From Antedon mediterranea (taxonomy: Eukaryota > Animalia > Echinodermata), in NCBI RefSeq assembly GCF_964355755.1, contig NC_092670.1, positions 15,734,795-15,798,794 on the forward strand: a DNA stretch of 64,000 bases, in the 5' to 3' direction. How positions within the stretch are numbered: position 1 is the stretch's first letter; each line of letters opens with the position of its first letter. This document shows positions 1 through 64,000 of the stretch, in pieces. The notes under the pieces are model-generated. The model did no database searches. It had not been told where the DNA came from and saw only the letters and a list, made by a program, of their open reading frames with translations. A program made the position numbers and the translations under genes.

Positions 1-209
1 AACAACCATATATTTTATGCTGTAAAATGACAATAGGATATTTACTGACTTTGTTGTGTTGAGAGGCCAGACAGAGGGAAGCTGCTTTCCATTCTGTTGA
101 GTGTCATTTGCATAGTAAATACAGGTAATTAAAATTATGTCACAAATGTTGGAACATATTTAGCAGCCATACCCTAATAATATCCTGGAGTGCCTAATTT
201 TGTTAAACC

Positions 210-395
210 TCTAAGCACTGTAAATTAACTCCGTTCATTTTAAAAAATCAAACTCCGCTAGTAATCAGCACAAAGTTGTCTTGATCTTACTTAAATTAAA
301 TACCCATTGGTTCACCTGGGTTGATTGATACAAGTAATTCTTTGGATTCGAACCAACGATCTCACGATCATTACTCAAAAATTCCTGCACCACAT
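210..395 (-). mobile_element. tRNA-derived SINE fragment
   Basis: Minus strand shows a perfect pol III B box GGTTCGAATCC (344-354), an A-box-like TGTGGTGCAGG (~383-393), a SINE-like body (TACCCATT..CACCTGGGT on +) and a tail-like segment near 212-228. Confidence 0.5.
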
Positions 396-2601
396 ATCCT
401 TTATTTATAGTAATGTATTTTCAGGAAAATAAAGTCTTGATCGCACTGTATTGAATTGTCAACTATATTGACCAACATTAAAGGTGAATGTTAATTGTCC
501 ACAGAAAGAAAACTTTGTGTTCTATTAGTAATAATCACACAAATTAAAAAATCAAAAATATATTAATCAAAAGATATTATTTAGATAAATATTAAATTAT
601 CAAGTATAAAAACTTTCTTTGCTAGTACACTATGTATCTATGCCTAGATTTCGAACGTATTTCCAGCGGGTAAAACAAATCGTTGTATAGTATATAATTA
701 TATTAATTTGAATCATAAAGAACAATTTAAATAAATAAGTTATGAAGTATTAACACAAGTTGATAGAACATGTCGGCCTGGATATCTAACCTCTTCCAAA
801 AAACGTAATAACATATTGGTAGTGTAATAGTATTTATTTATGTACAGTATATATAAATTTTCAAACTGCTGCTATGGTACAAACTTGATTATAAACTCAA
901 ATATGTAAAAAATATGCAAGTAAAATCAATAGGAAAAACTGACTAATGTACATATAAACATTGTTAAATTTGAAACGTTGGCCTAGCTTTGGAAACCTTA
1001 TCTCAAAAAAAATCAAACTACTTCAATGCAAATCAATAATAATATCATTATGAATAAATAATATATTCATACTTGTTCTATCTAAATTGCATCTAGTTTT
1101 TATAAATTACATTCTATGCAGCAAGAAATGATTAAATGCAATCAGCACAAAGCAACAATATTATTTCAGTAATTATTGTAGGAAAAATTGAATGATGCTA
1201 TTTAGTAGTAGTGATTAGTGTGAGAGTTTGATTTCAGAGTTTACAATTACATCTAGAAAAAAAAAGGTAAAAGTTTTTGAATTCTTGAAATTACTACTCT
1301 AGTGACAGTTTGAAGATGTTTTACAGAACAGTGCTATGTATCAAAACCAAAACCTAAATTTATCAGAATTGACAAATGAAATGAGAGCAAGTGGGATGTC
1401 ATTGTCAGAGCATACTATGCAACAGGACAAAACACCACGTCAAACGGGGTCACATGGGAGGGGTCATACAATATATTTTTTGAATCATTTTTTCTGGTGG
1501 AACTAGCCTTAAAAGCCCTTTGGGCTTATTTATGTTTCTTCAGCATAAGTGCATTCTACTTTAAAAAAAAAAACAGTCATGTTATTTCACAATGATGTAT
1601 CTTATGAAAATAAAATTGAATTGAATCTTGGCTAGGCAGGGCCAGTAGGGTTTATGATATAAAATGTTATCAAGTACATGCTAACGTTATATTTAATGTT
1701 ATATTGTGATATTTAATTTTAGGTTTATACATTTTTATGTAGAAAACTGTCAAAATACTGATGTTTATTTTGAAATTAAAGATCACCATCTGTGATAAGT
1801 GATGTTTTGTTTTTGGCACGTTAAAGACAAATAAAAATAACAATATTTTAACCGATTTTAAGTTTTTTCTGGAGAGAAAAAAAAATGTATATATGTTAAA
1901 TTTACCACTGATGCAAACCATGGAGGCTCTGTGAGCCTTGCGCAATTTGAATCAAAATATTTACATCAAATTGCGCAGTAACCTGCTGCGCAAGTATTTT
2001 TAGTATTTGATTATTTATATAACCAAATCACGATAACCTTACTTAATATCATAAATTTATAAATAATGCAAGGAAAAATTATTATTTATTAATAAACTTA
2101 ACAGAATAAAATGTTTTGGTTATGTTTTAATAGAGAGGTCTAGTTAGCTAGCCTAGAAAAAAGTCACATGTGTTTTATAATGAGCTAATGTTGCCAAGCT
2201 GGTATGCGAGACTGTTGTTGAGTGACAATGAGTGAATATGGGCAGTTTTGTACAATTTCAAATTGCGCATGTACTTGACAATTTTGTTTTTATATTATCC
2301 TAAAATAAAACTACCAAAAGCAGGCAACACCGGTCCCCTGCCTGGCGATACCGGTGCTTACCGGACATACCTAGATTAGTATGACCGGGCAGGGAGGAAA
2401 TCATTATTGCAATGGATTTTACGGGCCTAGTTAGGCCTACTACTATGTACTAATTAGACTCAGTAATTAGGATAGTACAGTAATATAGTAGGCCTACATA
2501 GCTAGCTACAGTAGGCTCTTCTAGTCTCTAAAGTCTAGCCTAGGCCTAGTACTAGAGTAGTAGGTAGTATCATGGAGGTAACCTCCATGATAGTATTAGT
2601 A

Positions 2602-3408
2602 TATATGTTATGCGCGATTTGAACGATTTGCGCAATTTGAAATTGCGCAAAAAAATCCTTGCGCAATTTGAAATTGCGCAAAGAATTCTTGCGCAATTTT
2701 AAATTGCGCAAGGATTTTTTCGCGCAATTTCAAATTGCGCAATCAACTTGCGCAATTTCAAATTGCGCAAGAAAATCTTTGCGCAATTTTAAATTGCGCT
2801 GCACAATTTGTAAATTGCGCAAGATAGTTCTTGCGCAATATGACACCTTTGCGCAATTTGAAAACGAACTGTAAATTTTCCCATACATGGCTAGGCTAGG
2901 CCTAGGCAGAGGAGTTTAAAATTTAGTATTTTATTATATAAATAAGACCATTTCAATGAAGATAATGTTTAATACTCACTTTTTAAGTTTTTAATATTAG
3001 TTTAAGCTAGGCCATGTAACCTAGTCAGTATCAGTAGTCCAGACCCTAGCTAGGCTAGAGTAGTATAGCCGGCCGCCCGCGCCGCGCCCGCCTGGTGGAA
3101 CACCACCGCTTCGTTTTCCTTCGTCGGTTCTTCGACGGTATGCTAACTTATAACAATATTTGCACTACTAAAATAAGGAAATGCGATATTTATCTTTAAT
3201 TTTGAATCATTCTTAGAAACTACTATAAAAATATGGGTGTGCATGATTTCACAATCTGTCGAAAAACCTTGCGCAATTTGCAGATTACTTGCGCAATTTA
3301 ATACGTTGCTTGCGCAATTTGAAACACATGTTTCAATTCAAATTGCGCAAGGATTTTTTTTGCGCAATTTCAAATTGCGCAAATCGTTCAAATCGCGCAT
3401 AACATATA
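2602..3408. mobile_element. MITE with ~70-bp terminal inverted repeats and arrays of TTGCGCAA palindromes
   Basis: Left end TATATGTTATGCGCGATTTGAACGATTTGCGCAATTTGAAATTGCGCAA is the reverse complement of right end TTGCGCAATTTCAAATTGCGCAAATCGTTCAAATCGCGCATAACATATA; both ends are TA. About 19 TTGCGCAA copies by eye. Related remnant at ~1938-2270. Confidence 0.8.
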
Positions 3409-4316
3409 CATGCAGTAGGCCAGTACTGTAGATCGTCTTACCACCAGTTGGTCCCGATAGTCATTTGTGTTATTCTGTTATATAAATTAATGTGCCACAT
3501 TTCATTCTCATTTTCCGAGTATGTTTTGGGCCCTATCGTCTTATTTATTGGGCCCGATCGTCTTTCACCCTTGATGGGTAGTAGATGAGTAGTAGTAGCG
3601 GAGTAGTAGTAGAGGCCTACCTCTAGCTAGGCTAACTAGGCTAGGCCTAGAAGCTAGTATAATCTAATATAAAACAATCAATTTCAAGAGTAATACCTAT
3701 ATAGAAACTTCAGCTGTCCAATATTATGTTTTATTTTGCTAGTATAAAAAAGAATCCTAGGCCTAGGCCTAGTCGCGATCATACATCTCGCGCGGGGGAC
3801 GAACACATGTGTTTCACTCTGCTGCTGCTTCTTCTTCTTTAATATAGAGAGCGTATCGTATCGCGCTAATCAAAGAAAAAAAAGCATTCTCAAAACACTC
3901 AATTGAAGAGAGAAAAACACAATTCTACAAAGACTACTAGTTTAATATTAATATTAACCGTCGGGACTCGCAAACAAATGAAAATGTATGAGTGCCAACG
4001 TTTCACATTTAATTTCACAAATTAAAAAAGTCAAAGAGAAAGTATAATTTGTTTGTATCGATGTGATTTTCGCGTGTTGTAGTCGAAATCTTGTGCTTGT
4101 TTCATCAATTAGCCTAAGAATAGTTTAGGTTGAAACTGCTCAGGATGCAAATGTTTTTAAAATGATAAATTACCCGACTAATGAATTTCCCCTACAGCAG
4201 TAAAACAATATAAAAACAGACAAAGAGTTTAAACTGCATTAACGTATAAATTATCAAAATTAGTTTTTATAGTAGGCCTATTTCCAGTTTCAGAAATCGC
4301 ATCCAGTTAAAAATTG

Positions 4317-5511
4317 AAACGATTAGGCATATAAATCTAACTTATTGAGAACGTAATAAAGAGTTAAGAGTACAAACATACCAAGTGACGTTAATAACGT
4401 GATGCTGACGTGATCCTTTCCATCTCAAGTGTCAACGCGGTATTCGTAACAGTTTAACACGATGATCTTTTTCTTATGTAGCATCGAACTATAATTAGCA
4501 ACACGCTGGTTCTGTTTCGTTCAGGTAGATATCTTAATTTGTTCTTTTTCAACTGTACTAATTACAGACAATTTACTGCGTTTCGGTACCGTAGCCTATT
4601 GTATGCGTCAACATTGGCGGTCTCAATGTACGCCCATTACATCAAAGTGTTTTATATTTAAAAACATTATAATATTAAATATATATATTCAAAAAATATA
4701 TTTTAAAGTGAAACGATAATAGGCGTTCATCTAACTTATATTAATTGAATTGAGAACGTACAGTGTACAAACATACCAAGTGACGTTAATAACGTGATTC
4801 CTTGTGCAGTATTCGTGTAAGACACACGACGACCTTTTTCTTATAAAGCTCATCGAACCATGGAGGCATAAAAATCGAATTATAATTGGAAACACTGGTT
4901 CTGTTTTCTTCAGTTCTTTTTCAATTTTAATATTAGCCTATGCTTGGTTCCGGTTCCCACTAGAGACGCAACACAAGGACGTAACGCAACGTAAGTGAAG
5001 CTTGGTTCCCACTAGAACGTAACGCAAGGACGTAAACGCAACGCAAGCGTTTTAACCAATGACAAGCGAAGTTATAGACAGTTAGCAATCACAAGCGAAT
5101 AAGCCATCGCTTGTGATTGGTCAATTCACTTGCGTTGCGTTGCGTTGCGTCGCTAGTGGGAACCATGCTTAAGTTGACCAATCACAAGCGATGGATTATT
5201 CGAACTGTCGCTTGCCACTGGTCATGAACTCGCTTGCGATGCGTTTACGTCCTTGCGTTACGTTCTAGTGGGAACCAAGCAAGGACGTAACGCAACGCAA
5301 GTGAATTGACCAATCACAAGCGATGGCTTATTCGCTTGTGATTGCTAACTGTCTATAACTTCGCTTGTCATTGGTTAAAACGCTTGCGTTGCGTTTACGT
5401 CCTAGCGTTACGTTCTAGTGGGAACCAAGCTTGAGGGACAATTAAAGCGTTACGGTACCGTAGCCTATTGTAATGCGTCGATTGTCGACATTGGTGGTAA
5501 TGTAGGCCCAT
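4317..5511 (+). repeat. Diverged ~320-bp tandem duplication, second copy interrupted by MITE cluster
   Basis: Shared blocks GTACAAACATACCAAGTGACGTTAATAACGTGAT, CTGGTTCTGTTT and CGGTACCGTAGCCTATTGTA..GCGTC occur in 4317-4637 and again in 4711-4940 plus 5432-5511. Confidence 0.75.
4941..5431. mobile_element. Cluster of three nested/abutting copies of a ~170-bp PIF/Harbinger-like MITE
   Basis: TIR (A)GCTTGGTTCCCACTAG / CTAGTGGGAACCAAGCT. One copy (~4999-5170) sits inverted inside another (4941-4998 + 5172-5280); a third truncated copy lies at ~5279-5431. Confidence 0.8.
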
Positions 5512-8500
5512 AGTCTAGGCCTACTGCAATTGTTACTCCACACCAAAAAAATTAGGTATATATTGCGTTATTTATGGGTTATGACACAATCTAAGAAAAC
5601 AAAACCATAATTACCACAAATAAAAAGGGGGGCGACAGTCGATGACCTTGTGATGTGACACGAGCCAGTTTCACATCATGGTCTAACGCGCACATGGCGT
5701 TGAAAGCTCTTGCAGAACAAATGCTAAATAAACATCTTCATAGACAGAAATCTTAGTGTCTAGGAAATACAAGTCAAACGGTTTAAGATATTATTCATTT
5801 TACTTTCCCTACAGAAAAATATTTTTTTAAAAAGCTAATTAAATGGCGTCAAACAGGCGAGATATCCGATGGTTATTGAATGATTTTTCTGTTTCAATTT
5901 TGATATATTTGTACTTTAAAACGCCAATTAATAATGTCGACATAAACTGTCTCTTCAGAGAAGCAAATTCAGTCAGATAAAAACTATAGAAAAAAGTCCT
6001 GAAGAAAAACCAAAAGATCTATTCACACGAACGATTCAAGGAAAATGAAAAACTTCAATATTCTAGTCTATATTTATATATAGGCCTAAGTCAGGCATAG
6101 TCCATGTTGTGAATACTTTGTACTTTCTAAAGTTGTCGTCAATCTCATTTCATATCAGGTTTTAGGGCATTTATATATATATATATATCAATTACTAAAA
6201 CAATGTTGTGGAACGGTAACATTCGTAAATACACTTTTTTTTTTATAGAAAATTATATCTAAAAAAAGTTTTCTTACAGAATACGTTGTATATTATTTTC
6301 TTTCTGCAGTGAGGGACGAATACTAATAAGGATTTCCTATAAAATGAATTATCAATACATTATGTCTATTATATTCCCTGTGACTGTAAACTCAATATGG
6401 CGACACTATATTTTATGTGTGTACAATATTTCATATGAGTAATGATGAATAACAAACATAATAAAAGTGTACAATGTTTATTATATATTATATTAGACGA
6501 ATATTTTATTATTTTGATTAGTATCACAACAAATATATCGACCAAAATGCGTAATTATGAGATGAATTATTATGTCTGTTAGAATCTAAATTATAAATTC
6601 TACAATTCTAATAGAATATTACATTTAAACTGTTTTGCAACTAATTTGACAATGCAAACGTACCTGATAGCGTTTTAGTAATTTAGTAATTGCCTATTTA
6701 TTATTGGTTAAATAATCTAATGTATTAAGGCTTTATAATTATTTGATTTAAGTTAACATCCACTTCTTTATTGTTAGAGGCGTATAAACAATTCCAGATT
6801 ACTTGAAATCATTTCTTAACAGGGATGGATTCATAATTAGAAACGTAGCAACAATTAGATAGGATAGGCCTCAGAATAGTCTTAACTATTTTTTCTCATA
6901 CCAACATACGGAAAACAACAAAGTTTTTTTACAACTGCTTGTTGAACCTTTGAACAGCTACTGTTTGGCCTATCATGAGATCAACCTATTTCTCCATGGT
7001 TATAACAAGGCTGCAGCTGTTGGTGGATTGAATTGGTAACACCCCGCTCCTGAACGCTTTAAACAAGATAGATATTGTATGAAAAAATACTAATGTTTGC
7101 TTCATCAGGAAAATCAATTTGTTACCCTTCCTGATTCTGATTAAGTGGCGCCAATTAAGAGAAACCTTAGCAATACACCTGCCTCTGATTACATTGTATT
7201 AATTAGCAAAAGGTTAAAGGTTAACGGAAAGTATAAATCTATTTTCCTTTTGACTTATGAACTGTACATATCACTTCAGTGTAAAGTACCAACATGAAAA
7301 AGAAAGAATTAATTAAGTATTTTATACAGGTCTATGTTTGATTTGAATTTATTTCGAAAATATTGCATAAAATTACAATATAGAAGTTTTTTAGGATAGT
7401 AACACAACGCTGAGCTTATTTCCACTGGGGTCGTACAGTATTAATTTTATCTATAATATAGGTCTAACTTTATATTTAACACTTGTGTCCACAATTCCAT
7501 GTGACTTTCAAACGATGGTAATCACAATTGCGACAGTTTAGATGACTCATCGTGTCGTGATTTGTCAAATTACTTGCGTTGTGCGTACGTGCTTGCTGTT
7601 TCATATGAGAACCATACACAAATCTGCTGCAGTTACCACATTACAGCAGTAACATTGCTTATTTGATTTCTTAATTAAACAACAGCATTATAATGACAGA
7701 ATCACTCTACAAGGGGTTTCATAATCCTAGCTTTAATTTTCTATACAATTACAGCAAAGGATTCAGAATAGTTGCCGATCAATAAGAACCTTATTGTATG
7801 GATACAAGGTAGCCAAAGACAAAATGATCCAATTTAATGTATTCGTTAAGCATAGGTTCATGTGATCGATTACTATGAAACCATGTATATTTTGTTGTTG
7901 TGTACTAATTATGGCCTGTGGGTCTTTATCTAACCTTTGACATAACATTTGTATACCTCCAATCAGAATTGTGATTTCATTTTGATTGATACCGTACTAA
8001 TGATAGTTCATTAAGTCGTTAAAAATGGTTAGATAATTGTGTTTTTTTACTTGACATTATTTTTGGTTTTTTTTTACATCATTTATATTTCATTTAGCAT
8101 TTTGTTAAAACATCAGTTTGCATTGTTTTCTGTATAATTACTAAACATTAATACAAAGTATTTACTTTTTACCATTCTTTTTTTTTGTTAAATCATCTAT
8201 TTACAAAACCAATTGTATAGGCCTATTAATTAAAATTACAAACGTATTGTTTATTTAGGTCTACTGTGCTTTATACTTAAGTACGTTAAGTGCCTAGTAG
8301 ATGTACACTGATAGTCTCAAGTATTATTTTCGGATAACTTTAACCATGGAGAAATAAGTTAGGTTATTACTCCATGCTTTATCAGAAGAGAAACGGAATA
8401 GAATAGAACATGTGGCACATGAAAAAAAAATGATAAAGCTTTCTTTGTGTTGTCTTACTTTATCAGTTGTGCATTAATTAACACTATGATATGCCATTAC

Positions 8501-10568
8501 TATCTTACTGACACCTTCTGATATCAGGATACACATCGTCATTACAAACCGTTAGGTAAACATGTAATCAGCAAATGTCGGTTTAATTGATACGTTGCGT
8601 GTTGAACTAATTACATAAATGCTATCTAAATCGGTTTTATGTTGGTAGATAAAACTGAAAATCGATCACACAATCTTTGAATAAAACCAAACATTGGCAT
8701 TAGTATAACGCACGCACAGGAGGTCTACTTCGTGGTTTATCTCTCTGTTATGCCGCTTTTGTCGAGGCCTAATAAATGCAACAAAATGCTCAACATGATA
8801 ATTGTTGCCTGGAATAAAATTCCATCCCAGGGTGTGACTAAAGAGATTCTCTTGAAGATGAGCAATCCGATCAATACAAGAGAAGTAATTAACCATTGTA
8901 TTCGTGTGTTAATAAAGGTGTCTAAACATCTGCATATAAAAATAACATCCCCATAAGTGCCCTTACAGACAACAGTGAAAGTACAAATTGTCAAAAACAT
9001 TGCGCGAATTGTTTTCAGACCTATCCGTCCATAGGGCGGTTACAATATTAATGATTAATTGATGGGGCGGCTTTTGCAGTCTTACAATAGACGATCATTG
9101 ATATCGTGCGCACCTTCAGGTTTATACCGTAGCCTATGTTGAAGACGAAAGTCTATAATAATACGATGGAGAGGAAAACCATATTGCGGATACTCGCCAA
9201 CAGGCAATTGTGCGAGCCTTTCTTTCCTAACAAAACAATCAGCTTCATTATTAGACAAATTCAATAGCAAAAAAAAAGAACATACGGTATTCTTTCTGTA
9301 AGCTTTTGTTCAAATAATTTGAGTGGATCGTTTTAAATCTCTCAAATTTTGTGTAATCAAAGCCCTAATATGTGCTTTGATATGCATTCTCCTCACAGTT
9401 CGATAATCATTCTGCGCTTCCGGTTACATCTGTTGGTATTCGTCGACACAAAAACGTGCTAGGAATGTTAATATTTAGTAAATGTGTATGGTTTGTCAAT
9501 ATCTTAAGTTTACAGCAATATGATTATTAGTTTAGCCCTGAATTTGTTTGTACAAAATGATCGTACTGAATTTCTCTATTTTTGAGATCAATAATTCTTT
9601 TTTAACTGATTACTCAAGTGTGACGAACGCACGAATATTACACGCGTAAGGCAATTTATTTTTTATCCGTGGTGGAAAGGAAAACACCTGCTGTCCGATA
9701 TCACTACAATTGTTTGATAAAACAATATTCTATGTCGCTTAGAAGGTGTAACATACGATATAGCGTACACAACCGCTTAAAATTAAGCTCAGATTTGAAT
9801 ATAATGCATAAGGATTAAATGCATATTAAATAGGATCGTTTTCATGATGATAATCGATTGTTTTGCACATTCTTAATACAAGAAATATTCTTTACGCACT
9901 GTACAAATACAACAATACTATTTAACACGAAGGGAGGGTGGGGAAATGCATGATAACAATAAAACATTGAATCACCATTTCATCCCCCTGCTGATTTTAT
10001 TGAAATTAACATGTTTGGGAAATATTCTGCACCAGTAACAATAACGAAAAAATGCTATATGTTCTGAGGACGGATACACTTCCCCTCAGTAATAATGTTC
10101 TATTGTGTTTTGACAAATTTTGTTAAATATACCTAACAAGATCATGGAAAATACGAAACAATCTTATACAACTCACAGATAGAATGTAATAATGTTTTGT
10201 ATGTTGCGGTATAGAGTTTATACTGACATCTCTTTATTTTGAGCTCTTTTTTTATATTTCTATTTTTAAATTTTGGTACAGTATTTTCAATTATTACTGT
10301 ACTACTTAAATTGTTTGTCTTTCTTTTCTTTTTAATCCATTGTATTTTGCTTAAGTGATGTACGACTACGACAGCGATCGAGTCAGTCGGCGGTGTTGAC
10401 TAGTTTTTATTTTGTATCTGTTTGTTTTTACTTTGTGTATCTGTTGAATGTCTATCTGTATATAGAACGCACCGTGTATGAACGGGTGCCACCGTTGTAA
10501 AGGTGTAGTTTCAATAAATTATATATTATAACATGTTTCCCTTAAATTTAGCTAACTATATTAGTATA

Positions 10569-10625
10569 GTCTATCATTCTATCATTGTCTATCTATCATT
10601 GTCTATCTATCATTGTCTATCATTC
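10569..10625. repeat. (TCTATCATTG)-like micro/minisatellite
   Basis: About 5 degenerate TCTATCATT(G) units. Confidence 0.7.
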
Positions 10626-11209
10626 TTCAGGTGTGAAGTGAAATAAAGTTAGTAATAGTATCAATTTTTATATTACGTAAATATTCTTAAAATATCCAAC
10701 AATACTTACCTTTCATGTAATCTTAATTTCGCCACGTAAGATTAAGAATAAGCTTGACATGTGTCTTATTTCTAATTCAAGAAACGCGCGTTCAAGAGAT
10801 GTCTGTATCGTCCGTCCAAGTGACAGCAACCTCAATATTCAAGCGGATAACCAAACAGTTTATTGAGCATGTGGACAAAAGGTGGTTGACGGTTAATCAA
10901 TCATGTTTTAATCATTGTTATGCAGTATGTTGTTTAAAAAAAGGCACAAAATAACAGCAATTCTGCTTACCGACCTACCTTATAAGAACTGTCAAGATTA
11001 TTATTATTGCAAAGTTGTTCGCGTGCCCAACAATATTAACCGTGCACACTCTGAAACCCTGCTGGACACCACTAGAAGACCACTCGGCACTATCATGGCT
11101 CAGATCACCTGTTCTGTCTGACGGTTTCATGGGTTTAATGTTATATGATGGATATATTATAATGTTCATTCAACGTCTTTAAAAAAACGCATTACATTCG
11201 TCAATTATT

Positions 11210-11306
11210 CGTTGCACCCGACTCTACAGCTCACTATGTCGGTCGGTCGGTAAACACTAACTCAAATTTGCGCACACGCGACTGCAGACCTGTATATGGC
11301 CTTGTT
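11210..11306 (+). mobile_element. Short Helentron-associated (HINE/DINE-like) element
   Basis: CGACTCTACAG..., (GTCG)n microsatellite, CACGCGACT sub-terminal motif, 3' hairpin-like end ..GGCCTTGTT; second copy at 54189-54303. Confidence 0.65.
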
Positions 11307-11965
11307 ATCTATAAAATAATGATGGAATGCTCATTGTTATTTTAAAAAACGCGTTAATATTCGTTGATTCTTTCGGAACAGCTGATGAGCAAAGACACAT
11401 ACAACAACTCAATTTCCAGTTTAAAGGCGCAAGATGCGACAACATTATGACAATCAAATTCGATTGCTAGTCACGCAACAGACCTACTTTTAAGAACAAT
11501 AAAACGAATTGTGTCATATTAAGTCAGTGGTCCTTTTTAAAAACAAAGTTAGACGCATACACTTATTACTGACCAGACAATTACCTATTACATTCGTTGA
11601 AAACGCTCATGAAAAAATATTCAATCTAAATGCAAATAATTTAAAGTGGTGTTGAATTTGCTTCAATATGGATTAAGTTTATGTAAATGTTACACAGTAA
11701 ATCAAAATAAAAAACACATATAGCTTATTAAGCATTCGTTAAAACAGGTTCTGAAGAGTTTTTAATTGATTAGGTAGTGTATTACTCGTCAATCTTTTCT
11801 GTGTCTACACTTACTGCGTCAACTGGACTTTTAGATAATTATTCAACAACTAAGATTAACGAGAATACATTTTTATTGCTGCAATTTAAATTTTTTTAAA
11901 ATCGTATAGATGTGTTGTCGTACAATATTTCATGTCACAATACTGTACCGTGTATTATTTCATTA

Positions 11966-12102
11966 AACTCTGTCTACACTATATCGAACTAGTTTGACAA
12001 ACAAGTGTGATGTGCTTAAATATGGTAGTAAAATTCCAAAATATGGTAGTGATATGACATTATCATGTCCAAACATAAAGTTTGATAGTGTAGACAAGGC
12101 TT
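11966..12102. mobile_element. MITE family A (TIR AGCTCTGTCTACACTATCAAACT), copy 1 of 7
   Basis: TIR pair with TAA/TTA flanks and internal ATATGGTAGTGATAT repeats; PIF/Harbinger-like by its 3-bp TWA flanks. Confidence 0.8.
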
Positions 12103-12202
12103 TAGGGTATAGATATTTTCAAACAGTAAGTAATCGGTGATAATTGTGTTGTTTATTCACAAATAAATTATTCATCACAATTAGGAATATCAACATTATT
12201 AG

Positions 12203-12575
12203 CAGGCTCGTAGCCAGGGTGGGTTTTTATGGTTCGGGTGACCCCCCCCCCCCCCCCTTACAGCGAATCCCCTTAATCGACTGCGAACCCCCATCCCCGA
12301 CATGCCCAATACCCTCACCTCATCTCTGAAAATCCTCTAAATACGTGCCCCACGGTACAAAAGGTTATTCGTAAATTGAAAAATTCGTTCGTGAATAACT
12401 CTTACACCTTCTTCCCTGTATGAGCGTACGTCGAGCGATACGTGTCTGTAAATTTATAAAAGTTACAAATGAATTGCCGATTTTCACCCGAAAAATAAAT
12501 ACGCATTTTTGGGCAGTGACCCAAATACTGTACTTAGTATCCGAACCCCCTTGACAGATCCTGGTTACGGCCCTG
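12203..12575. mobile_element. MITE with CAGG..CGTAGCCAGG terminal inverted repeats
   Basis: CAGGCTCGTAGCCAGG ... CCTGGTTACGGCCCTG, with subterminal GGTTCGG/CCGAACC and a poly-C tract; no clean TSD seen. Confidence 0.65.
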
Positions 12576-14688
12576 ATTTGAGTTATCTACTTTATTGTTC
12601 CACGTTAATTTCATCAATGGATCTTCTGATCTATCACATACGAATGATTCTGCCACGTCTTATTCGAATCGCTGCCGCATTACATACATAATAATGACAA
12701 ACACGTATTTCAATTTCCTGGCAAATAAATGTAGATATTAGTGTCAAAAGTTATATCGTGCTGTTTTCAGTATTTATTCAAAAAAAGTCTGAATGGATAT
12801 ATTATTTGGTTTGTCAAGATAGCGATGGAGGTGGAGAGAAAGCAAATACAGGAACTGGATTGGGTATCGAATCTCTGTGGTCAAGTAAGGAAGAGTAATT
12901 TTACTTTCCTTGCTATGTCCCGTGTGCAGAAGCAACAGGAATTGTAACTTCCAAATCGGCCCGGTTCTTCAGTGACGTCATAATTCAAGTTGTTGGGTTA
13001 TATCAAGGCAATTGTCAAGTTTCATATCTCGTTTTAAACATGATAATTATATGCATTTTTTAATTTGCAACCAAAACGTGAATTCTTCTTTATACCCGGC
13101 CGTATTCCTCTTTCTCATTAAGAGCCTTGTTTCAAATGAGAATATTTTCCAAGTGAGTAAACCTCTAATATTTCCAATATGTATCGTCGCGCATCATATA
13201 AGCTTTAATGTTTATATTTACTGTACCAGGATAACCTATGCCTAATGTCATTTATTCATTCAATCATATCTTTACTTAGTCTTTTTAAAAATCTCAAACA
13301 AGAAACAACACAAAACGATGGTAATCAAGTAGACAATAAGCAAGGAATAAAATCGCTGAAGCAAATCTCACTAATAACTGACTTATCCACCTTAGATTAC
13401 ATAACAAAAAATTTGATAAATTAAAGAAATAAAATCAACGTTTTAGAATAATAGTAAAGTCAGCATCATTTTAGGGGATGTCATTGAATTGAATCTAGTC
13501 ATTTATTAACCGAACCTGGGAGAGTTAATGTAATGTATAAATATTTTTATGTTGTCAATAATTGCATGCCTTTCCGAATAATGAGGCATTCGTAGAAACA
13601 GATTATGAATAATCGCTTTCCGTTTTGCTTATGTCTATAGAAAGTAGGCCTATGGGTTAATGGACTGTTGGTTTTCTACTCTTAATAGCTCGTATACTAG
13701 AGTAAAATATTGCGCATGCGCAGATAGTTTAAAGGTATGTTTTTGTTGAGTGCTTGCCGAAACTACAGTAGGCCTACAAAAAACTGAAATGTTCAATAAC
13801 ATCTTGTATTTATGAGTGTTCAGTATGCGAATCTGTATGTCTAATGATTTTGTTGAATTACCACAAAGAAATGTTTGATCAGAGATGTTATGTTGTGTAA
13901 ATGGACAAACTCATTATGTTGTTTGCGTTTTTTCGGATGTACCAACATGAGAACTGTACGTGTCTTCTGCAAATAAGTTCTGTCAACATACATTTCCCGC
14001 CAAAAGCACTTAATTGTCTTATGATTCACACAGGCAACATTTCTAGTATAGTTCGCCGAACATTTGTCCATCAATGAGATGATTTACATCACCTTGTATT
14101 AGTATCCTCCACTGAGAGTGTACACTATTAAAAGCATTCAATTGCAATAATTAGCTACGATTCGATCGACAGCGCGTCACACAGGTAATTTAGATAAAGT
14201 AGCAGACGACAACATCGTCTTTCTAGTCGGCGTGCTATGCTCTACTTCAATGGTACTTTATGACAGTAAATGATGTAATATGAAATCAGTAAGTACACTA
14301 AGCTACTGAACTTTGTATTCATGAATAACTAGGGTTATTATTACATTCATCACCTTTGAAAAGAATCTATAATGGTTTTCTGGTAAAGGAGTAGGATATC
14401 TGACTTGACACTACACCAACTTAGTTATGGTATTCTTCAAAGATCCTCGATTTAAAATGATAAATTGCAACATGCAGTTTGGCAAATCCTCAATACAAGT
14501 TCAATGACTTTCCTATGCTTTATGTATTGTGCTTAGCTGACGCAACCTCTAGTATGGTCATAGTATATGGCTTTAAAAGAGATGTTCATTTTAAAATTAT
14601 TAACTAAGATATTCTACCCTTACTCTCTTCACCCTCTATTCACCAGCATGTGCCTCTTTTGTTTTCATTTCTTTCATTCCAGTTCACT

Positions 14689-14778
14689 TAGTGTTGCCTG
14701 AAAGCTCTGCAAATTGTTCTGGCTGTTTTTACTTTTTTTTAAATTTGTTTTGATTTAGCTATTTGTTATTTTGTATTG
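14689..14778 (+). mobile_element. Penelope-like repeat fragment (3' half of hammerhead motif plus T-rich tail)
   Basis: TAGTGTTGCCTGAAAGCTCTGCAAA..TTCTGGCTGTTTTTACT..GTTTTGATTTAGC matches 53561-53640. Confidence 0.55.
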
Positions 14779-15676
14779 TATAGATTTGTTTGAGATATTT
14801 TTACTTGTTAAATTTTAAAATAATTGTTTTGCCCGCCATGCAGTATAGCAGCAAAGTATATGAATCCATTAGCCGTGAGGTCAATTAAGAGGTCAATTAA
14901 AAATACCATCAATTAAATGAAATAACTCTATAACCATCAATGTACACGTCACAAACACAGAAGAGCGAAATACAATAAAGCGCTCTGAACATTAATTGCA
15001 ACAAAATTAATATTTGCGCTTTAATTTCATAAATAACTCCGGAAGGTTCTTACAGAAGTAGATAATATAAACAGAAAAATCACATAACTTACAATGAAAT
15101 ACAAATAATTTAAAATAACAATCATTCTAATTATCTTTACGTTAAATACAAATCACTATTAAAATGTTACTGTGGATTGATTTAGGTACAAAAGGTGATC
15201 ATTTAGTAGCCGTGGCTATAATTCTGATGTCACAATAATTGAAGTTCGATCGTTGCCAATTTAGTTTTCATCCGTAGGCATTTTAATGTAGACAGTGTTA
15301 GCATGTAATGGCACCATTTCTAGGTTTTTGCGCAAAGCGTTCTTTTGGAATTATTATGGCAACATCCACGTGGTTGAGGTGCTGTAGTTTTATTTTTTTT
15401 AAAGGGTCCACCGTAGAATTCGCCAAGGTGGGCATGAAGAATAACCACGGCTATTATTGATTTTATTTACAATACAACTATCAATTTACTAGTAATAAAA
15501 GGCAAATGCCATTTATATCAAAATTTAAGAAGAGCGTTCTTTAAAAGCTCACGCAGCCTTACGCAACAACAATTTATTTCCGTGTCACTAACACCAACAA
15601 ACAGCCAACCGGTTTGTCCAACCATGGTCCAACAGAAAGCATAATATTTAATTTAAAATAAGTCTATATATATTGG

Positions 15677-16384
15677 CTAAGAGATTACGCAATCAGACGG
15701 TTCGCCATTGTGTTTCATCTTTGGTTTACTGCTTCTCCGAATCAGACTACGACTTCGTGTCATATCCTTGTCGGAAACTCTAAATTTGCCATCCTTATGT
15801 CTCGACTTGTATCCGTACTCACTCATCCTTCTCTTGAGCACTGGACTTAACTCTCTTGCGGCTGGGATCTTTGCAAGCTCTAGAAGCTTTTGAAAGATGT
15901 CTAGAATGCTTTGGTTCTCCTTTGCAGACACTTCTAAATGTGCACAATGCCAGTTCTCATTGATAGTTATATCGTTGACTTCTCCTTCGCCGACTCGACG
16001 ACCAATCGATATATCTAGCTTATTGCCAACTACAACTACAGGTATCTGATCATAGTTAGATCGCTGCTCTCGAATCTGTTCGTAAATCTTACGAACTTCT
16101 TCAAACGATTGACGGTCATCTATAGCGTACACAAGCAGAAAGGCATGCGCAGTTGATATAGACAATCTTCTCATTGCAGGGAATGCCATTGCTCCAGACG
16201 TGTCCAGAATATCAACCTTGATATTATGTCCATTTACAGTATATTCTCTACAATGTAAATCCTCAACAGTTTCTTTATATTTTGTTTCAAACTTATTTTG
16301 TAGAAATTGCGATATGATAGAACTTTTTCCAACTCTGCCAGCTCCAAGAACAACAACTCGGTACCGCTCATCCGAATCAGACAT
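15677..16384 (-). CDS. Ras-family small GTPase, RASD (Dexras1/Rhes)-like, 235 aa, intronless CDS
   Basis: G1 GAGRVGKS, G2 YKETVED, G3 DILDTSG followed by FPAMRRLSI (RASD/Di-Ras signature), G4 NKLD, G5 EVSAK, basic C-terminal extension, CAAX CVIS (same ending as RASD1). Likely 5'UTR splice acceptor TCTTTCAG ending at 16618. Confidence 0.93.
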   Translation of the reverse strand: MSDSDERYRVVVLGAGRVGKSSIISQFLQNKFETKYKETVEDLHCREYTVNGHNIKVDILDTSGAMAFPAMRRLSISTAHAFLLVYAIDDRQSFEEVRKIYEQIREQRSNYDQIPVVVVGNKLDISIGRRVGEGEVNDITINENWHCAHLEVSAKENQSILDIFQKLLELAKIPAARELSPVLKRRMSEYGYKSRHKDGKFRVSDKDMTRSRSLIRRSSKPKMKHNGEPSDCVIS

Positions 16385-19300
16385 GTTACTTAATAGTATT
16401 TCACGTAATGGAATTCCAGCAAAAATGAAAATGTACTGTAGTAAAACTGATGACGCAATTATAAATAAATTTGATTATTCGAAATTTATTTATTAAATGT
16501 ATTCTCACTAGCTACCAATTATAACCTCTATTGTATTTTTATCCAATCGGTATCATTGTTATTCAACAAATATGTGTTCCATTTGTCTGCTAAGCTTCAT
16601 GTGCAATCTCTTCATAGCTGAAAGACAGATCACGATTTAAGACTATTCCGTTGCTTACTATGTCGTCATGGTGATAACAACCCTACGAGAAAAACATAAA
16701 AGATTTTAAAACACTTATTCAACGTTAATTATTAGTTGACCAGCAAACAGTAATTATTTTAATCTGATCGCGCTCAGATTAATTACAAGAATTTTTAAAA
16801 TCAAATTTATAACATGAGAACGCCATTGTTGTAATTTTTGGTTGCTAGCAATCAATTCATTTCCTGCAATAAACAAAATATGATGATTAAATTTCATTAT
16901 TAAAAAATTCACTTCCGTTTCAAAGAATATATTACCAAAGTATTCAAACCTAACACCAATCATTTCAGTAGTGTTAACATAATAACAAACGTTATTATTC
17001 AAATTTATTTACGCCCGCAGTCATCGAGTACGATTACTGATGCTGTGTTACATCATAGCCAATCAAAAATTAAAAACAATGACAGCACTAATGACGAATA
17101 TGGAAAATGCTTTTAGTAGGAATCGTCCGGGTACTTGTTAGAGTGACATCATGTTGTATATTTTAAAATGTAAATTAGAAACTGTTCATAATTAATGATT
17201 GTTATCTCCAAGGCTGTTCAACCCGACCAAAAGCAGCTGCCCTTTAGAAATTCCATTTAAAATCATAAGCATGACAAAATAGATCCAGCTAGCTAATTTC
17301 AAAGTTACTCGAGCGAGTTTAAGGCCTGTAATGCTCCAGAAACTGTGGCCATTTGCCTAGCATTAAACATAATACCGTTTTTTTTTATTATGAAGGAGGT
17401 TGTATTTTGATAATGCATTTTATTTTATTGAAGGCCGTGTAATGATGTTGGATTGCATCGATATGTAAAGAAACAATTCTTAAGTTAATGGCTGCTTTAA
17501 GTTCCCCTTTAAGCAAAAGTAAAATGTTATCGTGAAAAGAAGATGAGAGACGAAATTGACGCTTCCAGCTAACGTTGCTTCTTAGTATGATCAATTTTGA
17601 TGTTTTTGACTTTCAATGGCTAAAAATATTAGATACATTCTAGGAAGCATTGTAATTCTTTTTCTACAAATTTGGCTTAAAGCATGATTAGTTTTGGTAC
17701 TAGGGAGATTGGTCAGGCTCCCATGGAGTGTGAAGCAACGCAGTCACACATGTAGTACTAAATAATCCTGAAAATTGCAGAAAATATTGAATTTTGAAAG
17801 AAAAAAAACCAACACGACGGCACTATTAGGCTAGTCCAGTACTACTTTCTGTTTCTCTCAATCAATTTGTGTCGTTATACTGTTTAGGCCTGATTTGAAG
17901 CAACAATTTAATGTTTCATAAATGAATAACTCTTAATGTGCACACGAAATTTTTATTTATCAACTTACTGTTTGTCAATTAGGTATAACATAACTTAGCG
18001 GTGATGAACTCAGATTTTACGAGTATGTAACACCTTCTGTTCATCAAACGAAACGACTATTCTGAAGAAAAGAGCCAGTTGACACCATAAAGATTCTTAT
18101 TTCTTTCTGCTAACACGCACGTAAATCTCTTTGGAACAATAAATTAATTCTCTCTATTCGATAAGAAAGTATACATCACTGAATTGAATGAAACATCACC
18201 CTTCTATTCAGAATATAAATTTTGCAAGTTCCCCGGTGTTTGTATCCATCCAGATTTATCCAGGGACAGTCTTACTTGTACCTGGCTGCTGTAGTCGCCA
18301 GTTTATCCAGGGGCGTATTAATCAATGTCTTAAGCTTTAATAGAATGCTAGGTAGAATTCCAAATTGCAATCGATGGATTAAGATATGAAATTATGTCTA
18401 AAGTTATATTTCTTCTAAAAGTAACGTTTTTAAATCATTTTTTATCACCAAATAAATAAGATGAAATTCTTTGAACATTAAAAAAAGATAAAATGATTCC
18501 TTGGTTACTGATAAACGAAAATTCAATTTCAAAGGAATTGAATGTAACTAATATTGAACGCTATAACTTCAACTTTAACTGAATAAAACCTATATATCAA
18601 GAAAAATTATGTTACTGTGGATTCGACTTAAAAGTTTGAAATGTATGTCGGCTTCAGATAATCGCATGATTGGTAATTACCGCGCGGTACTTTTTTATAA
18701 CACGCATTACATCAATCAATTTATTCGTAAATTTTGCCTCAACAGTTCACTAATCTTCACAATAAAATAGTTTTTGCCATTCGACTATAATAAAATACAT
18801 TAATAATGTAAAACATGCTGGAAGTCATGCGCGACAGACAGTGGGGATTAGAATACGATAACATTTCATGTCTCTAATGTCAAATTGTCCAAAAAAAGAA
18901 CTAGTGTGTAACGAAATTATCCGAACATGCAATGGAATAGTTCATTGCAGTCCTCTAGCGGGGACCAGTCAGGTCCACCCCTCTACCCCCTACATTATAA
19001 TATTATATATAATCATCGTATTTTAGTATGACGATAAAAACAGATTTAGTGAAAATTATTATAATTTTTTTCCCGTTTCATTTTCGGTGCTAATTATATT
19101 TTACGTGTCTAATAAAGCGTAATTTATATGCTCTCGTAAATACACACTATTGATTTGGAGATATTGTGTTCGTCTTTTTATGTATTCCTGAAAATAGAAA
19201 ATACCAAGAGTTATATCAACTCTTTCTTCTTCATAAGTAAATATGTTTCTGTTGTTTAGCTTGTCATAATAACACTAACTATTCATTTTGAAACATTACT

Positions 19301-22300
19301 ATAAATATAAAGGAATAAATGTTAATAGATATCCAAAATATAATATGTGAATTGCATAAAACTCTGTATGGTATAATCTTTAACCTACAATGCACTTTTA
19401 CGTTACGCGTGTCGCGCGCGCGCCGCTACGTGTAAATACGTACACCATATATAATTTTTGAACGCTTCCGTTTATCATCCGTTTTTGTATTCATATCAGC
19501 TGTTTCTTCAGCATAACGCAATACGATTCTTTTAAGTGAGCCACTTAAATCTAAATTTTACCTCATTAAATTTGTAATTAATTTACTAATTGCACTTTAC
19601 TATTATGCTTTTCCATTTCCAAATCGTGACAAAAGTGATACAAACATAGTTGTGGCGGCAACATACATGATGCTCACCACACACGCAAAAGACAAATTTA
19701 CTAGCGCTACACGTTCCAACAATACCAGCCATGTAATGAAACGTGCCGGTGCTGCATTGTCAACGATTTGCAAACTCGTCTATTTTCTTCTTCAGTACAA
19801 ATTAAATCGACATTAGCACCAGGTTGGGCATTCTTAACTTCGTTAGCCTGTATATAGTTTCTTTGCTGATTTTTTTTTACAGTGAGGTCGTCGTTAATTT
19901 TGCGTAATTTCCTTTCACGTCCTTTTGAAAGGTTTCGTAATTTAGCATTGGACATGACAATAACTTAACTTAACCACTCAGCCGGATGGTTCTTAATTTT
20001 CTAAGTTACGTGACAAACGCTAATCTACACGTTGTGTGCGAGTTGAAGCACTACACAATGTTTTCCGTTTCTATAACAACGTTGATAATGTGTTAAATCG
20101 ATAAAACCAGGTTATGGGGGACAATTGTTCTTTCAAAGCTGAGATTTGGTTATTATACTATCGATCCGGTCAGGTGACCTATAACAGCAACATAGCCTAC
20201 CTACCTGTGGGTGAAGTGAACATGCAGTAAATTCAGTTGACCTCAGAAAAGCTGGATAAAGATAAAAAACTATCTAATTATCACATTTTGATTTGACGTT
20301 TATTTAATTAATGTTGATTCTCTTTTATCTCAAAATAATTAAAATTACATTAAAGAGCGCCTCATAGAGTTTACATCGCGCCCTCTATCACAAGCTTTTG
20401 TTCAGACAAATGATGTTTATTACAACTTAATTCAGAACCACTTTATATTTAATACATCATCTTTTATTTATAGTTATTCTTTGAAAATATGGAAAGTTGA
20501 ATTTTGCAATTTCCCATTTCTGAATGCAATTATGCGATAGTAATTTTAAATATACACAGATTCGTCTTGATGACTCGCGTAATAATTCCATTAAAACATA
20601 ATTTAACATCTAACAACATGCCAGTTGAGTATTTTAGTAAAGATAAATGATTTAAAATTGGCATTGATTGTCCATTAGATTCTCTATTTAATATCATAAG
20701 ATTTACGACGGGGGAGGTTAAACTGTCATTTAGTATTAATTTCTACGCCTAACCGACAGTGTACAGTATATAGGAAAATAAATTAGAGGCACGCAGAATA
20801 TGAATAATTATGCCATGTGATTATTATATGAACTAAATGCTGAAAACATCAATGCTGTAGGTATCATGTGACTTTATATTTATTTATTTATTCTTATTTA
20901 TTTCAATTTGATTAGAATAGAATACAAAATAGCAAAAAAAAAAAGAAATCGTGAGTTTTGCTGGGAAATATGACAGGGTATGACAGGGCATGACAGGGTA
21001 TTACTAAAAAAAGACTTAATGCCAGATGTAGGCCTAGTAGTTTTTATTGGTCTACGGTATGTTGCCATTGTTTCTATTAACTTCACACAGTTTTAGCCTT
21101 TAATATATTATGTATTAATAATATTCCTACTTAGGGGCATTTCCACCGCCAACAAGAAAGCTTAACACTGATTAAGTAATATTTAATTATTATAACGTGT
21201 CTTTTTGTGATATAAATTATTTAAGTCGTGTAGTAAGTAAGTGTATACTTATTTTCGATAGGCATTTAAACATTGGTGGTCCGCTGACAACGATTGCATT
21301 AAATCATCTTATCGTTCCGAGTGGAATATCATAAAATATGGGGTTTTTTTTCAAAATAGCAGATTCAAACTTCAATCTTAAAAAAGTGATTCACCTTGAA
21401 CAATAAAAGAACCGTTGAAAAAATAAGCATAGTCTGTCTCGTTTAGCTGTCTACAATTAATAATAGAAGCATATATAATTCAAACATCCATATAAACGAT
21501 TACGAACAACAAAGAGCATCTAAAAGCGAAGGGGAAAAGAGAGAGAAATATAAATCGTCAAGACAATCTCTGAACGCACACTATAAGATACAGAAAAGTT
21601 GCATAGTCAAGTAAAATAAAATTATCAATCAACAAAATACTCAAGTAATCAGATTACTTATAATCTAGCTTGCAGAAGAACAACTTCCGTAAGTAGTCAG
21701 AATTGGTCGTATAATATATAACGCCGCTAAGAGTTCGGCAAAAAGTGCCTGGAGTACTCAGAATATTAGGTAATCCTGTGAAGCGTGGTATATATTATAA
21801 CTGATCACCTTTAGCTAACAAACGTTGATTAATACCGTAATTAACCAGGGGTTTGCGATCAAAAGGGGTCTCTATAGTTAATTCTCCCTGCGGGCACTCT
21901 CTATCATGTCAGTTGCAGTGGAATACGCAACGTAAACTGTATACTTATAGCAAATTAATTGCACGTTCACTATAAATATATATCGTGTGAAACTAGCAAC
22001 CTATATACATTTGATTCTGAATTTATACAGATCGTTAATAATATTACTATTAATATAAATGATAATTAATTAAATGAATGAATTTAAGTGGTTATTACTC
22101 CTAATTATATTGATGGTTAATAATGCATACCACCATTTTCGTATCACCAGGTTCTCGTACAGTAACGTCTAGCGACAATAAACATCCCCATTAATTATAG
22201 TTTGTTGTCTCCTGACTAACCTCACTCACATGGGTTTGCCCCTGAAACTATGCCTATGTTTGTTTGGACAAAGCCTGTTACCGTCTTTTGACACGAAGTT

Positions 22301-25300
22301 TTTGGTGTCTTTTTAGACATAAAACCGTACCAGAATCGAATCAAGTTACATCATGTAAAAGCGTCATTACATAGGACTGAGAATAAAGTAAATTGCATTA
22401 GAAAAAAATAATTCAATGAGTTGTGTGTAAACAAGAGGCAAACTGATCCATTAGTGAAATCTCTGGTGATGCTTTTTAATTAAATTACATGCTGTAAAAT
22501 CTCAGCTCTAAAATAATGATTTTAATAGCTTCATGTTCTACCGATTTGTTTACAAAAATATCGTAAGAGGGTTCATGCCAATTAACGTTTTTAGGTCAAA
22601 ATTAAATCATAGCTCTGTCTTATATTGTGTACTGTATCCTTCGTCGAAAACATACAGTGAGGAAGCCATGAGCATCAAATCGAATCCCTACAATGCACAC
22701 AGTAAGAATATACTATACGATTTTAATGGTGTAGAAGAAAACATACATTGAAATAAATAAAAACCAGAAAACCTTTTTGAATATCAGAGATAAAATACTT
22801 GCTTCGTTTCATAACTGACTCGCTTCTTTAATTACCTTGACTAAGTTTAAATGTTGTCAATAACGTTTTGATAACGAATGCATACACTTCATAAAACCTC
22901 GTATAAGAAACAGCAGAAGGATATACGATCGTTTATTATCTCACAATCTTGCAATTAGTTTAAAATGTTCGCCGTTGAAAGAGCGTGACGTTTGATGTAT
23001 TATATGGCATTTCATGTACCGATGGACGGCTTATACAAAGGCCTACGGTGTATTCGCACAAAGGGAGGATGAAAGGAAAAACATTCTATAAGTAGGCCTA
23101 ATAGAACGCATTGAATACACTCTTATAGTTTGTGAAATTATCTAGAGATCTACAAGGTGAATGGGAAACATAAGAAATGTACAAAATACAAAAAGAAGCA
23201 ATAACAATAGTTTCATTTTCAAAGAATGAAATGTCTATAATGATATACAACTATCATAATGAAGATTCTGATTAAGTTTAGTAATGAAGAAATAATTGAA
23301 ATAAACGTGAGTGAATCTCACAAAAAAAGTATAAACGCACTATATTATCTCTTCTCTAGTGCAACAGAGGAAAATGGAAAAGTCAAACCATTGGCTTACT
23401 AGATAATTCTGTAGTAGACAAATGTTCTTTTAAATATAAATATAAAGAAGAGCAAGAATTCTTTTTGTAGCAATGAAAAGCTAAAAATCTTTTTAAGGAA
23501 TTGGAAACCGATTATGTAGACCAAGAAATTGCTCGGTTAGCTTCAACTACTACTATTATAATGAATACTGACTGCAGACCGAATGTAATTTAAGACAAAT
23601 AAAAGATCCCTTCAGGGAAAAAATAATATATTGAAGAATTTTGAAATTCGATATTAAGAACGATCTTTTTTTATCGAAAAAAAAAGTATATTTATCTATT
23701 TAATTGATGCTTTCATTTAAGCTTATTTCTGACTATATGTTTACTTTACTATCGAATCATGTTAAGATAGGCCTTTTAACCATGTTGCCCTTTTCCATTC
23801 TCTTTTATCATTTATGAGGCTTTCAAAGCACTCACAGTTTAATAATTCAACGTACTGTAATTGTTTAATTGTAATCATCTTTAATTTCTGTAATGGTTTT
23901 TTTCTTTTTTTTCCAAAAATCTTAAATCAATTTGTGCAATTTATTTACATATTTTTTAAATGGAAACAAACGTATTTAGCTGGCAGGTGTACCGTATATT
24001 TTTATACGTTAATATAAAATAAACAAATATTGATTACCAATATTAATATTTACTAAGAGTTTTTTCTAAGTTTGAATTTAATTAGCCAATTATTTTACTA
24101 TTGACTATATCTGAGAGAGTTTTGACTATCATGATTTAAGAATTATTCTCCAGAGTGGTAACATCAAAACGTCTTTTGTGTCTTTTTTTTTTTTATTTAG
24201 CAAATGTTTCGTTCTGATCATGGAGAAATATGTTCTAATTGATTTGTTTGTAAATATTGTTTAGAAATTAGTCGAACTTATTTCTCCATGGAATAACATA
24301 CGGTACAAAATATTTCCTTTCTATTCCGTATACTCCATACAGACATGTTCTGTTTGTATCTCAGTTGATTTTAGCACGACCACTCTCAGTCGTTTCCTAA
24401 AAGATTCGTTAAGTTGGATTTGCAACTAATCTGTAACAGTTTAGTAAGTCTGTGTTTTGGTATTTAACGCTAGCTTGTAATTCCAATTATTTATGCTACG
24501 CAAATCTCTCAAATCTGCAAGTATATCAATACCAATAGTAATCTTAAACTTGCATAAAATACTATACAATAATATAACAGTCATTCTACTCTGGCAACCA
24601 TATTTGTTTAGAGATGATACAATTTGAAGGCAACATAACAAGTAATTTCAGGATATGAAAATATTTAATGGGTAATTCAAATGTTCTAGTATCAATTACT
24701 ACGGTAGCTGTTTATTGAGTCACTGAGTCTGGTACCTTATGTTCGGTTGCAATTATGTTATACAAATCAACCATTTGCACTAAAATAAAAGAAAACGTTT
24801 TTGATAGGACCGTTCTTTCATTATATGTATACAAAATTTCAAAAGACCACAATTCGTAAAATACGAAATCGGTTACAAACCAAACAATACTGATTGTGTG
24901 AATGTCGAACAAATAATAGATATATTACAGTAAAACAAACATTTTACATATTTTGGATGCAGGCCTACGAAGCATGGTACGGCTAATGAAAACACTACAC
25001 GTAATTGTTTCAAAAGATAGATTTACATTGATGTATTCATACTTACCGTGTTTCGGCTCTTAACTGTAATTCCAATGTATTCCGTCAAATAATACGCCAA
25101 CCGAATTTCGAATACACACAAGTATAAAAACAGAAAACGCGTAAATCCTAATACAATGTATTATAAAACACCATCTGTCGCAAAGATAGACAGTGAAGGC
25201 GGATCAATGCATTGTACATACAGGTATTATGAAATAATAATAATACTTTTTTTATGGATTCATATCTGTTGATAGTGCGCGCTGTGCAATAACAACAGGC

Positions 25301-27851
25301 TATAAACTGTATAACTGCTATCTTTGATATTATAGAGCAACTATTTGCTCTATGATACTAAACGCGATGCGTTGGATGTTATAACCAATACGGTAATAAG
25401 CAGACGTTAAAGTAGATGGCGCGAAACTGCAATAGATCGAATAAACTAATATGTATCACTAAAACACAATACTGATGCAATGTACAGACAGCATTGCTAA
25501 TAGAATTGATCAATGGTAGATAGCCGATTCATATCAATATTAGTGTATATTGCTGTGCAAGTTTATTTCAATTTTAAATAAATAAAGACCGCGAAAATGT
25601 CTTTAACAAATAAAGACAAACGTATTTTTTGATTGTACAAAGTTAAACTAGGGGGCGATATTGCAGTTTGATTCATTGTCATGTTTAAATATTAAAGTTT
25701 TGCTTTAAAGGCTAGGCGCGGGCAAGAAATTCCAATTCCATACATTCCAATAATTATCGATCTATAGTTTCCCCTATGTTTCATAACTTTTGGGATTTTA
25801 TTTGTGTTACACGGGCTTGTTGAAAATAAGTACTTTCTTATCAGTTGGGGAGGGGGGGGGGGGGAATAGTTCAAATTACACAGTAAAATCTCTATTCTTT
25901 TGTACACACATTTTGGAAATAGAGGGGCATTTTAAAAGCTATGAAAAATAAACGGTGTAGTAAAAAATGTTATCAGATGACTAAATATGGGTATAAATGG
26001 AATTTTACATTTCAGATGTTTATATTCATGCTATAGCAAAAATTATCCACCATCTATCCACCATCTTTTTTCACCTTCTAGGGAGTCACCAGACATGTTA
26101 TTACATTAGGTTAAACTACCTAACAACTGAAAAAAGTCTTCCTGGTTTTTATGGCAGAATTTCGCCAAATTTTGTATTTGACCATATTAAGGGAAATTCA
26201 TGTTTTTTCGTCTTGATTTCTGTTACAAATATTTGATTTATGTACAATTAACAAGATATTATATTCAAAATTCATGCGTGTACCTGAGCTTAAAAAATAT
26301 ATAAAATTATTATCACAAAAAAAATCATACTTTTATTTCCAATATTATTCAGGTACATTATATTTTAAAAACCATTATATTATTTACTGGTACAGTACAC
26401 TACATCTAAAACATTGTTTTACAGTTGGAATATATGAACGTAAAATGTTGTCATAAACTACGATTTTGTTAATGAATTACAGTACTGTTACTGCTGAGTA
26501 TATTGTAACTGTGTTCAGAAAGCCTGAAATAATATTGGCCATTTTGTTTAGTAATCATTGTTAAAATATACACAAAATATACATACGTTTTAATATAATA
26601 ATATTAATTATATTACAATTCTAAAATATCCACTGTATGTACCAAGAATATTATAAATGAAACTTATGGTTAAATTATAATAAACGTTCATAATATGTAT
26701 TCATAATTATAATTTAAATTGTTACAGATTTATATGAAATGTTCATTATTGTTTACCGTATCTTCCTTAACATATTAATTCATTATATTATAAAACATCT
26801 CACAAATTGTTTTTGTAAAAATTTCATCAATGTTAAAAAAACTAATTGTTAGAGTGACTATATGATACCAAAAAGAGTGGCACTTCTGAAAGGCCTTTTT
26901 ACTAAAAAATAACCTAAAAATAAACTACAAAATTTAATAATAAATTAGCCTAAATAACAATTTTAATTCTAAATTATACTTCCACCCACATCTCTCATTA
27001 GAAACAATAAGTATTATACATACTAAAAGAAACTCTGATTACATCCTTAAAACTAAACTCAGTAAAAAAACACATAAATAAATGTGGCATTCTGTAGTAA
27101 AAAGAAATAGTATGATTTGTCAACAGATAATTTACATAAAGCTAGCTATACTCACATTGCATAGTCAGAACAACTTTTTGTTCAAATGCTGATATACAGT
27201 AAATAAATGAATCAAAATACTATGAAGTTTAAATCTGGAATAAGTTTGACAAATGTACATTTCTCTAATTCATCCTTTCCACTATCAAGCCAATAGAAGA
27301 ATGAGATAGAAAGCTGCAAAACACACTTGTTTCCAGCTTATCTGTCTTACAATGTGCATATTTTATAACTTAATTGCTATATCCAGCCCAAGTCACAATG
27401 TTTTTTAAATCAACTAATTTAAATGATAAAATCCTTAAAATAAAGTAATACTAATTAGCAATTAAAAGTGCAATGAAAGGATTTGAGTAGCAATGAGGAA
27501 ACCTCTCAACTCTACTAGACCACTATTTGCGAGCTTAAATCTCTGCTGGCAAAAATGTTTAAACGCTCCAGATATTAAATTTCTAGATTGTTTATTATAT
27601 AATATAAACCTTTGCACCAACATCCATAATAACTCCATTTTTTTCCCGCAAAACAAGTGTCGGTTTAAAGGTTCTTATATTAAAACCCATAGAGAAGTTA
27701 ACCTTGGAGCTACCATTTAAGTTTTTTTGTAGGTATTAAAATGTATTATGTATCCATCAAATAATATACATTTACAGTCATTCAATTTGAGTAGGATAAC
27801 TCATAACAACTCACCAACAAACAAGCCATTTGGATATTTTAAAAGAACTTC

Positions 27852-30800
27852 TTACACGGACGTGTCAAGAACCATTTCTAAAAACTGAAAAACACATCAT
27901 GAATGATAAATAGAAGATAAAGCAACCAATGTATAAATTATGGGTAGACACATGTTGACTTAATTAGACATAAAACTCCTATAAATAAGTAATGGTTTTG
28001 CTGCATGTGTTAAATTATGCAAGGTATAATTATACACTGATTGTTTATAGGTTAAGAGTTCTTAAAGTTCAAAAAAAGTATTAAAATATAACTTTTACTG
28101 TACCATAATATTTCCATGTAAAATAGAGAATAATATAAAATACCCTTAAGTTATGTTCGCACTGAGCCTAGATGATCTCTATGGTTAGAGTGAACACTAC
28201 ACACATGTTTCATTATTTTTCATCCAACCTAAGAATTCGGGCTCAGTGTAAACATAGCTTAAAGAGTGACGAAAAAAAACAAAACAACAAAATGTATACA
28301 CTAACTATACTGATTCAAATCTATTATAAAGTCTGCTATGATTACTTTTACTGATTGCATAACTTTTGTAATGTCAATATACATACTGTAATTTAAAATT
28401 GAAATTTGTTTGCAAACTATACGTACCTCTTCATAATGTATTTTAATATTGCCTGATCTATTTGTATCTTTCCGCTTGAATGACTCTGTGAGTGAGTGCA
28501 GCATCACACAGCATTGGATAAAGTCATCAAATTTTATCGTATGGACATCAGTTCTGTCAAATTTTCGCATAATCAATTGACAAAAGTTCATTGACCTATA
28601 TATAATTAAATAAAAATGTTGAAAATAAATTTGGAACAAATGTAGAAATATAATACAATTATTATATATAATAACACTATAATATAAAATAAAACAAATT
28701 TAATAAAATCTAAAGTTAAGATTGATTAATTATTAAAATACTCACAAATTGTAACCAAATGTAACAAAGGCAGAGTGCAGCTCCTGTGCATCTATATTGC
28801 CAGATCTATCTTTATCAAATCTTTATATAAAAAAAATTTATTTTAATGATGGTGACAATAAAAATGGTTATGATGATTGCTATGTGATGGTAATGATAAT
28901 CTATGTTTTTTATTTCAGGGCCATAGCCACCAGTACGGTTGGTAAAATTTCAACCTGATTACATTGTAGAGGCCTTGACAACCCAGTGGCTTGAACAGAG
29001 ATTATTCCCTTTTTTTGCGAAAACCACCTTATTTCTAAATAAATCACTGTATTTAGATTGAAACTATGGTATTAGATAAGGTTGATAAATTGTATGGTTG
29101 CTTTGGAGATGGAAGGAGAAGCGCTTACCTATCAAAGCATTGTTTCCATTCTTGGATGTATTTCCACAAAGCAGAGAATTCATTAAAATCAATTGTTCCA
29201 TTTCTAAATGAAGGTACAAAATTATATATAACACTTTATTTCAGTTGGATAGTAGGATATCATGTACAATACATATTTACAACTCATGTTAAACAACATA
29301 CTGAGATTAAAGGCTGCAGAATGTGCAATGCTGCAGTAAAGTATGTAACTCATTATTGCACAAGATGCTTCGAAATAGAAATAATACTTCAATTTATCAT
29401 AGAAACATAGTAACTTTTGCAATGAAAAGAAAGCTGTCTTACAATTCATTTAGTTTTTAATGTGTTTAACCATAGAAATATTCAATCTCTATGGTTAAAC
29501 AAATAGTTTCTTCTTAAAGGATGTTGCATAGAAGGTAGTGAAAGCAATGATGTCACAATCATTGTTTCCATACAATCTGCAAGCACTTTTTTCGAATTCC
29601 CATCACCAAGTTAAGTTACAACCTTGAAATTATCATGTTAGTACGCTTACTTGTCAGTATCAAACATGCCAACCATAAGGCGGCAGGTCTCTTCATTAAA
29701 ATGGGACCAATTACCATTGATTAGAGCCTGCTGAAGCTCATTCACAGTTATGGAACCACTATGGTCAACATCCACAGCCTTTAATAACAGCAAAGTACTA
29801 GAATTAAGCAGGCAACTTAAGCACTAACAGAGTAGATTAAGCCAAGGCAATTAATAAAAGAACATGCACAGGAGGAGGGATTAAATTCAAAGCTTATTTC
29901 TACGAAGCTTCACATTTATAATTTTAAGCAATTTATCTCCCTGGTTTATTCAAGCAGTGAAGTAAATCAAATAATTGCCATAGCTTAAACCTTCAGCTCT
30001 GTCTACACTATCAAACTTTATGTGACAAAAAAAAAGATGTCATATCACTACCATATTTGGGCATATCACTACCATATTTGGGCACATATATTTTTTTGTC
30101 AAACTTGTTTGATAATATAAATATAGCTTTACTCTGTATTTGTGTAAATAGTAAATTTGTTAAAGATTTCTTCTAAAAACTGAATCAAATTAAACACTGT
30201 TTTCAAAGTGCTTTATTAAAATTTAGGCAAATAATATCATAGTTTTTGAAATCACAAATTCAATCTTTAACAAATTTACTATTATAATTAAAAAGATATT
30301 CATCTATAAGAGAGCACTTCACATTGACCAACTACATACTTATTCTTATCAAACATTCCTATCATAAGTCGACATGTCTCTTCGTTAAATCTTGACCAAT
30401 TGCCATTAACAAGAGCTTGTTGGAGCTCTTTTGTTGTGATCTGATTGCTACTATCCGCATCCACTGCCTTGGGTCATTGTGAGGGAAATGTGCATTAAAA
30501 AAGCAAGAGATGTTTCTTAATTAATTCTCATGAGTGAAAAACACAAAAGATACAAATTAAAAAACCTGTGGTTTTAATATAGTCAATGCCTACAAATAGT
30601 GATTACTTTTTCTTTGTACTTTAAACATTATATTCAGTATTAATATTAGGATTTTTTCTCCCAATGTTAGTGAATTAAAACAAAAGTTAATGTTCGTGAC
30701 TGTCAGACATTCTTACTGTAATAACACCTGTAAAACGTAATATTTTAAAAATGTTTAACACTTCCAAAGTGGCAAAAAAGAATGATTTATTGATGGATGA

Positions 30801-31522
30801 ATAGAATGACCAATTATGTAGTCACCTTAAACCAATACCATAAAGTTTCATCTGCTCCTTGTGGTGGTAGGCCAGGGTTTCCCGGCCTACCACCACCATA
30901 TCCCTGTGGGGCACCATATCCTTGTTGCGGGACACCATACCCTTGCTGATGAGGAGGGGCACCATAGCCATGCTGAGGCGGAGCACTGTAACGTTGTTGA
31001 GGGGCACCGTATGCTTGCTGTGGTGGTGGTGCTCCATATGCTTGGTGTGGTTGTTGTCCATATTGCTGTGGTGGCTGGCCATACCCACCCTAAATTTTAA
31101 AATGATTGAAAATGGTTAATAGCAACATTATCATCAAAATATTGGCAATTTATCAGCAAAGTCAACTATGCATGCAATTTAATATAGTTTCTGTTGACAT
31201 GTAGGCTGGTGGTGGTATAGGCACAGTCGAATGTGTCAAATGCATTACATATCACCCCACAGAATTTGTTTGGGTTAAAAACTGAGCGGCCGAAATAAAC
31301 GGCGGCCGAAATGCACTATGGTCGACCTTGAGTTACCTTGTAACCGCCCTACACACTGTCTAGTATAGCCTAGCTTCTGGTAGGCTAGCCCTTAACAGAT
31401 AGACAGGAGACAAGGCAGACCTACGCCTACTATAGATAGGCCTGTAAATCTATTGTTTTATTATTTGATATATTAATTACATGATTGGGGTTGTAGGCTG
31501 GATGACTGCCTCCGTAAGACAT
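27852..31522 (-). CDS. PEF1: Peflin (penta-EF-hand protein with Gly/Pro/Tyr/Gln-rich N-terminus)
   Basis: Exons with GT-AG and consistent phases: 31522-31481 (MSYGGSHPAYNPNH), 31089-30826 (GGYGQPPQQYG...LWYWFK), 30467-30340 OR 29778-29651 (EF1), 29203-29129 (NGTIDFNEFSALWKYIQEWK), 28820-28746 (FDKDRSGNIDAQEL), 28595-28427, 27884-27852 (FLEMVLDTSV*). The long N-terminus and NWSxFNEETC motif favour peflin over PDCD6. Confidence 0.92.
28149..28259. mobile_element. Small MITE in last PEF1 intron
   Basis: AGTTATGTTCGCACTGAGCC ... GGCTCAGTGTAAACATAGCT imperfect TIR with TTA/TAA flanks. Confidence 0.65.
29651..29778 (-). CDS. PEF1: PEF1 exon 3b (mutually exclusive candidate)
   Basis: 128 nt, AAG|..|GTAAGC, phase 0 to 2; AVDVDHSGSITVNELQQALINGNWSHFNEETCRLMVGMFDTD. 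Confidence 0.85.
29995..30129. mobile_element. MITE family A copy, between PEF1 exons 3a and 3b
   Basis: AGCTCTGTCTACACTATCAAACTTTATGTGACAAAA...; degenerate right TIR. Confidence 0.8.
30340..30467 (-). CDS. PEF1: PEF1 exon 3a (mutually exclusive candidate)
   Basis: 128 nt, AAG|..|GTATGT, phase 0 to 2; AVDADSSNQITTKELQQALVNGNWSRFNEETCRLMIGMFDKN. Confidence 0.85.
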
Positions 31523-31856
31523 GTTTGTATGCTGTTTTCTAATCTAAAACTCGGTACGACGATAATTTACACTAAAATAAAAATGACGAACTAGGCTACC
31601 GCCCTCTATTTATCAACCAGGAAGTGTGTTGCTAATAGCAGACGACCTTCCCTAAGTGTTAAATTACATAATTACATTGTTATTGATTAATACATAAAGT
31701 TCTGTTTAAAAAAAATGTATACTAAACTAATTATTTATTACAAATATTTTTTTAATGAATATCATAGTAAATATAATTATAGGTAAAAAGTAAAATGAAA
31801 CAAATGAACAACAAAGTGACAGAGGTGGTTGATAGCAATCGTTTTAAAAATCCAAG
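31523..31856. promoter_or_regulatory. Bidirectional promoter PEF1 / C22orf23
   Basis: Only 334 bp between divergent ATGs; ETS-like CAGGAAGTG (~31618-31626) and partial RFX X-box-like GTTGCTAATAGCAG (31628-31641). Confidence 0.7.
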
Positions 31857-34322
31857 ATGGCTTCTCGTAACAACAAGGGTTCTTCCGTTTCTAAAGGTGG
31901 TATATGGGATTCCCGTACGCCAGCTTACACTAAAGAAACACAAGACCTGTTGAAAGGTATTTAACTAATAAAACCCATCCAACACAATATTTTTTAGTGC
32001 TGAATAGTGTGTAATTATGCCACGCTAGGGTCGTAGTAGGCCTGGCCCTAGGCCTAGTAGGGTCTAACCTAGGTAGGGTAGGCCTAGCTAGTAGTAGTAG
32101 GGCCTAGCCTATGGGTTGGTAGCCGGCCGGCCCGGCGGCCGTTTCAGCCTTTATAAGCCGCTCGGGTCTAGGCCTAGTAGTATACAATACCATGGAGTAA
32201 TGACAATACTAGACCTCTAGAGGAAAGAAAGAAATAAACAAAAAGGTTAAATAGATAAATAATAAATATATGGATCACTACTTAGTAGCCTACTACTAAT
32301 AATCATTCTTATCAAATTAATTTCTATTATTTTTAGAAATAATAAAGTTTTAGTTTACCAAATAATATTAAAATAATTAATGAATTATCAATCAATTAAC
32401 ATAGGCTATTAATTAGTATTAATGTTATATTTTATTTATAGTAATGATGGAAGAATCGAAATTAACTGCTTTCCAACGACGTCAACTCCAAAATACGATG
32501 AAAAGTAAGTGTGTAGTAGAAAGTGAAGGTTATTAACTGTTATTATTGTTATGTACTGTATGTAGTGTAATGTTTGAAAAAAAGATCCTCTTATTATGCA
32601 CTTGTCATTTGTATGACCCACTATACGACCCCCGGGAGAGGTGCGTCATTTGTCCGATGTGCGTCATACCATTGAATACCATGACGCACCCGTGCATCAA
32701 AAATGTGACTTACCTTTAGGTGACCATGACGCACGCATTTTGACGCACTGTGACCATGTTGTTTATGATATGGTGGGTGGTAAAGTGACGGACATTGACA
32801 CACCTTGTTCATTGATTACTGACGCACCCCTGCGTCAGTAATTATTTGTAAATGACGCACCCATGACGCACCTCTCCCGGGGGTCCTATAGTGGGTCATA
32901 CAATTGACAAGTGCATTAGTTAGGCATAAAGATTACTAGACAAGCTTTGCATTGAACGATAATTTACCTGTATAAACTTTTTTATCTTGTATTATTAAAT
33001 GAATAGATATTTAATAATTATGTACTTATTCTAATACAGATGGAAACAAGCTTCCTCTAAAATGCAATCCGACAAGTAGTGCTAAGCCAAGAAAACCCAT
33101 GTCACCAAAACCATCCAGTGTTAAAGTGGATGTGAGGGAGTACCAAGGTGGTATTCGCAGCCGTGATGAGATCGAAGAATCGGGGGCTTATGAACGTCCT
33201 AAATATTTGCCAGGTCCAAGCAGTAAGTCATGTGTGTCTGTTGTAACTGGCAATTAATTAATTGATTGGTTGACCTTTTGCATGGCATACATAAATTACT
33301 CTTTGAGCCGAGTAAACATTATTATTGTATAAGGTTGTATATGAGAGACATTAAAGGAAAATTTTATGTAGAAATGTCTTCTTGAATGAGGCATTATACA
33401 TATAAGCATATTTATTTGTATTAAAGCAAATGCTATAAATAAATCATTCCATCATCATTTCAACTGTAAAGTTACTTATTGCAGGAATATTTGTTGTTAA
33501 TTGATAGGAAATCTTGAAAGAGAGAAAAATAGATTACAAAATTTCATGGCTTATGGGGAGGACTTGAAGATAACAGAGAAGCGCAAGAAAGAAGTTCTGA
33601 AACCTCCAGAACCACAGCCAGAGGCAGACAGGTTTGATGAACGTAAGAATATTGTTTGATATGTTGTATAATAATTTATACAAAATTTATACATTTTCTA
33701 TTCTTGCTTCTCAACCTTGAATCCTTTCTTACCTCAACTTTACTAAACAACTTTTGATTTAAAGTATTCTTAGTTTTCTGTTAAGCTCTGTCTACAAATT
33801 AGTTAGACAAAAAAGTGTGTTCTGGCCAAATATGGCAGTGATTTGACATCATCATGTCCATATAAGAGCATTTTTACATAAAGTTTGTAAGTGTAGTGTA
33901 AACAGAGCTTTAATGTAGAAAACAATGTATTTTATTTTGCAGTACAAGAAGAGATATATGAGCGTCAAAGTTTCCTAAAAGAGATGGAAGGTTTAGGGCA
34001 AGGCAAGCAGTATAAAAGTATCATAGCAACAGAAATATCACAGGTAGGTGGCCTATGATAAGTAACCATGTGTTTGTGGTAACGCCTAAGAATAAAGTAA
34101 AGTATTTAGATGTGTTTTGTTTTTAGAAGCAGGAATTATTCTTAAGAGTTTGAATTGATCTTACAACTCTTATTTTATCTTTAGAAAATACGAGAAATGG
34201 AAGTAATAGACAAAAAGAAAACTCAAGAATTGAAGAATGCTTTGGAAAAACAAAAGAAGTTAGAGTCTTCTAATGATAATCACATTCCTGAACCTTCCTT
34301 TGATGGTGACAGCGAAGGCTGA
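31857..34322 (+). CDS. C22orf23: UPF0193 protein EVG1 / C22orf23 homolog
   Basis: Exons 31857-31956 (MASRNNKG..YTKETQDLLK), 32442-32504 (VMMEESKLTAFQRRQL), 33040-33222 (LPLKCNPTSS..GAYERPKY), 33508-33642 (NLEREKNRLQNFMAYG..DRFDE), 33943-34043 (EIYERQSFLKEMEGLGQGKQYKSII.TEISQ), 34185-34322 (KIREMEVID..*). All GT-AG and in phase; the motifs match human C22orf23 as I recall it. Confidence 0.92.
32597..32915. mobile_element. PIF/Harbinger-like MITE with ~53-bp TIRs and TTA target duplication
   Basis: TTA|TGCACTTGTCATTTGTATGACCCACTATACGACCCCCGGGAGAGGTGCGTCAT ... ATGACGCACCTCTCCCGGGGGTCCTATAGTGGGTCATACAATTGACAAGTGCA|TTA; repeated internal TGACGCAC motif. Confidence 0.88.
33784..33909. mobile_element. 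MITE family A copy
   Basis: AGCTCTGTCTACA ... TGTAAACAGAGCT with TTA flanks. Confidence 0.75.
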
Positions 34323-34383
34323 AACCATGAAAATGACTAAAAAGTGTAGCTGTATTGTATAAGGCAGCACAAGTAGAATTTTG

Positions 34384-34545
34384 AGCCTATCTACATTTGC
34401 AAACTTTAGTAATGGAGGTTGTCCGTCTGAGGATCACATGGATGACTACACATAGTCATGTGATCCTCAGATGGACTGTCTCCAGTAAGTACAACCTTCT
34501 CCAAATAGTAGAATGAAAGAGTGTTAATGTAGACTAGACCTAGGC
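34384..34545. mobile_element. Degenerate MITE with strong internal hairpin in C22orf23 3'UTR
   Basis: Ends AGCCTATCTACATT / AATGTAGACTAGACCTAGGCT; internal inverted repeat 34413-34484. Confidence 0.5.
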
Positions 34546-36324
34546 TTTAAAAAGTCTGCTTTAGAGCATTGCTGATAACAATGTTTTGTATATAATTTCC
34601 AATGTGAACCATCCCAGTAAATATCTGTACATAGTGTGTATAGTATGTATAGATCATAGTTATATATATATAAATGTATTCAAATCCCTTATTTTTTTAT
34701 AAGACATGTTAAATTACTGTTTGACGATGTTGCCATTTCAAACTTAACAGTGTTATTATTGTTGCATTTTCTGTAAAAAAAATTGTTTTCTTATGTGTTT
34801 TATTCTAATTTCATGTGAAATTTAAGACTTATAATTAATTTAATATTCTGTACACAAGATTTGTTATTAAATCAAAATTAACGACACGAATATGGCCTCA
34901 GATATTTATTAAGAATCTCCTAAACTGTACATTTGACTAGCTTTGTATATACAAACTACTAATATTCATCACTCAATAATGTATGTGGTCGCTTTCTGCA
35001 CACAGCAGTGCATTATACTTATATTTGTAATAAAAAATCTACATCATCGCATTGCAATGTTATTCTTTTAGAAATAATTCAAGACGATAAAAAATAGTAC
35101 CATTTAAACAGCAACATATTATGACATATATTACAGTTATAATTTAGACTTTAATTAAATAAAACTAAACTGTTTTATATTTATTGATATTATGTTATAC
35201 CTATGTTGGATATTAAAAAAACTAAGATTAAAACACTTTGTTTCTAAAGCACCTCAAATGATCCATAGTTTAAAAAAAGTGTCACAATAATTTGTAGCAA
35301 AGGCAAAATATTTAACCATCAAACTGAATGACTTTAAAAAAATATATGATTTGTTTATGCATAGACAATTCTACTACAATATCTGCTGTATACTACCATT
35401 GATAACCATTCATAAGTTTAACTTGTGTACGAATAAAGTTATTTTATCTTTGAATACTACAAGACTATAGTAGTACACTGTAAATCTACTGCTATAACAT
35501 TAACAACGTAACTCACATAAATTTGCATATGATGGTTAAAAGTGCTGTTAAGATAATACTTTGGCTGTTAGCGTTATTTAACCATTCAAACAAGACACAA
35601 ATCCCTATTTAAACGCTTACATTTTGTAGATTTTGTATTTATATAAATACTGTATAGCATATACTACTTGGGGTATATATTCCAGTCTCAGACAAGTTAT
35701 ATAATAGCTATAATAGCTATACTAGTGGAACAACTGCAAGGTATAAGTCCAAATCCATACCTGAGGAACATGACTAAAAACTTTTCTACAGAATTATTCC
35801 ACTTTGTAACTACGCTACAAATAAAAATAAATATTGTTAAAAAGCAGCAAAGTGATGGAATTTAAGTATGTCAAACATATTTTTGGAAATGTTACAAATG
35901 TTTAAGTAATAAACAAAAATTGTTTAACTTAATTTTCTAAAATACAGAAAATGTAATTAAAAAAAAAACATTACATATATGATATGAACCATTATTATTG
36001 AATGACAGTAAATCTATGATAATGTATTACAAACAATTTGGTATTTAATGCTTATTAAGGCAAACACCGGTATTTGGCATTTAGTGTTTTGATTTAAACT
36101 AAAAATAAAATGTAAACAAATAGTTACAGTTGCAAATAGCAATTGGTAACAGCATAATGTATTGTGTAAGCAATGTACTATGTCAATCTAGATTATATCT
36201 GATGCAAAGAGGTGCCAATTATACAATAATTTGAAACATAACCAAATGTTCATACAGAAACACAATGCCTTCTTCTTCTTCTTCTAATAATGTTGATAAT
36301 TGCCATATTCCACTTTTTTCTTTT

Positions 36325-39300
36325 TTACCATAGTATTCCCTTTGATTCCCTTTTTTTTTTTTTTTCCTTTTTGCTTTTCACTTTCTGAGATGATATGGGT
36401 TGTTTGCTTAAACCTGAAACAGTAATTTAAGAAAATTCTTTTAACAAAAAGATAGATAGATTAGACTGGTGAGACTTTGAGTGAAATTATACAACCTACT
36501 CTTTCAACTGAAAAACAAAAGTCTTACAATGTACTTACCACTTTCTCTCATCATAACACGTATATCCTCATCCTCCTGCTCTTCTCGTATACGGTCATTC
36601 TCAAGTCTATCTACCACTTCAGCCCTCTTTGTCACTACATCCACAAGTAAGTCCAATAGTCTTTGTTCCTCTACAGCATCTGCATCAGTTTTTTCATGTT
36701 CTTGCTTTAACATGATACGTCGTAGATCAAACTCAATTTCGGCATGTTTCTTTTCCAACTCCTGCGATTGTGCTCTAGATGTTGAAAAAAATATGATTAA
36801 TTGAATACATTTAAATGAACAGTGTAATAATAATAGAAATAGTGTAATGTAAAAAATTGATATTGCTGCTAAAATTGAGTAAAACTAAAAAAATATTACT
36901 ATCATATTTTTGTCAGTAGTCCTCTAGTAGTAAATTAAAGGGCGGGGCAATAAATTAAAGGGCGGGGCAATACATTTTACTGGTGGAAGAATATAAATAA
37001 TTGTTTAATTGTTGACTTACAGTGCTACAAGTTCACCTTCTCTTCTTACTAACTGGTTTTTATTGTTGACAAGTTCAAACCATTCAATTAACAAGCCCTC
37101 ATCATTAGCACCATCTTCTATGAAAAAGAATCAATTAATATTGAGATAGGAACATGCAATATAACATGCAATAGAACATCATAGAATGTTTACAGCTTTG
37201 TTTACATTATCAAACTAGTTTGACAAAAATAATGTCATGTTTCCAAATATGGTAGTGATGTGATTGTGTCCATTATGGGAACACCAAATTTTCTTGTCAC
37301 ATAAAATGTGTTAGTGTAAAAAGAAGAAAGAAAGGGAGAAATAATTAAAATATGTATGAGGACATTAAATGGAGCAAAGGAGAAGAGAGTAGGGAAAGTT
37401 AAAGGAGAAAAAATAGAGAAAGGGAGAGTTACAAAGACACAAGAGAAGAAAAGGATTACTAAGCATATGCAAAACCTAAACAAGTGAGTTGGATGTTAAA
37501 GGTGTTTTTATTTATTTACAAAAATCCCCATGCTATGTAAAGGAAGTAACAACTTCCTAAACAATGCATATACAGTATTTGACTCATATATTTGTTGACA
37601 TTCTATAATTAATACATATTTTAAATTAAAAATACAAGGTCAAATTGAATTATAATCAGTGAGCTGAGCTAGTCAATTGATGAAACGTTTGTAATGAATC
37701 AATTTTTTGTTATTGTTTTGTTTAATTTGTTGTGTCATTTATTTTTCACCACTTAATTTTGTTGTCGTATTTAATGTAATTAGTTGTTCTCACCATTCAT
37801 TTGTTCTCTTAATTTTTCTTCTAGCATAACACCTTTCCTTTCCATATCATTTTGTTTGATTTCGATTTCTTTTAACTCTCGTTGTATGACAAGCGTATCA
37901 ACATGGTGTTTTTCAACCTAAAACAAAAGCAGGGTTTCCAATTAAAGCATATATTTTAAAATTTAAATATCAATTATCAATCAACATCATAGTATTGAAA
38001 GTGAAATGATAAGTAACATTTATTTTTTAAGTTGTTTAAGCCAAATTACTACTATGATTATTTCCATACTAAAAAATGTAATCTTAAGATACTTTGTGGT
38101 TAGAATAAATACAATATTATTTAGGTGGTGACATATCTGAACATGTATGCATTGCAAGATAAGAACACAAGGAAATGAAACTATAGGAGAAAACAGATTG
38201 CCTGGAAAATATGACAGTGACCGGAAAAGGTGGTAACCAGAGAGAGGAAACAAGTTTTAAAATGAGTAGAAAGATGGGTGGATTAAGGAAATTGAGCTGA
38301 TAAACTATGATTTATAAATCCGTGTTTACACTATCAAACTTTATGTGACAACAAAATGTGATGTGTCCATATATGGACATGATGAAGTCATATCACTACC
38401 ATGTAAGCATATCACTACCATATTTAAGCATATCACTACCATATTTAGGCACATCACACTTATTTTGTCAAACTAGTTTGATAGTGTAGACAGAGCTTTA
38501 GGATGTGGATTTTACTAAGGTTTTTATAGTTCAATGTCGTACCTCTCTTTTTATCAGTGGGGGTGGAGGCGCTTTGAAAGATTTGCACGATTTCCTCTTT
38601 GACATTTCCTGAAAAGAAACAAGTTGAGAATAATCAGAGACATATTTTAATAGTTGTCTCAGGAATAATTAAAAAAGGAAACAAATACGAAAGTAATCAG
38701 ATAAACTATTTCCAAAATACAATACTTACTGGTGTGCCAATTTTGGGGGAGTTTGCTCCATTTTTCTTTGAACGCAGAACACTGAAAATAAGAGTAAACA
38801 ATTGATTGAAAATGCTAAACAATACAATAGAATAGAGAATAAGACGATGGAGATATGCCAAAAAATTTCGTCTCTCGTGCTGTTCTGTGTGTATTCTTTG
38901 CAAGAAGTTTTATTCCCATTAACCTGTCCTTTCACCAACATTTCGAATTAAGATAGTAATCAACTTTACCTTGGTGATTTGTGTCCTGAAACCATCTTCA
39001 ACTGTACTTTCTGAAACTCCAACTGTCCGTTATTTCCAGCAGGCGGTGGTGGGGGCGCTTTGCGATCTTTCTTCCTTGTTTGTCTCGGAGGAGGGGTTAA
39101 ATCGGCTTTAACGCTTGGTGAATGGCTTGGAGGTTGACTGGGACGTGGAGGTGCACGTCGTTTCTTTTGTTTTAACGTTGATCGATCACGCTGCATTTCT
39201 TTGAGAATTTCTGTTCTACTTTTCACTGAGTATGAGACACCAGAATTTTCTTGTGTTTTCGAAGGTGGTGTTCGTGGTGGGTAGTTGAAATCAGACTTAT

Positions 39301-42300
39301 TTACTGGTGATCCAGTAAAGGGATTTACATCCTCACCGTTTGCTTCCTCATCATTAAATGGATTCATAGTTTCATCATAGTCTTCATCGGTATCAACTTC
39401 TCCAAATGGGTTATCTCCGGAATAGTCTGAATCTTCAGAATCGGCAAAAGGATTTTTATCATCATCATAAACTTCTTCTTGATCTGGTTGAGGAGAAACC
39501 TCAATTTCTGTTTTTGCGTTGTTTACAATTGCAATATCTTCGCTTCCATTGTCTGCTTTTAGTACTAGCTCATCTTTATCTTTCTCTGAATTCTTTTCAT
39601 CTACTTTTCCTTTTTCCTCATTGTCTGACTTTCCTTTTTCATCAACCTCTAAGCCTTCCATTTCATCTTTGTCCTTTTCATTGTCTTTCTCAATCTCTTT
39701 CTTTTTATTCTCTTCTATTTGCTGTGTCTGTGTTTTTTCCAAATTCTCACTACTCCCTTCATTAACTTCTTTTGTCCTATTTGTTAACTTCTCATTATCT
39801 ATTACATCTGTTTCAATCTTCAATTTTGCATCATTGTTCACATCTTTATGTGCATTTTCTTCACTTTGATCACTTTGAGATGGATCAACCTTTCGAGCTG
39901 AAGCTGGAGATTTTAATCCCGTCTTTTTTCTGGGTGGAGGTTCTAAACTACCACTACTAACTGAATTTGATTTACTTGAAGAATCATGTGAACTAATTGA
40001 TGGTGATTTACTGCCAAGAGATGGAGTCAATATTTCTTTACTGGAAGTCAAGTAATCACGACTCGATTCTGAACTTAAACTGTCTTTACTACCATAGCTT
40101 GAGGAATCACTTCTAACAGCTGCCAATGATTTCATCAGACCTTTTCTTGCGTCTTCTTCACCTTGAAATCTTGCACGTGATGTCTGAGCAGCTAAAAGAT
40201 GAGGATGTAGTCCAGCTGCAGGGAGCTTTACTCCTCCAAATGGTTTTGGAGATAATTCTGGTTTATCTGACAAATCTGGTTTAATTTTTCGACGTGGAAT
40301 CTTTGGCGACAACTTCTGGTTAGGGATCAAATCTATTCTATTTGCCCAAGGATCATTACTTTCTCTTTCAGGTTCTGTGGCAACTTTAACTGGTGGTTTC
40401 TTCTTGATCTCTGCTGGTTCCCCAGCGGTATGAGTTTCCCAAATAGTATCTCCACCAACGCCCTCCGATTTCGGAGCAGTTTTTGCAGTTGCTCTTTCTG
40501 AAATGTTTGCTCGTATTTTCCAGATATCATTGCTGTGGTGAAGACATTCAAACTCGCGAGAGTCTCTTTTTTTCTTATACGTTCCAGAACGTAGGGTCGC
40601 TTGACATGTAGAACACTTGAAGCAGGCTCTGTGGAATAGTTTTCCCTCAATCACCAACCGCTCCATTAAATAAACTTTTTTCCCACACGAAATACATTTA
40701 TCACCCATAATTGCTATCTTGCGTGGTGGCTCACTTGCATCCTATAATTACAAAATATTTCCCTTCATTAATATTACACAGTGGAATTTATTTAAACACT
40801 TATAATAATGGTGGAATGTCTCTTTAAAGCTCTGTCTACACTATCAAACTAGTCAATATCAAACAAAAAAAGTGTGATGTGCTCAAATATGGTAGTGATA
40901 TGCTCAAACTCAAATACGGTAGTGATATGCTCAAATATGGTAACGATATCATGTCCATATGGGCACATCACATTTTTTTGTCACATAAAGTTTGATAGTG
41001 TTGACAAGGCTTAAGAGATTGAAGTGGATAATAAATTAATATTTATTATCTGAATTTTAAAAAAAACCTGATGAATCTATTCTCCGAGATTGAAGTGGAT
41101 TATTAAACGAATGTGCCTCACAGCATACAAATGCATTTATACAGGCTTCTTTGTTCTTCTCTTCCTTTGTTTCATAGTTACCAAATGAAGAAGAGTACAC
41201 AGTATAATTCCCAGTCCCTCCCACCAACTCTTCAATAAACAAATTAATCAAAATGTGTCTCACCTTGGGCAGAGTTTTCTCTCTCTTTTTCCCCCCAATG
41301 TGGCCAATCCCAGATCCTAAATAAAGGGGGAAAAGAGGTTAATAGTTTAATGCAATGAGTATACTATGGGAGGAATCACACAGAATCACATAGTGTGTGT
41401 GATGTGCAACATGGAATGCATTTCAGATAAAGTACAACTAAAACAGCAGATTCTTTTAAAACTATAATTTTTAATAAAATATTATTTTGAATGTCAGCAG
41501 TGCATTGTTTATCATTAGGGCCAATTTACACAGACGAGCGGCAACAGTAAGCGAGAAAAACATGTAGCTTGTCCCATACATTACAGAATCTGCATATATC
41601 CTGAGCGGGTTTCCGCTCGACCGATCCACGTTTTGTGTAAATAGATTTTGGTTTTCCGCTTACCGTCACCGCTCGTCTGTGTAAATTGGTTTTTATGCTG
41701 CCAGAATGTGCTGTTCTACAGTACAGGTATGTCTACTGCTGCTAACTCCACTAAGTTAAATACAACCAATCCTCTCACCAACCAACCTGTTTTTTCTGAG
41801 CCTTACTAATACAAAGTAGTATACGTTTCCAAACTTTTAAGCTCCTAGCTGTTTAGTTTGACCTTGCAAATGCTTGTTTTAAATGTCATTGTCAACTTTA
41901 AAAAATTGTGTACCAGACCTGGCCACAATTAACTTCAATTCACAATGCAATATTTAATGTTATAGTAATTGCTTTAAAAATATAAAAATAAAATATATGT
42001 TATATGCTGGCTAACTATGCAGTATACTTTACTGTAAACTACTTTATGATTTTCAATTGATTTGTTTAATGTCATTGTCAAATAAAATGATTACATTAGA
42101 AAAAGTTATTATCCTTTCAAATTAAATTGATAATTGAAATATACAAGTAAATAAAATTAATACAAAGTAGCATAAATTAAATAATGTTGTTAGGAATATT
42201 AACAATGATTATAAATATAATGCTAAATAGAAAATTCAGGTTGAGAATATTTAAATTATATCATGAAACTAAATATCTAGACTGTATGTTATATGTTGCA

Positions 42301-45300
42301 CTATGATTAACATTAATGTTGTATGAAACATCAGCAATGTTCTTGACCTTTAACCATGAATAAGCACATACAGTAGAACGACTATTAGGGGTCCCAAAAA
42401 AGAAAGAGTCCCCTTAAAAGAGGTGTTCCTTAAATATAAGTGTCCCAAAGGACATTGCACAGTAAACTAGGTATATTTCCCTATCCATGAATAGACCTTG
42501 CATTTTGAAATGGGGGTCTGTGGGAGGTTGGGTGTACAGTAAACATTCTAATAATTCTACTATATTAAAATTATTATTTCCTGTTTTATGAAAAATCATG
42601 TTCATCCTCTTCCATCCGCTTCCTCTCTCAACAATATCAAGGATTCCAAAATTACAGACCACATTTTAACCATCAGTGAGCAACACAACATAGAACATTA
42701 TCATTTTTTTTAAATGTTTTTTATACAGTACATACATTGACATGATGACATATGATGGATGATGACAAGTTAAAAAAAAACATATAATCCTAGAATCTAG
42801 TGCCTGGCACTGAAATAAATAATTACTTATGTGCTTGCAGTAACTGCAGACAAATGATAAATAATATTAATATAATAAATATATATATAACCTACCATTG
42901 CCCTGATAGTCTTTTATTAAAGCTAAACTTCTCATTTTCGATCGTCTAAAAAGATTTCAACTCCAAAAATCTACTTATTTTCTTTAACTAACCACATCAA
43001 CATCTTGCTTCAAACTGAATGTTTTGCGGCTAACCTTCCCAGAATGCATCAGGGATGTTAATGCACATTTTTCGTTTCCTCTTTAAGAATGAATTCTTAA
43101 ATTGATATATCAAAGCAAAGCAGACAGTATTTATCAATGGCGTTATTAATGACATATTAATCTATAAGGCTATAGATGGATTAAGGTTACTAATCATTTT
43201 TACGACAAAAGTTTGGACTCCCAGACATATGGGTGTATCAAATTGTTTCTATTTTAATTATTACACTGTACACTGTTTTTTTTTTAAGATTGACACATTT
43301 TTGGTAATGAATTATTTGCTTATACATTGGAAAACAACCTCTTAATAAATTCTTGGCTTTACAAAAAGAAATAGAAAACAAATATGATGAGAAACTCTCC
43401 ATCTGAGATGTAATCACCAATTTGTTGTACATTTTTGTTTGTTCTACATTTTTTTGTGTTGTACAACATTTTAACTAATTTTTAACCAATTTCTAATTTT
43501 TTTAAACAGAGTTTTTGTATTATTTTTTTCCTTGATATTGTATTTTTTATCTGTATTGTATTTTTTACTTTTTGTATCAAATTTACTCTTTTTCAAATAA
43601 TAACATAATAATAAATGAAATGATGATGATATTTGAAAATATGAAAATACTGTCACATTCAGTAGTATTATATTTAGATACATTATATAATGCTGGTTTA
43701 GTAGACAGAAATTGAGGAAACGTCAATATTCAGACACAGATGTTAAAAATTAGTTTAATCAAAATATAAAAAAACAAGAAGTGCAAGGTCCTAGAAATTT
43801 ATAAGTTATAATTTATCTTATTTTTCATTACACATTACCAATCTGTTTGTAGCCCCTTCCTCTCTGTGCATGTCACCACCTTCCACACACTAAACATACT
43901 CTTATCACTCTAGACTCCAAAGTTCCCTATATTAAAACATTAAAGTTTAACACTTGTATCTCCCCACCCCAGGGCTTCCCTTATAAAAGGCAGTCAAAAC
44001 AGACTCGTAAAGGAAATGTAATTTCCCAACTATGGATCAAATGTAAAGTTTGAATACAGACATTGATGTTATAATCACTAAACTTGCATAGTGTATACTG
44101 TATAATTTGCTTGATAGACCTGTGTTATGTCATACACTGGCAAATGTTGATGTTGATACTGTACTAAGATATCCATGAAAGCCAAACATACCATAAGATC
44201 ATAATTTGTGTAAAATTGTTGGCTCTTGAAACTACTTTTATTTTTTTTAAATGTGGATTAAAATCATAACAAAAAACAAAAGTGCTATGGCAACAAAATG
44301 CTTAAAAATAAATAAAAATAATTAATAATTATCAATAATTAATTATTAAAAATTATAAAAAAATTAACTTTCAAAATGCATTGTGAGTTTAAAAAAAAAA
44401 CAAAACAAAAACAATTTTATAATTGCAAACACTTTGAATGCCTAGTCATCTGAATTGACCAAATATGGGAACATCACCTGTGCTTTATGTAAATGATGAT
44501 GCAACCATGCATGACCTTCAATTATGTGTATTAAATAAAAAAAGTGTGCATGCTTTTGAGTATAACATAAAATAATCCAGGCAGCAAACTAAAAATGATT
44601 TCTTTGACACATACCTTTCGGGCGTTTCTTTGCTGAAAATTTGAAAGACATTTACCTGTATTCATTCTAATATTCACAGTAATTTATTTGTTAGAACAGA
44701 CATGGACCATGGGGTAGGAAATGATATCAATTTGCCATTTCCTGAGTTGATGAAGCTCAGTGCAGGAAAAAAAAAGCAACAAAAAAAGTGTTGTAAATTA
44801 GCAGTGATGTCATACAGTAGATGTGAAATGAAATAAAATTGCAAAACTTTATTATTAAAGAATGCCTGATTCGATTTCTCCTGCTTATAGTTCTTCCAGA
44901 TGTACAGTACATGTTTACGTTGTTTTGCTAAAGCTCTGTGTACATTATCAAACTAGTTTGACAAAAAAAATGTGATGTGCTCAAATATGGTAGAGATATG
45001 CCCAAATATGGTAGTGATATGACATCAATGAGGGAGAAAGCTATGAACACTAATTTCCAAATTTATGGATGAATAAAGCGATGTCTATGTCTATCATCAT
45101 GTCCATATATGGGCATATCACATTTTCTGTCACATAAAGTTTGATAGTGTAGACAGAACATTAAGGAAAACATCCTAATATACACTAAACTGCATAAGTT
45201 TCTGGTAGCTTTATCATTCATTTTAGCTGTTGTTGCTATAGTATTGAACTTTGCTATGATACAAGCACCTGTTGTTCAACATGTTTATTAGTAATAATGA

Positions 45301-48300
45301 CAACATGATACAAAAGAAATACACCTTGAACATAAAGGTCATTTTTCACACTTGACAATCATAATTCCCAAAAGTCATAAACAATACATTCACACCTTCA
45401 TGATGACATTTTATAGACTTCTTTATGAATATTTATGAATGTTTAATATATTCAAAGAGATTTTATATTAGAAGTACAACAAGAATTGAACCTGAATATA
45501 TTCATACAAAGTGTATACGATGCATATCTTAGAGCATGAAGGTATAAAAAAGGAAGGTCATGTAATCTTATCTCTGCTTTATTCTAAATTTAAACTTAGT
45601 ATTTATACAAATGAATACTGATCTTAAATGAGGTCAACACTTATTAGGACCTAGATTGCTACTTAACAAGTAACCAATTGTACTACAGTAACTGTAAAGT
45701 ATAGATTACAAGTTGAGTACACTTCAACATGCTTTAAGAAACATGTATCCTATTTATACGCTTATTTATACCAATCCACTCATCAGTCAGTAACTTGTAT
45801 AATGCAACATTACATCTTTCTTTAGTCACATGACCGGTATCTAGTCACATGACCGGTATCTAGTCAGATGACCGGTATCTAGTCACATGACTGGTATTTA
45901 GTCACATGATTGGTATCTAGTCACATTTGTCGTAATCGAGTGTACCGTTGAGTAGTTTTTCCGTTTAGTATTTTGAGCGTTGAGATTGTTCTTAACGAAA
46001 AAGCTTTCGTTGTCAACGTTTTCTATTCGAATGACTTTCTGTTGAGCACAAATTTACAATTCGAATACAAAAAGTACTCAACGAAACTTTACGTTGACAA
46101 CGAAAGTTCCCAATTGAATACGACAATTGACTGGTATCTAGTCACATGGAAGTTAGTTAGGGGAGTTATTTAAAAATAAATGAAAACTAACAAAAAAAAA
46201 CAAAAAACACTTTACCTGGTGACTTGCCATGGAAATAGTTATAATATTGTGAGACGTAGGTTAGGATGCTAAGCCTGTCTGGTATCAGCATTGTTGCCAT
46301 GTCCTCTGGGTCCAGCAAGGCAGGGATGCCAAGATCCCGTTCGGCAACCTCAAAGGCCTACAAACAAATGTTTTAAATGTTACACACAGTTAAAAGTAGG
46401 AAGTAAGATTCCAGTATCCAACCACATTATCAAACATTTTAACAAGAATATCAATATAAAAAATCTACCTCGCAACCTACAAAGCTAACGTCAATATACA
46501 TCCAAGTATTTGAGAACAATTTGTACTGAGTGGAGCCAAAGTCATGTGACTTCCTAGTAACCGATAACAGGTGTAACACCTGCAAACAGGTGAACACACC
46601 TGAGGATTTGTCTTATTTCATCAAATTATCGAGATCATTTTAGACAGGATGTAAAAACAAACTGTCAATATTTAAAGGTATACTATGATGTGATTTTTTT
46701 CTTATGTGAATTGTTGCAGTACTATACACATGGTGATACTGGGAGATTTGATTTTATCTTAGGATATTGTCTAGAGCAATCATCAACAAGTTTTTTTTTT
46801 AAAGTAATTATAATCTACCTTGAACTTTTCCCACCCATCCAACACATGTGATGTCAAACCATGATGATCAACTAATGAATGTTTAATTATTTTACTTTTT
46901 AAAATCATTTTTTTTTTACATGAAGAAATCAATTATACAAGGAAAAGTTTTGTCTTAACCTACATGTTACCATTTATAGGCCAGAATAAAATAAAAATGG
47001 TTTGCGAGTTTGTTTGTGGAAATGGAGACAATATGACGGTGTTGGCAATATCATTGAATAATTGAAAACACAAGTTGCGGCGAGAGCGGCAATCTGTCTA
47101 CGTCAATCACATGATGGGCTATTACGCGTACTATTTTTCTACTGACTGACCTAGTCAAAATGGTGACTCATTTAATTCAGTTTGTTAAAACATCTATTTT
47201 AAAAATAGGTTTGTCATTTGAAATTGTGGATTTAAATATAGATAAAAACTTGTTATTTTTCATGTGATATTTAAACATTTTTTTACAGAAAATTATTTCA
47301 ATTACAATCTGTTCTATTTTGATATGATATGGGTTTAATATTTGAAAATGTGGATCTGAATATAAATTTTAGATTAGTCACAATTTTTTTAATTTTTACA
47401 GAAAAACTATTTTATTCAAAACTTTGTTTTATTCAGTTTGTAAAAGTTTATATTTTAATATTGCAAATTACAAATAACGTTTTTTATAAATCATTTTCCC
47501 CACTCCCTAAATGTGTACGGTATTTAAATATAAATTTTTACTAATTTCGTATGGTAGTTTCCCGATTAATCGTACGATCAAACGGTACTGGGTATGATCA
47601 ACTAGCGTTCGTGTTCCCACCTAATCATCCATTCATAGAAGTACTGATGAAGATATCAATCTGTGGCGACAATAGAATGGACCCGAGACCTGGCTATCTT
47701 CGACTTTTAAATAATAGAAAGTTTAGAAAATTTTTTGTTAGGACTAGAAATGTACGTTGTACGGTATGTATATATAGAAAAATGGTTGTAGTTTTCAAAA
47801 TTACGTTGTATAAGTTTTCAAAATTACGTTGTATAAGTTTTCAAAATTACGTTGTATAAGTTCCGATGTGAAAAACTGTTATTTGATCGTTAGTTGTCGT
47901 GTACATAAAGCAAAAACATGAATCCCTAAATATAAATTTTTACTAATTTTAGGTCACATATTTCCTGTAATAAAAATACAAAGATGATGCATTTTAAAAC
48001 CAACTATTAAACTTGTTTTGGTACCGGTAGGAAAAATCTGTAAAAGTACTGAATCTATAAACAGAATCCATTTCCTACTAACAAAATTGAAAGGAAATCT
48101 AATAAATATTGGTAAGACAATGGTAAGATGCTAAATTGTCAGGAAAAGGGTTCAATAGCATAAACACATGCTCTGCATAGCTGTTGTGTGGATTCGTACC
48201 TGTCACTCTCACTGACAGGCAGAGTACTATACTGTTAGATCACACATTTTTTTCTTTTATTACGAACATTTCACTTTCAGTGCATTGAACCCAGCTTATG

Positions 48301-48611
48301 TGCTTTATAAAATAAGAAATAACTATTATTATTATAATGAGTTTCATATTATACATAATCACCAGACTATGTTTATTAATAAATAGATCCCACTTGTTGA
48401 TGATTGATAACAATGTCACCCACAACTTTCACAATAGACCTGGTGAGTAACCTTGGATTTATTTTATTTTTCTGCAGTGTACTTCCTGGATACCTAAATA
48501 TTAATGAACACCTCACATTGGCTTAACAGACTAGACACTTTGTTCTTATCAGAGAAGAGTAAAATTATAATTTCAATGGTCTGTATTTATACTAAATATT
48601 AATAATTGGTA

Positions 48612-48643
<32 letters not shown>

Positions 48644-49790
48644 TGGTCTTGGCATCAAACTCCTTCCTTGATATTAAACATAAACAGCTTCTATATTTTA
48701 ACTATTCCATGTATTATTTTTTATTATATACATATTTCTATTTATAAAAAAAAATTATTTTATTTACATACATTTACTGAATTCCTTAAAATAACTATAC
48801 TACTTTTTTTCTATTTTTTCCGATCATTGGCCTTTTTTCTATTTCAAGATAAAATACAAAAACAAAATAAAATGTGTCACATAACATACTTACCAAACTG
48901 TTATTTTCTCTTATATTCTCCTTCGCTAATGTGTCAAAATCTCTAAGGCAAGTAGAAACAAAAAATGTAAATATACATAATGACTAAGTTACATGAATTT
49001 AGACGAAAATAAACGAGATTGAAATATAAAAGAACAACAGAGGAACTGGTTTAAAAACCATTTCCCTAGTAACTGATTGATAAAAGGTCATGAACGATTC
49101 AATGGTTTTTTTTTATAAAAAAGCTATTTATAATGTTTTACTCCAGTTGGTACTAGGCTACCAGTACCAGGTATTAATCAGTTCGGTGTGTCGAATCAGA
49201 AGTGTGCCGGTTTATAAATTTTAAATTTATTTTTAACTTTCTTTAGAGAAGGTTTCCTTCCAGTTGAACCAGCAGGCCAGCTCATATCCAGGGGCCTATT
49301 TTAATAATTAATAATAGTATGTATTAATATTTAAAGAGGTCATCATTTTAATTGGGAATTGTATTGCAATCTTGCAGGCTACTGTACTGTAAATTGGTTG
49401 CAAGTTTGAGGTAAGAGAGAATACTTTAAGCCATTTATACAATATGTCAGCAATGTACAATAGTATTTTATTGTAATATATAATCCCAATTATCTAGCCT
49501 TTCCAGGGCTACAATTGATTATTATTATTATTTTCTTTTAAGTATTATCTATTAAAATACAAGATAAAAAATAAAGTAAAGCTTGTTATATAAAAACATT
49601 ATAATAAACTATATAACCATACTAATAAAGTTGTTTCTTACATAAGTTCAGGTCTGTAGTTGTGAATAATAGCGCAGAAAGCAAGGCCATCCCGCCACGA
49701 TTTTGTCATGTTTTCAATCTTGACATCTTCGTAACCTTCAGTGACCTGCTGACACCACGACTGAAGTGCTTTTGCACCTCTCAGCGCCAT
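36325..49790 (-). CDS. MICALL1: MICAL-like protein (CH + LIM + NPF/proline-rich + bMERB); likely single invertebrate ortholog of MICALL1/MICALL2
   Basis: Exons: 49790-49642 ([31 protein letters not shown]), 48942-48894, 46357-46216 ([34 protein letters not shown]), 41316-41264, 40741-38970 (LIM CISC..H..C; four NPF), 38781-38730, 38608-38543, 37917-37794, 37117-37021 ([19 protein letters not shown]), 36774-36539, 36413-36325 (..[15 protein letters not shown]). All GT-AG and in phase; no monooxygenase domain. Confidence 0.93.
37194..37320. mobile_element. MITE family A copy (degenerate right end)
   Basis: AGCTTTGTTTACATTATCAAACTAGTTTGACAAAA...GTCACATAAA. Confidence 0.7.
38317..38497. mobile_element. 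MITE family A copy
   Basis: ..GTGTTTACACTATCAAACT ... AGTTTGATAGTGTAGACAGAGCT; three CATATCACTACCAT repeats. Confidence 0.82.
40828..41011. mobile_element. MITE family A copy
   Basis: TAA|AGCTCTGTCTACACTATCAAACT ... AGTTTGATAGTGTTGACAAGGCT|TAA. Confidence 0.82.
41518..41692. mobile_element. PIF/Harbinger-like MITE
   Basis: TTA|GGGCCAATTTACACAGACGAGCGG ... CCGCTCGTCTGTGTAAATTGGTTT|TTA. Confidence 0.82.
44615..44632 (-). CDS. Candidate 18-nt microexon of the MICAL-like gene
   Basis: TCTTTCAAATTTTCAG|CAAAGAAACGCCCGAAAG|GTATGT; frame-preserving in the phase-1 intron, inserts AKKRPK. Confidence 0.55.
44932..45161. mobile_element. MITE family A copy with ~65-bp internal insertion
   Basis: Both TIRs present; unrelated sequence at ~45027-45093. 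Confidence 0.78.
45823..46148. repeat. 19-bp minisatellite (TAGTCACATGACCGGTATC)n split by a ~200-bp inverted-repeat element
   Basis: About 5.5 units at 45823-45926, insert 45927-46128 (TTGTCGTA..TACGACAA ends), unit resumes at 46129. Confidence 0.8.
47791..47862. repeat. 23-bp tandem repeat x3 (GTTTTCAAAATTACGTTGTATAA)
   Basis: Three direct copies; lies within a poorly defined ~1-kb repeat-like region (~47010-48086, weak inverted ends TTTGTTTGTGGAAATGGA / TCCATTTCCTACTAACAAA). Confidence 0.75.
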
Positions 49791-49952
49791 CTTCTATATG
49801 CTCCTTGTACACTGGTTTCGGCCGGCCAAGTAGTTGATTTAAAATTAAATGCTAACCATCCTCTATAAAGTATAAATACAAAATAACAAATAAAAAAAAA
49901 AGAATTAACCAACAAGCTGGTAAATAGCTTTATAAAAAAAACTTGCTTGCAT

Positions 49953-50108
49953 GCATTGCCCGGAAGCTCTGCTAATTTTTCTGACTGTTTTACTACAGTA
50001 TATTGTTTTGATTTAGCTTTTTGATTATTTTATTTTGTATTTCCATTGAGATCCAGCCACTGATACCCACGGCATTGCAATTATTTTCAGTAATTTGCCT
50101 TTGGATTT
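49953..50108 (+). mobile_element. Penelope-like repeat fragment
   Basis: TTGCCCGGAAGCTCTGCTAA..GTTTTGATTTAGCTTTT..CCATTGAGA..TTTGCCTTTGGATTTA matches 53566-53696. Confidence 0.6.
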
Positions 50109-50197
50109 ATATAAAACATAAACTATTATCTGACATTCAACCAACCATTACCCCTAGGATCATGGAGGAAATATATCTAGGATGAACAGATTGTACA

Positions 50198-50270
50198 TAT
50201 TATTTATTCAATTATGTATTGTTTATTCAATTATGTATTATTTATTCAATATGTATTGTTTATTCAATTA
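50198..50270. repeat. 19-bp AT-rich minisatellite x4
   Basis: TATT(A/G)TTTATTCAATTATG units. Confidence 0.75.
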
Positions 50271-51579
50271 CTGGATAAACAAGATAGACCTGTACAGTAT
50301 ATTTATTCAGATACTAATCAGCTATTCATAGAAAAATCAATTTTATGTTATCTGCTCTACAAACTAATTGTTAATTAAATAAATAACATTTTAAAAGTAT
50401 TTGTTAATTACAAACATAAATTAATAATTATAAATATAATAACAAATCAATAATTCATGTCAATATAAAAGCGTTAAAGAATGGATAAATGAATGTTAAG
50501 ATGAATGAAGATACCTGAATGATGATTGTTGTCAAAGATGTAAATTCTAAATTAAAATCAAGAACAGGACTGATGATATATCACTCTATAATAGCACTCA
50601 AACCACACTACTGTAATTACAATTTGTCTGCAGCAACCATATTGTTTAAGGATTAATAACTAGACTAGCTATTGTTAATAGTGTTAAATTAAATTACATA
50701 AATTGATTATGCATGAGAGTGTGAATTGTAATTTTATTCAAAGTATTGTGAGGTGATATTAAATGGAAAAAAATATGTGTCAGTGTACGTTCTATAACAT
50801 AAAAAATGTACAATAAAGGTATTGAACAGAATAGAGTTAAAAATAAGGTGTCCTCTCTTTCTACTGTATTTATTAGTATTTAACTGTGAGATAAATAATC
50901 ATGAATTCAAACAATAATGCCAACAGGTTTATAAATACTGTACTATGGTATACGGCCCTGCAATAAAATGTAATAATTAGTAAATTATTAATATTTCAAA
51001 AAATAAATAGTAATACTAATAGTATGGAGCACAGTCAGACTGTATACAGTACTGTACTGTCTACTAGTACTAGGCCTAGACTACAGATTAGTACTAAATA
51101 CTTAATATACCTAGTCTAGCCTCTAGGTAAGCTTATCTTCTACAACGAACTGGCCTAAAGTGATCTGGAATGTGAAGGTCCTGCAGATTCCTCCAAACCA
51201 CTGAGATTCCCTAGGCATAAAAACAAATATTCACGGCGCAGTTTGACGGGCGTCTTCTTTAGATTTAAATATAATATTGAAATATAACAATTAATTACCA
51301 AAACAGTAAGCAACTCCTGCGTGTTACTCCCACGGGTCGGCCGGAAGTTAATAATATATTTCAATTGATAGATATGGAAACAGGCTGAGGTTCAAGTCTT
51401 GATTGATGACTTATCAAATGCAAATATGTTTTGTAAAAGTCATCACAGTCCAGAAATGTACACGAAAAATCTAATTACTGGTTCTTGTTATAAAAACGTT
51501 GATAATATGATTGTTTTCCCAAGTTTTTGTTCAGTTTCCTTACCACATTTCCATTGTTTATACTTTGTACAGTAAATGA

Positions 51580-51658
51580 CATAATAGGAAGTGTCATATC
51601 CTCTGATTGGCCAATCTCGTGATGACATGACCTCATATGCATTTTGTTCATTTCATGT
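51580..51658 (-). promoter_or_regulatory. Probable core promoter of the MICAL-like gene
   Basis: Palindromic double CCAAT box GATTGGCCAATC (51605-51616) and ETS-like AGGAAGTG (~51586). The ATG exon has a splice acceptor at ~49863, implying upstream non-coding exon(s); candidate donor at ~50514. Confidence 0.45.
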
Positions 51659-51931
51659 CAATCGACAGGTATATAAAATATACCAAATTGGCTAGTTGAG
51701 AATTCTCAACTATTACCGCAGTACGCCTGTAACGACGAAGCCTACCGGTATAATGGGATAGGCTGATTTCCTTGTTAACTTAAGGGGTCATTTAATTACT
51801 GAATTATGATTGGTAGTAAAGGAAATTTACTGGAATCCTATTGGATGGAGGTGGTAGTAGGACCATGTCCATCCCATTGCAGTAATAAAGTTGAGCCACC
51901 TGCGACCATTACAATGTCCTACCATGCACAT

Positions 51932-53068
51932 TGATAAAGAATAGGATAAACTTAACAATATACAACAAATAACATTAATGTACGATCCCGTTTAACACTG
52001 TTCTCAACTATAGTCATTTTGGTATACTTGAGCACGGTGATAAAGAATAGGATAAACTTAACAATATACAACAACAATGTACGATCCCGTTTAACACTGT
52101 TCTCAACTATAGTCATTTTGGTATACTTGAGCACAGTGATAGAATAGGATAAACTTAACAATATACAACAAAAAACATTAATGTACGATCCAGTTTAACA
52201 CTGTTCTCAACTATAGTCATTTTGGTATACTTGAGAACAGTTATAAAGAATAGGATAAACTTAACAATATACAACAAAAAAAATTAATGTACGATCCCGT
52301 TTAACACTGTTCTCAACTATAGTCATTTTGGTATACTTGAGCACAGTGATAAAGAATAGGATAAACTTAGCAATATACAACAAAAAACATTAATGTACGA
52401 TCCAGTTTAACACTGTTCTCAACTATAGTCATTTTGGTATACTTGAGAACAGTGATAAAGAATAGGATAAACTTAACAATATACTACAAAAAACATTAAT
52501 GTACGATCCCGTTTAACACTGTTCTCAACTATAGTCATTTGGTATACTTGAGCACAGTGATAAAGAATAGGATAAACTTAATAATATACAACAAATAACA
52601 TTAATGTACGATCCAGTTTACCACTGTTCTCAACTATAGTCATTTTGGTATACTTGAGCACAGTGATAAAGAATAGGATAAACTTAAAAATATACAACAA
52701 AAAACATTAATGTACGATCCAGTTTAACACTGTTCTCAACTATAGTTATTTTGGTATACTTGAGAACAGTGATAAAGAATAGGATAAACTTAATAATATA
52801 CAACAAATAACATTAATGTACGATCCAGTTTACCACTGTTCTCAACTATAGTCATTTTGGTATACTTGAGCACAGTGATAAAGAATAGGATAAACTTAAT
52901 AATATACAACAAATAACATTAATGTACGATCCCGTTTACCACTGTTCTCAACTATAGTCATTTTGGTATACTTGAGCACAATATACAACAAATAACATTA
53001 ATGTACACCATTCTGTTTAACACTGTTCTCAACTATAGTCATGTTCATATACTTGAGCACAGTGATAA
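51932..53068 (+). repeat. 106-bp satellite array (copy 1, left), ~10-11 units
   Basis: Unit GTGATAAAGAATAGGATAAACTTAACAATATACAACAAATAACATTAATGTACGATCCCGTTTAACACTGTTCTCAACTATAGTCATTTTGGTATACTTGAGCACA. Confidence 0.95.
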
Positions 53069-53079
53069 TATGAAAAACA

Positions 53080-53970
53080 TAATAACACTATAATATTTGT
53101 AGATGAATGACGCGGACACGTACATATGTTCATAAGTAATTGATATAAATTGACTTTTATAAGTGGAATTAACACAAATGATTGTAGATAAATATGACGT
53201 GAATTGCACGTACATAATGTTGATGAGTAGGCCTATATTGATATAATTGACTTCGAAAAGTGAAATAACACTGATTTGTAGATGAATATGACGTGGACAA
53301 GTACATTTATTGATGAGTATATTGATAAATCGACTTTTAAAAGTGAAATAACACTAATATTTATAGATGAATATGACGTGGACACGTACATATGTTGATG
53401 AGTATATTGATATAAATCGACTTTTAAAAGAGGAATTAACACTATTGATTGTTGACGTGAATTGCACGTACATAATGTTGATGAGTGTATTGATATAAAT
53501 CGACTAAACGTTAAATAACACTATCTTGTACAAGTACCCTCACTTGCACTGATGAAGGGCTAGTGTTGCCCGAAAACTCTGCTAACTTTTCTGGCTGTTT
53601 TACTTTATCGTTTTGATTTAGCTTTTCGCTTCTTTTTTTGTATCTCCATTGAGACCACAGCATTATTATTATTTCAGTATTTTGCCTTTGGATTTACTAA
53701 TATTAAAAGTGAAATAACACTAATGACTGTAGATGATATGACATTTATGTTGATGATATAGTTTTGTATATATAATATGCACACGTACATACGTTGATAG
53801 GTATTGATATAAATAGATTTTTAAAAGTACGGTAATAGACACTTTATTTGTAGATGAATACGACATGGACAAGTTGCAATAAATTCTATCGTTATATCGT
53901 ATGTTGATGAGTATTGATATAAATCGACTTTTTTAAAGTGGAATAACACTAAAATGTATAGATGGATATG
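53080..53970. repeat. ~87-bp inner tandem repeat, interrupted by Penelope-like fragment (53521-53700)
   Basis: Units ..GATGAATATGACGTGGACACGTACATATGTTGATGAGTATATTGATATAAATCGACTTTTAAAAGTGAAATAACACT.. Confidence 0.85.
53544..53584 (+). ncRNA. Minimal type I hammerhead ribozyme motif (Penelope-like)
   Basis: TTGCA-CTGATGA-A-GGGC(tagtgtt)GCCC-GAAA-AC-TC-TGC: catalytic boxes CUGAUGA and GAAA, stem II, UC cleavage site, stem I GCA/TGC. Confidence 0.7.
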
Positions 53971-54188
53971 GCCTCAACAAGTATTGTATTAAGCGGTACT
54001 GTATATTGATAGACTTCATACCTGTAATGTCAATGAAATCTGGCAACAAGAATTGTGTTTGATCCTCCTAATAGTATTCTAATAATCTTGGTTTGTAAAG
54101 GAGGCATGAAAAATCTAAACGCATAGCCAGGGGAGGGGTTGGAGTTTCGAACAAACTTCCCTGTGCCCGTCCTACGGTTTTTGTGAAC

Positions 54189-54303
54189 TTTTTAGTAGCG
54201 TGCAAACGCGACTCTACAGCTCACTATGTCGATCGGTCGGTCGGTAAACACCAACTCAAATTTGAGCACGCGACTGCAGCCATGTATAGGCCTATGGCCT
54301 GTT
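54189..54303 (+). mobile_element. HINE/DINE-like short element inside foldback copy 1
   Basis: TTTTTAGTAGCGTGCAAACGCGACTCTA..(GTCG)n..CACGCGACTGCAGCCAT..ATGGCCTGTT; matches 11210-11306. Confidence 0.7.
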
Positions 54304-54429
54304 TATACTAGAAATCAGCAGTGAAAGTATATGTAAATAATATGTGTTAATATAGAATTAGTTTTTTTATTTTTTAATTTAATAAATAGTATTAAAGTTG
54401 ATCTTATTCTTTATCTGTGATTAATTATA

Positions 54430-56805
54430 CTCAAATGACTATAGTTTAAAACAGTATTAAACGGCATCTTATATTAATGTTATTTGCTGTTTATTCGAAG
54501 TTTATCCTATTCTTTATCACTGTTCTCAAGTATACCAAAATGACTATAGTTGAGAACAGTGTTAAACTGGATCGTACATTAATGTTTTTTGTTGTATATT
54601 GTTAAGTTTATCCTATTCTTTGTCACTGTTCTCAAGTATACCAAAATGACTATAGTTGAGAACAGTGTTAAACTGGATCGTACATTAATGTTTTTTGTTG
54701 TATATTTTTAAGTTTATCCTATTCTTTATCACTGTGCTCAAGTATACCAAAATGACTATAGTTGAGAACAGTGTTAAACTGGATCGTACATTAATGTTTT
54801 TTGTTGTATATTTTTAAGTTTATCCTATTCTTTATCACTGTTCTCAAGTATACCAAAATGACTATAGTTGAGAACAGTGGTAAACTGGATCGTACATTAA
54901 TGTTATTTGTTGTATATTATTAAGTTTATCCTATTCTTTATCACTGTGCTCAAGTATACCAAAATGACTATAGTTGAGAACAGTGTTAAACGGGATCGTA
55001 CATTAATGTTATTTGTTGTATATTGTTAAGTTTATCCTATTCTTTATCACTGTGCTCAAGTATACCAAAATGACTATAGTTGAGAACAGTGTTAAACGGG
55101 ATCATACATTAATGCTATTTGTTGTATATTATAGGGGGTTACCCCGGTGAACTGGTTCACACAATAGCCCATGTATCAGGGGGATTACCACCTATCTGAT
55201 AGGACAGTGATTAATTCACTATTGGTAATCCTTGGCCACATTGCCAAAAGACATAAAATAAAATATAATAAATAAAATAAATTATTAAGTTTATCCTATT
55301 CTTTATCACTGTGCTCAAGTATACCAAAATTACTATAGTCGAGAACAGTGTTAAACAGGATCATACATTAATGCTATTTGTTGTATATTATAGGGGGTTA
55401 CCCCGGTGAACTGGTTCACACAATAGCCCATGTATCAGGGGGATTACCACCTATCTGATAGGACAGTGATTAATTCACTATTGGTAATCCTTGGCCACAT
55501 TGCCAAAAGACATAAAATAAAATATAATAAATAAAATAAATTATTAAGTTTATCCTATTCTTTATCACTGTGCTCAAGTATACCAAAATTACTATAGTCG
55601 AGAACAGTGTTAAACAGGATCATACATTAATGTTATTTGTTGTATATTGTTAAGTTTATCCTATTCTTTATCACTGTGCTCAAGTATACCAAAATGACTA
55701 TAGTCGAGAACAGTGTTAAACGGGATCATACATTAATGTTATTTGTTGTATATTATTAAGTTTATCCTATTCTTTATCACTGTGCTTAACTAAAGCAAAA
55801 TGACTATAGTTGAGAACAGTGTAAACTGGATCGTACATTAATGTTATTTGTTGTATATTATTAAGTTTATCCTATTCTTTATCACTGTGCTCAAGTATAC
55901 CAAAATGACTATAGTCGAGAACAGTGTTAAACGGGATCGTACATTAATGCTATTTGTTGTATATTATTAAGTTTATCCTATTCTTTATCACTGTGCTCAA
56001 GTATACCAAAATGACTATAGTCGAGAACAGTGTTAAACGGGATCATACCGTAATGCTATTTGTTGTATATTATTAAGTTTATCCTATTCTTTATCACTGT
56101 GCTTAAGTATACCAAAATGACTATAGTTGAGAACAGTGTTAAACTGGATCGTACATTAATGTTATTTGTTGTATATTATTAAGTTTATCCTATTCTTTAT
56201 CACTGTGCTCAAGTATACCAAAATGACTATAGTCGAGAACAGTGTTAAACGGGATCGTACATTAATGCTATTTGTTGTATATTATTAAGTTTATCCTATT
56301 CTTTATCACTGTGCTCAAGTATACCAAAATGACTATAGTCGAGAACAGTGTTAAACGGGATCATACCTTAATGCTATTTGTTGTATATTATTAAGTTTAT
56401 CCTATTCTTTATCACTGTGCTTAAGTATACCAAAATGACTATAGTTGAGAACAGTGTTAAACTGGATCGTACATTAATGTTATTTGTTGTATATTATTAA
56501 GTTTATCCTATTCTTTATCACTGTGCTCAAGTATACCAAAATGACTATAGTTGAGAACAGTGTTAAACTGGATCGTACATTAATGCTATTTGTTGTATAT
56601 AAATTATTAAGTTTATCCTATTCTTTATCACTGTGCTCAAGTATACCAAAATGACTATAGTTGAGAACAGTGTTAAACGGGATCGTACATTAATGTTATA
56701 TGTTGTATATTGTTAAGTTTATCCTATTCTTTATCACTGTGCTCAAGTATACCAAAATGACTATAGTTGAGAACAGTGTTAAACTACATCGTACATTAAT
56801 GTTTA
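54430..56805 (-). repeat. 106-bp satellite array (copy 1, right), inverted, ~19-20 units
   Basis: Reverse complement of the 51932-53068 unit; interrupted twice by a 148-bp insert. Confidence 0.95.
55133..55539 (+). mobile_element. 148-bp retroposed-like insert with A-rich tail, present twice (55133-55280, 55392-55539)
   Basis: Two apparently identical copies 259 bp apart, ATTAT flanking duplication, (TAAAA)n-like tail. Confidence 0.7.
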
Positions 56806-57562
56806 TTCTATATCCTTTGCTTTACTGTGCTTTGATTTGATAAGCAAGTTTGGTTGCCCCGCCCCCATATGCTGCCTACTAAATTAGGATTCCCTAGCTT
56901 TTCTATAAAAATTGAAGTACCCACAATGCACGTTATACGGAAGTCATAGTCTTGTAAAATACAGACACAATAGTTTTTATCGTATTGTTTTCATTTAAAT
57001 ATCACTAAGATTGTCTTAAACTACAAACAACTAAAATTAGTGAAGGTATGCAAGTGTTTCTAAATATTTATTACTGGTAGTATTAATACAATTTGGATTA
57101 TATCATTTTCCAGAAAGGTAGAAAAAAACATAAAATAGTTGAGAATTCTCAACTAGCCAGGATGGTATAGGAAATATAGCTCCAATCGAGAGCTATATTT
57201 CCTATACCATCCTGGCTAGTTGAGAATTCTCAACTATTTTATGTTTTTTTCTACCTTTCTGGAAAATGATATAATCCAAATTGTATTAATACTACCAGTA
57301 GTAAACATTTAGAAACACTTGCATACGTTCACTAATTTTAGTTGTTTGTAGTTTAAGACAATCTTAGTGATATTTAAATGAAAACAATACCATAAAAACT
57401 ATTGTGTCTGTATTTTACAAGACTATGACTTCCGTATAACGTGCATTGTGGGTACTTCAATTTTTATAGAAAAGCTAGGGAATCCTAATTTAGTAGGTAG
57501 CATATGGGGGCGGGGCAACCAAACTTGCTTATCAAATCAAAGCACAGTAAAGCAAAGGATAA

Positions 57563-59553
57563 AATTAATGTACGATCCAGTTTAACACTGTTCTCAACTA
57601 TAGTCATTTTAGTATACTTGAGCACAGTGATAAAGAATAGGATAAACTTAACAATATACAACAAATAGCATTAATGTACGATCCAGTTTAACACTGTTCT
57701 CAACTATAGACATTTTGGTATACTTGAGCACAGTGATAAAGAATAGGATAAACTTAACAATATACAACAAAAAACATTAATGTACGATCCAGTTTAACAC
57801 TGTTCTCAACTATAGTCATTTTGGTATACTTGAGAACAGTGATAAAGAATAGGATAAACTTAACAATATACAACAAATAACATTAATGTATGATCCCGTT
57901 TAACACTATTCTCAACTATAGTCATTTTGGTATACTTGAGCACAGTGATAAAGAATAGGATAAACTTAACAATATACAACAAAACATTAATGTACGATGT
58001 AGTTTAACACTGTTCTCAACTATAGTCATTTTGGTATACTTGAGCACAGTGATAAAGAATAGGATAAACTTAATAATATACAACAAATAGCATTAAGGTA
58101 TGATCCCATTTAACACTGTTCTCGACTATAGTCATGTTGGTATACTTGAGCACAGTGATAAAGAATAGGATAAACTTAATAATATACAACAAATAACATT
58201 AATGTACGATCCCGTTTAACACTGTTCTCAACTATAGTCATTTTGGTATACTTGAGCACAGTGATAAAGAATAGGATAAACTTAATAATATACAACAAAT
58301 AGCATTAATGTACGATCCCGTTTAACACTGTTCTCAACTATAGTCATTTTGGTATACTTGAGCACAGTGATAAAGAATAGGATAAACTTAATAATATACA
58401 ACAAATATCATTAATGTACGATCCCGTTTAACACTGTTCTCGACTATAGTCATTTTGGTATACTTGAGCACAGTGATAAAGAATAGGATAAACTTAATAA
58501 TATACAACAAATATCATTAATGTACGATCCCGTTTAACACTGTTCTCGACTATAGTCATTTTGGTATACTTGAGCACAGTGATAAAGAATAGGATAAACT
58601 TAATAATATACAACAAATAAAATTAATGTATGATCCCGTTTAACACTGTTCTCAACTATAGTCATTTTGGTATACTTGAGCACAGTGATAAAGAATAGGA
58701 TAAACTTAACAATATACAACAAAAAACATTAATGTACGATCCAGTTTAACACTGTTCTCAACTATAGTCATTTTGGTATACTTGAGAACAGTGATAAAGA
58801 ATAGGATAAACTTAAACATATACAACAAATAACATTAATGTATGATCCCGTTTAACACTATTCTCAACTATAGTCATTTTGGTATACTTGAGCACAGTGA
58901 TAAAGAATAGGATAAACTTAACAATATACAACAAAACATTAATGTACGATGTAGTTTAACACTGTTCTCAACTATAGTCATTTTGGTATACTTGAGCACA
59001 GTGATAAAGAATAGGATAAACTTAATAATATACAACAAATAGCATTAATGTACGATCCCGTTTAACACTGTTCTCAACTATAGTCATTTTGGTATACTTG
59101 AGCACAGTGATAAAGAATAGGATAAACTTAATCATATACAACAAATAACATTAATGTACGATCCAGTTTAACACTGTTCTCGACTATAGTCATTTTGGTA
59201 TAATTGAGCACAGTGATAAAGAATAGGATAAACTTAACAATATACAACAAATAACATTAATGTACGATCCCGTTTAACACTGTTCTCGACTATAGTCATT
59301 TTGGTATACTTGAGCACAGTGATAAAGAATAGGATAAACTTAACAATATACAACAAATAACATTAATGTACGATCCAGTTTAACCCTGTTCTAAACTATA
59401 GTCATTTTGGTATACTTGAGCACAGTGATAAAGAATAGGATAAACTTAACAATATACAACAAATAACATTAATGTATGATCCCGTTTAACACTGTTCTAA
59501 CTATAGTCATTTTGGTATACTTGAGCACAGTGATAAAGAATAGGATAAACTTA
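57563..59553 (+). repeat. 106-bp satellite array (copy 2), ~19 units
   Basis: Same unit and orientation as 51932-53068. Confidence 0.95.
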
Positions 59554-59827
59554 TTGCAACTTGTCCATGTCGTATTCATCTACAAATAAAGTGTCTATTA
59601 CCGTACTTTTAAAAATCTATTTATATCAATACCTATCAACGTATGTACGTGTGCATATTATATTATACAAAAATATATACATCAACATAAATGTCATATC
59701 ATCTACAGTCATTAGTGTTATTTCACCTTTAATATTAGTAAATCCAAAGGCAAAATACTTAAATAATAACAATGCTGTGGTCTCAATGGAGATACAAAAA
59801 AAGAAGCGAAAAGCTAAATCAAAACGA

Positions 59828-60444
59828 AATGTGCTAATGCGTATAGATATGCTGAGCGGTTTCCGAGAAATATGAGTACGCATAATATGGCCTTACGGAA
59901 AAGTAATACATACCAGGTCCCCAAAAATAAGACAAATAGATATGGAAACAGTGCAATCCCGTTTCTCACTCGCTGCCTCAACAGTATTGATTAGATAATA
60001 AAAGAAAATAAATGTATAATGTTACCAGATATTAATTAATTTGACATATAGGCCTAGTAGAAATTTCTTGAATTTGACTCAATTTATTCTTAATTCTCAT
60101 TTAATTTTGTATTTAATGTTTTTGTAAATGTATAATTGTAATTATTTAATTGTCTGAAGTCGACTTTAATTAAGAAACCAATGTAAATACTGCAACTTAA
60201 ATTTAAGATAATATTTTTATACTGTAATTAAGTAATAATGTATATACTATATCCTTGCAATAAGACTATATTTTTTTAACTTTATGTTTACATTTACATA
60301 TATTTTGTAATTGCGATAATTTTGTTTAGGCCTAAGGATGACTATTACTTTACTTGTCTTTTGAATGTATATTGTCCCTTACCATGCAATTCAGCAGATT
60401 TGCTGCCAATTGGTTTGTTTTTAATAAAGAAAGAAAGAAAGAAA
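59828..60444 (+). mobile_element. 5'-truncated CR1/L2-group (Daphne/Crack-like) LINE
   Basis: Reading frame ..FPRNMSTHNMALRKSNTYQVPKNKTNRYGNSAIPFLTRCLNSID* (stop 59992-59994) resembles the C-terminus of such RT ORFs; 3' stem-loop CAGCAGATTTGCTG, AATAAA and (GAAA)n tail; absent at the equivalent site of copy 1. Confidence 0.75.
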
Positions 60445-60469
60445 GATAAAGTAAAACAGACAGAAAAGT

Positions 60470-60510
60470 TAGCAGAGTTTTCGGGCAACACTAGCCCTTC
60501 ATCAGTGCAA
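60470..60510 (-). ncRNA. Hammerhead ribozyme motif, copy 2
   Basis: Reverse complement of 53544-53584. Confidence 0.7.
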
Positions 60511-60529
60511 GTGAGGGTACCTGTACAAG

Positions 60530-61238
60530 ATAGTGTTATTTAACGTTTAGTCGATTTATATCAATACACTCATCAACATATGTACATGTAATTCACGTCT
60601 ACAATCAATAGTGTTAATTCCACTTTTAAAAGTCGATTTATATCAATATACTCATCAACATATGTACGTGTCCACGTCATATTCATCTATAAATATTAGT
60701 GTTATTTCACTTTTAAAAGTCGATTTATCAATATACTCATCAATAAATGTACTTGTCCACGTCATATTCATTTACAAATCAGTGTTATTTCACTTTTCGA
60801 AGTCAATTATATCAATATAGGCCTACTCATCAACATATGTACGTGCAATTCACGTCATATTCATATATGATCAATAGTGTACAACTAATAGTGTTATTTC
60901 ACTTTTAAAAGTCGATTTGTATCAATATACTCATCAACATTATGTTCCGTACGTGTCCACGTCATATTCATCTACAAATATTAGTGTTATTTCACTTTTA
61001 AAAGTCGATTTATATCAATATACTCATCAACATATGTAAATCGTGTCCAAGTCATATTCATCTACAAATATTAGTGTTAATTTGACTTTTAAAAGTCGAT
61101 TTATATCAATATACTAATCAATATATGTACGTGTCCACGTCATATTCATTTACAAATATTAGTGTTATTTCACTTTTCAAAGTCGATTTATATAAATATA
61201 CTACTCATCAACATAATGTACGTGCAATTCACGTCATA
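60530..61238. repeat. ~87-bp inner tandem repeat (copy 2), ~8 units, continuing at 62404-62530
   Basis: GTGTTATTTCACTTTTAAAAGTCGATTTATATCAATATACTCATCAACATATGTACGTGTCCACGTCATATTCATCTACAAATATTA units. Confidence 0.88.
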
Positions 61239-62403
61239 TTTTTTTTTTTTCTCTTTTGTGGCGCAAACACCACTTTTATTCACATTCATATTATCTCATA
61301 TTACATAAAATCGTATTATTTAACTTGTAAATGTCGTTACAGTTCATAAGTAACATTTTTACATATATGAATTCTGTATTACTCCTTTTTTCATTAATTT
61401 TCTTATATTTTGTTATACACTTGACAGGATCATCATTATCATCTATCCCGTTTTAAAATAGTTCACACATTTTCATTTGTTTGTTTTCATTTTACAACCC
61501 GGATTATACAATATATTTATATACATGATAAAAAAAAAAACAATAATAGCTCAGTACCACCAGTAACCCGTATCACTGTAATTCTTTTTCAGTTAATCGT
61601 ATCAAATTAGAAATTATATTATCATAATCTTATTTCTTAAAGCTACCCATTTTTCTATACTTGTTTCTTTATTGTTATATGTTTCACATTCAATGTTATA
61701 TAACATATTGCTTTTAAATGAATTCCATAAAGATTTACCCACTGGCTTATTTAGTGCAGATAACATTTTTATTCTATAAATAGTAAATGCTGCGAAAGTG
61801 TAAATATAATCTATTAGCTTATCTCCCGTTCCTAGTATTAATTGTTTAAATGATATATTATTGTGATTTAAACTTACAAAGATACTAAGCATTTTCCTCC
61901 AATATTTCTGAATAAATCTACAACTAAAAAACAAATGATTTTCGTTTTCAATTTCTCCACATTTATCACACGTTTGTGTTTCCTTAACTTTCCACTGATA
62001 CAGCCGTTTGTTGGTAGGCAGTATTCATCTTATAATTGAATTGTGCTAGTTTCTTATCTTTCATTTTACATACTTTCCGTAACCAAGAAGTTTTCCAATC
62101 AATGTTGTTATCATTGAAGTACTCTTCCCATTTTAGTTGTGACATTGGAATAATGAAATATTCTTTCACAAACCATGAGTGTATTAGTTTGGTAGTATTA
62201 ATCTCATACTTGGTCCCAACTAATTCATCATTATCATCACAATTGAAAATATCTACCTCCTTAATAATACGTTTCCATTGAATTGGTATTGCCTTAATAA
62301 TGCACAAATACTCATTTAACCAGTTTGTTTTACATTGTAGTTTCACCAGTATTTCGTTTGATGTTAAAAAAGTGTTCTTATTAACAATGTCTTTAATACT
62401 GAT
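61239..62403 (-). mobile_element. 5'-truncated L1/Tx1-clade LINE with frameshifted ORF2 C-terminus
   Basis: ORFs 61984-62346 and 61614-61934: KAIPIQWK..KW..IDWKTSW..KLAQFNYK, then CDKCGEIENENHLFFSC (CCHC finger). AATAAA, poly-A tail, TSD AATTCACGTCATA(TTT) at 61226-61238 and 62404-62416. Confidence 0.85.
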
Positions 62404-62540
62404 AATTCACGTCATATTTATCTACAATCATTTGTGTTAATTCCACTTTTAAAAGTCAATTTATATCAATTACTTATGAACATATGTACGTGTCCGCGTC
62501 ATTCATCTACAAATATTATAGTGTTATTATGTTTTTCATA

Positions 62541-63876
62541 TTATCACTGTGCTCAAGTATATGAAAATGACTATAGTTGAGAACAGTGTTAAACAGGATC
62601 GTGTACATTAATGTTATTTGTTGTATATTGTGCTCAAGTATACCAAAATGACTATAGTTGAGAACAGTGTTAAACAGGATCGTACATTAATGTTTTTTGT
62701 TGTATATTGTTAAGTTTATCCTATTCTTTATCACTGTTCTCAAGTATACCAAAATGACTATAGTTGAGAACAGTGTTAAACGGGATCGTACATTAATGTT
62801 ATTTGTTGTATATTATTAAGTTTATCCTATTCTTTATCACTGTGCTCAAGTATACCAAAATGACTATAGTTGAGAACAGTGGTAAACGGGATCGTACATT
62901 AATGTTTTTGTTGTATATTATTAAGTTTATCCTATTCTTTATCACTGTGCTCAAGTATACCAAAATGACTATAGTTGAGAACAGTGGTAAACTGGATCGT
63001 ACATTAATGTTATTTGTTGTATATTATTAAGTGTATCCTATTCTTTTTCACTGTGCTCAAGTATACCAAAATGACTATAGTTGAGAACAGTGTTAAACAG
63101 GATCGTACATTAATGTTTTTTGTTGTATATTGTTAAGTTTATCCTATTCTTTATCACTGTTCTCAAGTATACCAAAATGACTATAGTTGAGAACAGTGTT
63201 AAACTGGATCGTACATTAATGTTTTTTGTTGTATATTTTTAAGTTTATCCTATTCTTTATCACTGTGCTCAAGTATATACCAAAATGACTATAGTCGAGA
63301 ACAGTGTTAAACGGGATCATACATTAATGTTATTTGTTGTATATTGTTAAGTTTATCCTATTCTTTATCACTGTGCTCAAGTATACCAAAATTACTAAAG
63401 TCGAGAACAGTGTTAAACGGGATCATACATTAATGTTATTTGTTGTATATTGTTAAGTTTATCCTATTCTTTATCACTGTGCTCAAGTATACCAAAATGA
63501 CTATAGTTGAGAACAGTGTTAAACAGGATCGTACATTGATGTTATTTGTTGTATATTGTTAAGTTTATCCTATTCTTTATCACTGTGCTCAAGTATACCA
63601 AAATGACTAAAGTTGAGAACAGTGTTAAACGGGATCATATACATTAATGTTATTTGTTGTATATTGTTAAGTTTATCCTATTCTTTATCACTGTGCTCAA
63701 GTATACCAAAATGACTATAGTTGAGAACAGTGTTAAACGGAATCATACATTAATGTTATTTGTTGTATATTGTTAAGTTTATCCTATTCTTTATCACTGT
63801 TCTCAAGTATACCAAAATGACTATAGTTGAGAACAGTGTTAAACTACATCGTACATTAATGTTATTTGTTGTATAG
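62541..63876 (-). repeat. 106-bp satellite array (copy 2, far end), ~12-13 units
   Basis: Mirror of 51932-53068, including the same truncated unit next to the inner boundary. Confidence 0.95.
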
Positions 63877-64000
63877 GCCCTATTGTTAAGTGTATTCTTT
63901 ATTCTTATTAATTGTACTAAATTATTAAAAGATTTAACAGTAGTAAGCATAACATTTCCCCACTCCTACATTAGCATGGTAGGGCATTGTAATGGTCGCA

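Follow-up and report, generated by a model that had tools for sequence, protein, structure and literature searches.

A tandem pair of first-EF-hand exons, only one of which at a time keeps the reading frame, in a penta-EF-hand gene of the crinoid Antedon mediterranea

A penta-EF-hand (PEF) gene of Antedon mediterranea carries two versions of the exon that encodes its first calcium site, EF1, and the beginning of the EF2 loop. As read from the sequence, the two are tandem duplicates, and the reading frame is preserved only when exactly one of them is included. We propose, with a probability of roughly 0.58, that the gene makes two forms in which the front pair of calcium sites would differ in affinity or kinetics, and not in whether calcium is bound. 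The gene lies in the window, by which we mean the whole 64-kb stretch of DNA that was analyzed, where it occupies the minus strand and has seven exons with two candidates for exon 3, termed A and B:

31481..31522, minus strand: coding exon 1 (ATG, 14 codons) with a GT donor; matches RefSeq proteins P0220/P0154
30826..31089, minus strand: exon 2, a Gly/Pro/Gln/Tyr-rich repeat tail with internal repeats, followed by the first helix of EF1; joined to exon A in run X1 (see below)
30340..30467, minus strand: exon A, 128 nt, EF1 loop with Asn6 and EF2 loop start with Asn3; RefSeq isoform X1, spliced on both sides in run X1
29651..29778, minus strand: exon B, 128 nt, EF1 loop with Gly6 and EF2 loop start with Asp3; RefSeq isoform X2, in run X1 only within an unspliced contig
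29129..29203, minus strand: exon 4 (E4), 75 nt, remainder of EF2; joined from exon A
28746..28820, minus strand: exon 5, 75 nt, EF3
28427..28595, minus strand: exon 6, 169 nt, EF4 and EF5; covered by a spliced contig of run X1
27852..27884, minus strand: coding part of exon 7, last helix and stop; shares the run X1 contig with exon 6
29991..30119, no strand assigned: MITE-like, very high-copy interspersed repeat with inverted ends in the A–B intron; recognized by read depth and loose ends
30147..30283, no strand assigned: 22-bp perfect inverted repeat in the A–B intron (arms 30147-30168 and 30262-30283)

Both exon 3 candidates are open in frame, are flanked by AG and GT, and run from phase 0 to phase 2. 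In-silico splicing with either A or B alone gives a 261-aa protein; inclusion of both leads to a stop at codon 155 and omission of both to a stop at codon 107. The product containing A is letter-for-letter the RefSeq Antedon mediterranea 'sorcin-like' isoform X1 (XP_071960244.1) and that containing B is isoform X2 (XP_071960253.1), both already present in RefSeq as automatic models. The preliminary description of this DNA had reported two intact, homologous 128-nt exons of equal phase, a frameshift when both or neither are included, and the sequences of the two calcium loops, and all of these features are borne out by the splice sites, frames, early stops and translations. No third copy of the exon was found within the window.

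The intron between A and B is 561 nt long and carries a transposon-like insert. The MITE-like repeat within it contains an internal 21-nt tandem duplication and has several more copies in the window. The 22-bp inverted repeat begins 56 nt past the exon A donor and has no second copy in the window; perfect inverted repeats like it are common there, and the hairpin region as a whole folds no better than shuffled sequence (z -0.94). Elsewhere in the window, long perfect inverted repeats at 4998-5432 and 56982-57390, with arms of 115 and 111 nt, are probably foldback or MITE elements. The neighboring genes include a long exon with a LIM domain at its start (38969-40741, minus strand) and a Ras-family GTPase reading frame (15680-16474, minus strand).

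A and B match at 88 of 128 positions, compared with a mean of 36 and a 99.9th percentile of 54 for random pairs of 128-nt segments from the window, and only 3 of 199,155 such pairs reach 88 matches. Twenty-five of the 40 differing nucleotides fall at third codon positions, and the 42 full codons divide into 15 that are identical, 16 with silent changes and 11 with residue changes. The resulting dN is ∼0.2, with a dS of 2.3 (LWL85) or at saturation (NG86). By this measure both exons are under purifying selection, in agreement with the earlier remark that synonymous differences abound while the protein sequence is conserved. The similarity ends a few bases beyond the exon borders (a 134-nt repeat in all), and the 100-nt flanks of A and B are no more alike than shuffles. 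Because the introns resemble one another only within a few bases of the exons, the duplication is old.

Paired forms also occur in relatives, as the preliminary description had asked, although here the evidence consists of predicted proteins and the tandem exons are deduced from the position of the differences. We examined 30 protein clusters, chosen for 'isoform' names or several members and not at random. In nine of them, covering 11 species, same-length predicted isoforms differ only inside the codons of this exon: two crinoids (Antedon and Anneissia), four sea urchins (Diadema setosum, Lytechinus pictus, L. variegatus and, in an older annotation, Strongylocentrotus) and five oysters (Ostrea edulis, two Saccostrea, Magallana gigas and M. 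angulata). Crassostrea virginica has both types in separate clusters with a few additional differences. No pair of this kind was present in the clusters from starfish, brittle star, sea cucumber, hemichordates, amphioxus, tunicate, other molluscs, cnidarians or sponge, an absence that may reflect annotation. Isoforms that differ elsewhere than in the exon occur in hemichordates, sponge, horseshoe crab, clams, whelk, nemertean, hydrozoans, tunicate and amphioxus. In a whelk and two clams (P0065/P0142, P0072/P0143, P0048/P0148, P0182/P0225), isoforms of this gene diverge solely over their final 5-13 residues, which suggests alternative terminal exons, possibly duplicated ones, within the EF5 dimer helix. 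Just after the exon, inside the EF2 loop, hemichordate isoforms differ at one residue and tunicate isoforms at nine (P0049/P0126, P0052/P0127, P0247/P0248), which may represent another splicing route to altering the same site.

Of the 11 residue changes between the Antedon exons, 6 fall in the 12-residue EF1 loop. A and B agree at positions 1, 3, 5, 9 and 12 of this loop, and their differences in it comprise the replacement of Gly6 by Asn in A and changes at non-ligand or backbone-ligand positions only. Asn is the residue that best tolerates the backbone angle at loop position 6. At EF2 position 3, A has Asn and B has Asp. Unlike those of ALG-2 and vertebrate peflin, the EF2 loop of the Antedon protein looks canonical, so the exon bears on both members of the front pair of sites. 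Gly6 is found in 255 of 281 homologues (a redundant set), in 23 of 26 single-form orthologues and in 119 of 120 vertebrate peflins. Among the 26 exceptions in the set of 281, 10 proteins are unnamed or come from outside the echinoderms. Every one of the six echinoderm pairs has a single exon without Gly6 (with Asn, His or Gln instead), and that exon is the less acidic by 1 to 4 charges, an asymmetry that represents at most two independent events; oyster pairs have Gly6 in both exons. Gly6 is usual but not indispensable, since an EF-hand without it binds calcium in NOX5, where the loop is of a different type (PMC7317449).

Because the side-chain ligands of EF1 and most of the partner pocket are the same in both exons, tuning of the calcium sites is likelier than an on/off or a partner switch. 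The preliminary description had put forward two isoforms with different calcium sensing, citing a canonical Gly6 loop and its Asn6 counterpart. The Gly6/Asn6 and EF2 Asp/Asn differences stand, but a contrast of a canonical with a broken loop is weakened by the identical EF1 ligand positions. In the mechanism we favor, the exons would set the affinity or kinetics of the EF1–EF2 pair, with the Gly6, more acidic B probably being the tighter binder. A, which lacks Gly6 and is less acidic, would be the common form, and B would be minor or restricted to certain tissues or stages. By analogy with ALG-2, where EF1 plays this part, the consequence may be a shifted threshold for calcium-dependent partner binding; the ALG-2 EF1 mutant E47A loses binding to Sec31A and ALIX (PMC4346919).

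An alternative that we regard as unlikely is that both exons are used, but that their purpose is to present a different protein surface for contact with a partner or membrane. Exon codons 17, 29 and 41, which lie outside the loop, differ recurrently, in 10 to 12 of the 12 pairs. Oyster pairs retain Gly6 but show changes at positions of this kind, and the net charge of paired exons differs by up to 4. The exon also encodes seven residues equivalent to Pocket 3, as mapped in ALG-2 (PMC4346919). Six of these seven are identical between A and B, however, and the seventh is a Val/Ile exchange, while codons 17, 29 and 41 vary among single-form orthologues as well. The pocket comparison likewise weakens the earlier suggestion that the isoforms differ in partner binding.

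We also consider it improbable that the two exons, although used in different tissues or stages, are functionally interchangeable, each being needed in its own splicing context while its differences are tolerated drift. Most of the positions at which the isoforms differ also vary among single-form orthologues, as drift would give. A and B share 31 of 42 residues, about as many as either shares with single-form orthologues (33-34 of 42), and single-form genes of limpets, sea slug, tunicate and sea cucumber tolerate a non-Gly residue at position 6. Drift of this kind does not readily account for the retention of one non-Gly, less acidic exon in crinoids and across sea-urchin families.

Splicing was examined in run X1, a single sample available as assembled contigs, which is not recorded as RNA but is RNA-like by its spliced joints. 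Two of the four junctions proposed in the preliminary description are present, namely exon 2 (E2) to A at a depth of 129 and A to E4, skipping B, at a depth of 134. The other two, E2 to B and B to E4, do not appear among the contigs of this one sample, and contig assembly drops rare variants; exon A use is thus shown, but exon B non-use is not. Exon B is found in run X1 only in an 848-nt unspliced contig at a depth of 18, and the introns neighboring this contig are also represented by unspliced contigs, with depths of 9 and 16. Unspliced contigs cover the three introns around A and B (29174-30845), possibly as a result of slow cassette splicing or of DNA carry-over. Exon 1 and some introns have no cover in the run, which shows nothing about their use. 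Since only A is seen spliced in run X1, the case for use of B is made by the RefSeq models and by conservation. That the main form in this run is the non-Gly A is contrary to the naive expectation that the canonical loop should dominate. The non-Gly type is likewise the only one found in Diadema antillarum, in the current Strongylocentrotus RefSeq model and in 4 of 4 sea-cucumber cluster members. In the Pacific-oyster cluster, all nine transcript-assembly-only members that cover the exon are of one type (among the 15 of 26 members listed).

The splicing data raise the question of whether B is unspliced in Antedon, a silent relic that gene predictors still join to its neighbors. Consistent with this account, no joint to B occurs in run X1 and an upstream AG lies only 21 nt before its acceptor. 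We nevertheless judge it very unlikely, because B is intact with both splice sites although its synonymous sites are saturated relative to A, is identical to Anneissia X1 at 35 of 42 residues with a short branch, and shows no sequence difference between run X1 and the window. An assembly artefact, in which two haplotypes or paralogous genes were merged, can for practical purposes be dismissed: among the contigs listed none spans A and B, all breaking at the intervening repeat, but synonymous saturation excludes alleles, the joint from A to E4 passes over B, a contig from a second sample carries B and E4 as one continuous stretch, and Anneissia has the orthologous pair.

How the choice between A and B might be enforced was considered at the level of the introns. 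Docking and selector RNA pairing was sought among the three introns, and the best duplexes were no stronger than those in 20 shuffles. A distant branch point was rejected because the AG-free zone of B is only 21 nt. OGDH, in which exclusivity depends on a distant branch point in a short intron (PMC9177970), differs from the Antedon gene in this respect; a 561-nt intron with a transposon-like insert, together with so short an AG-free zone, makes an OGDH-type mechanism unlikely. Transcripts with a frameshift and an early stop are subject to decay. The default expectation is a regulated choice of one exon, with transcripts containing both or neither presumably being removed by nonsense-mediated decay.

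The gene had been called peflin in the preliminary description and is labeled 'sorcin-like' in RefSeq. The structure model of isoform A contains an eight-helix PEF domain (pLDDT 94-95 over residues 101-120), and model and sequence together place five EF-hands in eight helices behind a Gly/Pro-rich tail, as defines the penta-EF-hand family. The nearest solved structures are those of ALG-2 (TM 0.91 on target). We built two PEF-domain trees from 53 and 35 rows picked from several hundred proteins; the ALG-2 and sorcin rows were identified by structure-bank matches, the labels 'insect', 'copepod', 'fungus' and 'ALG2inv', given to rows of unnamed proteins, are guesses, and the root relies on rows taken as fungal. 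Vertebrate PEF1 groups in both trees with a second invertebrate paralog (RefSeq 'peflin-like', from clam, scallop and sea slug; support 100/97 and 97/97), which makes 'peflin' a likely wrong orthology, even though a forced clade of the Antedon gene with PEF1 is not rejected (AU p 0.195). The gene is therefore probably not the ortholog of vertebrate peflin. A forced clade with sorcin is not rejected (AU p 0.33), though neither tree supports this grouping; a forced clade with ALG-2 is not rejected either (AU p 0.119), but the ALG-2 clade itself (98/98 and 99/97) excludes the Antedon gene. The gene falls instead in a separate, slowly evolving and not necessarily monophyletic set, whose members range from sponges as far as amphioxus and tunicates. 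At genomic loci of the other paralog, the second invertebrate one (L044, L048, L056, L066, L069-L073, L076), an intron interrupts this region at a different position, after a MIG motif, which provides a gene-structure marker separating the two invertebrate PEF paralogs.

The protein shares with vertebrate peflin a long Gly/Pro/Tyr-rich N-terminal tail, a group-I-type EF1 and 44-48% identity in the PEF domain, but the EF2 loop of vertebrate peflin commonly ends in Gly where the Antedon protein has Glu. The PEF domain is 43% identical to that of sorcin, although the structure model fits ALG-2 better. The likeness to ALG-2 lies in the PEF fold, whereas the position of the Arg125 switch is occupied by Asn.

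The age of the duplication can be approached through trees of the exon itself. Antedon B and Anneissia X1 group in both exon trees (100/98 and 98/93), so the duplication predates the split between these genera; a grouping of Antedon A with Anneissia X2 has support in only one of the two trees (97/82). Among sea urchins, Diadema and the camarodonts come together for the X1 exons in both trees and for the X2 exons in the first alone, and the X1 exons of oysters form a group in each tree. Eight groupings that bear on a single or a repeated origin were weakly present or unrejected in the 42-column exon tree (p 0.16 to 0.45), among which crinoid A with urchin X1 appears at 38/49, and the 42 columns are compatible with one or several origins across classes. 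Because other molluscs and hemichordates show one form, oysters would most simply have duplicated the exon independently. In a metagenome scan, two exon copies were found in 0 of the 80 loci kept from 161 confirmed, none of which could be tied to an echinoderm or an oyster. Six of the 15 examined metagenome genomic loci (L002, L018, L034, L036, L054 and L065, containing two near-duplicate pairs) span both flanking exons and have one copy with the same 128-nt borders. Since these marine genomic contigs share the borders, a single copy so delimited is likely to be ancestral.

Taken together, these data admit a broader reading that we offer tentatively and, as a whole, consider possible but doubtful. 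A single duplication, in the common ancestor of present-day echinoderms, would have persisted through the divergence of the classes. The non-Gly, lower-affinity EF1 would serve as the everyday form and the canonical loop would be used in particular cells, and oysters would have duplicated the same exon independently. The host gene would represent a third, unstudied branch of peflin/ALG-2-like sensors that uses splicing to set its calcium threshold. This branch would be widespread, from sponges as far as tunicates, and absent or transformed in vertebrates.

Duplicated, exclusive calcium-site exons are already known from other families. In alpha-actinin (ACTN1/ACTN4), tandem-duplicated mutually exclusive exons alter an EF-hand (PMC9741552, PMC9177970), only one of the two exons keeps calcium binding (PMC9741552), and this splicing is reported as limited to chordates (PMC9177970). 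The Antedon gene resembles alpha-actinin in the exclusive duplicated EF-hand exons, but it belongs to another family and has the EF1 side-chain ligands in both exons, which makes a calcium on/off switch of the actinin type the less likely reading. Duplicated exons giving isoforms with a different calcium response have likewise been described for OGDH (exons 4a/4b; PMC9177970) and the P/Q-type calcium channel (PMC7969005), and convergent exon duplication in orthologous genes is common (PMC9177970, PMC9741552). Within the PEF family, a splice form of ALG-2 (PDCD6) without Gly121-Phe122 has changed calcium affinity and partner binding (PMC5037681, PMC4346919), but it arises from an alternative donor site and affects Pocket 2, whereas the Antedon forms arise from a duplicated exon. 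It is the only PEF splice variant in the PEF review consulted (PMC5037681). Searches of the open-access literature, with survey supplements limited to that of PMC5703972, yielded no report of this exon pair or gene lineage. In a paper on Esrp splicing, a whole-word search of the text and 6 supplementary files, by family name rather than by sea-urchin gene identifier, did not find the gene family named. As far as searched, such exons are new in the PEF family.

The mechanism itself is therefore not new, and the functional difference between the isoforms may be small. Splicing-based switching of EF-hands, so far described for alpha-actinin and a small number of other vertebrate genes, would nonetheless extend to the PEF family and beyond the chordates, and echinoderms and oysters have apparently duplicated the same exon. 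With the rest of the protein identical, the isoforms would offer a natural paired test of the effects of loop position 6 and loop charge. Many invertebrate genes that now carry the names peflin, sorcin-like or PDCD6-like may be members of a distinct lineage that has yet to be studied.
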